Shown piece after piece: positions 1-62,681 of a DNA stretch of 62,681 nt (its first letter is position 1; every line of letters begins with the position of its first letter). The translations under genes were made by a program, and so were the position numbers. Under the pieces are notes generated by a model. The model was not told where the DNA came from. It did not search any database and saw only the letters and a list, made by a program, of their open reading frames with translations. The stretch is from an uncultured Anaerolineaceae bacterium (GTDB lineage: Bacteria > Chloroflexota > Anaerolineae > Anaerolineales > E44-bin32), in NCBI GenBank assembly GCA_964513155.1, contig CAZEMA010000003.1, positions 1 through 62,681 of the forward strand. The letters are read 5' to 3'.

Positions 1-626
1 TCAAGGAGTTCGAGCTCGACCCCAAGGCAGACATCTGGATCTTCCTGGACGCCTCTCGCCAGGCGCAGGCGGGTTCGTCCGAGGTGGCGCCTGCAGACAT
101 CCCGACCTGGCCAGGCCCGAGGCGGGTCTCCCTGCCGCCCTCGACGGAGGAATACGGCGTCGCGGCCGCGGCCTCACTGGCCCTGTACTTCCTGCGACAG
201 GACCGCGCCGTTGGCATGGCCGCCTACGGCAAGGCACGCCAGGTGATCCAGCCGGACCGTGGGGAGCGCCAACTCTACCGCCTGCTTGAGTCGCTGGCGG
301 TGGTTCGGGCCGAAGGGTGGCTGAGCCTCGAGGAGGTCCTCAAGGTGGAGTCGCCTCAGATCCCCCGGGGGGCGAGCCTTGCGCTCATCTCGCCGAGCGT
401 CAGCCCCGGCGTGCTTTCAGCCGCCCGCCAGCTCGACCGGCGCGGGGTGCAGCCGGTGCTCGTGTTGCTCGACGCCCATTCCTTCGGCGGTCCGGGAGGC
501 TCCCGCGCTCTGGCGCTCGCGGCCCAGAAAGCGGGGCTGAACGTGCGCCTGGTGAGCTGCGGAGCCGATCTGGGGGCAGCGTTGTCTTCCGCCCGGCTCG
601 AGCCGGCCTTGCCGGCCGCGGCCTAG
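1..626 (+). CDS. DUF58 domain protein, C-terminal part (5' end lies outside the window)
   Basis: The frame is open from the window edge (KEFELDPKADIWIFLDASRQ...), which resembles the DUF58 core. Stop TAG at 624-626. Confidence 0.6.
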   Translation, partial: KEFELDPKADIWIFLDASRQAQAGSSEVAPADIPTWPGPRRVSLPPSTEEYGVAAAASLALYFLRQDRAVGMAAYGKARQVIQPDRGERQLYRLLESLAVVRAEGWLSLEEVLKVESPQIPRGASLALISPSVSPGVLSAARQLDRRGVQPVLVLLDAHSFGGPGGSRALALAAQKAGLNVRLVSCGADLGAALSSARLEPALPAAA

Positions 627-637
627 CCTTGCCTGAC

Positions 638-2218
638 ATGGGACATCCCGCACTCCTGGAGCATTCCTTGCGGAACCGATGGCTCTTCGTTGCAGTCTTC
701 GCCGGCGGCGTCACCAGCCTCGGTCTGGAGATGACCGCTTCCAGGCTTCTCGGGAACGTGTTCGGCACCAGCAACATCGTCTGGGCGAACATCATCGGCC
801 TGATCCTCGTGTACCTCTCGGCCGGCTACTTCATCGGCGGACGATGGGCTGACCGGTCTCCCCGGGAGAGCACCTTCTACCCTCTGCTGGCGTGGGCAGC
901 CTTCACCTCGGGCCTGGTTCCTCTGGCAGCACGGCCGGTGCTGCGCCTGGCCGCAGCCGCGGTCGAACGATTGGACGCCGCCGTGATGGCTGGCTCATTC
1001 CTCTCCGTCGTGGTCTTGTTCATTCTGCCCGTTACTCTGCTGGGCTGCGTTTCACCTTTTGCCATCCGCTTGGCCATCCGGGATACGGAGCAGGCAGGGG
1101 GAATCTCGGGCCGCATATACGCCGTTTCGACGCTGGGGTCGATCCTGGGGACCTTCCTGCCGGTGCTCTGGCTGATCCCCTCTATCGGCACGGCCCTCAC
1201 CTTCCTGGTGCTCAGCCTCAGCCTCCTGGCCGTGGCGCTTGTCGGGTTGTGGATGCTCCAGCCCAAGGCCGCGCTGAGGTATCTGTGGATGCCTCTCGCC
1301 TTGGCCGGGCTTGCCTGGTGGGTCCTTTCGGAGCCGATCAAGGCCAGCGCTGGGCAGATCTTCGAGTCTGAGTCGGCCTACAACTACATCCAGGTGATCG
1401 AGCGCGACGGCACCCGCTATCTGCTCCTTAATGAGGGGCAGGGAATCCACTCGGTCTACAACCCGGCCGGCGGAGCCACCTACGGGACCTGGGACTACTT
1501 CCTGGCCGCCCCGTTCTTCAACCCGCCTCCGGTCTCGCTCGGGGCCGTAGCTCGAGTGGGAATCGTAGGGTTGGCGGCAGGGACGGTTGCCCGCCAATAC
1601 ACGGACGTGTTTGGGCCCGTCCCGATTGACGGGTGGGAGATCGATCCCCAGATTGTCGAGGTCGGCCGGCGGCTGTTCGACATGAACGAGCCCAATCTGA
1701 ACGTCATCGTCGCCGACGGGCGCTGGGGGCTGGCCCACAGCGCCGGGGGGTACTCCGTCATCGGCGTTGACGCCTACCGTCTCCCCTACATCCCTCCGCA
1801 CCTGACGACGCGCGAGTTCTTCGAGGAGACGCGCCAGCGCCTCCTCGGCGATGGCGTGCTGGTGGTCAATGTCGGCCGGACACCCGACGACCGCCGGCTG
1901 GTCGATGCCATGGTGGGCACGATCGGGGCCGTCTTCCCTTCGATCCATGTGGTGGACGTGCCCGATACCTTCAATACCATCCTCTATGCCACCGTCCAGG
2001 CGACTTCCGCGGACAGCTTGCGCGAGAACCTGGCGGCCTTGACCCGGGAAGGCGCGCCCACGCTGCTACTGGACGTCCTGCAGCGGGCCTACGCCAACCT
2101 GCGAACGACGCCCGTATCGGACGTCATTTTCACCGACGACAAGGCGCCCATCGAGCAGTTGACAAACTCAATGGTGATCCGTTTCATCCTGAGTGGAGAT
2201 CTCAGCATCCTGCGCTGA
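638..2218 (+). CDS. Spermidine synthase-like (aminopropyltransferase fold) protein fused to an N-terminal multi-TM domain
   Basis: ATG 638 lies 12 nt after the upstream stop. The N-terminus has hydrophobic helices. The C-terminal part (GIVGLAAGTVARQY...GWEIDPQIVEVGRRLF...VIGVDAY) looks like a SpeE-type Rossmann fold. The ORF-track extension 317-637 overlaps the upstream gene and is Arg/Pro-rich. Confidence 0.7.
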   Translation: MGHPALLEHSLRNRWLFVAVFAGGVTSLGLEMTASRLLGNVFGTSNIVWANIIGLILVYLSAGYFIGGRWADRSPRESTFYPLLAWAAFTSGLVPLAARPVLRLAAAAVERLDAAVMAGSFLSVVVLFILPVTLLGCVSPFAIRLAIRDTEQAGGISGRIYAVSTLGSILGTFLPVLWLIPSIGTALTFLVLSLSLLAVALVGLWMLQPKAALRYLWMPLALAGLAWWVLSEPIKASAGQIFESESAYNYIQVIERDGTRYLLLNEGQGIHSVYNPAGGATYGTWDYFLAAPFFNPPPVSLGAVARVGIVGLAAGTVARQYTDVFGPVPIDGWEIDPQIVEVGRRLFDMNEPNLNVIVADGRWGLAHSAGGYSVIGVDAYRLPYIPPHLTTREFFEETRQRLLGDGVLVVNVGRTPDDRRLVDAMVGTIGAVFPSIHVVDVPDTFNTILYATVQATSADSLRENLAALTREGAPTLLLDVLQRAYANLRTTPVSDVIFTDDKAPIEQLTNSMVIRFILSGDLSILR

Positions 2219-2233
2219 TCAGCGAGGCGAAGC

Positions 2234-2950
2234 ATGTCGGAAACGACCTCAAGCGGGTCATCGACCCCTGCCACCGGCCGGCCCCTCTGGGCAACGGCGG
2301 CGCGGGTTGTGGTCGTGGTGTTGATGCCAGTCGTTCTTGTGTTGACGAATGTGCGGCTGTTGCTGACCCCGGCTTTTGTCCAACTCGAGTACCGGATGCC
2401 GGGCTTTCCGCCCGAGCCCTATGGTTTCACCCGGGAGGACCGCCTGCATTGGGCGCCCATCGCTTTGGAGTACCTCCTCAACGATGCAGGGCGGGAGTTC
2501 CTCGGCGACCTGCGTTTCGACTCTGGCGCGCCCGTCTACAACGAACGCGAACTGCGCCACATGGAGGATGTCAAGCGCCTGACACAGGCCGCGCTGAAGG
2601 TGTGGATCGCCGGCGTCGTGGTCGTCGGCGTGACGCTGGCGGGGATGCTCTTGGCCAACCGCGGCAACGACGCCCGGTCGGCGCTCCTGGCCGGGTCCCG
2701 CCTGACCCTTGTCTTGATGGCCATCCTGGGAGTGGGACTGGTGGTGGGGTTCGGCTTCGTCTTTGTGGGATTCCACCGGGTCTTCTTTGAGGGGGACACC
2801 TGGACGTTCCTGTACAGCGACACGCTGATCCGCCTGTTCCCGGAGCGCTTCTGGCAGGATGTCTTCGCCTTCATTGCCGGGGGGACGGTGGTGGAGGCGG
2901 GGGCGATCTACCTGGCGGCACGGCGGCCGCCGGCGAGAGCCCAAGTCTAG
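2234..2950 (+). CDS. TIGR01906/DUF1461-like integral membrane protein
   Basis: 238-aa ORF with an N-terminal TM segment, the stretch PAFVQLEYRMPGFPPEPYGFTREDRLHWAPIALEYL, and C-terminal TM helices. Confidence 0.55.
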   Translation: MSETTSSGSSTPATGRPLWATAARVVVVVLMPVVLVLTNVRLLLTPAFVQLEYRMPGFPPEPYGFTREDRLHWAPIALEYLLNDAGREFLGDLRFDSGAPVYNERELRHMEDVKRLTQAALKVWIAGVVVVGVTLAGMLLANRGNDARSALLAGSRLTLVLMAILGVGLVVGFGFVFVGFHRVFFEGDTWTFLYSDTLIRLFPERFWQDVFAFIAGGTVVEAGAIYLAARRPPARAQV

Positions 2951-2972
2951 AGGAGACGGTCACGGCATCGCG

Positions 2973-3022
2973 AGAGGGTCCGCTCCCTGGCGCCGTCCTC
3001 GGCGCCAGGGAGCGGACCCTCT
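2973..3022. terminator. Perfect 22-bp-stem hairpin between convergent genes (candidate bidirectional terminator)
   Basis: AGAGGGTCCGCTCCCTGGCGCC / loop GTCCTC / GGCGCCAGGGAGCGGACCCTCT. No U-tract. Confidence 0.5.
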
Positions 3023-3078
3023 ACCCTTGGGCATGCGTCCCAGGGGAATTCGCGAAACCAGTCCTGGCAGCGAGCTCG

Positions 3079-3576
3079 CTACTGGACAAAGTCGAAGAAA
3101 TCACCTCCCCAGCAAGCGATGGTCACGTCGTGATAGTTCTCGCCTGGGGCGAGAGGGATCTGAATCAGGGCCATGGTGCAGGCCTCCTGCTCTGCCGCGC
3201 CTTCGGCCATCAGGGTATCCAGGGCGGTGTAGCCGCCGCTGACGCCGCCCGGGTAGAACCAGGCCACGACGATGTAAGTTCCCACCGGCAAATCGGGGAT
3301 GGTGAAGCTTGTCGCGCCGTCAGGGACGTCGATGTAGGTCACCTGGCCAGTGGTGAGCTCGCGGGCATAGATCCGGAGGCCGGAGGCGGCCGTTGGGCTA
3401 AACTGTCGGATCTCACCAGAGATGGTTCCCCTCTCGGGGACAAGCGGCGGGATCGGGGTCAGCGTTGGCGAAGGCCGAGCGGTAGGGGTTGGGGTGCGGC
3501 CGAAGCTCAGCGAGCAGCCCGCGCCCGCCGCCAGTCCGACGAGGCTGGCGAGAAGCAGAAGTCGTGTCAGGCGCAT
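3079..3576 (-). CDS. Putative lipoprotein of unknown function
   Basis: Signal peptide MRLTRLLLLASLVGLAAGAGC with a lipobox-like LAAGAGC, followed by a Pro/Thr linker. Confidence 0.5.
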   Translation of the reverse strand: MRLTRLLLLASLVGLAAGAGCSLSFGRTPTPTARPSPTLTPIPPLVPERGTISGEIRQFSPTAASGLRIYARELTTGQVTYIDVPDGATSFTIPDLPVGTYIVVAWFYPGGVSGGYTALDTLMAEGAAEQEACTMALIQIPLAPGENYHDVTIACWGGDFFDFVQ

Positions 3577-3652
3577 GGTGGTTACTCCTCTCCATACCCT
3601 TCCCGTCCTGGGAGGGACTGCTACGCGTCGGCGGAGACGAGAGGCGTCCGAC

Positions 3653-4864
3653 CTAGGCGCCGAACTTGGCCAGCCGACCGGAATGAGCCATCAGCAGAGG
3701 CATGGCGTCCGTGGCCGGGAATGTGCCCAGGCCGCCATGGGCGCAGGCGCGTTCCCCGAAGGTCCTCTGGTCATCGGGCCGACCGGTGGCGGGGGCCCAG
3801 AGAAGGAAGGGAACCGGGTGCCAGGTATGGGTGCGGGAGCGGGCCGGCGTTGAGTGATCCCCGGTGACGGCGATCACCGCCGGCTCCAGGCCGAGCAGGA
3901 CCGGCAAGGCCGCGTCCGCTGCCTCAATCACAGCCACCTTCCCGCCGAAGTTGCCGTCTTCGCCCATGCTATCCGTCTTCTTGATGTGGACGAAGAAGAA
4001 GTCGAAATCCTCCCAGGCCTGGGACACGGTCGCGAACTCGTCTTCCGGTTCATCCCCTTCGCAGCGCAACACCTGCATGCCCACCAGGCGGGAGACGCCC
4101 TTGTACATCGGATAGACAGCCACACAGGCGGCTCGCAACCCAAAGATCTCGGGGAATTGCGGCAGATCCGGGTCGGTCGAGAAACCGCGCAAGTTCAGTG
4201 CGTTGGCCTGGGGCTCGTTGGCCAGCAGCTTGCGGGCTTCGCCGATCCACTGGTTGAAGAGACCGGCGGTCCGCTGGGAGCCAGGCCTGAGCGCTTTGGC
4301 AGGAAGCGGAACCACGCCCGTCTGCTGGGGATCGGTATCGGCAATCTCGGCCTCCAGCCCTTCGCCCCGCATCACCACGGCGAAGCGGTACTCCTTGACC
4401 GGCTGCACTTCCGTCTCCACCTCGGCCAAACGGATGGTCGCCAGCCGATGGACCAGGGGGGTCGACTTCTCGGTCGGAATCCGGCCGGCCCGGCGGTCCG
4501 TGATCTTGCCGGAGGCATCGACGGTGCAGAAGTTGCCGCGCGCGGCCACGTCGCCTTTGCGCACTTCCATCCCCACCCCGATCGCCTCCAGGACGCCTCG
4601 CCCGACCTCATACTCCATCGGATCGTAGCCGAAAAGCGACAAGTGGGCGGGCCCGGATCCCGGCGTGATGGCGGAGCGGACCGGGATCGTCTGACCGAGC
4701 GTGCCTTCCACGGCCATCCGGTCCAGGTTAGGCGTGTTGGCGGCCTCCAGCTCCGTCGGTCCACCCGACTCCATGGGCAAACCGCCCAGCCCGTCCAAGA
4801 CCAGCAAGACGATCTTCTCCGGAGACTTCTGCCGGAGTTCACGCATCAGATCGAAGGTCGACAT
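3653..4864 (-). CDS. apgM: Cofactor-independent phosphoglycerate mutase, archaeal-type (ApgM family)
   Basis: IVLLVLDGLGG...TPNLDRMA...PGSGPAHLSLFGYDP...VTGDHSTPA motifs. ATG at 4864 (MSTFD) is preceded by a GGAAAGGGA RBS. Confidence 0.8.
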   Translation of the reverse strand: MSTFDLMRELRQKSPEKIVLLVLDGLGGLPMESGGPTELEAANTPNLDRMAVEGTLGQTIPVRSAITPGSGPAHLSLFGYDPMEYEVGRGVLEAIGVGMEVRKGDVAARGNFCTVDASGKITDRRAGRIPTEKSTPLVHRLATIRLAEVETEVQPVKEYRFAVVMRGEGLEAEIADTDPQQTGVVPLPAKALRPGSQRTAGLFNQWIGEARKLLANEPQANALNLRGFSTDPDLPQFPEIFGLRAACVAVYPMYKGVSRLVGMQVLRCEGDEPEDEFATVSQAWEDFDFFFVHIKKTDSMGEDGNFGGKVAVIEAADAALPVLLGLEPAVIAVTGDHSTPARSRTHTWHPVPFLLWAPATGRPDDQRTFGERACAHGGLGTFPATDAMPLLMAHSGRLAKFGA

Positions 4865-4941
4865 GCTTGGTTCCCTTTCCCTGGCTACCACGATCCGTGC
4901 CCATGGATGATCGGTGCGCCGCCGCCCCTGTCCAGCCTGGC

Positions 4942-4947
4942 ATTATA
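4942..4947 (-). promoter_or_regulatory. -10 box TATAAT (minus strand) upstream of apgM
   Basis: An isolated TATAAT in GC-rich intergenic DNA, about 78 nt upstream of the apgM ATG. Confidence 0.4.
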
Positions 4948-5147
4948 CCTGCGGAGAGGGGGCCGGCCAAGGAAGATCCTTCCGAAGAGCGGACAGCGAT
5001 TCGTTGGGAATAGAAGCGTCTCCTGAGCGGAATGCGCCACGAGAACGGCTCGGGCTGCGCCTTCCTTGGCCATCCTGACCATGATTGCGGCCCCGTGGCC
5101 GTTCTCTTGCCCCTCGATTCTCGTTCGTTGACGGTCTACCGGCCTTC

Positions 5148-5156
5148 TGGTATAGT
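5148..5156 (+). promoter_or_regulatory. Extended -10 TGGTATAGT upstream of the yvcK-like gene
   Basis: TGnTATAGT ends 7 nt before the in-frame GTG at 5164. Confidence 0.45.
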
Positions 5157-5163
5157 GAATCCC

Positions 5164-6525
5164 GTGGCTTCGAATGGACTTTCCTCCCAGTCCAATGGCG
5201 GGACTGCCAACCACCGGCGGTCGTTGTGGGGTTGGCTCCGCCCAGGTCTGGGGATCAAGCGCTGGTTCGTCGTCGTCGTCCTGGGGATGGCTATGATCGG
5301 GCTTGGCCTGGCCATCTTCCTCCTCGACATCTACCGCGCGCATCCCGAGTCGCCCTGGCTAGCCGTTCTGAGCATGAGAGCCCTGCCGCGTTGGGTGCGG
5401 GCCGTTGTCCTGGGAATCGTCGGATTCGGCCTGGTCGCTTTTGCCATCTTCCGCCTCAACCGGACCCTCCTGGCGCCCTACATGCGGCCCGGCAAACCGG
5501 TCCTGGACGCGGTCACTCAGCACCGGCGCTTGGGCAGGGGGCCGAGGGTTGTGGCTATCGGCGGTGGGACTGGGCTGGCGACCCTGCTGCGTGGCCTCAA
5601 GGACCATAGCGGCAACCTGACGGCGATCGTCACCGTCGCTGACGATGGCGGCTCCTCCGGCCGGCTGCGTCGCACGCTGGGTCTTCCACCACCGGGCGAC
5701 CTGCGCAATTGCCTGGCGGCGCTCTCCGATGACGAGGACCTTTTAACGCAGCTCTTCCAGTACCGGTTCGCCGAAGGCGGCGAATTGGACGGCCACTCCT
5801 TCGGCAATCTGTTCATCGCGGCCTTGGCCGGCGTGACGGGGAGCTTCGACAAGGGGGTCATGGAAGCCGGGCGGGTCCTGGCTGTGAGGGGACAGGTTCT
5901 ACCCTCAACCCTCACCAATGTCTCGCTGACGGCAGACAAGTCGCTGGAAGCCCATGCGGTGCGGGTCGTCGGCGAGAGCCGGATCCCGGAAGCGCCGGGC
6001 TCCATCCGACATGTCCATCTTGACCCCAGTGAACCCCCGGCCCACCCGGAGGCGATCCGTTCGCTGCTGAACGCTGATCTGATCGTCGTCGGCCCGGGCA
6101 GCCTGTTCACCAGCGTCCTGCCGAACCTGTTGGTGCCTGATCTGGTGAGCGCCATCCGCAGCAGCCGGGGGCTCAAGGTCTACGTCTGCAACGTGGCCAC
6201 CCAGCCGGGCGAGACGGACGGCTTCGACCCCGGCCAGCACCTGGCAGCCATCGAGGATCACGCCGGCAAAGGGTTAGTGGATGTGATGCTGGTCAATGAC
6301 CGGCGCGATGGGCAGTTGCCAGAGGGAGTATCTTGGGTGTGCCAGAGCGAGGACAGCGCCGGGATGGTCCCTGTCCGCAGGGCGGATCTCGTCGATCCGG
6401 CGAAACCATGGCGTCACGACTCGGACAAGCTGGCGGAAACACTGATCACGCTGCTGGAGGAGAGCACCGGGCCTCTCGAGCCGGTAGCGGCCGAGCGGCC
6501 GGAGCAACTGGCAGCGCTGAACTAA
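5164..6525 (+). CDS. yvcK: YvcK/CofD-like (gluconeogenesis factor family) protein with an N-terminal TM segment
   Basis: VVAIGGGTGLATLLRGLK...IVTVADDGGSSGRLR...GDLRNCL...HSFGNLFIAAL motifs. The start is chosen at GTG 5164 because of the adjacent -10 box. The ORF is open from 5032. Confidence 0.75.
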   Translation: MASNGLSSQSNGGTANHRRSLWGWLRPGLGIKRWFVVVVLGMAMIGLGLAIFLLDIYRAHPESPWLAVLSMRALPRWVRAVVLGIVGFGLVAFAIFRLNRTLLAPYMRPGKPVLDAVTQHRRLGRGPRVVAIGGGTGLATLLRGLKDHSGNLTAIVTVADDGGSSGRLRRTLGLPPPGDLRNCLAALSDDEDLLTQLFQYRFAEGGELDGHSFGNLFIAALAGVTGSFDKGVMEAGRVLAVRGQVLPSTLTNVSLTADKSLEAHAVRVVGESRIPEAPGSIRHVHLDPSEPPAHPEAIRSLLNADLIVVGPGSLFTSVLPNLLVPDLVSAIRSSRGLKVYVCNVATQPGETDGFDPGQHLAAIEDHAGKGLVDVMLVNDRRDGQLPEGVSWVCQSEDSAGMVPVRRADLVDPAKPWRHDSDKLAETLITLLEESTGPLEPVAAERPEQLAALN

Positions 6526-7581
<1,056 letters not shown>

Positions 7582-7597
7582 CACCAAGGAGGCAGCC

Positions 7598-7624
7598 GTC
7601 CGGCGCCGCCAAGCGGCGCCGGAC
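7598..7624 (+). terminator. Intercistronic hairpin between gap and pgk (attenuator or processing site?)
   Basis: GTCCGGCGCC / loop GCCAAGC / GGCGCCGGAC, a 10-bp stem ending 13 nt before the pgk ATG. Confidence 0.35.
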
Positions 7625-7636
7625 GCATGTTAAGCC

Positions 7637-8812
7637 ATGTTCAACAAGAAGACGATTCGAGACGTTGACCTGAAAGGCCGTCGGGCGCTGGTGCGCGTCG
7701 ACTTCAATGTTCCTCTCAAAGAGGGGAAGGTCAAGGACGACACCCGCATCCGGGCCGCCCTGCCGACGATCCAATACCTGATCGAGCACGGCGCGGCTGT
7801 CATCCTGTGCTCCCATCTGGGTCGGCCAAAGGACAAGCCTGAGCCTGAGTTCACCCTCAAACCGGTCGCGACCCGGTTGTCGGAGCTCCTCAAGCGGCCC
7901 GTAATCTTCTGCCTTGTCACGGTTGGACCCGAGGCACAAAAGGCGGCCAAGGCGCTCAAGCCGGGCGAGGTCCTGCTTCTCGAGAACACGCGGTTTCAGA
8001 AGGAGGAGACCGCCAACGACGCGGCATTCGCCGCCAAGCTGGCGGCTCTGGGCGATCTATTCGTCAACGATGCCTTCGGCTCGGCTCACCGCGCCCACGC
8101 CTCGACGGAGGGCGTGGCCCATCACCTGCCGGCCGTGGCCGGCTTCCTGATGGAAAAGGAGCTGACCTACCTGGGCAAGGCGCTGGCCTCTCCCGAGCGG
8201 CCCTTCGTGGCCATCCTCGGCGGGGCCAAGATCTCCGACAAGATTGGCGTCGTCGAGAACCTGTTGGGCAAGGCTGACAAGCTGCTGATCGGCGGTGGCA
8301 TGGCCAATACCTTCCTGGCGGCCAAGGGTCTTGCCATGGGTGACTCGCTCGTCGAGGCCGAGGCGTTGCCCACCGCAAGCGACCTGCTCAGGCGCAGCGG
8401 TGACCGCATGCTCCTGCCGACCGACGTCGTCATCGCCGACGCCTTCGACGCCGGCGCCCACCACAGAGTCGCGGCCGTGGATGCCATCCCCGCGGGCTGG
8501 CGGGCGCTCGATATTGGGCCCAAGACGGTCGAAACTTTCACGAAGGCATTGAAGGGCGCCAAGCTGGTCGTGTGGAACGGCCCGATGGGTGTGTTCGAGT
8601 TCCCGGCCTTCGCCGCCGGCACCAAGGCGCTTGCCAAGGCAGTGGCCGAATGTGGGGCAACCTCGATCGTTGGTGGCGGCGATTCGGCTTCGGCCGTGCA
8701 GGATGCAGGCGTGGCCGATCGGATCAGCCACATCTCGACCGGCGGCGGGGCCTCACTCGAGTTCCTGGAAGGCAAGACCCTGCCGGGCGTGGCAGCCCTG
8801 CTCGACAGGTAA
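7637..8812 (+). CDS. pgk: Phosphoglycerate kinase
   Basis: [17 protein letters not shown]-like and GGGDSA motifs. 391 aa. Confidence 0.95.
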
Positions 8813-8825
8813 GGCACGGCAAGCA

Positions 8826-8844
8826 GAGGCCGGCACCCGGCCTC
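8826..8844 (+). terminator. Hairpin downstream of pgk
   Basis: GAGGCCGG / CAC / CCGGCCTC, 14 nt after the pgk stop. Confidence 0.4.
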
Positions 8845-9077
8845 CAGAACCCTCGGCATTTCTCCCGGCCGACGGACGCGGCCCCCTCCGGGGAGTCGAG
8901 CCCGTCGGCCGGATGTCCGCTGCCACATGTGAGCGCCTCGCTCTATGGTCCGCCTCGGATCGACCTCAGCCGTCAGAGAGCCTCCGGTGGGCACGTGAAG
9001 AACAGAAAGGGAACGCCCCAGCGGGCATTGCCCGACAGGTCCGCGCCTACAATCTGCTAACCACGACAGGAGGCCTG

Positions 9078-9107
9078 TTGCTGGGTTCACGCCTCCGGTC
9101 CTATAAT
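9078..9107 (+). promoter_or_regulatory. Putative sigma70-type promoter TTGCTG-N18-TATAAT
   Basis: -35 at 9078-9083 and -10 at 9102-9107, upstream of the small ORF at 9153. Confidence 0.4.
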
Positions 9108-9152
9108 GAGCCGTTGAGGGGATGCCATTTGCCCCGGAAGGAGACATCAGCG

Positions 9153-9521
9153 ATGGGTGATGTTCGGATCGAACCTGATAGCGGTGCGCCCATTTCGAGC
9201 GCCGGGGAAAGCGTACCGGACACATACCATAACCACGAAAACCTGGTAACCCTGTCCCTGAGGATCAACGCCTTCTCCTGGGTCTTCGTGGCCCTCGCAT
9301 GCGTGGCAATCCTGGGCGCGATCGGGGTGCTGCTCTCGGTGCTTCCCAGCATGCAGATCAGTGAATCTCCACTCAGCGCGGTTCCTGTGCTTTTTGCGTA
9401 CCTGGCTAGTCCCCTTGAGACGGTCGCGGTGTCTTTGGCTGTGTTCCTCCTGCTGAGGGCAGCTTCGGAGGGTCTGCTCCTCCTGATGGACGTCGAGGAC
9501 AACACGCGCAAGAAGGGCTGA
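9153..9521 (+). CDS. Small membrane protein, unknown function
   Basis: ATG 9153 follows a GGAAGGAG RBS. Two predicted TM helices (FSWVFVALACVAILGAIGVLL; VAVSLAVFLLL). Confidence 0.45.
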   Translation: MGDVRIEPDSGAPISSAGESVPDTYHNHENLVTLSLRINAFSWVFVALACVAILGAIGVLLSVLPSMQISESPLSAVPVLFAYLASPLETVAVSLAVFLLLRAASEGLLLLMDVEDNTRKKG

Positions 9522-9523
9522 TG

Positions 9524-9580
9524 GCAAGGCGGTTTTTCATCACCCTGCTAGAGGAACCAAGCTAGCGGTCGATGAAGGAA
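9524..9580. repeat. Degenerate copy of the CTAG-bounded inverted-repeat element (two facing arms only)
   Basis: GGCAAGGCGGTTTTTCATCACCCTGCTAG - 10 nt - CTAGCGGTCGATGAAGGAA. The arms match the ends of the elements at 15655, 33316 and 40238. Confidence 0.55.
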
Positions 9581-9592
9581 TGAGAGCTCAGG

Positions 9593-11356
9593 ATGCCTTT
9601 CACCATTGGTGAGAACGTCGGTCCCTACAGGGTCGTGCAGCAGCTTGGCCAGGGGGGCATGGCCACGGTCTACAAAGCCTATCACGCCGCCCTCGACCGC
9701 TACGTGGCGATGAAGGTGCTCCACGCGGCATTTCTGGAGGAGCCCAAGTTTCTCGCTCGCTTCAAGCGCGAGGCGCGCGTCGTGGCCAAGCTGGACCACC
9801 CCAACATCGTCCCGATCTACGACTACCCCGACCACAAGGGCCAACCGTACTTGGTAATGAAGTTCATCGAGGGGGAGACGCTCAAAGCCCGGCTGGCCCG
9901 GGGCCCGCTTTCCAAGCAGGAGGCGCTGGACATCATTGAGGCGGTCGGCGAGGCGCTGGGCTACGCCCACGAACGCGGCATCCTGCACCGGGACATCAAG
10001 CCCTCCAACATCCTGCTCAGCCCGGACGGCATGATCTACCTGGCCGACTTCGGCTTGGCCCGCATTGCCGAGTCCGGCGAGTCCACACTTTCCAGCGACA
10101 TGATGCTGGGCACCCCCCAGTACATCTCCCCGGAGCAGGCCCGAGGCGAGCGACAACTGGACGAGGGGACAGACATCTACTCATTCGGTGTCGTCCTTTA
10201 CGAGATGGTGGTGGGCCGCGTCCCTTTCAGCGCTGACACGCCTTTCTCGATCATCCACGACCACATCTACACCCCGCTTCCGATGCCGAGGTCCGTCAAC
10301 CCGCGGGTGCCAGAGGCTGCCGAGCGTGTGCTTCTCAAGGCGCTGGCCAAGGAACGCCGCGACCGCTTTCACACGGTAGGGGAGATGGTGTCCGCCTTCC
10401 GGGCCGCCGTAGCCGAGAGCACGCTGGAACAGATTCCCGACTTGCGCGCGATAACCGCCACCACGCCGGCCACCCGGCCGGGAACGCCGGAGGGTGCCAC
10501 GGCACGCGCCGCGGACGTGGCCGTGCCATTGCCTACCCCGGCCCCGATTCAACCCCCGCCAACGGCTCCGGCTACGTTCACCCCGCCGCCCCTGCCGACA
10601 TCGCCGTCCACGCCTCCGTTTCAGCAACTCACTTCTGTCACGCCGCCGCCGACAACTCCGGGGAGGCCTGCGAAACAGAAGCGCAGTTGGATCTGGGCTG
10701 CCGGAGGGCTGGGACTGACCTGCCTGTGTTTGCTGGTCTTCGCCTTTGTCGCCAATAGACAGCGTAGGAGCCAGCCCCCGGCTTCTAACCTGGAGGCGGC
10801 CAGGACGGCCGTGGCGGGCAATCCCCAGGACGCAGACGCACGGATGGCGCTGGCGACCGCCTACCAGGCGGACGGGCAGGTGCGCATTGCAGTGGGCGAG
10901 TATGTGGAGGCTGGGAATCTCTACAGGGCCAGCAGCAGATATGCGGAGGCGGCCCGGGCCTACGCCCAGGTTGTCGACATCCAGGGAGGGCCGGGTCAGG
11001 TGACCAACGAACTGATCGACCCGCTGATGGAATCGCTGTTCCTTGGGGCCACCAAAGAGAGCACTTGGGCGCTCGTCGAGAGCCTGCTCCAGAAGTATCC
11101 GGATTGGCTGCCGCTCCGCGCCGTGGCGGCCAGATCCTTCTTGCAGCAGCGACGTCCTGACGAGGCGATGCGTATGCTCGACGGTGTTCTGGCGGTGACA
11201 CCCCAAGACCCTGTGGCCAACGCGGTTATGGCAGAGCTGTACCTGACACAGGGAGACGGGGAGAGGGCGGCTCTGGTGGCCAACATCGTGCGGGGCCAGC
11301 CAGAGACCCCAGCGTGGCTCCGGCGACATCTGGACGCGTTGATACCGCCGCGGTAG
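9593..11356 (+). CDS. Ser/Thr protein kinase with Pro-rich linker, TM segment and C-terminal TPR-like region
   Basis: GQGGMATVYKA...VAMK, HRDIKPSNILL, DFGLA, GTPQYISPEQ kinase motifs. Confidence 0.85.
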   Translation: MPFTIGENVGPYRVVQQLGQGGMATVYKAYHAALDRYVAMKVLHAAFLEEPKFLARFKREARVVAKLDHPNIVPIYDYPDHKGQPYLVMKFIEGETLKARLARGPLSKQEALDIIEAVGEALGYAHERGILHRDIKPSNILLSPDGMIYLADFGLARIAESGESTLSSDMMLGTPQYISPEQARGERQLDEGTDIYSFGVVLYEMVVGRVPFSADTPFSIIHDHIYTPLPMPRSVNPRVPEAAERVLLKALAKERRDRFHTVGEMVSAFRAAVAESTLEQIPDLRAITATTPATRPGTPEGATARAADVAVPLPTPAPIQPPPTAPATFTPPPLPTSPSTPPFQQLTSVTPPPTTPGRPAKQKRSWIWAAGGLGLTCLCLLVFAFVANRQRRSQPPASNLEAARTAVAGNPQDADARMALATAYQADGQVRIAVGEYVEAGNLYRASSRYAEAARAYAQVVDIQGGPGQVTNELIDPLMESLFLGATKESTWALVESLLQKYPDWLPLRAVAARSFLQQRRPDEAMRMLDGVLAVTPQDPVANAVMAELYLTQGDGERAALVANIVRGQPETPAWLRRHLDALIPPR

Positions 11357-11369
11357 GCCATTTGAAGGC

Positions 11370-12131
11370 GTGCCCTCTTCTCTTTCGCCGTACCTCTGGT
11401 TCCTCTGCGCGCTGGGTGCCCTGATCCCCCTTCAGCAATGGCTGGACCGGCATCTCCAAGGATTGCTGCTGCTGGTCATGGGCAATCGGAAGCGGGCCTT
11501 TCGGGCCTATGCCGCCGTGCTCCTGCCGGGTGTGGCACTACATGAGGCCAGCCACTGGCTGGCGGCCCGCCTGGTCGGGGTGACCACGCAGGGCTTCTCT
11601 CTTCGTCCGGCGCGGCGGGCCGACGGCTCCTTCCGGCTGGGGTACGTCCAGACTGCCAAGGTTGATCCCCTGCGGTCGGTGATCATCGGGACTGCGCCTC
11701 TGATAGCCGGCGTCGCGGTTCTGATTCTCATAGGCTTCCGCGGGATGGGCCTTGACGCCTTGGGCGAGTCTGTCCTCGCCGGGGCCTGGGGGGAGGTTCC
11801 TATTCGAGTTCGAGGGATTCTGGCTACGCCCGGCCTGGGTTGGTGGCTGTACTTGGCGCTAGTCGTCAGCAACAGCATGATGCCCTCCGAGGCAGACCGG
11901 GCGTCCTGGCTACCCGCGGGCATCCTGCTTGCGGCGATCGGCGGGGCCGTGGCATACCTGGGTCTCGGACCGGCGCTGGCCTCTTGGGTGGAGCCGCCGC
12001 TTACGGCAGCCCTGAGGACTCTGGCGAGCGTCTTCACCCTGACCGCTGGGCTGGACGTCCTGTTTGGCCTGCCGTTGCGGTTCGCTGAGTGGCTGATTGG
12101 ACGGCTTGTCGGAAGGGAGATCGTCTACTGA
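11370..12131 (+). CDS. Polytopic membrane protein with HExxH (M50/site-2-protease-like?)
   Basis: GTG start 14 nt after the kinase stop. It has HEASHWLAARL (HExxH) within a TM region and a later NSMMPSEAD (NxxPxxxD-like) stretch. Confidence 0.45.
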   Translation: MPSSLSPYLWFLCALGALIPLQQWLDRHLQGLLLLVMGNRKRAFRAYAAVLLPGVALHEASHWLAARLVGVTTQGFSLRPARRADGSFRLGYVQTAKVDPLRSVIIGTAPLIAGVAVLILIGFRGMGLDALGESVLAGAWGEVPIRVRGILATPGLGWWLYLALVVSNSMMPSEADRASWLPAGILLAAIGGAVAYLGLGPALASWVEPPLTAALRTLASVFTLTAGLDVLFGLPLRFAEWLIGRLVGREIVY

Positions 12132-12173
12132 GGAAGGCGCCGCCCCCTGCAGGCTACGCCGGCTACCGTCCGG

Positions 12174-12806
12174 TCAAGCCGTGCCGAACAGGCGGTCACC
12201 AGCATCACCCAGACCCGGGACGATGTAGGCGGCCTCGTTGAGATGGTCGTCGACGGCGGCCAGGTGAATCGGCACCTCGGGATGCTTGCTGTGCAGGCAC
12301 AGGATCCCTTCCGGTGCCCCGATGAGCCCCACGAATTTGATCTTGCGCACTCCCCAACGCTTGAGGATGTCGACGGTGGCGACGGCGGATCCGCCCGTCG
12401 CCAGCATGGGATCGAGGATCAGGACGACGGAGACCGTCGGTTCGACAGGGAGCTTGTTGTAGTACTGAACGGGCTTGAGGGTTCGTTCATCGCGATAGAG
12501 CCCGATGTGCCAGACCTCGGCGGAAGGCATCAACTCCCAAACGCCCTCCACCATGCCCAAGCCTGCTCGCAGGATGGGGACCAATCCAATCTTCTCGATC
12601 AGCTGCTTCCCATCGGTCTCGGCCAACGGCGTCTGCACCCGCACTGGGCCCGTGGCCAGGTCGAGCGTAGCCTCGTAGGCCAGCAGCGCCGAGATCTCGC
12701 GCAGCAGCTCCCGGAACTTCTTGGGGTTTGTGTCTTTGTCGCGAAGCTTGCTCAGCTTGTGGGCGACAAGAGGGTGTGCGGAAGGGAACAGGTTGTCGAG
12801 TTCCAT
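12174..12806 (-). CDS. upp: Uracil phosphoribosyltransferase
   Basis: [14 protein letters not shown]-terminus and the PRPP loop [15 protein letters not shown]. Start at MELDN (12806), 8 nt after the upstream stop. Confidence 0.9.
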
Positions 12807-12813
12807 GACCACC

Positions 12814-15210
12814 TCAGGCGCTCTCGCCGTCGTGGGCCAGGCCCTTACGGTGGAGCACAACAGCCGTCAGATCGTCCTCCAGGTATTGGAGACAACAGAA
12901 GTTGGAGACCCGATCGGCAATCGCCTCGGCTACGGCCTGGGCATGCCACTCGGGTATGCCCTGCACGAGGTTCTCCAAGCGTTGGACGCCAAAAAACTGG
13001 CCATCGGAGTCCATCGCCTCAGTCACTCCGTCGGTGTAGAGAACGAGCATGGACCCTGGAGCCATCGTCAGGGTGTGAGTCTGGTAGCTCAGACCCTGGT
13101 TGACCCCCAGCACCATCCCGTGCTGCGACAGGCGCACGGGCGGCTGCTCGGGAAGGAACAACAGCGGAGGATTGTGCCCCCCGTTGGCATACCTCAGCCT
13201 GGCGGCAAGTGGCTCCCAGACGGCGTAGAAGACGCTGACAAACATGTCCGCCTTCGAGTCGGCGAAGATCAGCTCGTTGAGCCGCTCCAGGACCAGGCCC
13301 GGCTCGACGCGGCTGATGGCGATAGAGCGCAGGAGGGTGCGGCAGAGGGCCATGAACAGGGCGGCAGGCACGCCTTTGTCGGCGACGTCGGCGATGACGA
13401 TGCCCCAGCGTGGTCCGTCGGGGCCTGGGGTGAGAGGGATGAAGTCGTAGAAGTCTCCGCCCACTTCCCGGGCGACCAGCCAGGTGGTGGCGATCTCCCA
13501 GCCAGGATGGGAGGGGAGATGGCTGGGTAGGAAGCTTTCCTGGATCTCGCGTGCCATGGCCAGCTCGTGTTCGAGGGATCGGCGAGCAGCTGCGGCCTCG
13601 ATCAGGCGAGTATTCTCCAGCCGCAGTGAGATCTGGTGGGCGATGCTCACCAGGAGGGACAGGCGGCGCCCCGCCAGTTCCTGTCCTTCCAGAAGGAGGA
13701 TGCCCAGGAGGGAGGTGCCGTCGCTCAGAGTGACGGCCGTAGCCTCCCGTGCATCCAGAGGATCGGCCAACGCCACCGGCAGCCGGACTCGGGAGGGGGC
13801 CTCGCTTTCGAAGGGCGGCTGGATGCCCAAGCTGGAGGGAGCGATGCGCTGGCCGGCCAGCGTATCCTGCATCTGGCGGCGGAGTCCGGAGACGGGGCCA
13901 AGGCGCAGCAATTCCTCGGGCCCTTCGGGCAAGAGCAGGACCGCCCAGGTCGCGCCGGCCAGAAGAGTCGTCAACTGCAGCACGGCCTGGAGCGCCTCCT
14001 CGACGTCGCCGGGTTGGGCCGCATGCCGGGCGACCTCGAGAAGGACGGTTGTCGTCCAGGCCTCCTCCTGTTGCTGAGCGAAGTTGCGCGCCTCGAGCGT
14101 CGCCAGCGCCAAGTGGGCGGCGACGGTCTCCGCCAGGGCGACGTGCTCCGGTGAGAAGGAGTCGTGGCTATCGCTTAGGATGTCGAGAACGCCCAGGACG
14201 CGGTCTTCGACCTTGAGGGGGATCGCCAGTTCCGCCAGGCCCCGGGCGGGATCGGGAGCGGCCGGACCATCCACCTTCTCCGGTGCCGCAGTTCGCGTCT
14301 GGGTCTTGCCCTGCTCGGCTGCCTTGTTTACCAGTGCCTCTGGCGTGGCAACGGGGAGTGTTTTGACATCGACGTCGGACCGCGAGGAGGCGCGCAGGAG
14401 GAGACCCTCAGGAGTGGTCTCGAAGACGCGGACGGAGTAGTACTCGAGCCCTTGCGAGACCAACGAGGCGACCTGGCCGAAAAGCTCCGGCAGTGGCTGG
14501 AGCGAGACCAGGCGGCGGGAGATGTCCTCGATCAGCAGGAGTTGGATGGAGCGAAACTCAAGCTGTGACTTGAGATTGGTGGTGGCGAGAGCGGAGGCGA
14601 CGGCGTTCGCCACAATGGTGAGCAGTCGCAAGTGATGGTCGGAAAACGCCTTCCGCTTCCGGCTCTGGATGGCCACGATCCCGATGACCTGATCACCCAC
14701 CTGCAGTGGCACGAAGATGCCCGAGGCGGGCGGATCGGGGGATTCATAGGAAGGCTGGGCTGGCAGGTGGTCGCGCTCGCTCTCGAAATCGCTGACGAGC
14801 AGCGGGCGGCCGTTCTGCCGAACCCAACCGACAAGACCATCCTGCCCGGGCAGGGGAGCGAAGTCCTGGTTGTCGAGGCGCTCACCGTCGCGCACCCAGA
14901 TGAGTGTCTGATAGTTGCTGGCCTCGAAGACGCCCATCTGGAAGAAGTCCGTCTCAAGCAGGCGGGCAGTCTCCTGATAGGCGACTTCCGCCAGCTCCTC
15001 CAGATCGAGGGGCGCGACGGCAAAGGCCTTCCCGATGTTGGCCAGCTCTGCAAGTTCGGTGGCTCGCCGCTGGAGAGCCCTGCGGGAGAGGTAGAGGCTC
15101 AGCAGAACGGCCAGCGCCAGGAGAAGGGCCGCGCCCAGAACGACGTAGTCGTAGGGGTGGGGGAGGTTGGACGCCAACCGGACAAACGCCTGCGCGATCG
15201 AGCCGGACAC
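12814..15210 (-). CDS. PP2C/SpoIIE-type serine phosphatase with N-terminal TM and tandem GAF-like domains (RsbU-like)
   Basis: The C-terminus (REIQESFLP...GGDFYDF...[14 protein letters not shown]...[11 protein letters not shown]) is SpoIIE/PP2C-like. GTG start at 15210. Confidence 0.8.
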
Positions 15211-15224
15211 AGATTCCCGTCCCT

Positions 15225-15647
15225 TCAGGACGCGGGAGGCTGACAGCGCTTGCGCAACCTCAGCCTGTTGCGCCCGGCTTGCCGGTGATACTCGACCTCG
15301 TCCATCACGCGATGGATGATCAGTAGGCCGAGGCCTCCGACCGGAGGGTCCTCCGCGGTCCAGTCCGGTGGTTGGGGTCTGGAGGCCGGGTTGAACGGTG
15401 GGGCGCTGTCCTCAAGCTCGATGGTCAGCTCCCCCGGCCTGGCGCGTGCGACAACGGAGATCCCATCCGCCTCTGACCCGGCGTAGCCGTGCTTGATGAT
15501 ATTCTCGCATGCTTCGGCGACAGCCAGCTCGCAGGCATAGGTGGTCTTGCGATCAAAGCCAGCGCTTCGGGCCGCACGGGCGACAAGGGAACAGACTCGT
15601 TCAATCTGATCGAGGCGAGCAGCAATGGTCAGGCTCTGGTCGGCCAT
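15225..15647 (-). CDS. Anti-sigma regulatory factor / Ser-protein kinase (RsbW/SpoIIAB-like, HATPase_c)
   Basis: ELAVAEACENIIKHGY...DSAPPFNP...GGLGLLIIHRVMD. Start at MADQS (15647). The upstream ORF extension runs into the repeat element. Confidence 0.75.
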   Translation of the reverse strand: MADQSLTIAARLDQIERVCSLVARAARSAGFDRKTTYACELAVAEACENIIKHGYAGSEADGISVVARARPGELTIELEDSAPPFNPASRPQPPDWTAEDPPVGGLGLLIIHRVMDEVEYHRQAGRNRLRLRKRCQPPAS

Positions 15648-15654
15648 AGGAGGC

Positions 15655-15782
15655 CTAGCAGGGTGATGAAAAGTCGCCTTGCCCGGAGAAGAAAACCGCA
15701 TAAGTAGTGGTCGGGGCGAAGCCCCAACCACCACAGGTATGAATTCCTTCCACCAAGCAGGGCTTTCTCATCACACTCCTAG
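15655..15782. mobile_element. MITE-like element, copy A (128 bp, CTAG at both ends, terminal inverted repeats, central GC hairpin)
   Basis: CTAGCAGGGTGATGAAAAG...central GTGGTCGGGGC-GAA-GCCCCAACCACCAC...CTCATCACACTCCTAG. By eye it is very similar (roughly 80-85% of positions) to the reverse complement of copy B (40238-40364). Confidence 0.65.
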
Positions 15783-16111
15783 AACGAGGCGATGGCGATC
15801 TCGCGGGTGGGGAAGGCCTTGAACAGCGCGTCCAGACCGGCGATAGCGATCGACTCGGCGGCCTGCTCTGCCGGCTGTGCCAGAACCAGCTCACCGCCCA
15901 CCTGACGCACTAGCTTGAGGGTATTGACCATGACCCGCAGGCCGCTGGACGACAAGAAGTCGACGCCGGCCAGATCCAGCGCGAGGTTGTGGTGCCCCTT
16001 GTCGACAAGCCCTTTCATGGCGATGTCCAGCTCTTCAGAGGTCGTCGAGTCGATTCGTCCCCTCAGCGTGAGGATCGCAACGCGCTTGTACTCCTGGATG
16101 GAGATATCCAC
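15779..16111 (-). CDS. STAS-domain anti-sigma-factor antagonist (RsbV/SpoIIAA-like)
   Basis: The LDLAGVDFLSSSGLRVMV motif includes the phosphorylatable Ser context. 110 aa. Confidence 0.8.
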   Translation of the reverse strand: MDISIQEYKRVAILTLRGRIDSTTSEELDIAMKGLVDKGHHNLALDLAGVDFLSSSGLRVMVNTLKLVRQVGGELVLAQPAEQAAESIAIAGLDALFKAFPTREIAIASF

Positions 16112-16132
16112 GGGTGCCTCCTGATGGCGGGT

Positions 16133-17104
16133 CTATAGGCTGCGACGGACGACGAACCGGGCGAGTTCACCAAGAGCCTCGCGCTCAGGGGTATCGGGCA
16201 TTCCGGCCAAGGCGCTGCCGGCTTTCAGCGCCAGCTCCTCCGCCTCCTGGAGCGACTTCTCGATCGCGCCCGATCCCCGGATGGAGTCGACCAGCCGCAG
16301 GAGCAGGCGCTCCTCCAGCTGGCGGCCTTCCAGGATCTGGGCCAGATTGGCATCGGCCGGATGAGTCTCGAGGTAGCACAGTGCCGGAAGGGTGATCAGA
16401 CCTTGCCTGAGGTCGCTGGCAACCGGCTTGCCGACCTGTTCCTGGTCACCGACGAAGTCGAGCACGTCATCAACGATCTGGAACGCCAGACCGACGTAGT
16501 AGCCGTACGCTTTCATGGCGGCAATCGGATCTGGACCGCGATCGCTGAGCATCGCGGCCGCCTCCGTCGCCAGCTCGAAGAGTGAGGCCGTCTTGGCATG
16601 GATGCGGCTGAAGTACTCTTCCCGGGACTCGGCTCCGGGCTCGCGGAAGAGCTGAGCGATCTCGCCGTTGACGATGGTCATCAGCGTTTGTGCAAAGACC
16701 TCCATCAGAGGCAGAGAGCCGGTCTGGGCCGCCAGCTGAGCCGCCCGGGCGAAGACATAGTCGCCGGTGAGGACAGTTGCCCCCGGCGTCCAGCGGGCGT
16801 TGAGCGTTGGCAGGCCGCGCCGCAACAGGGAGCCGTCGATCAGGTCGTCGTGGACCAGCGTGGCGGTGTGGAGCATCTCAATCGCGGCCGCCAGGGTGAC
16901 TGTGCGATCGGGGTCAGCCCCGAGCATGGTGCCAGTGAGCAGGGTGAGCGTGGGCCGAATCCGCTTTCCCCCCGAGGATAGCAATTGCCCGATCGCCGCG
17001 TCCAGGTCTGGGTGATGCGGGCTTTCACCGAGGCGCATGCGCGCTTCAACCTGTTTCATCGGCGTACGAACGAGATCAAAAAAGGCAACCGTGGTCGTTT
17101 CCAT
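16133..17104 (-). CDS. Polyprenyl diphosphate synthase (trans-IPPS, IspB/HepT-like)
   Basis: Two Asp-rich motifs: LVHDDLID and FQIVDDVLDF. Confidence 0.85.
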   Translation of the reverse strand: METTTVAFFDLVRTPMKQVEARMRLGESPHHPDLDAAIGQLLSSGGKRIRPTLTLLTGTMLGADPDRTVTLAAAIEMLHTATLVHDDLIDGSLLRRGLPTLNARWTPGATVLTGDYVFARAAQLAAQTGSLPLMEVFAQTLMTIVNGEIAQLFREPGAESREEYFSRIHAKTASLFELATEAAAMLSDRGPDPIAAMKAYGYYVGLAFQIVDDVLDFVGDQEQVGKPVASDLRQGLITLPALCYLETHPADANLAQILEGRQLEERLLLRLVDSIRGSGAIEKSLQEAEELALKAGSALAGMPDTPEREALGELARFVVRRSL

Positions 17105-17906
17105 GATTCCAGCCGAACAGGACCGCAGCATTGGCCGTGGTTGCTTGTGCCACAGCCTCGATCGGCAAGTTTAGCGTCTCCGACAGCGCCCCGGCCACCA
17201 GCCGGACAAAGGCCGGTTCGTTCCGTTCCCCCCGGTGGGCCTGGGGGGGCAGATAGGGCGAGTCGGTCTCGATCACCAAGCGGTCGATCGGGAGCCGGGC
17301 CACAAGCGCGCGGCGCCCAGCCGCATTGGGGTACGTCACCGGTCCGGCCACCCCCACATAGAAGCCTGCGGCAATGGCTCTCTCCGCATCGGCCAGCTCG
17401 GCTGAGAAGGCATGTAAGACCCCGGCCCTGTCGGCGAGCCTCGGTCCGAGGCCTTGCGCCCAGGGCAGAAGGTCGCCGAGCAGATCCTGGGTCGCCTGCC
17501 GGTTATGGACGACAACTGGCAGGCCTGCCTCGGCGGCGAGGTCGAGCTGCGCCCGGAACGCTTCCCGCTGCTGCGGCCGAGGCGAACGATCCCGGTAGTA
17601 GTCCAGGCCGATCTCACCGATGGCTACCACCCGCCCAGACTGCACCAGGTCGCGCAACCCCTGTGCGCAGGCCTCGGTCCACTCCCGCGCCGAATGGGGG
17701 TGTACACCCACCGCGGCATAGATGTCGCTGTGGGCTTCGGCCAGCCGCACCGCCTCCCGGCTGGAAGCCAGATCGGTGCCAGGCACCAGCAGCCGCTCGA
17801 CGCCGGCGTCCCGCGAGCGTTGCAGAACGGCCAAACAGTCCGCAGAGAATTCCGGCAGGACGAGATGGCAGTGGGTGTCCGCCAGGGGCTGAGCCTCAAC
17901 CGTCAT
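17076..17906 (-). CDS. tatD: TatD-family metal-dependent hydrolase
   Basis: [23 protein letters not shown] and ETDSPYL motifs. The ATG overlaps the upstream stop (ATGA at 17903-17906). Confidence 0.85.
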
Positions 17907-19330
17907 TTGACCCCGGCGACATGCAGCCCGTCCTGCAAGATGGCCTGGACGCTTTCGGGCCGGGTGGTCTCGCAATAGACCCGGACAATCTGCTCCGTGC
18001 CCGAGAACCGGATTAGCACCCAGCCACCGTCCTCTAGACAGAACTTGTAGCCGTCCTGCGAGTTGAGCCCGGTCACCCGGAGGCCGCCAAAGCGCTCGGG
18101 ATGGGAGTTCAGAATCGCCTGCTGTCGCGCCGCCCTTTCGGACGGGGAGAGCGGCGAATCAATCCTACCATAGTAGTGCGGGCCGACGATGGCGAATAGC
18201 CTCTCTACCAACTGAGAGGGCCTGCACTGAAGCCTGACCATGCTATCCAGCAAGTAAAGGCCCGCCAGAATCCCATCCCGTTCGGGCACGTGGTTTCGGA
18301 AAGCGTAGCCGCCCGACTCCTCCCCGCCGATCATGGCATTGACCTCGAGCATCTTCGGGGCAACGTACTTGAAGCCCACGCCAGTCTCGTAGATGGGGAT
18401 GGAGTAGATCCGGCCGAGCTTGTCGAGCATAGACGTTGTGGACAGGGTCTTGACGATCGGGCCCCGTTCGCCTCGGACTTCCAGGAAGTAGTAGGCGATT
18501 AGGCCGTAGACCCGCAGTTGGTCGATGAAGTGCCCGTTCTCGTCGCCCAGCCCCACGCGGTCGGCGTCGCCGTCGGTGATCAGCAGCACGTCCGCCCGGT
18601 TAGCGACCGTGGCTTGGAGGCCGACGTCGATGTTGGGGGGGATCGGTTCGGGCCTGACCATTTCTGGGAAGAGCGGGTGCCGCTGATTGTGGATCTCGAT
18701 CACCCGGGTCGAGCCTCCCTGCAGCAGGCGCGGGAACCACCCTAACCCATTGCCCCACATGGCGTCGACCAGGACCGTCAGTCCCGCCTGCCTCAGCCTG
18801 GGCAGGTCGACCAGGTCCTGGATGTGGGAGATGTAGGCGGGAGCCGGGTCGAACTTGTGGATCTGCCCGCTGGCTAGCCCTTCGGCCAGAGGCAGGGATC
18901 GCGCCTGGTCGACGTCCGGGGGAATAGCCGCCTCGATCTGGTTCAGGCCCTGGGGATCGATGGCGCCGCCGAACCGGTTGCGCACCTTGAAGCCGTTGTC
19001 ACTGGCCGGATTGTGGGAGGCGGTGATGTTGACGGCGCCGGCAGCACCCTGATGGACGATCGAGAAGGCAATAACCGGCGTCGGCGTGGCCGTCTCGGTG
19101 AGGAGTACCGGGAACCCGTTCCCAGCCAGGACCTCGGCCGCAGCGGCAGCGAAGTCCTCAGAGGCAAAGCGCATGTCGTAGCCGACGACAACCGGCTTAG
19201 TGGGGCCTTCGGTAGAGAGCAGGTAGGTTGCGAATCCCTGGGTGCAGCGCCGGACCGCGGCCACGGTGTAGTCATCGGCGATGCGGCCCCGCCAGCCGTC
19301 GGTGCCGAAGATGATCCGGGTAGAAGCCAT
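17903..19330 (-). CDS. Phosphoglucomutase/phosphomannomutase family protein
   Basis: FGTDGWRG N-terminus, phosphoserine loop [20 protein letters not shown] metal loop. Start at MASTR (19330). Confidence 0.85.
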
Positions 19331-19507
19331 GCTGCCTTCCGAGCAGTATTCCAAGGATGAGGAGGATCTCCGGAGGAACAGCCCCGTCAAACCACGCTCA
19401 CCGGCACCGGGAGGAATCTGACGCCACAACTTGCTCGTCAGCCCCGCGCGCCACGTGACGGGGTTGTCAACAGCGGCTGCCTTCCCTAGAGCATCCGGCG
19501 TCGGGTC

Positions 19508-19513
19508 ATTATA
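19508..19513 (-). promoter_or_regulatory. -10 box TATAAT (minus strand), candidate PGM/PMM promoter
   Basis: An isolated TATAAT about 180 nt upstream of the ATG at 19330. Confidence 0.3.
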
Positions 19514-19946
19514 CCTCGGAAAACGGGCCGAGGAATCGCGTCGCGGGGCAGGATTGCCAGCGCGTATCGTCAGGTGCCATGGTGGCGCAGGGTGTGCGCG
19601 CCCGCCCTCCCCACAGCCAGGAATAGCCGGCGATCGGCCTTGCCTCGGGGGGCTCGCGCGGGCGGGGGGCCGTCCCCCGCACCCACCTGCACCGCACCTG
19701 CGGTGCGCCGCAGGTGCAGGTGTGCGGTTCGGGGCAGGTGTCGCCCCTGTGGAGTGCGAGGGGCGATCTTCGTGTGCGGGCCGCCGTCATCGGCGGCCCG
19801 TGGATGGCCCGAGAGCACAGAGCCCCGCCGCGGACGGCGGGGGAGCAAGGGGCCGGTATCGTCCAAGGGGATCGAGGACACGTGAATCCTCCGGCTGTCT
19901 CATATGTCCTGAACCCATACGCGACATTGTCGGGTGGGGTAGGCTG

Positions 19947-19955
19947 TGGTACACT
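19947..19955 (+). promoter_or_regulatory. Extended -10 TGGTACACT upstream of rpsF
   Basis: About 100 nt upstream of the rpsF ATG. It leaves room for an rpsF-type leader. Confidence 0.35.
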
Positions 19956-20054
19956 GCAACCGTTGCCGTGTGCCCACGCGGCGCACGCTTTCCGCTCCCA
20001 CCGGCGCTGCTCAGCGTGAAGGCGGGGGCAATCCCGAGGAAAGGAGGGACACCC

Positions 20055-20345
20055 ATGCGCAACTACGAGCTTGCCTACATCGCAGATCCGGACCTGGACG
20101 AACAAGCGCTCACCGCTCTCGAAGACAAAGTCAAGGGATGGATCGAAGCCGGCGGCGGCCAGATCGTCAAGGTCGATCGTTGGGGTAAGCGGCGATTCGC
20201 CTATCCAATCAAGAAGCGAGTCGAGGGTTTCTACTTCATCGTCGACGCCCAATTGCCGCCCCAGGCAAGCGTACCCATCGAGCGCGATCTCAGGCTTAGT
20301 GAGCAGGTCCTGCGCTACATGATCACGCTGCAAGAGCCCGCGTGA
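20055..20345 (+). CDS. rpsF: 30S ribosomal protein S6
   Basis: MRNYELAYIADP...WGKRRFAYPI. AAGGAGGG RBS at 20041-20048. The long ORF-track extension (19431-) is non-coding. Confidence 0.9.
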   Translation: MRNYELAYIADPDLDEQALTALEDKVKGWIEAGGGQIVKVDRWGKRRFAYPIKKRVEGFYFIVDAQLPPQASVPIERDLRLSEQVLRYMITLQEPA

Positions 20346-20371
20346 GGCTGGTCCGGTGAAAGGAGTTCGAC

Positions 20372-20767
20372 ATGAGCCGAGGCCTGAACAAGGTGATGAT
20401 CATCGGCCACCTGGGACGCGATCCGGAGATGCGCTATACGCCCTCGGGCCGGCCGGTCACGACCTTCAGCGTGGCCACGACCCGATCCTGGAACACAGCC
20501 GAGGGCGTTCGACGCGAGGAGACGGAGTGGTTCAATGTCGTCGTCTGGGGGAGCCTGGCGGAGATCTGCAACCAGTATCTACGCAAGGGCCAACAGGTCT
20601 ACCTTGAGGGTCGTCTCCAGACACGGCGGTGGGATGACCCCGAAGGCAAGAAGCACTTCACCACGGAGCTGGTGGCCAAAGAGATGATCCTGCTCGGCGA
20701 GCGACGAGAGACAGGTGCAGCGCAGTTCGAGGCCGCCCCTGGAGAGGATGAGGACTTTCCTTTCTAG
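20372..20767 (+). CDS. ssb: Single-stranded DNA-binding protein
   Basis: OB-fold N-terminus LNKVMIIGHLGRDPEMRYTPSG and an acidic C-terminal tip DEDFPF. Confidence 0.9.
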   Translation: MSRGLNKVMIIGHLGRDPEMRYTPSGRPVTTFSVATTRSWNTAEGVRREETEWFNVVVWGSLAEICNQYLRKGQQVYLEGRLQTRRWDDPEGKKHFTTELVAKEMILLGERRETGAAQFEAAPGEDEDFPF

Positions 20768-20825
20768 CCGGCCGAAGGCAAACCTCTTAGAGGCGCCAGC
20801 GGGAGCTGGCGCGGGAGTGTGAGAG

Positions 20826-21125
20826 TTGGCTGGAGAACCTAGGGATCTGGATCCGGAGGAGGAGCAATTCGCCCCCGACGAGCGCGACAGTGGCCGCCGG
20901 CGGTTTATCCGCCGTCCACGCCTCTGTCAGTTCTGCGCCGAGAAGGCGACCGTCATCGACTACAAGCAGTCCGAGATGCTCAAGCGGTATGTGACCGAGC
21001 AGGGGAGGATCCGCTCCCGCCGTCAGACGGGCACCTGCGCCAAGCATCAACGCATCCTGGCGCGGGCGATCAAGCGAGCCAGGCACTTGGCGCTGCTTCC
21101 GTTCGCGGCGGAAAGGACGCGCTGA
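20826..21125 (+). CDS. rpsR: 30S ribosomal protein S18
   Basis: CQFCAEK..IDYKQ...[36 protein letters not shown]. The TTG start is uncertain. Confidence 0.85.
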
Positions 21126-21206
21126 GGTCCATTGGTCATCGCTTCGGGGCATGGGGCGATCTGCCCCGTGCCCCCTTTGCCTGTGCGCCGACAGGAGGCC
21201 TGACGG

Positions 21207-22496
21207 ATGAGCAGGAAACGGATCGCTCCCATGGTAACCAAGAAACACCTGGCACGCGCCGAGCGGGAGCGCATCCAAACCCGTTGGATTGTCACCGGCA
21301 CGATTGCCACGGCCGTCCTGGTGGTCGGAATCCTGGCCTACGGTTGGATCCGGACCGAAGTCATCGAGCCGGGCCAACCGGTCGCCACCGTGAATGGTGA
21401 GCAGATCACGACGCGGCAGTTCCAAGGTCAGGTCCGGCTTTCCCGGTACAGCCTGATCAACAACTTCCAGAGCATGCAGCAAATGTATAGCTGGTTTGCC
21501 TCGGACCCGAATCTTCAGGCGATGGTCGAGCAGCGGTTGACCTCGATCGCCAGCCAACTGGCCGACGCGCGCAGCCTGGGGGAGACGGTTCTGGATCAGA
21601 TGGTCGACGACCTCCTGATTCGGAAGGAGGCTCAGCAGAGAGGCATCACGGTTTCCCAAGCCGATGTGGATCAGGCCATCGAGGCCGAATTCAGCTTCTA
21701 CCCGAACGGCACCCCCACGCTTGCACCCACGGCGACCCTCTCCCCGGTGGAGGAGACCGAGCAGGCAACCACACCGACCGTCACCGTTGGTCCGACCGCG
21801 ACCGAGCTCCCGACCGGCACGCCATCTGTTACCTTCACGCCAGGCCCCAGCCCGACCGTGACGGCCACCTCCGGACCAGAGCCGACGGCCACAGCCTACA
21901 CACGCGATGCCTTCGAGGCCAATTACCGGGAGCAGATCGACGGCGTGTATACATCGGCCGGGGTATCCGAGTCGGACTTCCGGGCACAGGTTGAGGCTGG
22001 TCTCTACCGGTCCAGGCTGATGCAGGCCTTCGAGGCGGAAGTCCCGCGAGAAGAGGATCAGGTTCACGCACAGCACATCCTGGTGGCGGACGAGGCCACG
22101 GCCGAAGTCGTGCTCAACCGACTGGCTGCAGGAGACGCCTGGGAAGCGCTGGTGACGGAGTTCTCCACCGACACCGGCACCGTGGATGCCGCAGGTGACC
22201 TGGGCTGGTTTACCCGGGGCGTAATGGATCCGGCCTTCGAGGCCGCGGCCTTCTCCACGCCTGTCGGCGAGGTCAGCCCGCCTGTCCAGTCGGCCTACGG
22301 CTGGCACATCATCGAGGTCCTTGGTCACGAGAGCCGCGCCCTGACGGCGTCCCAATTCCAGCAGGCTGCGCAAGCGTACTTCGACGAATGGCTTACGGGC
22401 CAACGATCAACGGCGGAGATCGTGAAGTTCGACATCTGGGAGGCGCGAGTCCCGACTGAGCCGGCGTTGTCCGTCTCGGCGAGCGAGTCCAGCTAG
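21207..22496 (+). CDS. Membrane-anchored parvulin-type peptidyl-prolyl isomerase (SurA/PrsA-like)
   Basis: N-terminal TM segment, Thr/Pro-rich linker, and a parvulin core HILV...GDLGWFTRGVMDPAFEAAAF...SAYGWHIIEV. Confidence 0.75.
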   Translation: MSRKRIAPMVTKKHLARAERERIQTRWIVTGTIATAVLVVGILAYGWIRTEVIEPGQPVATVNGEQITTRQFQGQVRLSRYSLINNFQSMQQMYSWFASDPNLQAMVEQRLTSIASQLADARSLGETVLDQMVDDLLIRKEAQQRGITVSQADVDQAIEAEFSFYPNGTPTLAPTATLSPVEETEQATTPTVTVGPTATELPTGTPSVTFTPGPSPTVTATSGPEPTATAYTRDAFEANYREQIDGVYTSAGVSESDFRAQVEAGLYRSRLMQAFEAEVPREEDQVHAQHILVADEATAEVVLNRLAAGDAWEALVTEFSTDTGTVDAAGDLGWFTRGVMDPAFEAAAFSTPVGEVSPPVQSAYGWHIIEVLGHESRALTASQFQQAAQAYFDEWLTGQRSTAEIVKFDIWEARVPTEPALSVSASESS

Positions 22497-22543
22497 GGGC
22501 GAGGACCCTCCGGCCTACGATAGACCAAACGCAAACGAGAAGC

Positions 22544-22574
22544 GCGGGGCGTCCGGAGTGTCCGGGCGCCCCGC
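22544..22574 (+). terminator. GC hairpin downstream of the PPIase gene
   Basis: GCGGGGCG ...15 nt... CGCCCCGC, 48 nt after the stop. No U-tract. Confidence 0.35.
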
Positions 22575-22774
22575 CTCTGTTGCCTACGCCAAGCCAGCCC
22601 GCTCGACGGACGCCTTCCCTCCGGGACGCTCTTCTCCTCAACCCTGGAGCTCCCGGTGAAACCTCGCTCACCCCGGACCGCAAGGCACCCATCCCCCGCC
22701 GTACACAGACGCCGACCTCAGCGGCGCGCTTCTGCCGCAGGCGACCGCCGCATCATAGTAGTGCGCTTCGCCTC

Positions 22775-22803
22775 TTGTTGGTCACCGGGCCAGCGGCTAT
22801 ACT
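22775..22803 (+). promoter_or_regulatory. Putative promoter TTGTTG-N17-TATACT for relA/spoT
   Basis: The -10 ends 17 nt before ATG 22821. Confidence 0.45.
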
Positions 22804-22820
22804 GTGGTTGGACGGTGCGG

Positions 22821-24974
22821 ATGAATCTCGGAGGTGTGCTGAAGGCTCTGCCTGAGAATATTCCTCCGGCTGACCGGGAGATGCTCCAACGCGCCTACGA
22901 ATTCGCCGATCGGGCGCATTCGGATCAGAAGCGCGCCTCGGGTGAGGCCTACGTCCAGCATTGCCTCGCCGTAGCGCAAATCCTGGCAGAGCTGGGAGCC
23001 CCGCTGCCCGTGGTCGCAGCGGGGCTGCTACATGACACGGTCGAAGACACCGAGGTCAAGCTCGAGGAGGTCAAGCGCGAGTTCGGGCCCGAAGTCGCCA
23101 AGCTGGTCGACGGCGTCACCAAGCTGACCCAACTGCCCCGGGTAACCCGGCGCGATGGCAAGGGCAAGGAGGAGCGCCGGGCCGACCTGGCCAAGGAGAC
23201 CTTGCGCAAGGTTTTCCTGGCAATGGGGGACGACGTGCGCGTCGTTCTGATTAAACTGGCGGACCGACTCCACAACATGCGCACCCTGACGCACCTGCCG
23301 GCGGAGAAGCGTACCCGGATTGCGAACGAGACCCTTGAGATCTTCGCCCCCCTGGCTAACCGACTGGGCATGTGGCAGGTCAAATGGGAGCTCGAGGATC
23401 TGAGCTTCCGTTACGTCTACCCTGAGAAGTACAAAGAGATTGCCACTGGCCTGGCTGAGAGACGGGGGGACCGGGAGAAGGATCTTGAGGATATCTGTGT
23501 CCGCCTGCAGTCCGTGCTTTCTGAGGCGGGGATCCTGGCCGAGGTCACGGGACGCCCCAAGCACCTGTATTCCATCTATCGCAAGATGGAGCGCAAGGGG
23601 ATCCCCCTGGATATGGTCTACGACGTCCGGGGCGTGCGGGTGATCGTGGAGACCGAGTCCGACTGCTATCTCAGCCTGGGAGTCATCCACAGCCACTGGA
23701 AGCCGGTTCCGGGAACCTTCGACGACTATGTCGCCACGCCCAAGGACAACTTCTACCGGTCGCTGCACACGGCAGTCGTATTTGACGACGGTAAGACCGT
23801 CGAGGTCCAGATCCGCACGCCCGAGATGGACGAGAACGCCGAGTTGGGAATCGCGGCGCACTGGCGTTACAAGGAAGGGCGGCGCCGGGATGAGGCCTTT
23901 GAGCAGCGGATCCTGTGGCTGCGCCGGCTGATGGAATGGCGCCAGGAGGTCGACGACGCCACGGACTTCGTTGACGCCATGAAGTCGGATGTCTTTGAGG
24001 ATCGGGCCTATGTCTTCACCCCCAAGGGCGACATCATCGATCTGCCGGCTCGTTCGACCCCGATCGACTTTGCGTACCACATCCACACCGACATTGGCCA
24101 CCGTTGCCGTGGCGCCAAGGTCAACGGCAAGTTAGTCACGCTGGACTACAAGCTGCAGACGGGCGAGACGGTCGAGATTCTGACGGCCAAGCGCGGCGGA
24201 CCCAGCCGGGACTGGCTCAACCCCAGCCTGGAGATGGTCAGAACCCAACGCGCCCGGGGGAAGATCCGCCAGTGGTTCAAGTGGCAGGACCGGGAGCAGA
24301 ATGTCGCCCACGGCCGGGCGCTGCTTGACCGAGAGTTGCACCGCCTGGGAATCGAGGGCCTGACGCATGAGCAGATCGCCCGTGATGTCGGGTTTGCCCA
24401 GGCCGAGGATCTTCTGGCGGCCATCGGCTGCGGCGACATTCATCTGGGCAAGATCGTCGCCCGGCTGGTGGAGAAAGAGGAGCAGGCTCTGGGCGATTTG
24501 GCCGGCCCCAGGGTGGTTCAGCCCTTGGCGCCTCTTGACGAGATCAGCATCCTGGGGACGAGCGGGCTCCTGAACACTCTGGGTCGGTGTTGTCGGCCGG
24601 CGGCGGGCGACCCGATCGTCGGGTACGTCACCCGCGGCCGAGGCGTGACAATCCACCGCCGGGATTGCCCCAACGTCCTGCGCATCGCCGACAAGGAGCG
24701 CCTGATCCAGGTCTCCTGGGGTCAGGCTCGCAGAACCTACCCCGTTTACATTCGCATTCGCGCCTACGATCGGGAAGGGCTGCTGCGCGATGTCTCTTCC
24801 CTTGTCACCAACGAGGGCGTGAACATGCCCTCGGTCCAGGCCTCCACCAAGAACAGTCTGGCGGTCTTCAACCTGGAGCTTGAGATCACCGACCTCGCGC
24901 AACTCAGCCGTGTCCTGAATCGCCTCGAGGCGCTTCCCAATGTGCTCGAGGCCTGCCGGGTTCGACCGGGTTAG
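22821..24974 (+). CDS. relA: Bifunctional (p)ppGpp synthetase/hydrolase (RelA/SpoT homologue)
   Basis: HD domain (HDTVEDT), synthetase motif (YRSLHTAV..EVQIRT), TGS and C-terminal ACT-like region. Start at MNLGG (22821). Confidence 0.9.
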   Translation: MNLGGVLKALPENIPPADREMLQRAYEFADRAHSDQKRASGEAYVQHCLAVAQILAELGAPLPVVAAGLLHDTVEDTEVKLEEVKREFGPEVAKLVDGVTKLTQLPRVTRRDGKGKEERRADLAKETLRKVFLAMGDDVRVVLIKLADRLHNMRTLTHLPAEKRTRIANETLEIFAPLANRLGMWQVKWELEDLSFRYVYPEKYKEIATGLAERRGDREKDLEDICVRLQSVLSEAGILAEVTGRPKHLYSIYRKMERKGIPLDMVYDVRGVRVIVETESDCYLSLGVIHSHWKPVPGTFDDYVATPKDNFYRSLHTAVVFDDGKTVEVQIRTPEMDENAELGIAAHWRYKEGRRRDEAFEQRILWLRRLMEWRQEVDDATDFVDAMKSDVFEDRAYVFTPKGDIIDLPARSTPIDFAYHIHTDIGHRCRGAKVNGKLVTLDYKLQTGETVEILTAKRGGPSRDWLNPSLEMVRTQRARGKIRQWFKWQDREQNVAHGRALLDRELHRLGIEGLTHEQIARDVGFAQAEDLLAAIGCGDIHLGKIVARLVEKEEQALGDLAGPRVVQPLAPLDEISILGTSGLLNTLGRCCRPAAGDPIVGYVTRGRGVTIHRRDCPNVLRIADKERLIQVSWGQARRTYPVYIRIRAYDREGLLRDVSSLVTNEGVNMPSVQASTKNSLAVFNLELEITDLAQLSRVLNRLEALPNVLEACRVRPG

Positions 24975-24989
24975 CGCAGTCTTCCCTGG

Positions 24990-24998
24990 TGGTATAAT
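24990..24998 (+). promoter_or_regulatory. Extended -10 TGGTATAAT upstream of moeA
   Basis: Located 30 nt upstream of ATG 25029, just after the relA stop. Confidence 0.45.
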
Positions 24999-25028
24999 CC
25001 CGGCCTGCTTGTCGCCCACCAGATCGAA

Positions 25029-26285
25029 ATGCCTCAACCTCTTCTCAGCGTATCCGAAGCTCTGCACCGCGTCCTCGCCGACTTGAAGCCGTTGCCCGCC
25101 GACTCCGTCTCGCTGACGGAGAGCCTCGGCAGGGTCTTGGCCGAAGACGTCACCGCCGGCTTTGATCTACCGCCATTCCCGAATTCGGCGATGGATGGGT
25201 ATGCGGTGCGGGCAGTCGATGTCGTGGCGGCCTCGGCCGAGCAGCCGGTAGTGCTGCGGGTTTTGGGTGAGGCAGGGACTGGCCAGGCCGTGTCGGCGAA
25301 GGTTGCGCTCGGCGGGGCCGTCCGCGTGATGACCGGCGCTCCTATGCCGGAGGGCGCCGACGCCGTCGTCCCGGTGGAGGACACGACGGACCCCTCGGCG
25401 ATGGCCGGCCGACCTCTCCCGTCGCAGATCGGCGTGTGCGCGCCGGCCAGGTCGGGCGCCTACGTGCGTCGGGCGGGTCAGGATGTCCAGGCGGGAAGCC
25501 TGGTTCTCCGGGCGGGCCAGCGGCTCAGACCCCAGGATGTGGGCATGCTCGCCGCCCTGGGTGTCACCCGTCCACGGGTGAGCCGCAAGGCGCGCCTGGC
25601 GATCCTGTCAACGGGAGACGAGCTCGTCGAGCCGGATCAACCTCTTGCCCCCGGCCAAATCCGCGATGCCAACGGGTACAGCCTGATGGCGGCCGTCCAG
25701 GCTGCCGGGGCCGAGGCCATTCGCCTGGGGATCGTCCGTGACCAGGCCCAGGCTGTCGCCGACGGGCTGGACCGGGCGGTCGCGGCTGGTGCCGACCTGA
25801 TCCTGGCCTCCGCGGGCGTCAGCATGGGGGCTTACGACTTTGTGCGTCCTGTCGTACAGGAGCGCGGCAAGCTGGAGTTCTGGAAGGTCAACATGCGGCC
25901 GGGAAAGCCTCTGGCGCTCGGCACTTACCGGGAGGTTCCATTTCTCGGCTTGCCGGGCAACCCCGTCTCGGCGATGGTCACCTTTGAGGTGTTCGTGCGG
26001 CCGGCGATCCGGCGCCTGCATGGGCAGACCGGCGAAGCGCGACTGCGCTTTGTCGCACGCCTCGACCAGGCGATCGAATCGGACGGACGCGAGACGTATC
26101 TGAGGGCCGTCGTCCAGTGGGGAGAGGGTTGGTATCATGCCCGCCCGACTCGGAGCCAAGACTCGAATATCCTCTCGTCCCTGGTCGAGGCGAACGCGCT
26201 CTTGCGTCTGCCGGCGGGCGTCCGATTCGCCCGGGAGGGGGAGACACTGGAAGGCTGGTTCCTCGAGCCTCTTCGCGCGGATTGA
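25029..26285 (+). CDS. moeA: Molybdopterin molybdotransferase
   Basis: PPFPNSAMDGYAV, STGDEL and GLPGNPVSA motifs. Confidence 0.9.
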   Translation: MPQPLLSVSEALHRVLADLKPLPADSVSLTESLGRVLAEDVTAGFDLPPFPNSAMDGYAVRAVDVVAASAEQPVVLRVLGEAGTGQAVSAKVALGGAVRVMTGAPMPEGADAVVPVEDTTDPSAMAGRPLPSQIGVCAPARSGAYVRRAGQDVQAGSLVLRAGQRLRPQDVGMLAALGVTRPRVSRKARLAILSTGDELVEPDQPLAPGQIRDANGYSLMAAVQAAGAEAIRLGIVRDQAQAVADGLDRAVAAGADLILASAGVSMGAYDFVRPVVQERGKLEFWKVNMRPGKPLALGTYREVPFLGLPGNPVSAMVTFEVFVRPAIRRLHGQTGEARLRFVARLDQAIESDGRETYLRAVVQWGEGWYHARPTRSQDSNILSSLVEANALLRLPAGVRFAREGETLEGWFLEPLRAD

Positions 26286-26666
26286 AGCTTGAGCACAGGA
26301 ACAGACCCAGGGGGCACAGGGGACCGGAGGAGCCCCGGGAGCGGAGCTCGGCTGCGGACAGGTGCGCATGCCCATGCACCTGGATATCCGTCAAGTGAGC
26401 CTCCGTCCCGGTTGCGCTTCTGCAGTACATGCCGCATACTTGCGCACCGCCGCCCGGGCAGAATCGAGGCCCAGATCAGAGGCGCGCACGGGGGCTTGTA
26501 TCTGGTAGCATTGGATGATGTGCCGGAACGTCGTGAGCGGGCCGAGGGGCAAGGAGCCTAAGCTTTGGTCTGCCTACGCTCTGGGGGGCAGGAAGTTGTC
26601 AGTGGACTACTGAGCTCGGTCTGCCCGCGGGGGGCCAGCTCTGGGGAGCAAAGGGAGGGATAGGCC

Positions 26667-26915
26667 ATGCCTCGAATCCGCTGCCGGTATGTCGATTGTG
26701 TCTTCCTCGAGGACGGCTATTGTGGCGCGGCGGCCGTCGAGATCGACCCCGACGAAGGCTGCCTGACCTATTCGCACATCGACGATGTCCCGGCGGATGA
26801 GGAATGGGATGAGGAGGATCTCGAGGAGATGTGGGAGGAGGAAGACGAGGACCTCTACCGCAACAACGAGGAAGAGGATGAGTCCTGGCTGGACGAAGAA
26901 GAGGAAGAGATATAG
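26667..26915 (+). CDS. Small Cys-containing protein (DUF1540-like N-terminus) with an extremely acidic tail
   Basis: GGGAGGGA RBS. IRCRYVDCVFLEDGYCGAAAVEIDPDEGC has a C-x4-C-x7-C...C pattern. The C-terminal ~45 aa are dominated by D/E. Confidence 0.55.
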   Translation: MPRIRCRYVDCVFLEDGYCGAAAVEIDPDEGCLTYSHIDDVPADEEWDEEDLEEMWEEEDEDLYRNNEEEDESWLDEEEEEI

Positions 26916-27114
26916 CCGAGGCCCCATGTCAAGCGCCTGGCGTTCGAGCCCCCGACACACCGTGGGAGACCAGCCGGTGTCAGGCCTTCTCGTTCGGAGG
27001 CACGGGGGCGGGCAAGGCGGGATCCGTGGTTCGGAGCCCGCACCGGATTGGGGCACCCGACCCAAGCGCGACACTCTCAGGATCTAGGCTGACGTTCCCA
27101 GCACAAGTAGCACG

Positions 27115-27143
27115 CAGGCGAGCCAGCTAAAGTGGCTCGCCTG
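27115..27143. terminator. Hairpin between convergent genes (bidirectional terminator candidate)
   Basis: CAGGCGAGCCA / GCTAAAG / TGGCTCGCCTG. Confidence 0.5.
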
Positions 27144-27172
27144 TGGTATCTGAACTCGGGTTGACGTTGCCG

Positions 27173-27895
27173 CTATTCGGAGGAGGTTGAGCGGGCCCGG
27201 GTTTGCAGCGTTCGTGAGATGATGTCTTCCTGAGTCTTCCGATTCCGGCGGCCACCGGTACCAGCAATCGCTCCCCGGGAGTCGCCAGCTTCAGACTTTT
27301 CCATCGCCTGACGGAGGGCGACTTCCATGGCTGTTGGCAGAGGCGCCTCCGACTCTGCCTCTTGCTCCTCGACAACTTCAACCTCGACCACCTTCATGCT
27401 AAGTCGGATCTGGCGCTTCTTCCGATCGATGTCCAAAACGGTCACATCGATCTCATCACCCACCTTGACCACATCAGCCGGGTTGCTGACGTAGCCTGAG
27501 CTCATCTCGCTGACGTGGACCATGCCAGCTTTCTCGGCCCCGATGTCCACAAACGCCCCGAACTTCTCGAGACGTACGACCTTGCCCTTCAGCCTCAAGC
27601 CCGGCTTCAGCTCCCTCCAATCGACCAGCAGAGGGCGGATCATGGTGAGTTCCAGGCGACCTGAGGCAGGTTCCACCCGGTGAACCCAAACCTCGACGCT
27701 CTGGCCTTCCTGAACCGCGTCCTCGACCCGGTTGACATGGCCCTGGCGCAGCATCGAGATATGAACCAAGCCAGGGACGCCGACGCCCACATCGACGAAG
27801 GCGCCGAACATCTCGATCTTGGTGACTTTGCCTTCCAGCTGCATCCTGGGTTTCAAGTCAGCCAGCTGGGTAGGAGGAGTCTCTAGGGGTTCCAC
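27173..27895 (-). CDS. RNA-binding protein with two S1 domains
   Basis: GKVTKIEMFGAFVDVG and GKVVRLEKFGAFVDIG S1 signatures, followed by an acidic/basic tail. Confidence 0.8.
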   Translation of the reverse strand: MEPLETPPTQLADLKPRMQLEGKVTKIEMFGAFVDVGVGVPGLVHISMLRQGHVNRVEDAVQEGQSVEVWVHRVEPASGRLELTMIRPLLVDWRELKPGLRLKGKVVRLEKFGAFVDIGAEKAGMVHVSEMSSGYVSNPADVVKVGDEIDVTVLDIDRKKRQIRLSMKVVEVEVVEEQEAESEAPLPTAMEVALRQAMEKSEAGDSRGAIAGTGGRRNRKTQEDIISRTLQTRARSTSSE

Positions 27896-27944
27896 GAAAG
27901 TACCTTCCTGAATTGGGATCTTCGTTCCAGGGGATAGCGTCGGG

Positions 27945-27953
27945 ATTATATCA
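27945..27953 (-). promoter_or_regulatory. Extended -10 TGATATAAT (minus strand) upstream of the S1-domain gene
   Basis: About 50 nt upstream of ATG 27895. Confidence 0.45.
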
Positions 27954-27972
27954 CATGCCCGAAGCCACTCTC

Positions 27973-29670
27973 CTAGGGCGTTGCCGTCACCCCTTCGCTC
28001 AAGCTACGGCGGGCAAGGAGATACCACGATAGGATCGAACCGAACCGGTCGCTGGGATCGAGGAGGGGGCCCACCGTCACTCCTTGAACCTCGGCATCGA
28101 TGCCGCAGCTGTAGACTGGGTGGTAGAGGAGAAGTGCCGGGACCTGATCCTGGAAGCGGTGTTGTACGCTCCGGTAGAGGTCGGTGCGGCGGGCAATGCT
28201 GGGCGTGATGCGAGCTTGTTCGAGCCAGATGCTGATGTTGCGGTCGTTGAACCCGCTGTAGTTCTGCCCGCTCTCGGCTTGAGAGTCATGCCAGAAAGGG
28301 TACGGGTCGGGATCCGGGTAGCGCGAGAGATTGAGGTCGGTGAGGGCGGCCTCGAACGTCCGCGGGAGGAGATGCTCCTCCATCATCGCCTGAGGCGTGA
28401 CCGGGGTCAGCGTGACCTGGATCCCCACGGCGGCCCAATAGGACTGGAGGCCCTCGGCAACCTGGGCATGGATCAGATCATCCAGGTAAAGAAGCTCGAA
28501 AGCGAGTGGGGTCTCGTCTTTCGTCCGGACGTACTCCAGAGTGCCTGGCATCGCCCCCGTCGGGAGAACCCAACCGGCGTCGTCTAACAAGGCCGCCGCC
28601 CGGTCCGCGTCGAAGGGGGTCGGCTCAAGGCCGGGAGCGAAAGCCCAGGAAGAGGGCAGAATCGGTCCCGCGGCCAAGATTCCCTGGCCCCCCAGAACGT
28701 GGTCGATGATCCATTGGCGGTTGACCGAGAACAGCAGGGCCTGCCGGACCTTCTTGTCGGCGAAGAAGGTTCGCTCTGGGTTCTGCAGATTCAGGAATAC
28801 CAAAGAAACCCGGGGCAGGATCGAGGAGTGGACGTTCAGCTCTGGCATCCCTAGGGCCTGGGGCAGCGTCGGGCTGTCGAGCAGGCTGATCCCCTGGACT
28901 TCGCCGGCAATATACGCGTCGAGCGCTTCCAGAGATGTGTCATAGGTCCGGAACTCGACCCGCTCGAGGTACGGCTTCTCGCCGTAGTAGTCGGGGAAGG
29001 CAACCAGGCTCACCCCTCGGAGAATGCCGTCTTCCACCAGGTAGCTCTCGAAGCGGAAGGGTCCGGAGCCGATGGGCTGAAGGTTGAAGGGATGGTCCAC
29101 GAGGTCGGCGGCGCTGACCCCGCGCAGCAAGTGGTCGGGCAACAATCCCAGCGACATGTAGTCGAAGAACGGGGCAAAGGGCTCCGGCAGCTGGAATTGG
29201 ACCGAACGCTCGTCGAGCCGGACCACCCGGATCTGTCGCCACATTTCCCCCAGGTCCGCTGGGCCGAGGTAGCTGGCGTCCTGCAGCTTGGAGTAGGAGT
29301 AGATGACATCGTCGGAGGTCACTGGGACCCCGTCGTGCCAGACCGCGTCGGAGCGTAGGGTGAACGTGTACAGCGTGGCATCGGCCGAAACAGCCCAGCT
29401 CTCAGCCAAGTCCGGGACCGGAAGGCCTCGATCGTCGAAGCGGACCAGACCCGAGTAGAGCAACCGGTCGACGTCTCGGTCGGCCTGGTTAGAGATGTCG
29501 AGCACCGGGTTCAGGCGGATGAGGGGGCCGACCAGCGCCTCCGTGTAGGAGCCGCCGCGCACGGGTTGAGGCACCGTCGTGTGCAAGTCAGGCGTCTGCC
29601 CGAGCAGGAGGCCGATTACCAGAATCAGGCCGCCGATGGCGATCAGCAATTGCCAACGCATGTTGCGCAT
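27973..29670 (-). CDS. ABC transporter substrate-binding protein, family 5 (peptide/nickel type)
   Basis: N-terminal anchor helix. Length and overall pattern (LVRFD..G.PVPDLAESW..S.D..TYTF.LR..V.WHDG) are typical of SBP_bac_5. Confidence 0.75.
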   Translation of the reverse strand: MRNMRWQLLIAIGGLILVIGLLLGQTPDLHTTVPQPVRGGSYTEALVGPLIRLNPVLDISNQADRDVDRLLYSGLVRFDDRGLPVPDLAESWAVSADATLYTFTLRSDAVWHDGVPVTSDDVIYSYSKLQDASYLGPADLGEMWRQIRVVRLDERSVQFQLPEPFAPFFDYMSLGLLPDHLLRGVSAADLVDHPFNLQPIGSGPFRFESYLVEDGILRGVSLVAFPDYYGEKPYLERVEFRTYDTSLEALDAYIAGEVQGISLLDSPTLPQALGMPELNVHSSILPRVSLVFLNLQNPERTFFADKKVRQALLFSVNRQWIIDHVLGGQGILAAGPILPSSWAFAPGLEPTPFDADRAAALLDDAGWVLPTGAMPGTLEYVRTKDETPLAFELLYLDDLIHAQVAEGLQSYWAAVGIQVTLTPVTPQAMMEEHLLPRTFEAALTDLNLSRYPDPDPYPFWHDSQAESGQNYSGFNDRNISIWLEQARITPSIARRTDLYRSVQHRFQDQVPALLLYHPVYSCGIDAEVQGVTVGPLLDPSDRFGSILSWYLLARRSLSEGVTATP

Positions 29671-29714
29671 TTCAGCAGTCGCCGAAGCGGGCGGGGGGTT
29701 GAGAGAGCAGGGCC

Positions 29715-29942
29715 CTAGCCGACGAGGACAACGGTGACGACGGCGAGGACGAAGAAGACGGCCGACAGCCCGATGGTGATGTTGAAGAGCAGGCGTTCAA
29801 TCCCGCGTCGGACGTGGAAACCGGAGCCGCTGAAATCTGCACCTGTAAGGCCGCCTAGCCCTGCCTCCTTGCTCTGGAGGAGGATGACCACGATCAAGGC
29901 AACGGAGACGATGACCATCGCCAGACTCAGGGATTCACGCAT
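29715..29942 (-). CDS. secG: Preprotein translocase subunit SecG
   Basis: 75 aa with two TM helices and LLQSKEAGLGG. Confidence 0.75.
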   Translation of the reverse strand: MRESLSLAMVIVSVALIVVILLQSKEAGLGGLTGADFSGSGFHVRRGIERLLFNITIGLSAVFFVLAVVTVVLVG

Positions 29943-29971
29943 GAACTCCTCTCCTTCGAGTGAGAGCGGGG

Positions 29972-29977
29972 ATTATA
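29972..29977 (-). promoter_or_regulatory. -10 box TATAAT (minus strand) upstream of secG
   Basis: About 30 nt upstream of ATG 29942. A GGAGAGGAG RBS lies in between. Confidence 0.4.
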
Positions 29978-30222
29978 CCCGAAGCCGCTTCCTCCGACAA
30001 GCTGAGCCCCACTGGGCCGCGAGGCAGGGAAGCGATGGGTCCGTGCCCGACAGGCAATCCTCCTGCGCCGGCATCCAGATTGAAGCGCCCGGATCCGACT
30101 TCGTCCGTTATGTGAAGATCGCTCCCGATCCGCGCGCTGCGCAGCCGAGAGGGAAACAGGCTGCAGCAGGAGTGACAATGCCCTCAATCTCTCTGAGGGG
30201 AGCGCTTCCAAGTCTCGGATAT

Positions 30223-31333
30223 CTACGCGGTGGGGGCCGATCGGGTCTGAGGACCGATCGTCGACCGAAGGTAGGCTTCGATGAAGGCGTCGAGGTCGCC
30301 GTCCAGGACCGCGCCGGTGTTCGCCGTTTCCTGGTCCGTGCGATGGTCTTTGACCATCTGATAGGGATGGAGGACGTACGAGCGGATCTGGCTTCCCCAT
30401 TCGGCCTTGACGTGCTCTCCCTTGATCTGGGCCATCTCCTCTTCCTGCTGCTGCCGGCGGAGGTCAAGCAGGCGCGCCCGCAGGACCCTGAGGGCGTTCT
30501 CCTTGTTTTGCGTCTGGGACCGTTCGTTCTGGCAGGTGACGACGATGCCGGTCGGGAGGTGGGTAATTCGAATGGCGGTCTCGTTCTTCTGTACGTTCTG
30601 GCCGCCGGCGCCTGCCGAGCGGAAGGTGTCAATCCGCAGATCGGACGGGTTGATCACCAGGTCGTCATCCCGCTGCACCTGTGGATAGGCCTCGATCAGG
30701 GCGAACGAGGTGTGCCGCCGATGGGCCGAATCGAACGGGGAGAGGCGCACCAGCCGGTGGACCCCTTTCTCAGCCTTCAGGTAGCCGTAGGCGAATTCGC
30801 CATTGATGGCGATGGTTGCGCTCTTGATGCCAGCTTCCTCGCCTCCGGTCTGGTCGAGAATCTCGGTCTTGTAGTCACGCTTCTCTGCCCAGCGCAAGTA
30901 CATGCGCTGCAGCATCGCGGCCCAGTCCTGCGAATCTGTCCCTCCTGCGCCGGCATGGATGGCGAGGATCGCGTCATCGCGGTCGTAGGGACCCGAGAGC
31001 AGCGCCGCCACTTCTCGTTGGCCGATTTCGGCCTTGATGGCATGCCATTCCTGCTCGATCTCCGGAGTCAACGACTCGTCCTCGAGGACGGCCAGCTCGA
31101 GAGCGTCCGCGGCTCGCTGTCGGAGGGCGCGCCAGCCCTGAACCTCCTCGCGCAGGCGGGCCATTTGACGCATCGTCTCCTGGGCTTGTTCGGGGTCGTT
31201 CCAGAGCGTGGCGTCCTCGGACAAACGCTCCAGCTCGGCCAGCTTGGCTTCGCGGGCGGGGAAGTCAAAGACGCACCAGGAGGTCTTCGATCCGAGAGCG
31301 AGCGTCTTCTAATCCGCTGATGAGGTCTTCCAT
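30223..31333 (-). CDS. prfB: Peptide chain release factor 2, two frames joined by a programmed +1 frameshift
   Basis: Frame 0 is ATG 31333 ... CGT CTT TGA (MEDLISGLEDARSRIEDLLVRL*). Skipping T 31267 continues DFPAREAKLAELERLSEDATLWNDP... through the SPF and GGQ motifs to the stop at 30223. Confidence 0.9.
31264..31270 (-). promoter_or_regulatory. Programmed +1 ribosomal frameshift site CUU UGA C of prfB
   Basis: The canonical RF2 autoregulatory heptanucleotide, read directly on the minus strand. Confidence 0.85.
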
Positions 31334-31411
31334 ATCTCACCTATCCAGTCCCAGGCCGAGTCCTAATGTGGAACCCGGAGCGGAACCCGTCTTCAATTCG
31401 GTTGAGCGGCC

Positions 31412-32323
31412 TCAGGCCGCCTCTTGCGCCAGCAACCCGTCGACATAGGCTTGCCGGTCGAAGGGCTGAAGGTCGTCCAGACCCTCTCCCAAGCCAACAT
31501 AGCGGATGGGGAGGCCGAGGTCCGACTGGATGGCCAACCCCACGCCGCCGCGCGCGGAGCCATCCAACTTCGCCAGGACGACCCCTGTCACACCGACTGC
31601 CTCGGTGAAGGCACGCGCCTGAGAGAGACCGTTCTGTCCGGTCGTCGCATCCATGACCAGGAGGACCTGGTGGGGCGCGCCGGGGATCAGCTTCCTGCAA
31701 ACCCGGCAGACCTTCTGCAGCTCCTCCATCAAGTTGTGATGCGTGTGCATCCGCCCCGAGGTGTCGACGATCAGTACGTCGATCTTGCGGGACAGGGCTG
31801 CCTGAATGGCATCGTAGACCACGGCTCCGGGATCCCCGCCGGGTTGGCCCGAGATCACGTCGACGCCTAGGCGTTGCCCCCAAACCTCCAACTGCTCGCC
31901 TGCCGCGGCGCGGTAGGTGTCCGCCGCAACCAGCAGGATCGAGTGCCCTTCTCGCTGCCACAAACGTGCCAGCCGCGCAGCCGCGGTTGTCTTTCCGGAG
32001 CCGTTCACGCCCACGAGGACAACCACCATTGGCCGGTCTTCCTGCTCCGGCAGGCTCGGTTCCCCCAGCCGGCCGAGCAACTCTTGGCGAAGCCACTGGC
32101 GCACGTCCGGGCCGGTCCTGAGGCCGTCCGTTGACGAGGCGCGCCGTGCTCGATCGAGGAGGTCCTGCGTAGTAGCCGGACCAAGATCGGCCGCCAGCAG
32201 GGCCTCCTCCAACTGGTCCCAGTAGCCGGGGGCAAGCTGAGACGCGCCCAGCAACCGTTCCAGGCGCCCCAATGTTGCTTGGCGCGTGCGCGCCAGCGCC
32301 TCCCGCCAGCCTCGCGTGTCCAC
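31412..32323 (-). CDS. ftsY: Signal recognition particle receptor FtsY (short form)
   Basis: GVNGSGKTT, DTSGR and LAKLDGSARGG motifs. Start is set at GTG 32323 (VDTRGWREAL...) because a TGGTATAAT box ends 6 nt upstream, so the mRNA looks leaderless. An in-frame ATG at 32404 is the alternative. Confidence 0.85.
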   Translation of the reverse strand: MDTRGWREALARTRQATLGRLERLLGASQLAPGYWDQLEEALLAADLGPATTQDLLDRARRASSTDGLRTGPDVRQWLRQELLGRLGEPSLPEQEDRPMVVVLVGVNGSGKTTAAARLARLWQREGHSILLVAADTYRAAAGEQLEVWGQRLGVDVISGQPGGDPGAVVYDAIQAALSRKIDVLIVDTSGRMHTHHNLMEELQKVCRVCRKLIPGAPHQVLLVMDATTGQNGLSQARAFTEAVGVTGVVLAKLDGSARGGVGLAIQSDLGLPIRYVGLGEGLDDLQPFDRQAYVDGLLAQEAA

Positions 32324-32329
32324 GGGCGG

Positions 32330-32338
32330 ATTATACCA
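32330..32338 (-). promoter_or_regulatory. Extended -10 TGGTATAAT (minus strand) for ftsY
   Basis: The predicted +1 coincides with GTG 32323. Confidence 0.45.
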
Positions 32339-32436
32339 TCCGGGCCCGGCGAGCCTGGCTGCGGATGGCACGAGGCGGGTGCGCGCCGATACGCCGTATC
32401 TCATCCGCGGTTCAACCTCAGACGGACTCGCCTGGT

Positions 32437-32952
32437 CTACAGCATGGCGGAGAGGGCAGACAACCGCTCGGTGGACTCCGGGTCGCTGATGAGCGGGGTG
32501 CAGGCGTCGAGAGAGCGAGCCCCTTGGATGAGGCCGAAGGCGAAAGCCATGCAGGTCGCCTCGCCGCACTGCCGGCAGTTCGTGCGCGGGAGCAGCTCCC
32601 AAAGGTCGAGGGGCCGGGGGGCCCGGAGGCCGGCGGTCGCGGGAACGAGCTCCAGCCGGTGCTCCCAAGTGGCGTTGATCGCTTCCGTCAACGCCTCCAG
32701 CAGGCGCAAGCCCTCCTCGACATCGGCCACTTGGGTGATGCTCACCCGCGTGGGCTCGAGGGCGATCAGCCCTGGGCGCCTCCGGATCGTCAGGGCGCCG
32801 GTCGCCGGGTTGAAGGCGATCACGTTGGGGAGAGTCGCCAGGTAGGGCAGGACGTCAGCAAGCGAGGATGAGGGACGACCGACGACAATGATCTTGCCAG
32901 GCTCAGCCAGACAGGGGAGCGTCTTGTTAAGGGCAATGCTGTCAAGGAACAT
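32437..32952 (-). CDS. Protein with a C-terminal RnfB/CFeSP-type Fe-S cluster domain (PF04060-like)
   Basis: C-terminal LPRTNCRQCGEATCMAFAFGLIQG....C matches the LP.TNC..CG..tC.afA pattern. The N-terminal domain is unknown. Confidence 0.6.
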   Translation of the reverse strand: MFLDSIALNKTLPCLAEPGKIIVVGRPSSSLADVLPYLATLPNVIAFNPATGALTIRRRPGLIALEPTRVSITQVADVEEGLRLLEALTEAINATWEHRLELVPATAGLRAPRPLDLWELLPRTNCRQCGEATCMAFAFGLIQGARSLDACTPLISDPESTERLSALSAML

Positions 32953-33078
32953 CCGCTCGCTTCCAGCCTGCCTGGCAGGAGCGCGGCGTTGCCAGGGGCT
33001 CTCTACTTTCGGAAGAGGTCATCGCGCACTTGTTGGATGCCCGCCCCGGGCACCTTGAGCATCACCTTTCAACCTCCC

Positions 33079-33225
33079 TCCAGCAAGTCTCTTGCCTTGC
33101 CCTTGAAATGCTTCTTGAGGAACTCGAGGGCCCCTTGCGCATCCTCGTCCAGGAGGATCCGGATCAGCTCAATGGCGTCGCTCTCTTCCAGCACAAGGCT
33201 TGTGGCCTTCTTCATCTTGCATCTC
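33079..33225 (-). CDS. 48-aa hypothetical protein (not in the ORF track)
   Basis: My own translation is MKKATSLVLEESDAIELIRILLDEDAQGALEFLKKHFKGKARDLLEGG*. A GGGAG RBS lies 7 nt upstream of ATG 33225. Confidence 0.4.
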
Positions 33226-33315
33226 CCTCGCCAAAGAGGAGGCTGATGTGATGGCCGGGGTTGTCAGTGGGTGACACCCAGGGGCAGCAGCTCGCCGGGC
33301 TTTCCCCGGATGTGC

Positions 33316-33387
33316 CTAGCAGGGTGATGAAGAAACGCGTTGCCCGAAGTCTCTCCGGGAAGCAGCGCTTCTTCGTCACCCTCCTAG
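33316..33387. mobile_element. MITE-like element, copy C (72-bp internally deleted variant)
   Basis: CTAGCAGGGTGATGAAGAAACGC...GCGCTTCTTCGTCACCCTCCTAG. Both arms match copies A and B, and the central hairpin is missing. Confidence 0.6.
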
Positions 33388-33623
33388 GGGGCCTTCTTCG
33401 CTTCCGTCTTCTCGCAATCCAGACAGACGTCGGTAGCGCGGTTGGTCCAGTACTCGAGACCGCACGCAGGGCACGTGACCTGGCGCAAGTCCGACTTCCT
33501 AACCTCCGCCTTCGGCCTCACCTCGGGGGGCAAGCCGGCAAAGGGATCAGGGTTGCATGAACAAGGGCCGAGTGGTCCCTGCGCCGGAGGCACCGAGCTG
33601 GGATCCTCTTCGGCTTTCTCCAT
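33384..33623 (-). CDS. Small zinc-ribbon protein, unknown function
   Basis: ATG 33623 (MEKAEE) follows a GGAGGAGG RBS. C-terminal CPACG-x14-CLDC is a four-Cys ribbon, and there is an extra CSC. The stop TAG lies inside the CTAG end of MITE copy C. Confidence 0.5.
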   Translation of the reverse strand: MEKAEEDPSSVPPAQGPLGPCSCNPDPFAGLPPEVRPKAEVRKSDLRQVTCPACGLEYWTNRATDVCLDCEKTEAKKAP

Positions 33624-33734
33624 CTGCTGCCTCCTCCTCGGAGACCGCCAGCGGGAGCGTCCTTGGGGGCGCTTCCGGGGTGGCACGAGGCATGATGCCG
33701 CTTGGCCCCCCAGAGCGTGCCTGGCCGCCTACGG

Positions 33735-33950
33735 CTACTTTCGCAGGTCGGCCAGGCGTTCTTCGACGGCCTGGACCTCGGTCTTCAGCTCGCCGAGGTA
33801 CGTTTCCAGTTCGGCAACTTGCTCGGCCTTGGTCTGGTAGCGCCGCTGGAAACGGTTGTTGCGGCAGCACTCACAATCGCAGGAACAGCCACCGGAATCC
33901 TGCCCGCACGTGCACTCGTTGCCTTCACAACATCCTTTGTCGGAGCACAT
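33735..33950 (-). CDS. Cys-rich (metallothionein-like) N-terminus fused to a DUF5320-like coiled coil
   Basis: ATG 33950 follows a GGAGG RBS. MCSDKGCCEGNECTCGQDSGGCSCDCECC has 10 Cys in 29 aa. It is followed by RRYQTKAEQVAELETYLGELKTEVQAVEERLADLRK. Confidence 0.6.
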   Translation of the reverse strand: MCSDKGCCEGNECTCGQDSGGCSCDCECCRNNRFQRRYQTKAEQVAELETYLGELKTEVQAVEERLADLRK

Positions 33951-34002
33951 TGTCTTGACCTCCAGGTCAATGCACCTACAGAGTCGGATAGCGATGCGGC
34001 CG

Positions 34003-35106
34003 TCATCCCGCGGCCGTTGCGGGGGCACGCCTGTAGAACCGATCTTTGATCCACAGTGCCACGTACACCAGGCCAATCAGCACCGGGACCTCGATCAGAG
34101 GACCGATCACCGTGGCAAGCGCCTCCTGGGAGGCAATGCCGAAAGTCCCAACGGCCACGGCGATGGCCAGCTCGAAGTTGTTACTGGCGGCAGTGAAGGA
34201 CTGGGTGGCTGCCAGCGGATAGGAGAACCTAAAGGCAGCCGAGAGTGCGAAGGAGACCAGGAACATCAGGGCGAAGTAGACAAGCAGCGGGAGAGCGACC
34301 CGCAAGACGTCAAACGGCTGTGCCAGGATCTTGTCTCCCTGCATGGAGAACATGACTACGATCGTGAAGAGAAGGCCGATCAGCGCCGTTGGCCCCAGGC
34401 GCGGGGCGAAGCGGCTATCATACCATTCGGCGCCCTTACGCCGCAGCAAGATGAAGCGGGTGAGGATGCCTGCCGCGAGGGGGATGCCGAGGAAGATCAG
34501 AACGCTCTTGGCGATGTCCCACATCGAGATGTCGACTACGGTTCCCTGGCCACCAAACCAGCCAGGCAGAATCCGCAAGTAGAAGTACGCCAGCGGGCTG
34601 TACATCAGGATCTGGAACACGGAGTTGAGGGCCACCAGCACTGCGCAATACTCACTGTCGCCCCCAGCGAGCATGTTCCAGATCAGGACCATGGCGATAC
34701 ACCGCGCCAGGCCGACGATGATCAGCCCCGTTCGAAAGGCCGGCATGTCGGGGAGGAAGAGCCAGGCGAGTCCGAACATGATCGCCGGCCCTATGATCCA
34801 GTTCAGAACCAGCGAAACGCTGAACTGGCGGACAGCCCCGGCGATCTTCCCAAGCTCCTCATACTTCACCTTCGCCAAGACAGGATACATCATCCACAAC
34901 AGCCCCAGGGCGATCGGGAGAGACACGGTGCCGATGCTCAGGGCGTTGAAGACATCTTTGATGCCGGGAATGAGGTAACCCAGGCCAATGCCCGAGACCA
35001 TTGCCAGGATGATCCACAGCGGCAGGAAGCGATCCAGAAGAGAAAGCCTGCCAACGATGCTCGCGCTCCCCCTTGGGTGCGTTGGAGCGGACTTGGCGGT
35101 CTCCAT
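34003..35106 (-). CDS. acr3: Arsenite/antimonite efflux permease, ACR3 family
   Basis: LSLLDRFLPLWIILAM..G.GLGY..P......SIGTVSLPIALGLLWMMYP.LAKVKYEELG is typical of ACR3. About 10 TM helices. Confidence 0.9.
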   Translation of the reverse strand: METAKSAPTHPRGSASIVGRLSLLDRFLPLWIILAMVSGIGLGYLIPGIKDVFNALSIGTVSLPIALGLLWMMYPVLAKVKYEELGKIAGAVRQFSVSLVLNWIIGPAIMFGLAWLFLPDMPAFRTGLIIVGLARCIAMVLIWNMLAGGDSEYCAVLVALNSVFQILMYSPLAYFYLRILPGWFGGQGTVVDISMWDIAKSVLIFLGIPLAAGILTRFILLRRKGAEWYDSRFAPRLGPTALIGLLFTIVVMFSMQGDKILAQPFDVLRVALPLLVYFALMFLVSFALSAAFRFSYPLAATQSFTAASNNFELAIAVAVGTFGIASQEALATVIGPLIEVPVLIGLVYVALWIKDRFYRRAPATAAG

Positions 35107-35107
35107 G

Positions 35108-35359
35108 TCAGGCGGCCTCCAGGGCATCGGCGATCCATGTAATCACCTCGGCTTCGCTCGGGATGCGGCCGGCGCAAACCAGCTTCTCATTGATGACCAG
35201 ACCCGGCGTGGCCAGGATGGGATACTCCAGGATCTTCGCCCGCTCCGTGACCTTGACGATCTGGGCCTGTGCGCCCAGGCTGGCTACGGCAGCGATGGCG
35301 GCTTGCTCGACCCTCTTGCAGTTCTCGCAGCCGGGCCCAAGGACCTTGATGCTCAGCAT
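35108..35359 (-). CDS. Thioredoxin-fold protein, redox-active disulfide protein 2 / MTH895-like
   Basis: 83 aa. KVLGPGCENC has a CxxC motif, and TPGLVINEKLV is present. Confidence 0.8.
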   Translation of the reverse strand: MLSIKVLGPGCENCKRVEQAAIAAVASLGAQAQIVKVTERAKILEYPILATPGLVINEKLVCAGRIPSEAEVITWIADALEAA

Positions 35360-35820
35360 GGGGCAGTCTCCTTCTCAATCGTGATCGTGGGTTCGATCAA
35401 GACTTCAGACTTGACCGAGTTGGCGACCAGGCTGTACTTCTGGGCGGCCTGCAACGCCCGCCGGGCTCGGGCTTCGACCTCGGCGGGGGCTTCCTCTCCA
35501 GCCGCGAGGCGGATGACCGGCCACAGCCGGAGGTGGGTGAAGGTCTCCGTACGATCCAGCTCAATACGCTTTGTCCCTTCCGCTCGGCATTCGTAGGCGA
35601 GCAGCTTCAAGCGGAAGCGCTCGGCCGCCCACAGGAACATCATCATGATGCAGGTGTTGGCGGCCGCCACGAAGGCGTCCTCCGGCGTCAGCACGCCGGA
35701 ATGTCCCTGGGCGTCAGGCGGCGCGGAGAAGTCCATCTCTGGTCCGTTGCCCATGTCGATCCGGCCCCAGTGTTCCCCCTTCCAGGTGACGGTCGTGTGA
35801 TACGTCGCCGTCCGGCTCAC
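35353..35820 (-). CDS. OsmC/Ohr-family protein
   Basis: Size and the pattern ...PEDAFVAAANTCIMM...LLAYEC.AEG... fit OsmC. The GTG start overlaps the upstream stop (GTGA 35817-35820). Confidence 0.75.
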   Translation of the reverse strand: MSRTATYHTTVTWKGEHWGRIDMGNGPEMDFSAPPDAQGHSGVLTPEDAFVAAANTCIMMMFLWAAERFRLKLLAYECRAEGTKRIELDRTETFTHLRLWPVIRLAAGEEAPAEVEARARRALQAAQKYSLVANSVKSEVLIEPTITIEKETAPC

Positions 35821-36551
35821 AGGCCCGTCCCCTCAGCCTTGCAGAAGGCTGCGTACTCGCGAAGCAGAGCCGAGGCGTAAGCTTCCTCGGCATCCGCCGG
35901 AATCGGGTTGTAGATACGGACGGTCTCCAGCAGCTGCGTTGTCGAGACCTCATCCGGTCCCTTGCCGCCCTCCTTGAGCTGTTGGAAGACGAGCGGGAGA
36001 GCGATCAGCGTGACCGGCTGTCCATCGATCATCACTTGCTGAACCGGAATCCCCGAGCCGCACGAGCAGGTGGCCTGAGCTTCTACCGAGGGGGTGGCTG
36101 CGAGGGGTGCGGATGGCACAGCCTCGTCGAGGTCATCGCCCGGGCGGCCGAGCAGCTCGTCAACCCAGGTTGCCACCTGGTCGGCGGTGAGATCCACGGC
36201 CGACATGCCCGCGGCGTTCAGGCGGCGGAGTCCTTGGGGTTGAGGCAGGCCATTCTCGGCGACGACCCGGCTGACCACCAGGTTGGCTGAGAGTTTGCCG
36301 GAGTACATCTCGGTCGCACGGGCGGCGCAGCGCACTTCGCAGCCATCGACGGCGATGGTCGGGTAGAAGCGGGCAAAGGCCCGATCCCCCTGGCCGCCGG
36401 CCAGGAACAGGGGAAGGCAGATGGTGACGGTCTCCCCGGGGCGGAGCTGCTCGAGGACCTTCAGCGCCGCCAGTCGGGTCACAGTGCCTTCCGGCAACTC
36501 CTCGCCCGAGCAAGCCACGATGCCGACCTTCTTCTTCGGCAGATTAGGCAT
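35817..36551 (-). CDS. DGC-domain (putative zinc-binding) protein with an extra C-terminal domain of unknown function
   Basis: VGIVACSGEE...ICLPLFLAGG...TIAVDGCEVRCA has the DGC motif. The C-terminal ~90 aa begin with CSCGSG. ATG 36551 follows a GGAGGGAG RBS. Confidence 0.6.
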   Translation of the reverse strand: MPNLPKKKVGIVACSGEELPEGTVTRLAALKVLEQLRPGETVTICLPLFLAGGQGDRAFARFYPTIAVDGCEVRCAARATEMYSGKLSANLVVSRVVAENGLPQPQGLRRLNAAGMSAVDLTADQVATWVDELLGRPGDDLDEAVPSAPLAATPSVEAQATCSCGSGIPVQQVMIDGQPVTLIALPLVFQQLKEGGKGPDEVSTTQLLETVRIYNPIPADAEEAYASALLREYAAFCKAEGTGL

Positions 36552-36885
36552 GGGGAGCTCCCTCCTCCTTTGCGCCGAGGGCAGCATCCAGTCCCGCGAG
36601 GAATGCCGTGGCCTCAACGAGAATGTCATCGCCCTCTAGGTAACGCGCCAATAGGGAGCGCGCATCCTCCAGCCGCTTGCGGTCGACCTCCCAGGCGGAG
36701 GCATGGTCATCCGTTTGCGCCGCTTTGACCGTCAGCCATTCGTACGCCTTTGTTGAGCGGGGGCTTGGGAATAGGCGCGTGCAGTTGCGAAGATACTGTG
36801 CCAATTCCCTCAGCGTCTCCGGTGTCATACCTATCCCGGTACCCAGTGACGTGCACTGGACGTCGTCCTTCGGGATCTCGCTCAT
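36544..36885 (-). CDS. Hypothetical protein, 113 aa
   Basis: ATG 36885 follows a GGAAGGAG RBS and overlaps the upstream stop (ATGA). I recognise no domain. Confidence 0.5.
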   Translation of the reverse strand: MSEIPKDDVQCTSLGTGIGMTPETLRELAQYLRNCTRLFPSPRSTKAYEWLTVKAAQTDDHASAWEVDRKRLEDARSLLARYLEGDDILVEATAFLAGLDAALGAKEEGAPHA

Positions 36886-37319
36886 GGCTTCTCCTTCCCG
36901 ACAGGACATCGGGACGATGTTGCAGCGAGGGTGTCCACGGTTGCGCCGATCTCCTGGGCCAAAGCCCAAGAGAGCTTCTTCCCCCCCTCGTTTAGTTCGG
37001 CGATGCCCTGCGGCTTGAACTGACGATACCGCCGGAAGACGTCGAGCACGGCGTAGGCCTGCGCGACCTGGGCTCCGCTTTCCTGGACCATCTTCGTGGC
37101 GCAGGCCAGCTGGCAGCCGTCGATCGTGATCACTGGGTGGGAGGCTACCGTCTCGCAAGCCTCGGGGTCGCCCAGGACGAGGCGCGAGAGGGCGACGAGT
37201 TGCGTTTGCTCGGGCCGCACCAACTCGGTCACGTCGTAGGCCGCTTCGCGACTGACACTGCCGTAGCTCTTGCCAATCCCGCTGCAGGGGACGATGACCA
37301 CCTTCCTCTCCGTGGTCAT
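36882..37319 (-). CDS. DGC-domain (putative zinc-binding) protein
   Basis: VVIVPCSGIGK...ITIDGCQLACA. The ATG overlaps the gcvH-like stop (ATGA 37316-37319). Confidence 0.6.
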   Translation of the reverse strand: MTTERKVVIVPCSGIGKSYGSVSREAAYDVTELVRPEQTQLVALSRLVLGDPEACETVASHPVITIDGCQLACATKMVQESGAQVAQAYAVLDVFRRYRQFKPQGIAELNEGGKKLSWALAQEIGATVDTLAATSSRCPVGKEKP

Positions 37320-37765
37320 TCTCTTCTTGCCTCCTCCTCGGCGTCGTGTCTCATCTGGACGAAGTAGGTGTCGGGGTCCTGCAGAGCGCTCCGATCCGAC
37401 GGCCAATCGTCGGCGATCAGCACCGCCAGCCAGCCCTGCCCATAGGGATCCTGGTTGATCGCCTCGGGCGCGCTGGAGAGCGCCGGGTTGATCTCGGCCA
37501 CAACGCCGGAGACAGGCGAGGCCAAGCTGACATTGACCTTGATGGTCTCAATCGTTGCCAGGTCATCTCCTCTGGCTACGTGGGTGCCCATGAGTTTGAC
37601 CTCGGCGAAGGCGACGTCCCCACTGCGTTGCTGCAGGAAGTCGGAGAGGCCGATTCGCACGCGGTTCCCCTCGGCCAAAGCCCAGACCCCCTCCCGGCTG
37701 TATACGCGATCGGTGGCCACTCTGAACGTGAACTTGTCAACGGTTGTCTCGAGATACTCCACCAT
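37316..37765 (-). CDS. Glycine-cleavage H-protein-like (lipoyl/biotinyl-carrier fold) protein
   Basis: REGVWA..EGN.VRIGLSDFLQQ..GDVAFAEV...G..V..GD.LATIETIKVNVSLASPVSGVV.EINPAL...PEAINQDPYGQGWL. The Lys at the lipoylation position is retained. Confidence 0.75.
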   Translation of the reverse strand: MVEYLETTVDKFTFRVATDRVYSREGVWALAEGNRVRIGLSDFLQQRSGDVAFAEVKLMGTHVARGDDLATIETIKVNVSLASPVSGVVAEINPALSSAPEAINQDPYGQGWLAVLIADDWPSDRSALQDPDTYFVQMRHDAEEEARRE

Positions 37766-37774
37766 CGCGGGCTC

Positions 37775-38146
37775 CTATCGTCGGGTTGGCTGAGGCTCAA
37801 CCCGCTCCTCGGACAACTCACATCGCGGGCACCCGCAGCCGTCGCGCCCGGGCCCCGGGAGCGGCCGCGAGGGTATCCCTGTGATCCCGCGCAGCGCCTC
37901 CAGGACGGCCAGCACCTCTCGGCTGACCAGCCGGTGGTAGATGAAGGTGCCCACCCGCCGTTCGCTCACAAGGCCGGCAGCTTTGAGCACAGCCAGCTGC
38001 TGCGAGACGTAGGCCTGACGAAGGCCGAGCCTCGCCTCCAGGTGGCAGACACAAGACTCCTCCTGGCCCAACGCCTCGGCGATCATCAACCGAACGGGGT
38101 GCGCCAATGCCCGCAGGATGCGGGCTTCATCCTTGTAAGCATCCAT
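37775..38146 (-). CDS. arsR: ArsR/SmtB-family metalloregulator
   Basis: ILRALAHPVRL.I...L...ESCVCHL (compare the classical ELCVCDL As(III) site), wHTH, plus a C-terminal GCGCPRC. Start at MDAYK (38146). The ORF-track extension runs into the tRNA. Confidence 0.8.
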   Translation of the reverse strand: MDAYKDEARILRALAHPVRLMIAEALGQEESCVCHLEARLGLRQAYVSQQLAVLKAAGLVSERRVGTFIYHRLVSREVLAVLEALRGITGIPSRPLPGPGRDGCGCPRCELSEERVEPQPTRR

Positions 38147-38155
38147 CGTCCACCT

Positions 38156-38179
38156 ATGCAAAAGTCTGCATGTATTGTA
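38156..38179 (-). promoter_or_regulatory. Candidate arsR promoter/operator: TACAAT -10 plus palindrome ATGCA-N6-TGCAT
   Basis: -10 at 38174-38179 (minus strand). The palindrome at 38156-38171 covers the predicted +1, 10 nt upstream of the arsR ATG. Confidence 0.4.
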
Positions 38180-38321
38180 ACCCAATCCGAGATGAATCGG
38201 AGTGACGTTCATCCTCTCTTCTGGGGATTCTCGGCGGCCGCCGGCAGGTATGCGTTGACCGGGCGCGGAGAGAAGGGAAGCCCGGCCTGAGTCTGGCCGG
38301 GCTTCTGCCCTTGGGGGCAAT

Positions 38322-38395
38322 TGGCTGGGGGTCGAGGATTCGAACCTCGGCATACGGATCCAGAGTCCGCTGTCCTACCGCTAGACGAACCCCCA
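38322..38395 (-). tRNA. tRNA-Gln (anticodon CUG), CCA encoded
   Basis: Hand-folded: UGGGGGU acceptor, D arm GUCU/AGCGGUA/GGAC, anticodon arm GCGGA-CUCUGGA-UCCGU, T arm CGAGG-UUCGAAU-CCUCG, ACCCCCA-G-CCA. 74 nt. Confidence 0.9.
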
Positions 38396-38421
38396 GTACT
38401 ATAGTGCCCAACGCACGCGGC

Positions 38422-38450
38422 ATTCTATCACGGCGATTACCGGCTGTCCA
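38422..38450 (-). promoter_or_regulatory. Promoter TGGACA-N17-(TGA)TAGAAT for tRNA-Gln
   Basis: -35 at 38445-38450 and -10 at 38422-38427 (minus strand), about 27 nt upstream of the mature 5' end. Confidence 0.5.
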
Positions 38451-38478
38451 CTGGACACCCGTGCCCGCGGGCGGGATG

Positions 38479-38571
38479 CTCGCCCCGCCGTCCTCGGCGG
38501 GGCGAGGAGAGACTTCGGAAGTCGGCGGTAGGTCGGCGGGCAGCTCGCCCCGGCGAGGACGCCGGGGCGAG
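38479..38571. repeat. Two inverted copies of the 28-bp GC palindrome CTCGCCCCG(G/C)CGTCCTCG(C/G)CGGGGCGAG
   Basis: Copies at 38479-38506 and 38544-38571 (reverse orientation). A third copy is at 53695-53720. Confidence 0.6.
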
Positions 38572-38641
38572 CGAAGGGGGGAGGCGATACGCCTCCGTGG
38601 GGGCTCTGGCCAGATCGGCGGCAGGACCGGCGCGTACTGCA

Positions 38642-38689
38642 GCGCGGAAGGCAGGCTGAAGGCGGTAGCCGCCGGCCTGCCTTCCGCGC
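38642..38689 (-). terminator. Strong hairpin 37 nt downstream of gltX
   Basis: GCGCGGAAGGCAGG ... inner GGCGG-TAG-CCGCC ... CCTGCCTTCCGCGC (14-bp outer stem). Confidence 0.5.
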
Positions 38690-38725
38690 CCAGCCCCAAT
38701 GAGGCCGGGCATCCATCAACTGTGT

Positions 38726-40213
38726 CTATCCCGACTGCGCCTCCAGCAGGGCCACCCCGTGATCGATCCGGGCGAGGGTCTCTGGCAGGCCGAGGATCGC
38801 CATGCTCTCGATGAGTGGCGGGCTGACGGGCTGGCCGGTGACGGCAATGCGCAGGATGCCGAAGAGCTGCCCGGCGCTGAGCCCCAGCTCCTGCGCCAGG
38901 TCTCGCAGCGGCTGCTCGGCAGCCTCAGGCGTCAGAGCGGGCAAGGAGGCGATGACCACACGGGCGCGGCGGGCGGCCTCGGCAGACTGCTGGGCCGTCA
39001 TGCCTTTGCCGATCAGATCCGAAGGCTTTGGCTCGACCGCAGTCCGGAAGAAGAAACCGGCGATCTCGACTGCTTCGTCGAGAGTCCGGATGCGCTCCTG
39101 GATGATGGGCGCGATCTGCCGCAGCCGTTCCGAGTCTGCGGGCAAGCCGGCGGCCTCGAAAAACGGGCGGAGCCGGGCCGCCAGCTCCTCTACGGCCAGG
39201 CCCCGGATGTAGACGCCGTTGAAGTGATCCAGCTTACTGTAGTTAACAGCCGCCGGGCTGGAGGTGAGCTTGCGGAGGTCGAACTTATCGATCAGCCCCG
39301 CCATGGAGAACAGCTCTGTGTGATCATCGTACGACCAGCCCATCAGGGCCATCCAGTTGAGGACGGCCTCGGGCAGGTAGCCCATCGCCTGGAGGTCGCC
39401 GACATAGATCGATTTCTCCCCGGCCTTGACATCCTCGGTTCTGCGCTTGCTCATCTTGCCCTTACCGCTGGGGCTCAGGAACAGGGAGAGGTGGACCCAG
39501 ACCGGCTGCTCCCATCCGAACGCCTGCAAGATCAGGACGTGGAGGGGGAAGGTAGGCAGCCATTCGGCGCTGCGCAGGACATGGGTGATGCCCATGAGGT
39601 GGTCGTCGACCATGGCTGCCAGGTGGTACACCGGCATCCCGTCGGACCGGAGCAGGATGTAGTCATCGATGTGTTTGTTTTCCACGGTGATTGGGCCCCG
39701 CAACAGATCGACGGCGGTGGTGCTTCCCTCTTGCGGGGTGCGGAAGCGGATGACGCAGCGCTCTCCTGCCTCGCGCCGGGCGCTGGCCTGCTCGAGGCTG
39801 AGCGAACGGCAACGGCCGTCGTAGCGCGGCGGCTGCCTGCGTTTCTGCTGCTCCTGGCGCATCTGGGCCAGCCGCTCCGTCGAGCAGAAGCAGAAGTAAG
39901 CCCAGCCGCGCCGGACCAGCTCCTCGGCGTGCTGCGCGTAGATCTGGCTCCGTTCCGACTGCCGGTAGGGGCCGCAAGGGCCGCCGACGTCTGGGCCTTC
40001 GTCCCAATCTATGCCCAGCCAGCGCAGCCCCTGCATGAGCTCGGCCTCCGCGCTGGGGACAAATCGCTTCTGGTCGGAGTCTTCGATGCGCAGGATGAAT
40101 TGGCCCCCGGTCTGACGGGCCAGCAGGAAGTCGTAAAGAGCGGTGCGGGCGCTGCCGATGTGCGAGCGCCCCGTCGGGGAGGGGGCGAATCGGGCTCGGG
40201 CGGGAATTGTCAT
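38726..40213 (-). CDS. gltX: Glutamate--tRNA ligase
   Basis: RFAPSPTGRSHIGSART (HIGH motif) and GKMSKR (KMSKS motif). Start at MTIPA (40213). Confidence 0.9.
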   Translation of the reverse strand: MTIPARARFAPSPTGRSHIGSARTALYDFLLARQTGGQFILRIEDSDQKRFVPSAEAELMQGLRWLGIDWDEGPDVGGPCGPYRQSERSQIYAQHAEELVRRGWAYFCFCSTERLAQMRQEQQKRRQPPRYDGRCRSLSLEQASARREAGERCVIRFRTPQEGSTTAVDLLRGPITVENKHIDDYILLRSDGMPVYHLAAMVDDHLMGITHVLRSAEWLPTFPLHVLILQAFGWEQPVWVHLSLFLSPSGKGKMSKRRTEDVKAGEKSIYVGDLQAMGYLPEAVLNWMALMGWSYDDHTELFSMAGLIDKFDLRKLTSSPAAVNYSKLDHFNGVYIRGLAVEELAARLRPFFEAAGLPADSERLRQIAPIIQERIRTLDEAVEIAGFFFRTAVEPKPSDLIGKGMTAQQSAEAARRARVVIASLPALTPEAAEQPLRDLAQELGLSAGQLFGILRIAVTGQPVSPPLIESMAILGLPETLARIDHGVALLEAQSG

Positions 40214-40237
40214 CGGGTACCTCAAACCAGGGAATGT

Positions 40238-40364
40238 CTAGGAGTTTGATGAAGAAACCCTGCTTCGTGGAAAGAATTCGTATATGTGGTGGTTGGGGCG
40301 AAGCCCCAACCACCACATATACGGTTCTCTTCTCCGGCAAGGCGGTTTTCCATCACCCTGCTAG
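40238..40364. mobile_element. MITE-like element, copy B (127 bp)
   Basis: CTAGGAGTTTGATGAAGAAACC...CGTATATGTGGTGGTTGGGGC-GAA-GCCCCAACCACCACATATACG...TTCCATCACCCTGCTAG. The 21-bp perfect central stem spans 40279-40323. Confidence 0.65.
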
Positions 40365-41464
40365 AACTCGATCCGCTTGTGGCGCAGCATCACGCTTTCC
40401 ACCAATCCGATGCCGAGCAAGGTGGCGACGAGGGAGGATCCTCCGTAGCTGAGGAAGGGAAGGGTCAGGCCGGAGACCGGGAAGACGCGGAGGTTCATCC
40501 CGACGTTGAAGGCGACCTGGAGGATGAGCAACACGGCCACGCCGTAGCAGATCAGTGCCCCGTGGGTATCGCGGGCCAGGCGGGCCGCCCTCAGGCAGCG
40601 GTAGATGACGAACGCCAGCAGCAGCAGGACGACGATCGCCCCGACGAATCCGAACTCCTGGGAGATGACTGAGAACATGAAGTCAGTGTGCCGAACCTTG
40701 AGGAACCGGAGCTGGACCTGCGTCCCCGCCCCGTATCCTTGGCCGAACCAGCCTCCCGAGCCGATCGCGATCAGCGCCTGGTTGACATTGTAGGTGGCAC
40801 CATACTGTGCTTGAGGATCCGGAAAGAAGAATTGGATGAGGCGGGCCTGCTGGTAGTCCTTCAGGAATGGCCAGACCAGGGCCGGAAGGAAGACGCCGGC
40901 GACGGCCACGGTGCCGAGATGGCGCAGCCTGAGGCCCGAAGCCCAGGCCAACGCCACCCAGATGACGACCAGGATAACGGTCGTCTTCAGGTCGGGCTGA
41001 AGGAAGATGAGAAGGGCGGGGCCGGCGACCAGGATCAGACTGCGTCGGACGGTCTTGAATTGGCCGATCTCGGGCTGGTGGCGGGCGAAATAGTCGGCCA
41101 GGATGAGGATCATTCCGATCTTGGCCAATTCTGAGGGTTGGAGGTAGGCGATGCCAAGGTTGAACCAACGGGTGGCGCCGAAGCCGACGAACCCGGCCGC
41201 CAGGACAAAGGCCAGGACGACGACCATGGCAATCGAGATGGCCCGCGAGAGCGCCGCCCACAGGCGGTAGTCGATGGCGGCGACGACGAGCACGACAGCC
41301 AATCCGATGGCGGCGTAGGTCGCCTGGCGTGAGGGCAGATCAGCCTGGTAGGGGTTGCCGCCGATAGCCGACTGAATCATGGCAACACCCGTGATCGTCA
41401 GCACGCTGACGACCGCCAGAAGCGGAACGTCGAAGTGGCGCCAGATCTGGGCTGAGGCCCGCAT
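40361..41464 (-). CDS. rodA: FtsW/RodA/SpoVE-family glycosyltransferase (RodA by context)
   Basis: About 10 TM helices with a typical C-terminal LTLPFLSYGGSS motif. It lies in the mre/mrdA/min cluster. Confidence 0.8.
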   Translation of the reverse strand: MRASAQIWRHFDVPLLAVVSVLTITGVAMIQSAIGGNPYQADLPSRQATYAAIGLAVVLVVAAIDYRLWAALSRAISIAMVVVLAFVLAAGFVGFGATRWFNLGIAYLQPSELAKIGMILILADYFARHQPEIGQFKTVRRSLILVAGPALLIFLQPDLKTTVILVVIWVALAWASGLRLRHLGTVAVAGVFLPALVWPFLKDYQQARLIQFFFPDPQAQYGATYNVNQALIAIGSGGWFGQGYGAGTQVQLRFLKVRHTDFMFSVISQEFGFVGAIVVLLLLAFVIYRCLRAARLARDTHGALICYGVAVLLILQVAFNVGMNLRVFPVSGLTLPFLSYGGSSLVATLLGIGLVESVMLRHKRIEF

Positions 41465-41472
41465 GGGGATTC

Positions 41473-41745
41473 CTAGCCCGGCGGCCTACGCCGGGCCCGG
41501 GCGGGCGCCAGGGGAATGTCGGCCAGCAGACGCTGCTGGTTGCGATCCCGGGTGAGGGTGACCTGCACCGAGGGTTGGTCGATCTCGACGTGGCGCGAAA
41601 GGACCGCGATTAGGTCGCTCTTAAGCATCTCGAGCATGCCTGGCGTAAGGTCGGCCCGGTCGTGGATGACAACCAGTTGCAGACGTTCCTTGGCAGCATT
41701 GGCACTGTGGCGGCGTCCGCCAAGCAGGTAGCGTAGGAAGCTCAT
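41473..41745 (-). CDS. minE: Cell division topological specificity factor MinE
   Basis: SANAAKERLQLVVIHDR N-terminus. 90 aa, downstream of minD. Confidence 0.85.
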   Translation of the reverse strand: MSFLRYLLGGRRHSANAAKERLQLVVIHDRADLTPGMLEMLKSDLIAVLSRHVEIDQPSVQVTLTRDRNQQRLLADIPLAPARARRRPPG

Positions 41746-41746
41746 G

Positions 41747-42550
41747 TCATCCGTCTCCCGGTCGCACCAGGCGAGTCAGGCGCCCGAAGAAACCATCCTT
41801 GGCCTCGAGATCCTCAAAGGGGACGGTCTCGCCATTCAGACGCCGTGCGATGTTGCGGAAGGCCTTGCCAGCCCGGCTGCGATCGTCGAGCACCGCCGGA
41901 TTGCCGCGATTAGAGGCCAGCAGGACGGTCTCGTCCTCGGGCACCACGCCGATCAACTCGATCGCCAGCACATCCAGGATGTCCTCGGTGCTCAGCATGT
42001 CGCCGCGCTTGACCAGCTCGGGCTTGAAGCGGTTCACCAGCAACTTGCCCGGCCCCTTCTCTTCAGCTTCAATCAAGCCGATGATGCGGTCGGCGTCCCG
42101 CACCGAGGAGACCTCCGGGTTGGTGACGATGACGATCAGATCGGCGGGGGCGACGGCGTTGCGGAAGCCGCGCTCGATCCCGGCGGGCGAGTCGATCAGG
42201 ACCCAGTCGAAGTCCGGGCGGAGATCATCCGCCAGGCGGATCATGTCCTGGGGAGAGACGGCCGTCTTGTCCCGGGTCTGGGCGGCGGGGATGAGGTAAA
42301 GGTCGTTCTGGCGCTTGTCCTTGATCAGCGCCTGCCGCAGCCGGCAGCGCCCTTCGACGATGTCCACCAGGTCATAGACGATGCGGTTCTCCAGGCCCAT
42401 GACGACGTCGAGGTTGCGCAGGCCGATGTCGGCGTCGATGCAGACCACCTTCAACCCCGACGACGCCAAGGCGACGCCGAGATTGGCGGTGGCCGTTGTC
42501 TTGCCCACGCCGCCCTTACCGGATGTGATCGTTGCGACCTTGGCAGTCAT
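41747..42550 (-). CDS. minD: Septum site-determining ATPase MinD
   Basis: Deviant Walker A SGKGGVGKTT and a C-terminal amphipathic tail. Confidence 0.9.
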   Translation of the reverse strand: MTAKVATITSGKGGVGKTTATANLGVALASSGLKVVCIDADIGLRNLDVVMGLENRIVYDLVDIVEGRCRLRQALIKDKRQNDLYLIPAAQTRDKTAVSPQDMIRLADDLRPDFDWVLIDSPAGIERGFRNAVAPADLIVIVTNPEVSSVRDADRIIGLIEAEEKGPGKLLVNRFKPELVKRGDMLSTEDILDVLAIELIGVVPEDETVLLASNRGNPAVLDDRSRAGKAFRNIARRLNGETVPFEDLEAKDGFFGRLTRLVRPGDG

Positions 42551-42574
42551 GCGCAGGCTCCATCCGTCCTCGGA

Positions 42575-43252
42575 CTAGCGGCGGCGATCGTCGGTCCAGT
42601 TCTCCGCCACCAGTTGCCCATCCCGGATGTGTGCCATCTCGGGTTTGGGCTTGCCGCGCCGCTCGGGAGAGACGGCGATGTGATCCGCGATCCTGAGCTG
42701 GGTCGGGGCGAGGTCGAGGGCGCAGACGATGGCCGTCTCGTCACCGGCGGCGCCGGCGTGCACGACACCCCGCAGCCGGCCCCAGACAACGACGTTGCCT
42801 CCGGCGACGATCTCCGCCCCCGGGTTCACGTCGCCGATGACGACGACGTGGCCGGGATGGTGCAGAGAGTTGCCGGAACGCAGCGTCCGCTGGACGAGAA
42901 CCGCCGAATCGCCCGCCAGCTCGGTGTCGATGGGTGTTTCCCGGCGCTCCGCCGGCCGTCCCAGCTCCACCGCCATCCCCAGGTCAGCGGCGGCACTGCG
43001 GGTGGACTTGGATTCGGAGAGCACCGCCCACAGGCTCACCTGGCGCTCGGCCAGCTCTTCGCGCAGCCGACCGAGGTCAGCGGCTCCCAATTCGCGCTCG
43101 CCGATCTGCAGGGTGATACGGGCGCCGTGGAAGAAGTCACCCCGGTCGTCGATGGCCTGCAGCAGTCCCTCATGGACCTCCGGCCAGCTATCACCGGCCA
43201 ATGTTATCAACAACCCGTCTCGAATACCCTTAATCGCGACTGGTGCGCTCAT
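42575..43252 (-). CDS. minC: Septum site-determining protein MinC
   Basis: C-terminal beta-helix repeats GHVVVIGDVNPGAEIVAGGNVVVWGRLRG. Confidence 0.8.
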   Translation of the reverse strand: MSAPVAIKGIRDGLLITLAGDSWPEVHEGLLQAIDDRGDFFHGARITLQIGERELGAADLGRLREELAERQVSLWAVLSESKSTRSAAADLGMAVELGRPAERRETPIDTELAGDSAVLVQRTLRSGNSLHHPGHVVVIGDVNPGAEIVAGGNVVVWGRLRGVVHAGAAGDETAIVCALDLAPTQLRIADHIAVSPERRGKPKPEMAHIRDGQLVAENWTDDRRR

Positions 43253-43272
43253 CGAGAGTACCTTGGGGGCGG

Positions 43273-43281
43273 ATTATAGCA
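43273..43281 (-). promoter_or_regulatory. Extended -10 TGCTATAAT (minus strand) for minCDE
   Basis: 21 nt upstream of the minC ATG at 43252. Confidence 0.45.
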
Positions 43282-43468
43282 TGCACCTGGCGCCAGGGCC
43301 ACCCGTGGGGGCAACTCCGGCCCGCAAGCCACCTGTGCCGGCCGGAAGAAGCCGAATTCGGGCCTGAGAGAGGGCCCCAGCGGCCTCTGGAGACCTTAAC
43401 CAGGCTACCAGGTCGGAGAACAAGTCGAAGCCCAGCCCAAAAGGGTAGGGCCGGTTCGCTAGCCGCGC

Positions 43469-45496
43469 CTACGGTTGGCGGGCGGAATCGATGGCCCGGA
43501 GGGCGAAATAGGCTTCCATGACCTGGCGCACGATCGGCCCGGAGGTGACGGCGCCTTCGCCGCCGTTGTAGACGAAGGCCACGACGGCAATCTCGGGGTT
43601 CTCGAAGGGGGCGTAGGCGGCGTACCAGGCGTGGGTGGGCCAGTGACCGGGCTCGCACAGGTTGCGGGAGAGGGCGACGGCGTCACAGAACTCGCCCGTG
43701 CCGGTCTTTCCGGCGGAGGAGATCGTCTCGAGTTGCGCATAGTCAGAGGCGGTGCCCTCGGTGACGACCCGATGCATGCCCTCCTGAACGAGCTGGATGA
43801 CCCAGGGCTCGACCAGGGCGTCCGGCGTGCCGGGGGTCAAGACCCCGTCGGAGATGTCCCATAGGACGCGGGGGTCGAAGTGCTGGATGACGTTGCCCTC
43901 GCCGTCGAGGACATCCTGGACGACATGAGGCCAGATCACCCTGCCGCCACTCGCGAGCGTGGCGACCGAGGTGAGGACCTGAAGCGGCGTGGCCAGTACG
44001 AAGCCCTGGCCGGTGGCGGCGTTGTAGGTATCGCCGGTCGACCAACTCTCGCCCAGGTTGATCCGCTTCCAGTCGGGACTGGGGATCAAGCCATCGTGTT
44101 CGCCGGGCAGATCGATCCCCAGGGCTGAGCCGTAGCCGAGGGCGCGAGCGTAGATCCCTATGCGGTCGATCCCCAGACCATCGCCGGCGACCTCGCCGGG
44201 GAAGCCGCCGCCGATCATGTAGAAGTAGATGTTGCAGGAGAAAGCCAGCGCGTCGAGCATGTCGATCGAGCCATGCCCTTCCGGTCTCCAGCAGACGAAC
44301 TCTTGGGCCCGGCCCGGGTCGTCCGGGAAGTAGCGGTTGGTGATCGTGATCAGTCCTGGGTCGAAGATGAGCTCGGTGGGCGTGATCACGCCTTCATTTA
44401 GCGCGCCCACCGCGGTCACCAGCTTGAAGGTTGAGCCAGGGGGGAAGGGCGATGAGATGGCGTGGTCGATCAGCGGATGGGCCGGGTCAGTGTCGAGCTG
44501 GCGGAAATAGGTCTCAGGGATGAAACGCGCCAGCCGATTGTTCTCGTAGCTGGGGACGGAAGCCAGGGCCAGGATCTCGCCGGTCTGCGGGTTCATGGCG
44601 ATGACGACGCCGATCGACGTGCGGGGCTGGCCGGCAGGGGCATAGCGGTCGAGGAGTTCCATGCGGTTACGCAGGGCGGTCTCGGCGGCCGCTTGCAGCC
44701 GGGTGTCGATCGTCAGGCGCAGGCTACTGCCCGGCTGTGGCTGCGTGATCTCCCCGACTTCGCGCAGCACCTGGCCGGCGACATCGACCTCGACCAGCAT
44801 CTCCCCGTTGCGGCCGGCCAGGATGTCCTGGAAGGAGAGCTCGACGCCCCCATACCCGACCCGGTCGCGCGAGGGCTCGAAGCCCAGAGAGGTGTAGTAG
44901 TCCACCAGGGCGGCCGGGACGGGGCCCAGGTAGCCGATAACGGCGGAGGTCAGACCGCCCGTAATGTAATCCCGGAAGGGGACAGCGACGACGCTGACCC
45001 CGGGCATGTCGATCTGCTCTTCGCGCAGGATGCGCGCGGTCTCCTCGTCGACGTCGCAGGCGACGGGCCAGGCGTCGTAGGGCCGGTTGGTGCGGCCCTC
45101 CTCGACCAGTTGGAGGACGCCGCGTCCGGGGATGCAAGCCGCGGCGGGGGGACCTTCCTGATCGAGAGGAACGCCGGTCAGGGCGGAAATGCGCTGGAGG
45201 ATGGCGTCGACCTCGGCCTGGCTGTCGGGCAGCAGGGCCGGGGTGACCATCACGTTGAAGGAAGGCACGTTTCGCACCAGGAGGATGTCGTTGCGGTCGT
45301 AGATCACGCCCCGCGGCGCCGGGATGCTCACCCGGCGCAGGCGGTTCTCGATCGCCTGGGCCTCGTAGTAGGCACCCTCCAGGACTTGCAGCTGATACAG
45401 GCGGACGACAAAGATGACCAGCACCACGCCCAGCAGAGTCAGGGTCGCCCAGAGCCGCCAAGGCACGATGCGATTGCCGCCCGGACTGTGATCCAT
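43469..45496 (-). CDS. mrdA: Penicillin-binding protein 2 (elongasome transpeptidase)
   Basis: STFK (SxxK), SCN (SxN) and KTGT motifs. The start overlaps the mreD stop by 1 nt. Confidence 0.85.
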   Translation of the reverse strand: MDHSPGGNRIVPWRLWATLTLLGVVLVIFVVRLYQLQVLEGAYYEAQAIENRLRRVSIPAPRGVIYDRNDILLVRNVPSFNVMVTPALLPDSQAEVDAILQRISALTGVPLDQEGPPAAACIPGRGVLQLVEEGRTNRPYDAWPVACDVDEETARILREEQIDMPGVSVVAVPFRDYITGGLTSAVIGYLGPVPAALVDYYTSLGFEPSRDRVGYGGVELSFQDILAGRNGEMLVEVDVAGQVLREVGEITQPQPGSSLRLTIDTRLQAAAETALRNRMELLDRYAPAGQPRTSIGVVIAMNPQTGEILALASVPSYENNRLARFIPETYFRQLDTDPAHPLIDHAISSPFPPGSTFKLVTAVGALNEGVITPTELIFDPGLITITNRYFPDDPGRAQEFVCWRPEGHGSIDMLDALAFSCNIYFYMIGGGFPGEVAGDGLGIDRIGIYARALGYGSALGIDLPGEHDGLIPSPDWKRINLGESWSTGDTYNAATGQGFVLATPLQVLTSVATLASGGRVIWPHVVQDVLDGEGNVIQHFDPRVLWDISDGVLTPGTPDALVEPWVIQLVQEGMHRVVTEGTASDYAQLETISSAGKTGTGEFCDAVALSRNLCEPGHWPTHAWYAAYAPFENPEIAVVAFVYNGGEGAVTSGPIVRQVMEAYFALRAIDSARQP

Positions 45497-45996
45497 CAGA
45501 TTGTCACCTCAGGGCGCGAGAGGCTGCGCCGCAACGCCTCGGCCAACTGGGCGGCTGGTAGCGCCAGGACCAGGTTGAGGAAAGTGCTCGGAAGCAGGAC
45601 CCGCACGGCTGCCGTCTCCAGATCGATCGTATGGCCGGCCAGCATGAGCGCGGCCAGGGTCAGGCCGTGGTAGAGCAGTGATCCTATCAATGTGACGCCG
45701 AGGGGCATCAACAGGTGCGCCTCCCACAGGCGTCCCTCCGAAAGCGAGGCCAAGTAGGCCACGAGGACCAGGGCGATGGCCGAGGCCCCGAAGGGGATGC
45801 CCGAGAGCAAGTCAAGAAGCAGGCCGCCGATCAACCCCCAGACCATGGCTTCCCGCCCGCGACCGACGACGCCCCAGCTGATGACCGCCAGGAGGATGAG
45901 GTCAGGCCTGCCATCCAGGAGGCGGATATGGCCGAAGATGGCCGACTGCAGCACCGCCAGAAACGCGAGCAAGGGGATCCCGATCAGGTAGGCCAT
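45496..45996 (-). CDS. mreD: Rod shape-determining protein MreD
   Basis: 166-aa polytopic membrane protein lying between mreC and mrdA. Confidence 0.7.
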   Translation of the reverse strand: MAYLIGIPLLAFLAVLQSAIFGHIRLLDGRPDLILLAVISWGVVGRGREAMVWGLIGGLLLDLLSGIPFGASAIALVLVAYLASLSEGRLWEAHLLMPLGVTLIGSLLYHGLTLAALMLAGHTIDLETAAVRVLLPSTFLNLVLALPAAQLAEALRRSLSRPEVTI

Positions 45997-46003
45997 GGCC
46001 GCC

Positions 46004-46837
46004 TCAAGGGGCAGTCGCCCCCGAGGGGAAGGTGGGGTAGTTAGTGATGACGAGGACGATCGTCAGGCGATCGAAATCGACGACGGGTTGAATCACAGCC
46101 TGTTGAAAGAGTTCATAGTCACGCCGGCGCACGCTGATAACCTGCCCGACGGGGATGTCGGGAGGGTAGCCGCCGCCCAGGCCTGAGGTCAGGACGAGTT
46201 CACCTGTCTGGACGCTGGCTTGCTGGTCGATCATCTCGACCCACAGTTCACCGTTGGGCTGGGCGACCAGAGTGCCATCGGCCCGAGCCGCCTGCAGGAT
46301 GACATTGGCGGAGGAGTCCGGATCCAACACCAACTGGACCCGCGACATCGTCGGGAAGACTTCGGCGATACGTCCCACGAGGCCGCGTTCGGTGACCACG
46401 GGCATCCCCTGGCGCAGGCCGGACTCCGAGCCGCTGGCGATCCAGACAGAACGCAGGAACGGGCTGACGTCCTCGCCGATCACGTTGGCGGCGACATAGC
46501 GGTTCTCCGGCCGGGTGCGGGCGTAGTTGAGCAGGGCGGAGAGGATCTCCATCTCGGAAACCTGCTCCTGCAAGGTGATCACCTGTTGCTCCAATCGCGC
46601 CACTTCGGCTTCGAGCTCGGCGTTGCGCTGGCGGAGGGTCTCCACGTCGCGAGGGGCGGTGGCCATATCCCGCAGGGCCGCGAAGCGCAAGGCGATCCAG
46701 GTCTGGATTCCGGTCACCGGGCGCATGACGAGTCCCTGGACCGGGGCGAGATAGCCAGCCGCGCTCAGGACGAGCAGACCGGTCGCCAGGAGAATCAAGG
46801 TCAACGCCAGCAGCGTTCGAGAAGGTGGGCGGTTCAT
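46004..46837 (-). CDS. mreC: Rod shape-determining protein MreC
   Basis: N-terminal anchor, coiled coil (LRQRNAELEAEVARLEQQV), then beta-barrel repeats. Confidence 0.8.
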   Translation of the reverse strand: MNRPPSRTLLALTLILLATGLLVLSAAGYLAPVQGLVMRPVTGIQTWIALRFAALRDMATAPRDVETLRQRNAELEAEVARLEQQVITLQEQVSEMEILSALLNYARTRPENRYVAANVIGEDVSPFLRSVWIASGSESGLRQGMPVVTERGLVGRIAEVFPTMSRVQLVLDPDSSANVILQAARADGTLVAQPNGELWVEMIDQQASVQTGELVLTSGLGGGYPPDIPVGQVISVRRRDYELFQQAVIQPVVDFDRLTIVLVITNYPTFPSGATAP

Positions 46838-46882
46838 CGGGGATGCCGGCGAGTCCGAGTGAGCCTGGGGTGCTCCCCGGGG

Positions 46883-47941
46883 CTAGGAACCACCCGGCTG
46901 CACGCCGACCAGGAAGCGCGAGTTGGCATCGAGATCCTCGAGCATCATGCCAGCGCCGCGGGCGACGCAGGTCATCGGGTCTTCGGCCACCCAGGCGCGC
47001 ATGTGCAGTTCGCTGGACAGGCGCTCCGCCAGCCCCTGGATCTGGGCTCCGCCGCCTGCCAGGCATATGCCGGTTTCCATCAGGTCAGCGACGATACCGG
47101 GGGGAATCTCAAAGATGGCTGCCTTGATGGTGTCGATGACAACCTTGATGGAAGAGGAAAGGGCCTCGCGAATCTCGACGGAGGACACCTCAACAGCTTC
47201 GGGCAGGCCGCTTACCAGGTTCCGGCCGCGGAGGGTGATCGTCTTTTCTTCCTTGAGCGGGTAGGCCGAGCCCAGGGTGATCTTGGCCGTCTCGGCCATG
47301 CGCTCGCCGATCAGGATGTTGTACTTGTTGCGCACGTAGTCGATGAGGTCCTCATCCATCTCATCGCCGGCGACGCGCACCGATCGTTTCACAACAACGC
47401 CACCCATGGAGTAGACCGCCATCTCGGTGGTTCCCCCGCCGATGTCGACGACCATCGACCCGCGGACTTCGCCGATCGGCAGGTTGGCGCCCAGCGCAGC
47501 CGCAGTGGGCTCCTCGATCAGGAACGCCTGGCGGGCACCCGCGGCCATGGTGGCGTCGTAGACGGCGCGCCTCTCGACCTCGGTCGCCCCGGTGGGGATG
47601 CCAACCACGACTCGGGGGCGAGGGACGGGTACGATGCTCTGCTCATGCGCCTTGCCGATGAAGTACTCCAGCATGGCCTCGGTGATGTCGAACTCGGAGA
47701 TGACGCCGTCCCGCAATGGGCGTATGGCGACTACGTTGGCCGGGGTCCGGCCCACCATCTGCTTGGCCTCGGAGCCGATGGCCAAGATCCGTTTCGTCTT
47801 CTTCTCCATGGCGACCCAGGAGGGTTCGTTGAGGACAATACCCTTGCCGCGCACATTGACGAGGGTATTGGCCGTTCCCAGGTCAATGCCAATATCGAGG
47901 GAGAACAGGCCCAGAAGCCAGTTCAGTGGATTGAAGGCCAA
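46883..47941 (-). CDS. mreB: Rod shape-determining protein MreB
   Basis: DIGIDLGTANTLV, VVDIGGGTTE. TTG start with a GGAGGA RBS. Confidence 0.9.
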   Translation of the reverse strand: MAFNPLNWLLGLFSLDIGIDLGTANTLVNVRGKGIVLNEPSWVAMEKKTKRILAIGSEAKQMVGRTPANVVAIRPLRDGVISEFDITEAMLEYFIGKAHEQSIVPVPRPRVVVGIPTGATEVERRAVYDATMAAGARQAFLIEEPTAAALGANLPIGEVRGSMVVDIGGGTTEMAVYSMGGVVVKRSVRVAGDEMDEDLIDYVRNKYNILIGERMAETAKITLGSAYPLKEEKTITLRGRNLVSGLPEAVEVSSVEIREALSSSIKVVIDTIKAAIFEIPPGIVADLMETGICLAGGGAQIQGLAERLSSELHMRAWVAEDPMTCVARGAGMMLEDLDANSRFLVGVQPGGS

Positions 47942-47981
47942 CTTCGCTTTCCTCCAGCGGGTGGCGCAGGACCGGTTTGGG

Positions 47982-47990
47982 AGTATACCA
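47982..47990 (-). promoter_or_regulatory. Extended -10 TGGTATACT (minus strand) for the mre operon
   Basis: 41 nt upstream of the mreB start. Confidence 0.45.
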
Positions 47991-48059
47991 CAGCGTCGCG
48001 GCCGCCCGGTCGACCCGCTCTCGTTATGTCTATGCGCGACGGGAAACGGAAGCTCCCGA

Positions 48060-48068
48060 TGCTATAAT
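48060..48068 (+). promoter_or_regulatory. Extended -10 TGCTATAAT for tilS
   Basis: Ends 8 nt before ATG 48077 (leaderless configuration). Confidence 0.45.
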
Positions 48069-48076
48069 CGAACGTG

Positions 48077-49531
48077 ATGGCGGAGGCCTGCTCCCTGGTT
48101 GCGGACACGATCCGCAAAGAGAAACTGCTCCGACCGCGCCAGAAGGTCGTGGCGGCGGTCTCCGGCGGCGCCGACAGCCTGTGCTTGCTGGACTGCCTGG
48201 CCCGGCTCGGGTATCCAGTGATCGTTGCTCACCTCGACCATCAACTCCGTCCTGACAGCCCCGAGGATGCACGATTCGTTCTAGAAACGGCCCAGATCTA
48301 TGGCCTTCCCGCGGTTGTGGCCCGGGAGGAGGTACGCTCCTTCGCGGGAGGAGGCTTCTCGCTCGAGGAGGCGGCCCGCCTCGTCCGCTACCGCTTCCTG
48401 GTCCGTGTGGCTCGGGAACACCGGGCTCGGGTTATCGCCACCGGACACACCGCCGACGACCACGCCGAGACGATCCTGATGCACTTCATCCGCGGGGCGG
48501 GGCCGGAGGGCCTGCGAGGCATTTCACCAAGAACCGACTTCGAAGCCTGGGCGGGTTTGCCCGAAGCCGCGGGGCTGACCCTTGTCCGCCCCCTGCTTGC
48601 GCTCAGCCGCGCACAGACGATTGAGCACTGCGCCAAGGTGGGGCTTGTGCCTCGGGAGGACTCGAGCAACACAGATCCGGCTTTCTTCCGCAACCGTTTG
48701 AGGCACGAACTGCTGCCGATCCTGGAGGGCTACAACCCGGGCATCCGGGAAGTGCTCAAACGGACCGGGCGGGTCATGCGGGATCAGGCCGAGTTGACCT
48801 TGGCGCTGGCCGAGGCGGCTTGGGTAGAGGTGGCCCGGCCGGCGGGGAAGCGTGCCCTTGCCCTGAGAACCGGCCCCTTCCTGGCGCAGCCCCGGGCGGT
48901 GCAGTGCACGCTCCTGCGGAAGGCCCTCATCCACCTGCGGCCCGGAGAGCGGGATCTCGGGCTGGAAACGATCGAGCGCGCCCAGGCTTTCGTGAGCGCC
49001 CCGCCGCGCTCGCACGAGGTGCCGCTGGCGGCAGGCATTGAGATGGTGCACCTGGGGAATGAAGTGCTGCTGGCAGAGGTGGGGGCCAGGCCCACACTGC
49101 CTGATTACCCGCAATTGACCTCCGAGAGGCGGAGGCGTCTGGAGGTACCTGGCGGGGTCGCGCTGGCGTGCGGTTGGCGGATAGAGGCGCGAACGCATAG
49201 GCTTTCCGCCTCCCAGAGAGGGGGCTGGTTGCGGAAGCCGGGCAATGACTCGGCGGCACTGGACGCCGATGTGCTGCGCGAACCCCTGAGCGTGCGGCCT
49301 CCGCGCGCGGGGGACCGGATCCAGCCGCTGGGGATGGAAGGGACTGCGAAGGTCGCGGACCTGCTGGTCAACTTGCATGTCCCACGAGCGGCCCGGTCCC
49401 ACTGGCCACTCGTGAGCGCTGGCGACGAGATCGTGTGGGTGGCAGGACTGCGCATGGCTCACCCGGCGCGGCTGACGGTCCGATCCCGGCGGGCTCTCAT
49501 TCTCCACCTGATTCGTCCCAAGGGTCAGTGA
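48077..49531 (+). CDS. tilS: tRNA(Ile)-lysidine synthetase
   Basis: PP-loop VVAAVSGGADS and HLDHQLR. ATG 48077 is chosen over GTG 48074. Confidence 0.85.
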   Translation: MAEACSLVADTIRKEKLLRPRQKVVAAVSGGADSLCLLDCLARLGYPVIVAHLDHQLRPDSPEDARFVLETAQIYGLPAVVAREEVRSFAGGGFSLEEAARLVRYRFLVRVAREHRARVIATGHTADDHAETILMHFIRGAGPEGLRGISPRTDFEAWAGLPEAAGLTLVRPLLALSRAQTIEHCAKVGLVPREDSSNTDPAFFRNRLRHELLPILEGYNPGIREVLKRTGRVMRDQAELTLALAEAAWVEVARPAGKRALALRTGPFLAQPRAVQCTLLRKALIHLRPGERDLGLETIERAQAFVSAPPRSHEVPLAAGIEMVHLGNEVLLAEVGARPTLPDYPQLTSERRRRLEVPGGVALACGWRIEARTHRLSASQRGGWLRKPGNDSAALDADVLREPLSVRPPRAGDRIQPLGMEGTAKVADLLVNLHVPRAARSHWPLVSAGDEIVWVAGLRMAHPARLTVRSRRALILHLIRPKGQ

Positions 49532-49713
49532 CCTTCTCCGGATGACTGGACAGCGGCGATTCGAGGTGCCCGAGGGGATCGGGGCGGGAGTCTAACTGGA
49601 TTAGGGGCAGGTGCTTGTTCGGGCGTCTGATGATTCGTCGGTTGCCGCCGAGCACGTGCGCTGGGGAAATGAAATGACCAGGGGTGGCTCCTGACAAGTC
49701 GGCCACCAGGTGC

Positions 49714-49741
49714 TTGCGTCTGCAGCATTCGCGCCTAGAAT
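49714..49741 (+). promoter_or_regulatory. Putative promoter TTGCGT-N16-TAGAAT for glnA
   Basis: The -10 ends 27 nt before ATG 49769. A GGGAGG RBS lies in between. Confidence 0.4.
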
Positions 49742-49768
49742 GCGCCAGCTTTCTGCGGGAGGTTCAAG

Positions 49769-51103
49769 ATGGTCAACGACGTTCTGGAACAGGTGGTTGA
49801 GGACGGCGTCAGGTTTGTCTGCCTGCAATTCACCGACGTCACCGGCGCGGTCAAGAGCGTCGACATCCCGGTGCAGCGCCTGACCTCGGCGCTCGAAGAG
49901 GGGGTCTGGTTCGACGGATCCTCGGTCGAGGGTTTTGCCCGTATCCAGGAGAGCGATATGCGGCTGGTGCTCGACGCTGCCACGTACGCCGTGCTCCCCT
50001 GGAGCCAGCCGGAGCGGCGTCGGGCGCGCATCTTCTGCGACATCTACCGCCCGGATGGTACGCGCTTCGTTGGGGACCCGCGTGGCGTGCTCAAGCGTGT
50101 CCTCTCTGACCTCGACAAACGAGGCTGGAAGTTCAACGTTGGCCCTGAGCCGGAGTTCTTCCTCCTGCGGCGGAACGGCCCCGACCTCGTCCATCCGGTT
50201 CCTCACGACGTCGGCGGCTACTTCGACTTCTCCGCCAGCGATGAGGCCCAGCAGGTCCGCAACGAGCTCATGCTCGCCCTGGGTGGGATGGGGCTGGAGG
50301 TGGAGATGGGGCACCATGAGGTGGCGCTGGGACAGCACGAGATCGACTTCCACTTCGACGATGCCCTGCTCACCGCCGACAAGGTTGTGACGCTCAAGTA
50401 CACGGTCAAGGCATTGGCCGCCCAACACAACCTGGTGGCGACCTTCATGCCCAAGCCGATCTTCGGCATCAACGGATCGGGGATGCACACGCATCAGTCG
50501 ATCGTCGGATCCAAGGGGAAGAACCTGTTCTTCGAATCCTCGGATCCACACGGGCTCTCGGCGATGGCTCGGGGTTTCATTGCCGGGCAGATGGCGCATG
50601 CCCGGGCCATGGCGGCCGTCGTCGCGCCCACGGTCAACTCCTATAAGCGCATCGTTCCGGGCTACGAGGCGCCCGTCTACGTCTGCTGGGCGCAGATCAA
50701 CCGCTCGGCGATGATCCGCATTCCGGCCGCCACCGAGGGCGCCGAGATGTCGACCCGGGTGGAGTTGCGCTGCCCGGATCCGTCGTGCAATCCATACCTT
50801 GCCTTCGCCGTCATGCTGGCCGCGGGGCTGGATGGAATCGACCGGAAGCTCACCTGCCCGCCGCCGGTGAACGATCTCAATATCTACGAGATGTCGCCGG
50901 AGGAACTGGCGGAACTGGGGATCTCCCAACTTCCCGGTTCACTGGATGAGGCGCTGGAGGCACTGGCGAGCGATGAGCTGCTCATCGACACGATCGGCCG
51001 CGAGGTCTACGAGGCCTTCGTGCGGGCCAAGCGGGCCGAATGGGACGAGTATCGGACCCGGGTGATGGACTGGGAGGTGAAGCGCTACCTGGAGACAGCT
51101 TGA
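49769..51103 (+). CDS. glnA: Glutamine synthetase, type I
   Basis: FTDVTG..K.V.IP, DGSSVEGF, GSGMHTHQS and NSYKRIVPGYEAP motifs. Confidence 0.9.
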   Translation: MVNDVLEQVVEDGVRFVCLQFTDVTGAVKSVDIPVQRLTSALEEGVWFDGSSVEGFARIQESDMRLVLDAATYAVLPWSQPERRRARIFCDIYRPDGTRFVGDPRGVLKRVLSDLDKRGWKFNVGPEPEFFLLRRNGPDLVHPVPHDVGGYFDFSASDEAQQVRNELMLALGGMGLEVEMGHHEVALGQHEIDFHFDDALLTADKVVTLKYTVKALAAQHNLVATFMPKPIFGINGSGMHTHQSIVGSKGKNLFFESSDPHGLSAMARGFIAGQMAHARAMAAVVAPTVNSYKRIVPGYEAPVYVCWAQINRSAMIRIPAATEGAEMSTRVELRCPDPSCNPYLAFAVMLAAGLDGIDRKLTCPPPVNDLNIYEMSPEELAELGISQLPGSLDEALEALASDELLIDTIGREVYEAFVRAKRAEWDEYRTRVMDWEVKRYLETA

Positions 51104-51166
51104 GAGCGGACGATGGACGATGCACCACGGACCATGGTCCATGGTCTGTCGTCTGTGGTCCGCTCT
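51103..51166. terminator. Composite hairpin filling the whole glnA/yhhQ convergent spacer
   Basis: AGAGCGGAC...GGACCATGGTCC...GTCCGCTCT. The stem ends abut both stop codons. Confidence 0.5.
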
Positions 51167-51859
51167 TCAGAACCTCACCGGGTTGAAGTCGGTGCCGCGG
51201 TCGAAGTAGTCCTCGTTCTCAGCGCGCTTGAGGAAATTGACGACGAGGTAGGTCAGGGGAGTAGCCAGGGCCTCGTAAGCGCTCTTGACGAGCCATTGGG
51301 AGAGGATCGCTCCCGCCAGCGCCGCGTTGGGCAGGATGCCGGCGAAGGCCGCCGTGATGAAGACGAACGAGTCGGCGCCCTCGCCGACCAACGTCGAGGT
51401 GATCGTGCGCAGCCATAGCAGCCGTCCCCCGGTTGCGATCTTCAGCCTGGCCAAGACAAACGAATTGAGAAACTCACCAACCAGATAGGCGGCGAAGGAG
51501 GCAGCCAGCAGGCGTGGGGTGAACCCCAGGATGGCCCGATACGCCTGCGAGGCTTCGGCCGGCGTCTGGTACAGCCCCGCCGTCCAGAGCGGCGAGGTGG
51601 GCAGCAGACCGGCGAGCCAGATGGCGGCGACGGCGAGCAGGTTGCAGCCGAAGCCGGTCCAGATCGCCTGGCGCGCCCGGGCGTAGCCGTAGACTTCGGT
51701 CAGGATATCGCCGAAGATGTAGGCCACCGGAAAGAGGATGATGGCGGCCGGGAGGCTCAGCCCGAGGAAGTTGACCAGCTTGACGGCGATGATGTTGGAG
51801 ATGACCAGGGTGGTGGTGAAGACAGCCACCACCCTGGGGTACCAGCGGTGGGAGCGCAT
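51167..51859 (-). CDS. yhhQ: Queuosine-precursor transporter (YhhQ/DUF165, VUT family)
   Basis: TTLVISNIIAVKL......LPAAIILFPVAYIFGDILTEVYGY..AR. Start at MRSHRW (51859). Confidence 0.8.
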   Translation of the reverse strand: MRSHRWYPRVVAVFTTTLVISNIIAVKLVNFLGLSLPAAIILFPVAYIFGDILTEVYGYARARQAIWTGFGCNLLAVAAIWLAGLLPTSPLWTAGLYQTPAEASQAYRAILGFTPRLLAASFAAYLVGEFLNSFVLARLKIATGGRLLWLRTITSTLVGEGADSFVFITAAFAGILPNAALAGAILSQWLVKSAYEALATPLTYLVVNFLKRAENEDYFDRGTDFNPVRF

Positions 51860-51867
51860 GAGCCCGC

Positions 51868-52269
51868 CTACTCCCGGCGGCCGTGCTCGGCCTCGACGGT
51901 GATAGCAATCCCGCCCCGAACCTTGAAGGCGCCCCGCACCCGGCACCAGCGCGGCTCAAGGGCTGCCACCAGATCCTCCAGGATCTTGTTGATCACATGC
52001 TCGTGGAACACGCCTTCGTCGCGGTAGGACCACAGGTACAACTTGAAGGACTTCGACTCGAGTATCTTCTGGTCCGGGACGTACTCGACGGTGAGGGTGG
52101 CGAAGTCCGGCTGGCCAGTGGCCGGGCAGACACAGGTGAACTCGTCGGTATCGAGGCGCACGATGTAATTGCGCTCCGGGTCATGGTTGGGGAAGGTCTC
52201 GAGTCGCTTGCTGGGCTTGGCGCCCCGGCCCAGCACGGTCAGGCCATCGAGGTCGGAAGGTTCAGTCAT
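51868..52269 (-). CDS. queF: NADPH-dependent 7-cyano-7-deazaguanine (preQ0) reductase
   Basis: Catalytic Cys context EFTCVCPATGQPDFA and the QueF motif ESKSFKLYLWSYR. Confidence 0.9.
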   Translation of the reverse strand: MTEPSDLDGLTVLGRGAKPSKRLETFPNHDPERNYIVRLDTDEFTCVCPATGQPDFATLTVEYVPDQKILESKSFKLYLWSYRDEGVFHEHVINKILEDLVAALEPRWCRVRGAFKVRGGIAITVEAEHGRRE

Positions 52270-53228
52270 GGTAGCTCCGTCGCGGCCGTCTCACCCTTGC
52301 GTTCCCGCACCCGGTCCCAGGTCCGGCAGTAGGCGCATTGACCGGGCGCGGAGGTGGGCTGGCCGCAGGACTGGCACGGGTGGAGGCTGGCTTCCTGCGC
52401 GGTGGGCCGGCTTGGCAGGAGCCCGGTCTGCTTGGCCTCCAGGAACGAAAGGTAGAAGGAGAGCTTCAATCCAGGGCGGTCGGCTTCCATGCGGTTGAGC
52501 ACTCCCTTATAGTAGAGCGACTTCGCCCCCTCGGCGAAGGGACACTCGTCGTAGATATACTCGATGCCGCGCAGCAGGGCGTAGGCAGCGGTCTCGCGCT
52601 CGTAGATCCGGCAGAATGGCTTGGCCTTGCGCGCCAGGCCGTCGGCGGAGGCCTCCAGGACCGGCCCCTGGCGGGCGAGGTAGCCGACGGACCAGGAGAG
52701 GGCGTTGCCAAACAGGACAGCGGCCTCGTCATCCAGATTGTGCCCGGTGACGAGGACGTCGTAGCCACCGTCGCGGGCGACCCGGTTCATGATGTGACGC
52801 TTGGTCAGACCGCACAGCGAGCAGGGCTTGAGCTGCCCCCGCCGGGTGAGCGCAGTCGCCTGCGGGATGGCCGCGCCTTCGACCTCGGCCACGTTGAAGG
52901 TGATCAGCCTCAGGCTGTGCTCGTCGGCGAAACTCTGCGCCAGCCGCTGCGACTCATCGGAGTAGCGGACACCGCCGTCGATCCCCAGGTTGATGTATAG
53001 CCCGTCGACCGCATAGCCCAATCGCCGGAGCACGTCCCACAGGCTGAGCGAGTCCTTGCCGCCCGAGACGGCTGCCAGGATCCGGTCACCAGGGCCGAAC
53101 ATGCGGTACTTCTCAACAAACCGCTGGGTTTGCTCGGGGATCCACTCGAGGAAGTGCTGCCGGCACAAGGCCAGCTTGTGCTGGCGCATGTTGAGGGCGG
53201 CCTTCTCGCCGCATTTCCGGCATTTCAT
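52266..53228 (-). CDS. TtuA/Ncs6-like tRNA 2-thiolation PP-loop ATPase
   Basis: N-terminal CxxC...CxxH finger, PP-loop AVSGGKDS, and C-terminal CxxC...CxxC. Its stop overlaps the queF ATG (ATGA). Confidence 0.75.
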   Translation of the reverse strand: MKCRKCGEKAALNMRQHKLALCRQHFLEWIPEQTQRFVEKYRMFGPGDRILAAVSGGKDSLSLWDVLRRLGYAVDGLYINLGIDGGVRYSDESQRLAQSFADEHSLRLITFNVAEVEGAAIPQATALTRRGQLKPCSLCGLTKRHIMNRVARDGGYDVLVTGHNLDDEAAVLFGNALSWSVGYLARQGPVLEASADGLARKAKPFCRIYERETAAYALLRGIEYIYDECPFAEGAKSLYYKGVLNRMEADRPGLKLSFYLSFLEAKQTGLLPSRPTAQEASLHPCQSCGQPTSAPGQCAYCRTWDRVRERKGETAATELP

Positions 53229-53235
53229 CTCGGCC

Positions 53236-53439
53236 TCATGAATACCCGCCGCCCGAGATCACGGCGACCAGCTTGATCTCATCGCCTTCGCGCAGGACCT
53301 CATCTTCGGTAATCAACTCGCCGTGGCGGGTTGCCAAGAGGGCTTCCGGGGCAAGCCCGAGATGGAGCAATGCCTGGCGCACGGTCATCCCGGCGCGCAC
53401 CTCGTATTCCTTGTCGCGGAGCTTGATTCGGACAGGCAT
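53236..53439 (-). CDS. ThiS/MoaD-family sulfur-carrier protein (TtuB-like)
   Basis: 67 aa with a beta-grasp pattern, ending ...VAVISGGGYS. AAGGAGA RBS before ATG 53439. Confidence 0.65.
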   Translation of the reverse strand: MPVRIKLRDKEYEVRAGMTVRQALLHLGLAPEALLATRHGELITEDEVLREGDEIKLVAVISGGGYS

Positions 53440-53463
53440 GCCTGTCTCCTTAGGCTTGAAGCG

Positions 53464-53492
53464 ATTGTACCCAGGCGGGAGTGGGGCGTCAA
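53464..53492 (-). promoter_or_regulatory. Near-consensus promoter TTGACG-N17-TACAAT for the thiS-like/ttuA/queF/yhhQ operon
   Basis: -35 at 53487-53492 and -10 at 53464-53469 (minus strand), about 25 nt upstream of the ATG. Confidence 0.55.
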
Positions 53493-53644
53493 TGAAGCGT
53501 GCGCCTTCAGGACGCATGAGGCAGGCTGGGGATTCACATGTTGTCAATCACTTCGGACGATGACCGCCAGCCCCGCACAGCACAGGGTGCTAGGTCGCCT
53601 CACCCAGGTCGCCCCCTTCGGGGATGCCTCTGGGGGCAAGCCCC

Positions 53645-53871
53645 GGGACCCGGCGGGACGCCGGGTCCCGCGAGGGGAGGCAACCCCGGAAGTGCTCGCC
53701 CCGGCGTCCTCGCCGGGGCGCGGCACCGGGGCTCGAGATCGCAGCCGAGGTACCCGGATACCGGCCGCGGCCGTGCCGGACAGGGTCTTTGGCTGGCTCA
53801 GGGCCGCTTGCTACGTTTGGGGATGGGTCGAGGGAACCCCGGGGCCCGGCGTCCCTGCCGGGCCCCGCGAG
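53645..53871. repeat. Cluster of GC hairpins including two related units and one copy of the 38479-type palindrome
   Basis: GGGACCCGGCG-GGA-CGCCGGGTCCCGCGAGGGGAGGCA (53645-) is related to GGGGCCCGGC-GTCCCT-GCCGGGCCCCGCGAGGTGAGGCA (53840-). CTCGCCCCGGCGTCCTCGCCGGGGCG is at 53695-53720. Confidence 0.55.
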
Positions 53872-54040
53872 GTGAGGCACCGGATCTCACGGGCGCGGCG
53901 TCCCGGGGTGAGCGATTCGGGCGTCGGCATCAACGGGCCACGACCCCCGCGGCCTACCGACTTGCGCGGAGGGCTGGCCGACGGCGGAAGCCGGAGGCCA
54001 GCCCGAGGCGCACCACCCCATGAGGTTGAAGCAGGAGAGC

Positions 54041-54925
54041 TCAAGGGACGGCCGCGGTCTGCTCCTGGGAACGCATGGCGTGGAAGGCCGCGATGGCGAC
54101 CTCGAGCATCTGGCTGTCGGGCTCGCGGGTGGTCAGGCGTTGCAGGGCGAGATTGGGGGCGACGAGTGGCCAGGCCCAGCGGGACCCTATCCAGCGGGCG
54201 CTCAAACGGATGTACTCGTAGGCGAAGGCAGCCAGGACAGGGACCAGCGCGATGCGGCTGAGGAGACGCGGCAGGAGGGGCAGGGGACCGAGCGCGCTGA
54301 ACAAGAGGACCGAGAAGACGACCACTGTGAGCAAGAAGGCGGTGCCGCAGCGAGGATGCTCGCGGGGGAAGGCACCAACGCTCTCGACGGTGAGGGGGGC
54401 TCCGGCCTCGAAGGCGTTGATCGTCTTGTGCTCGGCGCCGTGGTAGGCGTAGACGCGGGCGACCTCGCTCCACAACCCGACGGCGCCGATGTACCCGACG
54501 AGGAGGATCAGGCGGACGAGCCCTTCGAGCATGTTGGCCCACCAGGGTGTGAACCCGAGGTAGCGTTCGGCCAAGTAGCCGATGCCCGCCGGGAGTAGGA
54601 AGAACAGGCCTAGCCCCAAGACGATGGCGATGAACACGGTGAGGGCCATGGGCGCGCCCTCGACCTTCTGGTCCTCGCCTAGCTGAACGTCGGCGGAGAA
54701 GGTCAAGGCGCGCATGCCCAGGACCAGCGCGTCCCACAGCACGAGCAGGCCGCGAACGAACGGGATCTTGGGGACCCAGCCGGTGTAGACGCGGCTCAAA
54801 GGTTGGGTCTTGATGCGAATCGAATGGTCCGGCGCTCGAACCGCGATGGCACACGTGCGGGCGCCGCGCATCATGACGCCCTCGATGACGGCCTGTCCGC
54901 CGTAGGTGGGGAGGCGTTCGGTCAC
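54041..54925 (-). CDS. DUF1385 (YqhQ-like) membrane protein
   Basis: YGGQAVIEGVMMRG N-terminus, HGAEHKTI, and HPRCGT. GTG start at 54925, 8 nt after the upstream stop. Confidence 0.75.
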   Translation of the reverse strand: MTERLPTYGGQAVIEGVMMRGARTCAIAVRAPDHSIRIKTQPLSRVYTGWVPKIPFVRGLLVLWDALVLGMRALTFSADVQLGEDQKVEGAPMALTVFIAIVLGLGLFFLLPAGIGYLAERYLGFTPWWANMLEGLVRLILLVGYIGAVGLWSEVARVYAYHGAEHKTINAFEAGAPLTVESVGAFPREHPRCGTAFLLTVVVFSVLLFSALGPLPLLPRLLSRIALVPVLAAFAYEYIRLSARWIGSRWAWPLVAPNLALQRLTTREPDSQMLEVAIAAFHAMRSQEQTAAVP

Positions 54926-54932
54926 GGTTCCG

Positions 54933-56318
54933 CTACTTGGCGGCCTGACCCGCGAAGTCCGATAGGAAGCGGATCGAGGTCTCGATGCCCCGATAGAAAG
55001 TGGGCAGGTGCTGCTTCTCGTTGGGCGCATGCAGGTTGTCGTCCGGCAGGCCGAAGCCCAGGAGGAGCGAGTCGACGCCCAGGATCTCCTGGATCATGCC
55101 TACGACGGGGACCGAGCCGCCCGCCCGTTCAAAGATGGGCGGCTTGCCCCAGACGGCTTCCAGGGCCCGGCTGGCGGCCTTGACCGCGGCCGAGTCGCGC
55201 TCGACGATGGCCGGCCGGCATGAGGAATGCTCGATGAGCTCCCACTTGATGGAGGGCGGCACGTGCTGCTCCAGGTAGGCCTTCACCATCTGGCGGATGT
55301 CCTCGGGCATCTGGTCGGGGACGAGGCGCATCGAGATCTTGCCCATGGCCTTGGCGGGCAGGACGGTCTTGGAGCCTTCGCCGGTGAAGCCGCTGAGCAG
55401 GCCGTTGACATCGAAGGTGGGCCGGGCCCTGGCGCGCTCGGTGGGGGTGTAGTCGGGCTCGCCGGACAGGATGGGGGCGCCCGTCCTCTCCAGCCACCAC
55501 CGATCGTTGATCGGCAGACGGGCGAGTTCCTCGCGCTCGGCCTGGGTCAACGGGCGAACCTTGTCGTAGAAGCCGGGCAGGGTGACCCGGCCCTGGGCAT
55601 CGCGCATACCTGCGATCAGCCGGCAAAGGATCGTTGCCGGGTTCTCAACGACGCCGCCAAACGAGCCCGAATGGAGATCGGTGGCGGGGCCCTGGAGGCG
55701 AATCTCAAGGTACGCGAGGCCACGCAGGGCGTAGGTGAGGGAGGGGGTGTCGGCGGCGAAGACCCCAGAGTCGCCGTTGAGGCAAACGTCGCAGGTGAAG
55801 CGGTCCTTGTTCTGGCGGATGAACGCTTCCAGACTGGGGGAGCCGATCTCCTCCTCTCCTTCGACCAGGTACTTGAGATTGACGGGGATGCCGGTGGTGC
55901 GGGCGAGGGATTCGACGGCCTTGAGGTGCGCCACAAGCTGGCCCTTCATGTCGGAGGCGCCGCGGGCGAAGAGATCGTCGCCGCGCTCTTGGGGGTCGAA
56001 GGGATCGCTCTTCCACAGGTCGATCGGGTCGACCGGCTGGACATCATAGTGGCCATAGTAGAGCAGGGTGGGCGCGCTCGAACCGGCCTTCAACCACTCG
56101 CCCGTGACGACGGGATGCTTGGCCGTGGGCAGGATGGCGACCTGGTCGAATCCGAAGGAGCGCAACTGGTGGGCGATCCAGGCGGCAGTCTCCTTCATCG
56201 CAGGGATGCGTTCCACGTCGGTAGAGATCGAGGGGATGCGGATGATGGACTTCAGGTCATCGAGGAAGGCAGATCTGTGTTCGCGGGCGTAGGCGAGCGC
56301 GGCGTCGGGACTTGGCAT
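54933..56318 (-). CDS. M20-family metallopeptidase (dipeptidase-like)
   Basis: YGHYDVQP, RGASDMKG, and EGEEEIGSP motifs. Confidence 0.8.
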   Translation of the reverse strand: MPSPDAALAYAREHRSAFLDDLKSIIRIPSISTDVERIPAMKETAAWIAHQLRSFGFDQVAILPTAKHPVVTGEWLKAGSSAPTLLYYGHYDVQPVDPIDLWKSDPFDPQERGDDLFARGASDMKGQLVAHLKAVESLARTTGIPVNLKYLVEGEEEIGSPSLEAFIRQNKDRFTCDVCLNGDSGVFAADTPSLTYALRGLAYLEIRLQGPATDLHSGSFGGVVENPATILCRLIAGMRDAQGRVTLPGFYDKVRPLTQAEREELARLPINDRWWLERTGAPILSGEPDYTPTERARARPTFDVNGLLSGFTGEGSKTVLPAKAMGKISMRLVPDQMPEDIRQMVKAYLEQHVPPSIKWELIEHSSCRPAIVERDSAAVKAASRALEAVWGKPPIFERAGGSVPVVGMIQEILGVDSLLLGFGLPDDNLHAPNEKQHLPTFYRGIETSIRFLSDFAGQAAK

Positions 56319-56461
56319 GGGACAACTCCTGGGAATCCAATTGGCCTCAGGTCGGCATCGCCGGTCTCTCGGCAGGCGGACCGGCAGGTCAGGCTCCGGC
56401 GGCCAGCCCAGCGCGCCATGCGGCGGCGTGTGGTGATACCAGAATGGTGCGGAGCGAGATC

Positions 56462-56467
56462 ATTATA
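56462..56467 (-). promoter_or_regulatory. -10 box TATAAT (minus strand) upstream of the M20 peptidase gene
   Basis: About 145 nt upstream of ATG 56318. Confidence 0.35.
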
Positions 56468-56938
56468 GCCTGCCTGGAGAGGAGGGCCAAGGGCATTCGA
56501 AGCCTCTTGAATTCGTGGCATGCACTGTCTCCAGGTAAGCCCGCTGGGCTGTCTGTTCCCCCATGACGTGGAGCCTGGTTGTGGTGCGCCCACCGAGCCG
56601 CTTGGGGCACGGCGGGGAGGGGGCGGCTGTGCGAGGTATGCCTGCCCGAGGCGGTCTTGCCCTCCTCGCGGATTCGCGGGAAAGGCCCAATGATGGACGT
56701 TGATGTCGAAAGAGGGCGGCAGGAATCTGGCTCTCGGCCGGCTCGCCAGGGCGCGGGATCTCCCGGGAATCGGGCTGCGCATAGCCAGATCCAACGTGCA
56801 TAGGTGGGCCCCATCGCGCGTGGATGCGGCATCTGTGGGGTCTTACAGGGGTCGGCTGCTCGACTGCAACCCGCGAGAAGGGGCGTGATTGCCGACGTTG
56901 TGGTCTCAGCGGCTGGCGCAGCACTGGACAGGCTGGTT

Positions 56939-56944
56939 TATAAT
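56939..56944 (+). promoter_or_regulatory. Orphan -10 box TATAAT with no gene start within about 500 nt
   Basis: A perfect TATAAT in GC-rich DNA. The next convincing start is the regulator ATG at 57462. Confidence 0.35.
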
Positions 56945-57461
56945 GAGGTCGGTTGCGGCAGCTGGGGGCTTCGCCACGGTCGCGGCGGGGGCGCTGGCTG
57001 CCGACTGTGTGTTCGCGCCTATGCGAACGTGTTGCCTGGGTCGCTATCTGGAGGTGGTGCTGAGGATCGATCCGGTGAAGCAGGAAAGTCGGACGATAGG
57101 GTTGTAGATCCGGAGCGTCGGACCAAGAAGGCTCGTCTTGCCTGCGTTCAGGTCCAGCCGAAATGGGAGGCCGGGCATGTCAGGTGGATCATCCCACTGA
57201 CGCCCGTTCGAGGTCCTCTGTCATGCGCGCTGCCCGTGCTGGACGGCAGGGGAGTCGAGATCGCCAGTGCCCATGTGGTGGAATGCTTCGACACCGAAAT
57301 GGACCTGACGTTGCGTTTCAGCCGACCGATCGGGGGCGGCGGCTATCGTGGCTGTTCGCTGCTAGGCTTTCCGGATCAGGAACCCGTCGACCGGTCACAG
57401 GTCAGCTTCGCTCTGGCCGACCCACCGGACGTCGGACCCCGGCGGGCTTCCGCCTGAGGCC

Positions 57462-60400
57462 ATGATGCTCGACTCGGTCCTCAAGCACGCCATCACGCCT
57501 CCGAGCTTCGACCCCACCAGACTCCACCGCGAGCGTCTGGTGGACGCCATTCACGCCAACATCCCACGCAAGCTGATTGCCATCGCCACGCCGCCGGGAT
57601 ACGGTAAGACCATGCTCTTGGCGGACTTCAGCGCGCATACCGAGCTGCCTGTCTGCTGGGTGCGGCTGACGGACGCCGACTGCGATCTGATGCGCCTGGT
57701 GACCGTCCTGGGGGCCTCATTGCAGAAGCGTTTCCGCCGCCTGCGGGGGCAGCTACCTCTGGAAAGCATGGCGGGCTCGGCGCCGGCCGGGATTGCCCGC
57801 GCCTTTGCCAGCGCCATCGACAGCCGCGTCAGCGAAGCCTTCGTCATCGCCCTGGATGACGTCCACCTGGTCAATCGGTCCAAGCCCGTCCTTGCCTTCC
57901 TGGATGCCTTCCTGGAGGTGCAGCCGGATCAGGTGACGATGATCGCCGCCGGGCGCGAGGTGATGGACGTCTCTCTTGCGCGGCTGATGGCCGAAGGTAG
58001 CCTGGCCGGGCTCGGGCCCCACGACCTGGCGCTCGACCGCAACGAGCTTATTGCGCTGGCGCGCATCCAGCAGGGCATTGAGCTGGATGAGGACCACGCC
58101 GCCAAGCTCCTCGACGAGACGCGGGGATGGATCACCGGGGTTCTCCTGTCGGGCATGCTCTCCGGCCACGCCCTGGGTGAGTTAATGCAGGGCGCCCGGC
58201 CGATGGTGTACGAGTATCTGGCCTCGGTCGTGCTCAACCGGCAGCCGGATGACCTGCGTCGCTTCATTCTGGATTCGGCTGTACTCCCCGTGATGACGGC
58301 CGATGCCTGTGATCATGTCCTTAAGCGGGCAGACAGCGACCGCTACCTGAACCGCCTGGTGCGAGGCGGGCTCTTCGTCACCGCCACGGATGAGAGCCCC
58401 CGGACCTACGAATACCATCCTCAGTTCCGGCGCTTCTTGCTGGAGTCCCTTGGCGGCAGCGATCGGGATCGGTTGAGAGGGCTCCAGGTCCGGGCCGCGG
58501 GCTATCTGGCCGATCGGGGGTCGCCGGAGCATGCCGTCGAGCTGTTCATGGCGGCGGGCGCTGTCCGGCGGGCGGCGGGCCAGGCCGAGAAACATGCGGC
58601 CGCCATGTTCCGCGCCGGTCGCACCCAGACGTTGGCCACCTGGGCGGAGCGGCTGCAGCAGGCGCGGGCTATCGCGCCCAAGGTCTTCCTCCACCTGGCC
58701 ATGGCCTACACCGATCAGGGCAACTTGGAGGCAGCCGAGGCGGCCCTAGATCGGGCTCAAGCCGCGCTCGAGGGCAGCTCGTCCAAGGTCCTGATGGGCG
58801 CGGCCGACAATCAGCGGGGGCTGATCGCCTTCCGCCGCGGACGGTATAGGGAGACGCTGGAGGCCGTCGAGGAGGCAAACCGCCATCTGGCGGGCCACCG
58901 CGATCGTCAGCAGAGGGCCATCTCACTCCGCCTGGCGGCACTGGCGACCGCCCGCGAGAAGGGCGCGCTGGCGGATGCTGAGGGAATGCTGACCGAAGCC
59001 ATCGACCTGCTCAACCGGACCACCGACCGCTACGTCCTGACCACCGTTCTGGCCGATCTTTCGACAATTCAGACTTCCCTGGGGAAAGCCCACGAGGCCT
59101 ATGCCACCAGCCTGAGGGCGCACGAGATCCTCCAGGGCGTGGGGGCTCCCTACCCGTTGGCCACCTCGCTCAACAACCTCGCTGTCGACGCCCACATCCA
59201 GGGACGGTACGTAGAGGCGATGGAGCTTTTCACCGAGGCTGCCAAGTACGCGCGGCAGGCAGGCAGCCCCTACCGCGAGGCAATCGTCCTGTTCGGCCAG
59301 GCGGACCTCTTCGCTGACCTTGACCTGGCGCTTCAGTCTGCGGAGCTCTACGCTCAGGCCCTTGCCCTGGCGACCCAGCTGGACAACACGGGCCTGCTGC
59401 GCTACGGCTGTGTCCAGAGCGGCATTCTGCACCGCCGGCGTGGCGGGGCCAGCCTTGCGCACGAGTGGTTGCGACGCGCCCGCTCACTCGAGGAAGGCAC
59501 TGTGCCTCCCGTGGCGGTTGAGATTGAGACGGCCGCACTGGAGGTGAGCGCCGCGCCTCAGCGTGCCACGTCTCGTCTCCAGAGACTCCTGGGCGACGGC
59601 GGCGCGACGCTCGACGCCAGCGAGAGAACACTGGTCCGTTACTTCCTCGCCAGGGCTGCCCTAGCCTCAGAGGCCGCGGAGGAGGCTGTCTCCCTGTTGG
59701 AGGAGGCCCTCACCTGGGCCGGGGCCCATGGGTCCGAACAGCTTCTGGCCGGGGAAATGGCCTTCGACCCCGAGTTGCGTGAGTTTGCCCGCCGCAATCT
59801 GGCTGGCAACCCAGTGCTCTCCGTCGTCCTCCACCGGATTGAGATGATGCGGGTCGTCGCTCAGCAGCACCAGCAGGAACCGGCGGAAGCTGAAAGCACC
59901 GCCAACCTGGAGCTCGTCGCTCTGGGCCAGTCTGGCATGCGGCGCGGCGGCAAACGCCTGACCGAGATCAAGCCCTTGGCTCGGGAAGTGTTCTTCTACC
60001 TCGCAGACCGTCAACCCGTTGAGCGAGACGTGATGTTAGAGACCTTCTGGCCGCACTACAACCCCGGCCGACAGATCTCCAACCTCCACACTGCGATCTA
60101 CACGTTGCGCCGCCTGCTGGGCAAGGAGGCGATTCAGCAGTCTGGCACGGTCTACAGTCTGAACGCGGACCTGCCTCTGGATTACGACGTGGTTCGTTTC
60201 GAACGAGCGGCCGAGGTGGCCCAGAGTCTGCCGCCCGGTGATCCTCGCAAGTTGTTCGCCCTGACCGCGGCCATCAACTCCTATGGTGGCCAGTTCCTTC
60301 CGGACTACGCCTCGGAGTGGGTGTTGGAGCGCCGGCGTAGCCTGGAAATGCTGTACCTGGATCTCCTGGCGAGCCACGCCGACGAAGCCATGGTCCGGGA

Positions 60401-60617
60401 TCAGCCGCTGCGGGCGGTCGGCACGCTACGCCAGGCGCTGGAGATCGACCCCCTGCGAGACGACACCAATCTGCGTTTTCTCGAAGCTCTGGGACGCCTG
60501 GGCCGCCGCAGCGAGATGGTCGCTCACTACCAACGTTATGTCCGACTGCTTTCTGAGGAACTGGGGCTGGATCCGCCGGAGACGGTGCGACAACTCTATG
60601 CTCGTCTGATCGGTTGA
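57462..60617 (+). CDS. Large STAND-type regulator: MalT-like P-loop NTPase + TPR-like repeats + C-terminal winged-helix/BTAD (SARP-type) module
   Basis: N-terminus RERLVDAI......IATPPGYGKTMLLADF...PVCWVRLTDADCD is MalT-like. The C-terminus LELVALGQSGMRRGGKRL...REVFFYLA...FWP....GRQISNLHTAIYTLRRLLG...LDYDVVRFE...GQFLPD....W....R..L...YLD.L...A...GR.SEMVAHYQRYVRLLSEELGLDP has wHTH+BTAD signatures. Confidence 0.75.
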   Translation: MMLDSVLKHAITPPSFDPTRLHRERLVDAIHANIPRKLIAIATPPGYGKTMLLADFSAHTELPVCWVRLTDADCDLMRLVTVLGASLQKRFRRLRGQLPLESMAGSAPAGIARAFASAIDSRVSEAFVIALDDVHLVNRSKPVLAFLDAFLEVQPDQVTMIAAGREVMDVSLARLMAEGSLAGLGPHDLALDRNELIALARIQQGIELDEDHAAKLLDETRGWITGVLLSGMLSGHALGELMQGARPMVYEYLASVVLNRQPDDLRRFILDSAVLPVMTADACDHVLKRADSDRYLNRLVRGGLFVTATDESPRTYEYHPQFRRFLLESLGGSDRDRLRGLQVRAAGYLADRGSPEHAVELFMAAGAVRRAAGQAEKHAAAMFRAGRTQTLATWAERLQQARAIAPKVFLHLAMAYTDQGNLEAAEAALDRAQAALEGSSSKVLMGAADNQRGLIAFRRGRYRETLEAVEEANRHLAGHRDRQQRAISLRLAALATAREKGALADAEGMLTEAIDLLNRTTDRYVLTTVLADLSTIQTSLGKAHEAYATSLRAHEILQGVGAPYPLATSLNNLAVDAHIQGRYVEAMELFTEAAKYARQAGSPYREAIVLFGQADLFADLDLALQSAELYAQALALATQLDNTGLLRYGCVQSGILHRRRGGASLAHEWLRRARSLEEGTVPPVAVEIETAALEVSAAPQRATSRLQRLLGDGGATLDASERTLVRYFLARAALASEAAEEAVSLLEEALTWAGAHGSEQLLAGEMAFDPELREFARRNLAGNPVLSVVLHRIEMMRVVAQQHQQEPAEAESTANLELVALGQSGMRRGGKRLTEIKPLAREVFFYLADRQPVERDVMLETFWPHYNPGRQISNLHTAIYTLRRLLGKEAIQQSGTVYSLNADLPLDYDVVRFERAAEVAQSLPPGDPRKLFALTAAINSYGGQFLPDYASEWVLERRRSLEMLYLDLLASHADEAMVRDQPLRAVGTLRQALEIDPLRDDTNLRFLEALGRLGRRSEMVAHYQRYVRLLSEELGLDPPETVRQLYARLIG

Positions 60618-60618
60618 G

Positions 60619-60655
60619 GCCCGCCAGCGTCCGGCGGGCTCACCCGGCACGGGTG
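60619..60655 (+). terminator. Two consecutive GC hairpins right after the regulator stop
   Basis: GCCCGCC-AGCGTCC-GGCGGGC, then CACCCG-GCA-CGGGTG. Confidence 0.45.
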
Positions 60656-60904
60656 GGTTCGGAGACGCTGGCCAGAGGAAGCCGGAGGGAGGGGCCTGGC
60701 CGTGGTCCACTGCGCGTACGGATGGCTCGTGCTTTGCCCATTGGGCGGACCCAAGAGCGTGCGGCTCTCGGGTTACGTTCGGTTTCTGTCGGATTCAAGT
60801 CCTGGACCTGTTGCCTGGCGTTGAGAATCCGTTGAGAGGGCCGATGTATCCTAAGGCCAGAGTGGTTCGTACGCAACGGAGGTTGCTATGTTGGCATTAC
60901 GCTG

Positions 60905-60988
60905 CCCAAAGGACGGAGGCGGGTCATGCCGAGCCCCCAAGGATGGCGGGGGGTCGTGCTGATCCCCGGAGGGATGGGGTAGGATTGA
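60905..60988 (+). repeat. Three imperfect tandem direct repeats, period 29-30 bp
   Basis: CCCAAAGGACGGAGGCGGGTCATGC (60905) / CCCCAAGGATGGCGGGGGGTCGTGC (60935) / CCCCGGAGGGATGGGGTAGGATTGA (60964). Confidence 0.6.
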
Positions 60989-61172
60989 GGTAGCGCCCCG
61001 ACCACGGGGATACCGCTGAACCTCAGGCGGATTGCGGCGGCAGCACTGAGAGGTTCTGTCGCCGGAACGAACAGGCGAGTTTCAACGCAGCCCAGCGTCC
61101 GGCAGCGAGGCGTATGTGTCCCGCTGCCTTTCGTTTGCCAGAGAAACCGGCTATCGCGAAAGAGGTGTCAAG

Positions 61173-61463
61173 ATGTCGATGCAATCGCTCAACCAGCTTG
61201 TGGCACGTTCGATTATCGATCCAGGCGTCGTCCAGGCATTCGCCGCCGGCCAGATCGGGGAGGTCCTGTCGGACCTGGACTTCTCCCCAGAGATGCGGGC
61301 CCGGTTGGCAGGCCTGAAGGCCGAGACTTGGGCGGAGTACGCGGTGCTGGCTTATCGCGTGGTCCGCGCCGCCGCTCAGCCTGTTGCCCGGATCCAGCTG
61401 CCATCTCCTGCCGAAGGCCTGCTGCCTGACGAAGCCCGGGTTAGCAAGCGGCGTGTCGCATGA
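61173..61463 (+). CDS. 96-aa helical protein resembling NHLP-clan (Os1348 / Franean1_4349-type) domains
   Basis: ATG 61173 follows a GAAAGAGG RBS. LNQLVARSIIDPGVVQAFAAGQIGEVLSDLDFSPEMRARLAGLKAETWAEYA follows the L..li.Ra..D..f...l......al....Ls.ee...L pattern. This is a low-confidence family call. Confidence 0.45.
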   Translation: MSMQSLNQLVARSIIDPGVVQAFAAGQIGEVLSDLDFSPEMRARLAGLKAETWAEYAVLAYRVVRAAAQPVARIQLPSPAEGLLPDEARVSKRRVA

Positions 61464-61966
61464 TTTCCATATCCCCTGAAGAGGGCCGCTGGTTCCTGCG
61501 GAACCTGGCGCGCGGCCTGACCGAGTACATGGGAGCGCTGACGCCCCCTGTACCTGTCGAGGAGTTTCTGGAACATCCTCCAGATCTCTTCGACCAGGAC
61601 CTGGGCGTGGTCAACATGTATTCCCATGTCTGGGACGCGACTTTCGCCCGGACGCCGAGCCAGCGGGGCAGCATCTTCGTGCGCATCGACCTGGCACCTG
61701 AAGAAAGACGTTTCGTCCTTGCTCGCGAGACGCTGACGGCCCTGATCACCAGTGAGCAAGGGCGTGCCCTCGGCCTTCCGGCGCTGTTCCTCTCAAGCTT
61801 GAGAGAGTGGGCAGAGTTCTTTGCCCGCCAACTGCTGGCGCCGGATCTCATGGTCGAGGTGTACCGTCAACGAGGAGGCGACGCCAAAGGACTAGCCGAT
61901 ACGTTTGTCATCCCGCCCCGCGTCGCCGCCTTGCGCTGGGAAGACCCCTCCTCCCAGACAAATTGA
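61460..61966 (+). CDS. ImmA/IrrE (M78)-like protein lacking the HExxH metal site
   Basis: The ATG overlaps the upstream stop (ATGA 61460-61463). IFVRIDLAPEERRFVLARETLTALI aligns to ...qRFtlaHElgHll with H/H replaced. Also present are EWAEFFARQLLAPDLMV (compare E.eAN.FA.elLmP) and LADTFVIPPRVAALR. Confidence 0.5.
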   Translation: MISISPEEGRWFLRNLARGLTEYMGALTPPVPVEEFLEHPPDLFDQDLGVVNMYSHVWDATFARTPSQRGSIFVRIDLAPEERRFVLARETLTALITSEQGRALGLPALFLSSLREWAEFFARQLLAPDLMVEVYRQRGGDAKGLADTFVIPPRVAALRWEDPSSQTN

Positions 61967-62075
61967 CTCCTCAGTGACACACTCCGAAGCCGGCCCTGCG
62001 GCCGGCTTCGGGCGTTCCTATGGCCTGGGCGGCACCTTCCTTGCATACCTGCCAGCGGGGAGAGGCCGCTCCAGG

Positions 62076-62081
62076 TATAAT
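62076..62081 (+). promoter_or_regulatory. -10 box TATAAT upstream of the PD40-repeat gene
   Basis: 38 nt upstream of GTG 62120. Confidence 0.35.
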
Positions 62082-62119
62082 CACCCCCGCCCGGGGTTCT
62101 CACCCCAGGCAAGGCGACC

Positions 62120-62681
62120 GTGACCGAGCAAGAGGTGAAAGTCCAATCCACCCAACCAGGGCCGGATCTGAGGCAACCTGCTTGGCGCTTCCGGTGGTTT
62201 CTGGCCCTGATTGTCGCAACCGTGGGCGTGCTGGCGGCCCTGGCTCTGACCGTCCAGCGGGAATTCTACACGCCGACGCTCGATCCCACCCTCCTCGCTT
62301 TGGCCACCGCTCTTGGCCAGACACAGATCGCCGCCCAGGTCGCGCCCTCCCAGACTCCAAGCCCTTCGGCCACGAACGCCCCCACACGGCAGGCGGCCTT
62401 CGGCACGATCGTCTACGCTGCCCACTTCGAAGGTCGCAGCCATCTGTGGGCCTGCGCCCCGGGCGACTCGCGTCCCATTCAACTGACCTCGGGAGACTTC
62501 GACGATCGCGATCCCGCCCTTAGCCCCGATGGCCAGTGGCTGGCCTTCGCCTCCCATCGCGACGGCAACTGGGATCTCTACATGCTCAACCTTCATTCGG
62601 GTGAGGTTGCCAGGCTGACGAATACGCCCGGCTTTGAGGCTCATCCGACCTGGTCGCCGGATGGCCAGTGGATTGCCTATG
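62120..62681 (+). CDS. Membrane-anchored PD40/TolB-like beta-propeller repeat protein (3' end lies outside the window)
   Basis: My own translation is VTEQEVKV...WRFRWFLALIVATVGVLAALAL (a TM segment), followed by PD40 repeats DPALSPDGQWLAFASHRDGNWDLYMLNL and HPTWSPDGQWIAY. The frame is open to the window end. Confidence 0.65.
   Translation, partial: MTEQEVKVQSTQPGPDLRQPAWRFRWFLALIVATVGVLAALALTVQREFYTPTLDPTLLALATALGQTQIAAQVAPSQTPSPSATNAPTRQAAFGTIVYAAHFEGRSHLWACAPGDSRPIQLTSGDFDDRDPALSPDGQWLAFASHRDGNWDLYMLNLHSGEVARLTNTPGFEAHPTWSPDGQWIAY

Follow-up and report, generated by a model that had tools for sequence, protein, structure and literature searches.

A conserved gene core encoding a lipoyl carrier, DGC proteins and an OsmC-like protein, with a possible role in the arsenic response

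Four genes encoding a GcvH-like lipoyl carrier, two cysteine proteins of the DGC family (DGC1 and DGC2) and an OsmC-like protein form a conserved unit with overlaps of 4, 8 and 4 nt; at least 270 species, the majority of them Chloroflexota, carry the unit, and we found no published description of it. In the stretch of DNA analysed here (the window, 62,681 nt), these genes lie in an arsR-headed operon that also encodes the arsenite efflux permease ACR3. We tentatively favour, as a plausible reading that falls short of probable, an ArsR-repressed, lipoyl-driven thiol relay that would run from NADH through dihydrolipoyl dehydrogenase (Lpd) and a lipoyl-H protein to cysteine proteins and would serve the arsenic response. 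The core may reveal how anaerobes employ a lipoyl dithiol in that response.

Organisation of the locus

Reading of the sequence together with the list of open reading frames gave eight genes, all on the minus strand, from arsR to ACR3. The operon probably continues beyond ACR3, since genes for a Cys-rich 71-aa protein, a zinc-ribbon protein and an Fe-S-domain protein lie downstream and recur in related loci.

38156..38171, minus strand: putative ArsR operator, palindrome ATGCAGACTTTTGCAT, 10 nt upstream of the arsR ATG, read from sequence
37775..38146, minus strand: arsR, ArsR/SmtB repressor, 123 aa
37316..37765, minus strand: gcvH-like, lipoyl-carrier paralogue, 149 aa
36882..37319, minus strand: DGC1, single DGC domain, 145 aa
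36544..36885, minus strand: 113-aa ORF, lineage-specific insertion between DGC1 and DGC2
35817..36551, minus strand: DGC2, two-domain DGC protein, 244 aa
35353..35820, minus strand: OsmC-like protein, GTG start, 155 aa
35108..35359, minus strand: Trx-like protein of the MTH895/ArsE family, CxxC, 83 aa
34003..35106, minus strand: ACR3 arsenite efflux permease, 367 aa, start METAKS
33735..33950, minus strand: Cys-rich 71-aa protein, residues 1-29 with 12 Cys and followed by a coiled coil; probably a further gene of the operon
33384..33623, minus strand: zinc-ribbon 79-aa protein, CPAC...CLDC; may belong to the operon
32437..32952, minus strand: 171-aa protein, C-terminal Fe-S cluster domain of the CFeSP/RnfB N-terminal type

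Read directly on the minus strand, the junctions are ATGA at 37316-37319 (gcvH-like/DGC1) and 36882-36885 (DGC1/113-aa ORF), an overlap of ATGCCTAA at 36544-36551 (113-aa ORF/DGC2), GTGA at 35817-35820 (DGC2/OsmC-like), an overlap of ATGCTGA at 35353-35359 (OsmC-like/Trx-like) and a gap of one C at 35107 between the Trx-like gene and ACR3. The eight genes, these coordinates, the ArsR cysteine motifs and the lipoyl lysine all match the initial annotation, and its family assignments were borne out by Pfam and NCBIfam: HTH_5 (38.3 bits) and NF033788 (82.1 bits, cutoff 55) for ArsR, GCV_H (PF01597, 92.9 bits) for the GcvH-like protein, DGC (PF08859) for both DGC1 (54.5 bits) and DGC2 (residues 11-96 only), OsmC (PF02566, 42.9 bits), Thioredoxin_3 (PF13192, 80.1 bits) with TIGR00412 'MTH895/ArsE' (87 bits, cutoff 62) for the Trx-like protein, and TIGR00832 (441.9 bits, cutoff 282.8) for ACR3.

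The 113-aa product has no family match in Pfam or NCBIfam. None of the 83 related loci contains its gene, and its homologues, of about 90 aa and starting near M20, are found in other, unrelated settings, where they immediately precede DinB_2- or DUF1706/MDMPI_N-type genes. It is therefore an insertion outside the module and does not belong to the relay. The true start of the ORF may be M20 at 36828; the AF2 model is a small three-helix protein with residues 1-17 disordered, for which Foldseek returned no match.

Homologues of the Cys-rich 71-aa protein (68-84% identity; Pfam matches weak and confined to the coiled coil) follow ACR3 or Trx-like genes in six related loci, and those of the zinc-ribbon protein (46-64% identity; a weak NF049953 match) are found in seven. 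The 171-aa protein has NCBIfam matches on residues 113-168, its homologue in locus L002 carries PF04060, and homologues neighbour the module in 21 of 83 loci; in the window, a 431-nt gap containing a repeat fragment separates its gene from the gene upstream.

Conservation of the four-gene core

Comparison of related loci found the neighbourhood conserved far beyond the source genome, with the order GcvH-like, DGC1, DGC2, OsmC-like identical wherever all four genes were detected. In other species, the 4-nt GcvH/DGC1 overlap recurs in 55 of 75 loci, the 8-nt DGC1/DGC2 overlap in 70 of 83 and the 4-nt DGC2/OsmC overlap in 61 of 75; because these overlaps recur, the coupling of the genes exceeds chance. 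DGC1-DGC2 fusions in several genomes suggest that the two proteins interact physically. Compact bacterial genomes often have overlapping gene junctions, and unrelated genes could in principle have been packed together by chance without forming a functional unit; this is extremely improbable and already contradicted by the comparative data, as order and overlap lengths recur in about 80 species of several phyla, with gene fusions.

Neighbours were scored within about 8 kb in 46 well-flanked loci. The GcvH-like gene is present in 45 of them, the CxxC Trx-like 'ArsE' in 44 (96%) and ArsR in 42 (91%). Cysteine-desulfurase-family genes and CcdA are also recurrent near the module.

Lipoyl carrier, OsmC-like and DGC proteins

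The GcvH-like protein falls under the GcvH cutoffs (TIGR00527, 83.7 against 115.85; NF002270, 99.1 against 117), and its predicted lipoylation lysine, K76 in IETIKV, is present and 100% conserved in 75 orthologues. In 12 of 83 related loci the GcvH-like gene is immediately preceded by an Lpd gene (TIGR01350, 497 bits, cutoff 408.8); there is none in the window, and neither a lipoate ligase nor a lipoate synthase motif turned up near the module. AhpD, a lipoyl-linked adaptor in mycobacteria, has relatives encoded near the module in 15 related loci. OsmC/Ohr enzymes are lipoyl-dependent and reduced by lipoyl proteins, and the partners of the T. vaginalis OsmC are L and H proteins (PMC5384416). 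This lipoyl dependence, together with the Lpd gene next to the GcvH-like gene, is the strongest mechanistic clue, and one that the initial annotation had overlooked.

Orthologue alignments show many invariant cysteines in the products. The Trx-like C11 and C14 are 100% conserved, as are C57 and C78 of the OsmC-like protein (74 sequences), which is the most conserved member of the module (median identity 78%). Its Ser130 aligns with the canonical resolving cysteine of 2onf and 2d7v, and the OsmC/Ohr catalytic arginine was not seen by eye; since both residues are missing, peroxidase activity cannot be taken for granted.

DGC1 has exactly three invariant cysteines (C12, C69 and C73; 84 sequences). 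DGC2 has four invariant cysteines (C14, C71, C75 and C162) and two that are nearly invariant (C45 and C164), and its C-terminal domain, with a CSCGSGIP motif, belongs to no Pfam family. A search with DGC2 gave more than 5,900 DGC-family matches, the best 120 being full length at 63-99% identity. A sequence comparison with the PDB gave no relative. Its AF2 model (pLDDT 78.7) has a generic alpha/beta fold as best Foldseek PDB match (E 7.5e-3), and the DGC fold offers no clue to function.

Association with arsenic genes

A dedicated ars gene (ACR3, ArsC, ArsM, ArsP, ArsD or ArsA) accompanies the core in 26 of the 46 loci (57%), and 20 have none within 8 kb. The initial annotation had envisaged a relay delivering a metalloid to ACR3, but such delivery cannot be the core function, because ACR3 is nearby in only 18 of the 46 loci (39%); ArsP is near the module in three. 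In P. mercurii ND132, an ArsR-ArsP-ArsE(PF13192)-DGC(PF08859) operon is arsenic-induced (preprint 10.1101/2022.10.17.512643).

It is conceivable, though somewhat unlikely, that the module captures arsenic directly and hands it off, the dihydrolipoyl dithiol (S2) and the DGC Cys3/Cys4 sets binding As(III) or methyl-As(III), shielding the cell's lipoyl enzymes as a sink or decoy, and passing the metalloid on to an exporter such as ACR3 or ArsP. ArsR, ArsD and ArsM usually coordinate As(III) through three cysteines (S3), the number that is invariant in DGC1, and binding of As(III) to vicinal dithiols such as dihydrolipoamide is established. Furthermore, DGC and ArsE-type proteins adjoin ACR3 in the window and an unrelated arsenical permease, ArsP, in locus L004 and ND132, and another Cys-rich protein, of 71 aa, comes after ACR3. 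Yet the scarcity of ACR3 and ArsP among the loci speaks against a hand-off, as do the ArsD/ArsA chaperone genes that coexist with the module in some of them; a pure binding relay would leave the highly conserved OsmC-like enzyme unexplained, and Lpd adjacency favours redox turnover over stoichiometric binding.

No product of the operon matches a known arsenate-reductase family in Pfam or NCBIfam, and the DGC proteins were ruled out as relatives of LMW-phosphatase ArsC (hhalign probability 0.1-0.3%). The earlier statement that no other ars gene is present holds for the probes used: with sequences from related loci as queries, LMW-phosphatase ArsC, ArsD, ArsM and ArsP were not detected in the window at E <= 1e-3, and an E. 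coli ArsC query gave no match either. For ArsA there were only two weak P-loop matches, at 42350-42529 beside minE, which we read as MinD. The missing reductase thus stands for the window with these probes, but not as a defining trait of the module; it is a local trait, because thioredoxin-type ArsC is encoded in 28% of the 46 loci. A hand count placed it in 19 related loci; of the roughly 28 that carry an ACR3-like gene, 16 have it.

This coexistence bears on whether the module could itself reduce pentavalent arsenicals, namely As(V), MAs(V) and perhaps Sb(V) or thioarsenate, in a lipoyl-dependent way, which we consider unlikely. An OsmC-like or DGC cysteine would attack the oxyanion, a second would resolve to a disulfide, and the lipoyl-H-like protein and Lpd would reduce it in place of thioredoxin. 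This would give each component a clear function, with Lpd as the link to NADH. ArsC is missing nearby in the window and in most related loci, and the DGC layout in the AF2 secondary structure, with one cysteine after strand 1 and a DGC-x3-C pair, resembles the Cys10/82/89 relay of pI258 ArsC. Besides the 19 loci with ArsC and the lack of relatedness to LMW-phosphatase ArsC, the absence of a C-X5-R oxyanion loop from the sequence and of LMW phosphatases from the top 50 Foldseek matches argues against such a reductase.

ArsR and its putative operator

Both cysteine motifs of ArsR, EESCVCHLEA and DGCGCPRCE, are present in the translation: C32-V-C34 lies in alpha3 and C104-x-C106-x-x-C109 at the C-terminus. 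Among 36 orthologues, C34, C104, C106 and C109 are 100% conserved and C32 is 94% conserved. The best PDB relatives by sequence are SqrR and BigR, but in the alignments to them Glu24 stands here at what is presumably the position of their persulfide-sensing alpha2 cysteine. The proposed operator palindrome, accompanied by a TACAAT -10-like hexamer at 38174-38179, proved to be conserved elsewhere: the arsR upstream regions of 21 of 43 related loci contain AT(G/T)CA-N6-TG(C/A)AT with at most two mismatches (expected, about 0.07 per region), and about 19 of the 21 matches are clean ATTCA/ATGCA palindromes.

An alternative is that the module answers a different soft metal (Cd, Pb, Hg or Sb) or reactive sulfur, in which case ars genes would be frequent but secondary neighbours. 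The relationship to SqrR and BigR fits this, and the alpha3 CVC is also known from Cd/Pb sensors such as CadC. A lipoate-binding protein with cysteine carriers would be analogous to sHdr-LbpA with DsrE/TusA, and GcvH-like proteins in LbpA systems can serve sulfur chemistry (PMC6067878, PMC11094781). The 20 loci without a dedicated ars gene, TauE-like exporters near the module in 13 related loci, and the recurrent cysteine-desulfurase-family genes and CcdA point the same way. We nevertheless regard a role outside arsenic as quite unlikely: ars genes in 57% of loci are far above chance for genes found once or twice per genome, Hdr-like genes are not among the conserved neighbours in related loci, the ND132 operon with DGC and ArsE responds to arsenic, and Glu24 occupies the presumed sensing position.

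A tentative mechanism

For the favoured lipoyl-driven relay, we infer lipoylation, the direction of electron flow, the role of the DGC proteins and the terminal substrate as follows. A thiophilic metalloid, most likely As(III), would free ArsR from the ATGCA-N6-TGCAT operator, and the core proteins would then be produced in fixed ratios. Lpd would use NADH to reduce the lipoyl arm that the H-like protein carries on K76; some species encode Lpd within the cluster, and here the housekeeping enzyme presumably serves. The reduced arm would act as dithiol donor to the 2-Cys OsmC-like enzyme, with DGC1 (Cys3) and DGC2 (Cys4(+2)), probably a pair, and the Trx-like protein as relay intermediates or partners. 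The relay would most likely reduce hydroperoxides, or oxidised or arsenic-blocked thiols, and As(III) export by ACR3 would be separate from it.

Consistent with the relay are the conserved and coupled core with its invariant lysine and cysteines, the frequency of ArsR and dedicated ars genes around it, the alpha3 CVC of ArsR, with Glu24 at the presumed SqrR/BigR sensing position, the conserved putative operator, the AhpD-like neighbours, Lpd adjacency, the OsmC/Ohr precedent and the arsenic-induced ND132 operon. Against it, As(III) poisons dihydrolipoyl groups, so that lipoyl dependence under arsenite is paradoxical unless arsenic binding is the purpose. In-cluster Lpd in just 12 of 83 loci and its absence from the window, the residues missing from the OsmC-like protein, the lack of a lipoate ligase or synthase motif nearby, the functionally uninformative DGC fold and the 20 loci without a dedicated ars gene also weigh against the relay.

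Flanking regions

A tRNA-Gln gene lies beside the locus at 38322-38395 on the minus strand, as first described. The MITE-like flanks reported with it are only partly borne out: a 101-nt palindromic repeat at 40237-40337 recurs at 15683-15783, with a 32-nt fragment at 33316-33347. The case for an accessory, MITE-flanked character is weak, as GC is flat across the locus and the flanking genes, judged by eye from translated N-termini, look housekeeping (ftsY, gltX, rodA, minE and mreBCD).

The operon and its extent

The minus strand was read over 33300-38800 together with the ORF list, and both bear out the order that the initial annotation gave for eight minus-strand genes from arsR to ACR3. All six junctions it had described are exact, namely two ATGA overlaps, an 8-nt overlap (ATGCCTAA), a GTGA, a 7-nt ATGCTGA overlap and a 1-nt gap. 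The motifs ESCVCHL and GCGCPRC in ArsR and IETIKV in the GcvH-like protein are present as claimed, and Pfam and NCBIfam profiles agree with every family call.

Features of the locus
38322-38395, minus strand: tRNA-Gln(CTG), same strand as the operon
37775-38146, minus strand: arsR, 123 aa
37316-37765, minus strand: GcvH-like gene, 149 aa
36882-37319, minus strand: DGC1, 145 aa
36544-36885, minus strand: 113-aa ORF
35817-36551, minus strand: DGC2, 244 aa
35353-35820, minus strand: OsmC-like gene, 155 aa, GTG start
35108-35359, minus strand: Trx-like gene, 83 aa
34003-35106, minus strand: ACR3, 367 aa
33735-33950, minus strand: Cys-rich gene, 71 aa, recurring near the module in related loci
33384-33623, minus strand: zinc-ribbon gene, 79 aa, recurring near the module in 7/83 loci
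32437-32952, minus strand: Fe-S-domain gene, 171 aa, with a CFeSP/RnfB-type domain at residues 113-168, recurring near the module in 21/83 loci

ACR3 matches the TIGR00832 equivalog at 441.9 bits (NCBIfam cutoff 282.8) and so qualifies as an arsenite efflux permease, while the 113-aa product has no family match in Pfam or NCBIfam. Because the 71-aa, zinc-ribbon and Fe-S-domain genes recur beside the module, the operon probably continues downstream of ACR3, past the 34003-38179 span of the initial annotation. The 71-aa protein, which may be a metallothionein-like metalloid binder, has 12 Cys among residues 1-29 (MCSDKGCCEGNECTCGQDSGGCSCDCECC) and a coiled coil after them. Its homologues, at 68-84% identity, follow ACR3 or Trx-like genes in six related loci (L006, L011, L019, L039, L049 and L054). 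A non-coding gap of 431 nt (32953-33383) separates the Fe-S-domain gene from the zinc-ribbon gene.

A constant four-gene core

Searching the protein collection with DGC2 gave more than 5,900 hits to the DGC family, of which the top 120 are full length at 63-99% identity, and a scan with a DGC2 profile, using one genome per species, placed a relative in at least 270 species. We compared the window proteins by tblastn with 83 related loci, comprising the 80 best DGC2 matches, dominated by Chloroflexota, and three loci from an exact look-up. The best 80 among the at least 270 come mostly from Chloroflexota (Anaerolineae, Caldilineae, Thermoflexales and Promineifilaceae), with a minority from Terriglobia, Verrucomicrobiota, Lentisphaerae and Omnitrophota.

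The order GcvH-like, DGC1, DGC2, OsmC-like is identical in every locus where these genes were detected, and the junction lengths recur across species: GcvH/DGC1 overlap by 4 nt in 55/75 loci, DGC1/DGC2 by 8 nt in 70/83 and DGC2/OsmC by 4 nt in 61/75. The spacing from the OsmC-like to the Trx-like gene varies among loci. Several genomes carry natural DGC1-DGC2 fusions of about 379 aa (L003 at 8001-9140, encoding the fused protein P0009, and L007, L013, L037, L048 and L063), Rosetta-stone evidence that the two proteins may work as a pair. The OsmC-like protein evolves most slowly (median identity 78%), followed by the GcvH-like and DGC proteins (61-66%) and ArsR (42%).

Neighbours were counted in the 46 loci that extend 5 kb or more to either side of the core, by crude ORF calling, tblastn/blastp clustering and annotation of one representative per cluster.

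Genes near the core (within about 8 kb) in the 46 well-flanked loci
OsmC-like: 46/46
GcvH-like: 45/46
Trx-like: 44/46
ArsR: 42/46
ACR3: 18/46
Fe-S-domain protein (homologue of 32437-32952): 15/46
Thioredoxin-type ArsC: 13/46
ArsM: 4/46
ArsD: 4/46
ArsA: 3/46
ArsP: 3/46
At least one dedicated ars gene: 26/46

From gene order, neighbour counts and junction lengths it therefore follows that the conserved unit is the translationally coupled four-gene core with the Trx-like gene and ArsR, and that ACR3 is a frequent add-on to this module, not a constant member. The neighbourhood that the initial annotation described is thus conserved well outside this genome as regards the core, and less regularly as regards the exporter.

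By the same crude ORF calling, clustering and annotation of representatives, several other genes also accompany the module. A dihydrolipoyl dehydrogenase gene (Lpd; TIGR01350 497 bits, cutoff 408.8) immediately precedes the GcvH-like gene in 12 loci (for example L033 162-1589, L025 7560-9128 and L072 2598-4028), and an AhpD-like protein, related to the 'arsenosugar-associated peroxidase-like' family, occurs in 15. A radical-SAM/SPASM 'metalloenzyme maturase'-like protein of about 416 aa is likewise found in 15 loci (for example L039 7860-9110, L020 11190-12443 and L048 5385-6650), its gene adjoining the core in 13 of them, either just ahead of the GcvH-like gene or just behind the OsmC-like one; the window has no copy. 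This protein scores 307 bits with the 'tungsten cofactor oxidoreductase maturase' model TIGR04317, below its cutoff of 380, and may modify a core protein post-translationally. Other companions are a TauE-like permease (13 loci), a cysteine-desulfurase-family gene (6 loci) and CcdA (6 loci). A crude motif search of 2,887 neighbour ORFs revealed no lipoate ligase or synthase near the module.

The carrier and the cysteine proteins

The GcvH-like protein has the GCV_H fold (PF01597, 92.9 bits), with a predicted lipoyl-Lys, K76, within ETIKV that is conserved in 100% of 75 sequences. Since it falls below both GcvH equivalog cutoffs (TIGR00527, 83.7 against 115.85 bits; NF002270, 99.1 against 117) and no gcvT or gcvP gene (T- and P-protein) was recognised by eye in the window or the conserved neighbour clusters, it is, judged by its sequence, a paralogue with another job and not the H protein of glycine cleavage.

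Both DGC products contain the DGC domain (PF08859; 54.5 and 54.6 bits, cutoff 27) with invariant cysteines in the CSG...DGC-x3-C pattern. In DGC1, C12, C69 and C73 are conserved in 100% of 84 sequences; in DGC2, C14, C71, C75 and C162 are invariant and C45 and C164 are kept in at least 90%. NCBIfam has no model for either protein, and the DGC2 profile had no match among PDB sequences. The AF2 model of DGC2 (pLDDT 78.7) comprises an N-terminal three-layer domain of the alpha/beta type and a C-terminal domain, a hairpin plus helices, in which CSCGSGIP lies; its best Foldseek hits in the PDB are generic (E at least 7.5e-3, TM about 0.3), for example SIS domains and lumazine synthase. Because the cysteines follow strands 1, 2 and 3, they would be expected to gather along one edge of the sheet, a geometry that fits a metal, metalloid or redox site. 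By hhalign, the C-terminal domain of DGC2 is not kin to the Trx-like, ArsD, DF-family, GcvH-like or OsmC-like proteins (at most 2.3%).

The OsmC-like protein (PF02566, 42.9 bits, cutoff 27.5) has as its only PDB relatives Ta0195 (2onf) and VCA0330 (2d7v), both unannotated structural-genomics proteins. C57 and C78 are conserved in 100% of 74 sequences, and in the alignments C57 takes the place of the helix Cys of 2onf and 2d7v, the central-helix position of the peroxidatic Cys in OsmC/Ohr enzymes. At the resolving-Cys position these relatives carry Cys (KYCFIS in 2onf, ENCFIANS in 2d7v), whereas the window protein has Ser130 (KYSLVANS); the canonical resolving Cys of the C-terminal helix is thus absent, and the other invariant Cys is C78. 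By eye, a Glu is kept in TPEDAF and no Arg is seen in the conserved FSAPPDAQGH loop. The Trichomonas vaginalis OsmC also lacks the catalytic Arg/Glu, according to PMC5384416.

The Trx-like protein belongs to the MTH895/ArsE family (TIGR00412, 87 bits, cutoff 62; PF13192, Thioredoxin_3, 80.1 bits), and its C11-x-x-C14 motif is 100% conserved. We could not trace the origin of the name 'ArsE' in the literature.

The 113-aa protein had been counted as a possible relay member, a role that the comparison does not sustain: its gene is absent from 83/83 related loci and is an insertion outside the module. Its homologues, of about 90 aa and 46-63% identity, start near M20 of the window protein and occur in unrelated contexts in other Anaerolineae, directly upstream of DinB_2- or DUF1706/MDMPI_N-type genes (L087 6134-7709, L088 2986-4561 and L085 7001-8067). 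In two loci a MerB (organomercurial lyase) gene adjoins the homologue, an arrangement that hints at a separate small-protein/thiol-metalloenzyme pair. In the AF2 model three helices form a bundle and the 17 N-terminal residues are disordered; the protein has no conserved Cys, and Foldseek returned no match to the model.

ArsR and its putative operator

ArsR scores above its family cutoff (HTH_5; NF033788, 82.1 bits, cutoff 55) and is an ArsR/SmtB winged-helix repressor with a predicted thiolate As(III) site. The ESCVCHL motif occupies the R773-type alpha3 position, and the protein carries both this C-V-C and a C-terminal CxCxxC; C34, C104, C106 and C109 are conserved in 100% of sequences and C32 in 94%. 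A palindrome (ATGCAGACTTTTGCAT) at 38156-38171 closely follows a TACAAT hexamer and ends 10 nt short of the start of arsR. With up to two mismatches allowed, the motif AT(G/T)CA-N6-TG(C/A)AT recurs upstream of arsR in 21/43 related loci, about 19 of which have clean palindromes, where chance would give about 0.07 matches per region.

These features bear on what the module responds to. The alpha3 C-V-C motif is typical of As/Sb and of Cd/Pb sensors, and the solved regulators closest to ArsR by sequence in the PDB are the persulfide sensors SqrR and BigR, so that a response to another soft metal or to reactive sulfur has to be weighed. Persulfide sensing is weakened by Glu24, which stands where SqrR and BigR presumably carry their alpha2 sensing Cys (paired with one in alpha5), and ArsR reaches 64.9 bits with the BigR model NF040642, whose cutoff is 155. 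We consider such a response, to either kind of signal, improbable.

Arsenate reductases

The initial annotation had found no recognisable arsenate reductase, which stands for the window but fails as a trait of the module. None of the eight products has a reductase hit in Pfam or NCBIfam; tblastn of ArsC, ArsD, ArsM, ArsP and Lpd from related loci against the window gave no hit, and an approximate E. coli ArsC sequence gave noise only. An ArsA probe returned two weak P-loop hits only, at 42350-42529 next to minE, which we read as MinD. By contrast, 19 related loci have an LMW-phosphatase (thioredoxin-type) ArsC next to the module; by hand count, these take in 16 of the about 28 loci with an ACR3-like gene. 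The absence of a reductase is thus a local trait of the window.

It had also been asked whether a DGC protein might itself belong to a known reductase family. Hhalign gave no kinship to ArsC (0.1-0.3%), and a disguised LMW-phosphatase ArsC or ArsD was rejected at 0.1-0.6%. That the module is instead a lipoyl-dependent reductase for pentavalent arsenicals is a reading on which the reductase-free window and the ArsC-bearing relatives pull in opposite directions, and we regard it as quite unlikely, if somewhat less so than a response to another soft metal or reactive sulfur.

A putative lipoyl-driven thiol relay

Mycobacteria have a comparable relay of four steps, made up of Lpd, lipoyl-DlaT, AhpD and AhpC. 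From the H-like and OsmC-like proteins in one unit and the adjacency of Lpd and AhpD, we therefore read the module as a lipoyl-driven thiol relay, in which electrons would pass from NADH through Lpd to lipoyl-K76 and on to the Cys proteins, under ArsR control; the DGC sites might carry electrons, Zn or Fe-S, or As(III). The leading mechanistic clue is biochemistry already established: according to PMC5384416, the disulfide of Ohr/OsmC is reduced by protein-borne lipoyl groups, and the partners of the Trichomonas OsmC are the L and H proteins from a glycine-cleavage system that is incomplete. The reading we tentatively prefer, at somewhat less than even probability, is that the module provides redox defence or thiol repair in arsenic stress and that ACR3 acts apart from it as an exporter.

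Lipoyl enzymes are the target that textbooks name for arsenite. Arsenite poisons dihydrolipoyl groups, and this paradox keeps alive the alternative closest to the initial proposal of a relay to ACR3, namely direct capture and hand-off of As(III); with ACR3 no constant partner, we think it unlikely. A broader scheme is speculative and, in our judgement, doubtful: an ArsR-induced lipoyl-H protein would capture As(III) or thio-arsenic, or reduce pentavalent arsenicals, on its dithiol arm, the metalloid would pass to Cys3/Cys4 sites of DGC1-DGC2, and the OsmC-like protein and Lpd would recycle the arm. If it were true, (i) the classical target of arsenite would have been turned into a detoxification cofactor, (ii) anaerobic Chloroflexota and other phyla would share a new and widespread lipoyl-based arsenic pathway, and (iii) the DGC (PF08859) family would have its first function.

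Comparison with known systems

Among the nearest parallels are the lipoyl-dependent Ohr/OsmC peroxidases, including the hydrogenosomal L, H and OsmC proteins of T. vaginalis, which, as cited in PMC5384416 (Cussiol 2010; Nyvltova 2016), combine an OsmC-family Cys enzyme, a lipoylated carrier (the H protein in Trichomonas) and Lpd as the NADH link. Here, similarly, a single coupled operon holds both the GcvH-like and the OsmC-like gene, and Lpd is adjacent in the dozen loci noted. The differences are two DGC genes that invariably stand between carrier and OsmC-like gene, Cys57/Cys78 where the canonical enzymes have their Cp/Cr pair, and repression by an ArsR-type protein together with frequent ars linkage. 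For M. tuberculosis, Bryk and colleagues are said to have described in 2002 a relay of Lpd, DlaT (SucB), AhpD and AhpC. The proposed steps from NADH through Lpd, a lipoyl protein and a Cys adaptor to a Cys enzyme are alike, as is the AhpD-like protein in 15 loci, whereas our module has a dedicated H-like carrier and no E2 subunit, its candidate adaptors are of the uncharacterised DGC family, and its end enzyme is OsmC-like, not a peroxiredoxin.

With canonical ars operons (ArsR-ACR3/ArsB-ArsC, ArsD/ArsA, ArsM, ArsP and ArsTX) the locus shares the CVC-type ArsR/SmtB protein, the palindromic putative operator and a bona fide ACR3; it differs in that the window lacks ArsC, ArsD/A and ArsM and that 6/8 genes belong to families without an assigned arsenic function. 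Redox-support genes in ars operons have precedent, as in ArsTX (thioredoxin support). The acetoin dehydrogenase system is lipoyl-dependent. In Pseudodesulfovibrio mercurii ND132, an ArsR5-ArsP-ArsE(PF13192)-DGC(PF08859) operon is up-regulated by arsenic, and an acetoin dehydrogenase system is also arsenic-induced (10.1101/2022.10.17.512643). As in our module, a Trx_3 'ArsE' and a DGC protein stand under ArsR beside an arsenical permease, but ND132 lacks the GcvH-like and OsmC-like genes, has a single DGC gene and uses ArsP instead of ACR3. By analogy, its induction would be supporting expression evidence from a relative. The same preprint (10.1101/2022.10.17.512643) labels PF08859 a 'diguanylate cyclase (DGC) motif'; the Pfam domain in fact takes its name from Asp-Gly-Cys and has no relation to GGDEF cyclases. 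In sHdr-LbpA sulfur oxidation, a GcvH-like lipoate-binding protein has a role outside glycine cleavage (PMC6067878, PMC11094781) and is likewise encoded with small Cys-carrier proteins; our locus differs in lacking Hdr-like subunits, DsrE/TusA and dedicated lipoate ligases, and its neighbours are ars genes.

Each part's family, lipoyl/OsmC coupling and ArsR/ACR3 operons are already known. Of the constant GcvH-like, DGC, DGC, OsmC-like cassette and its ArsR control we found no description in the openly searchable literature, and searches for a DGC gene in an arsenic context gave the ND132 preprint only. The module could be more than a variant of known systems if the lipoyl arm itself acts on arsenic.

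Few detoxification systems are as well charted as arsenic resistance, and a module with its own lipoyl carrier, ArsR in about 90% of the well-flanked loci and a DGC2 relative in at least 270 species marks a gap in the ars gene catalogue. It would offer a testable role for the DGC family, thousands of proteins without structure or function, and also for the 2-Cys OsmC-like subfamily (structural-genomics entries only) and the 'ArsE' Trx-like proteins. A confirmed role would lengthen the short list of lipoyl roles outside central metabolism (Ohr/OsmC, AhpD/AhpC and sHdr-LbpA) and would help to predict how arsenic behaves in anoxic aquifers, peat and sludge, habitats with abundant Anaerolineae.

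Genomic surroundings

The locus had been described as accessory in character, directly beside tRNA-Gln and between MITE-like insertions. The tRNA-Gln is indeed adjacent; the other two descriptions hold at best in part. A palindromic repeat of about 101 nt (arms 83% complementary, GGGGCGAAGCCCC core), which looks like a MITE or REP element, has two copies in the window, at 15683-15783 and 40237-40337, and a 32-nt piece of its end lies at 33316-33347, downstream of the zinc-ribbon gene, so that the copies do not tightly flank the ars locus. Horizontal transfer was considered and set aside: GC content is flat, tight flanking repeats were not found, and the neighbours are housekeeping-like (prfB, ftsY, gltX, rodA, minE and mreBCD, by eye from translated N-termini). 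A tblastn search of the PLSDB plasmids with DGC2 returned no match. Between gltX and tRNA-Gln, at 38470-38572, lie two tandem GC-rich hairpin-forming copies with 29-nt arms that are 93% complementary, forming a 37-nt direct repeat 65 nt apart, and a sigma-70-like promoter match at 38450-38422 on the minus strand sits just upstream of tRNA-Gln.
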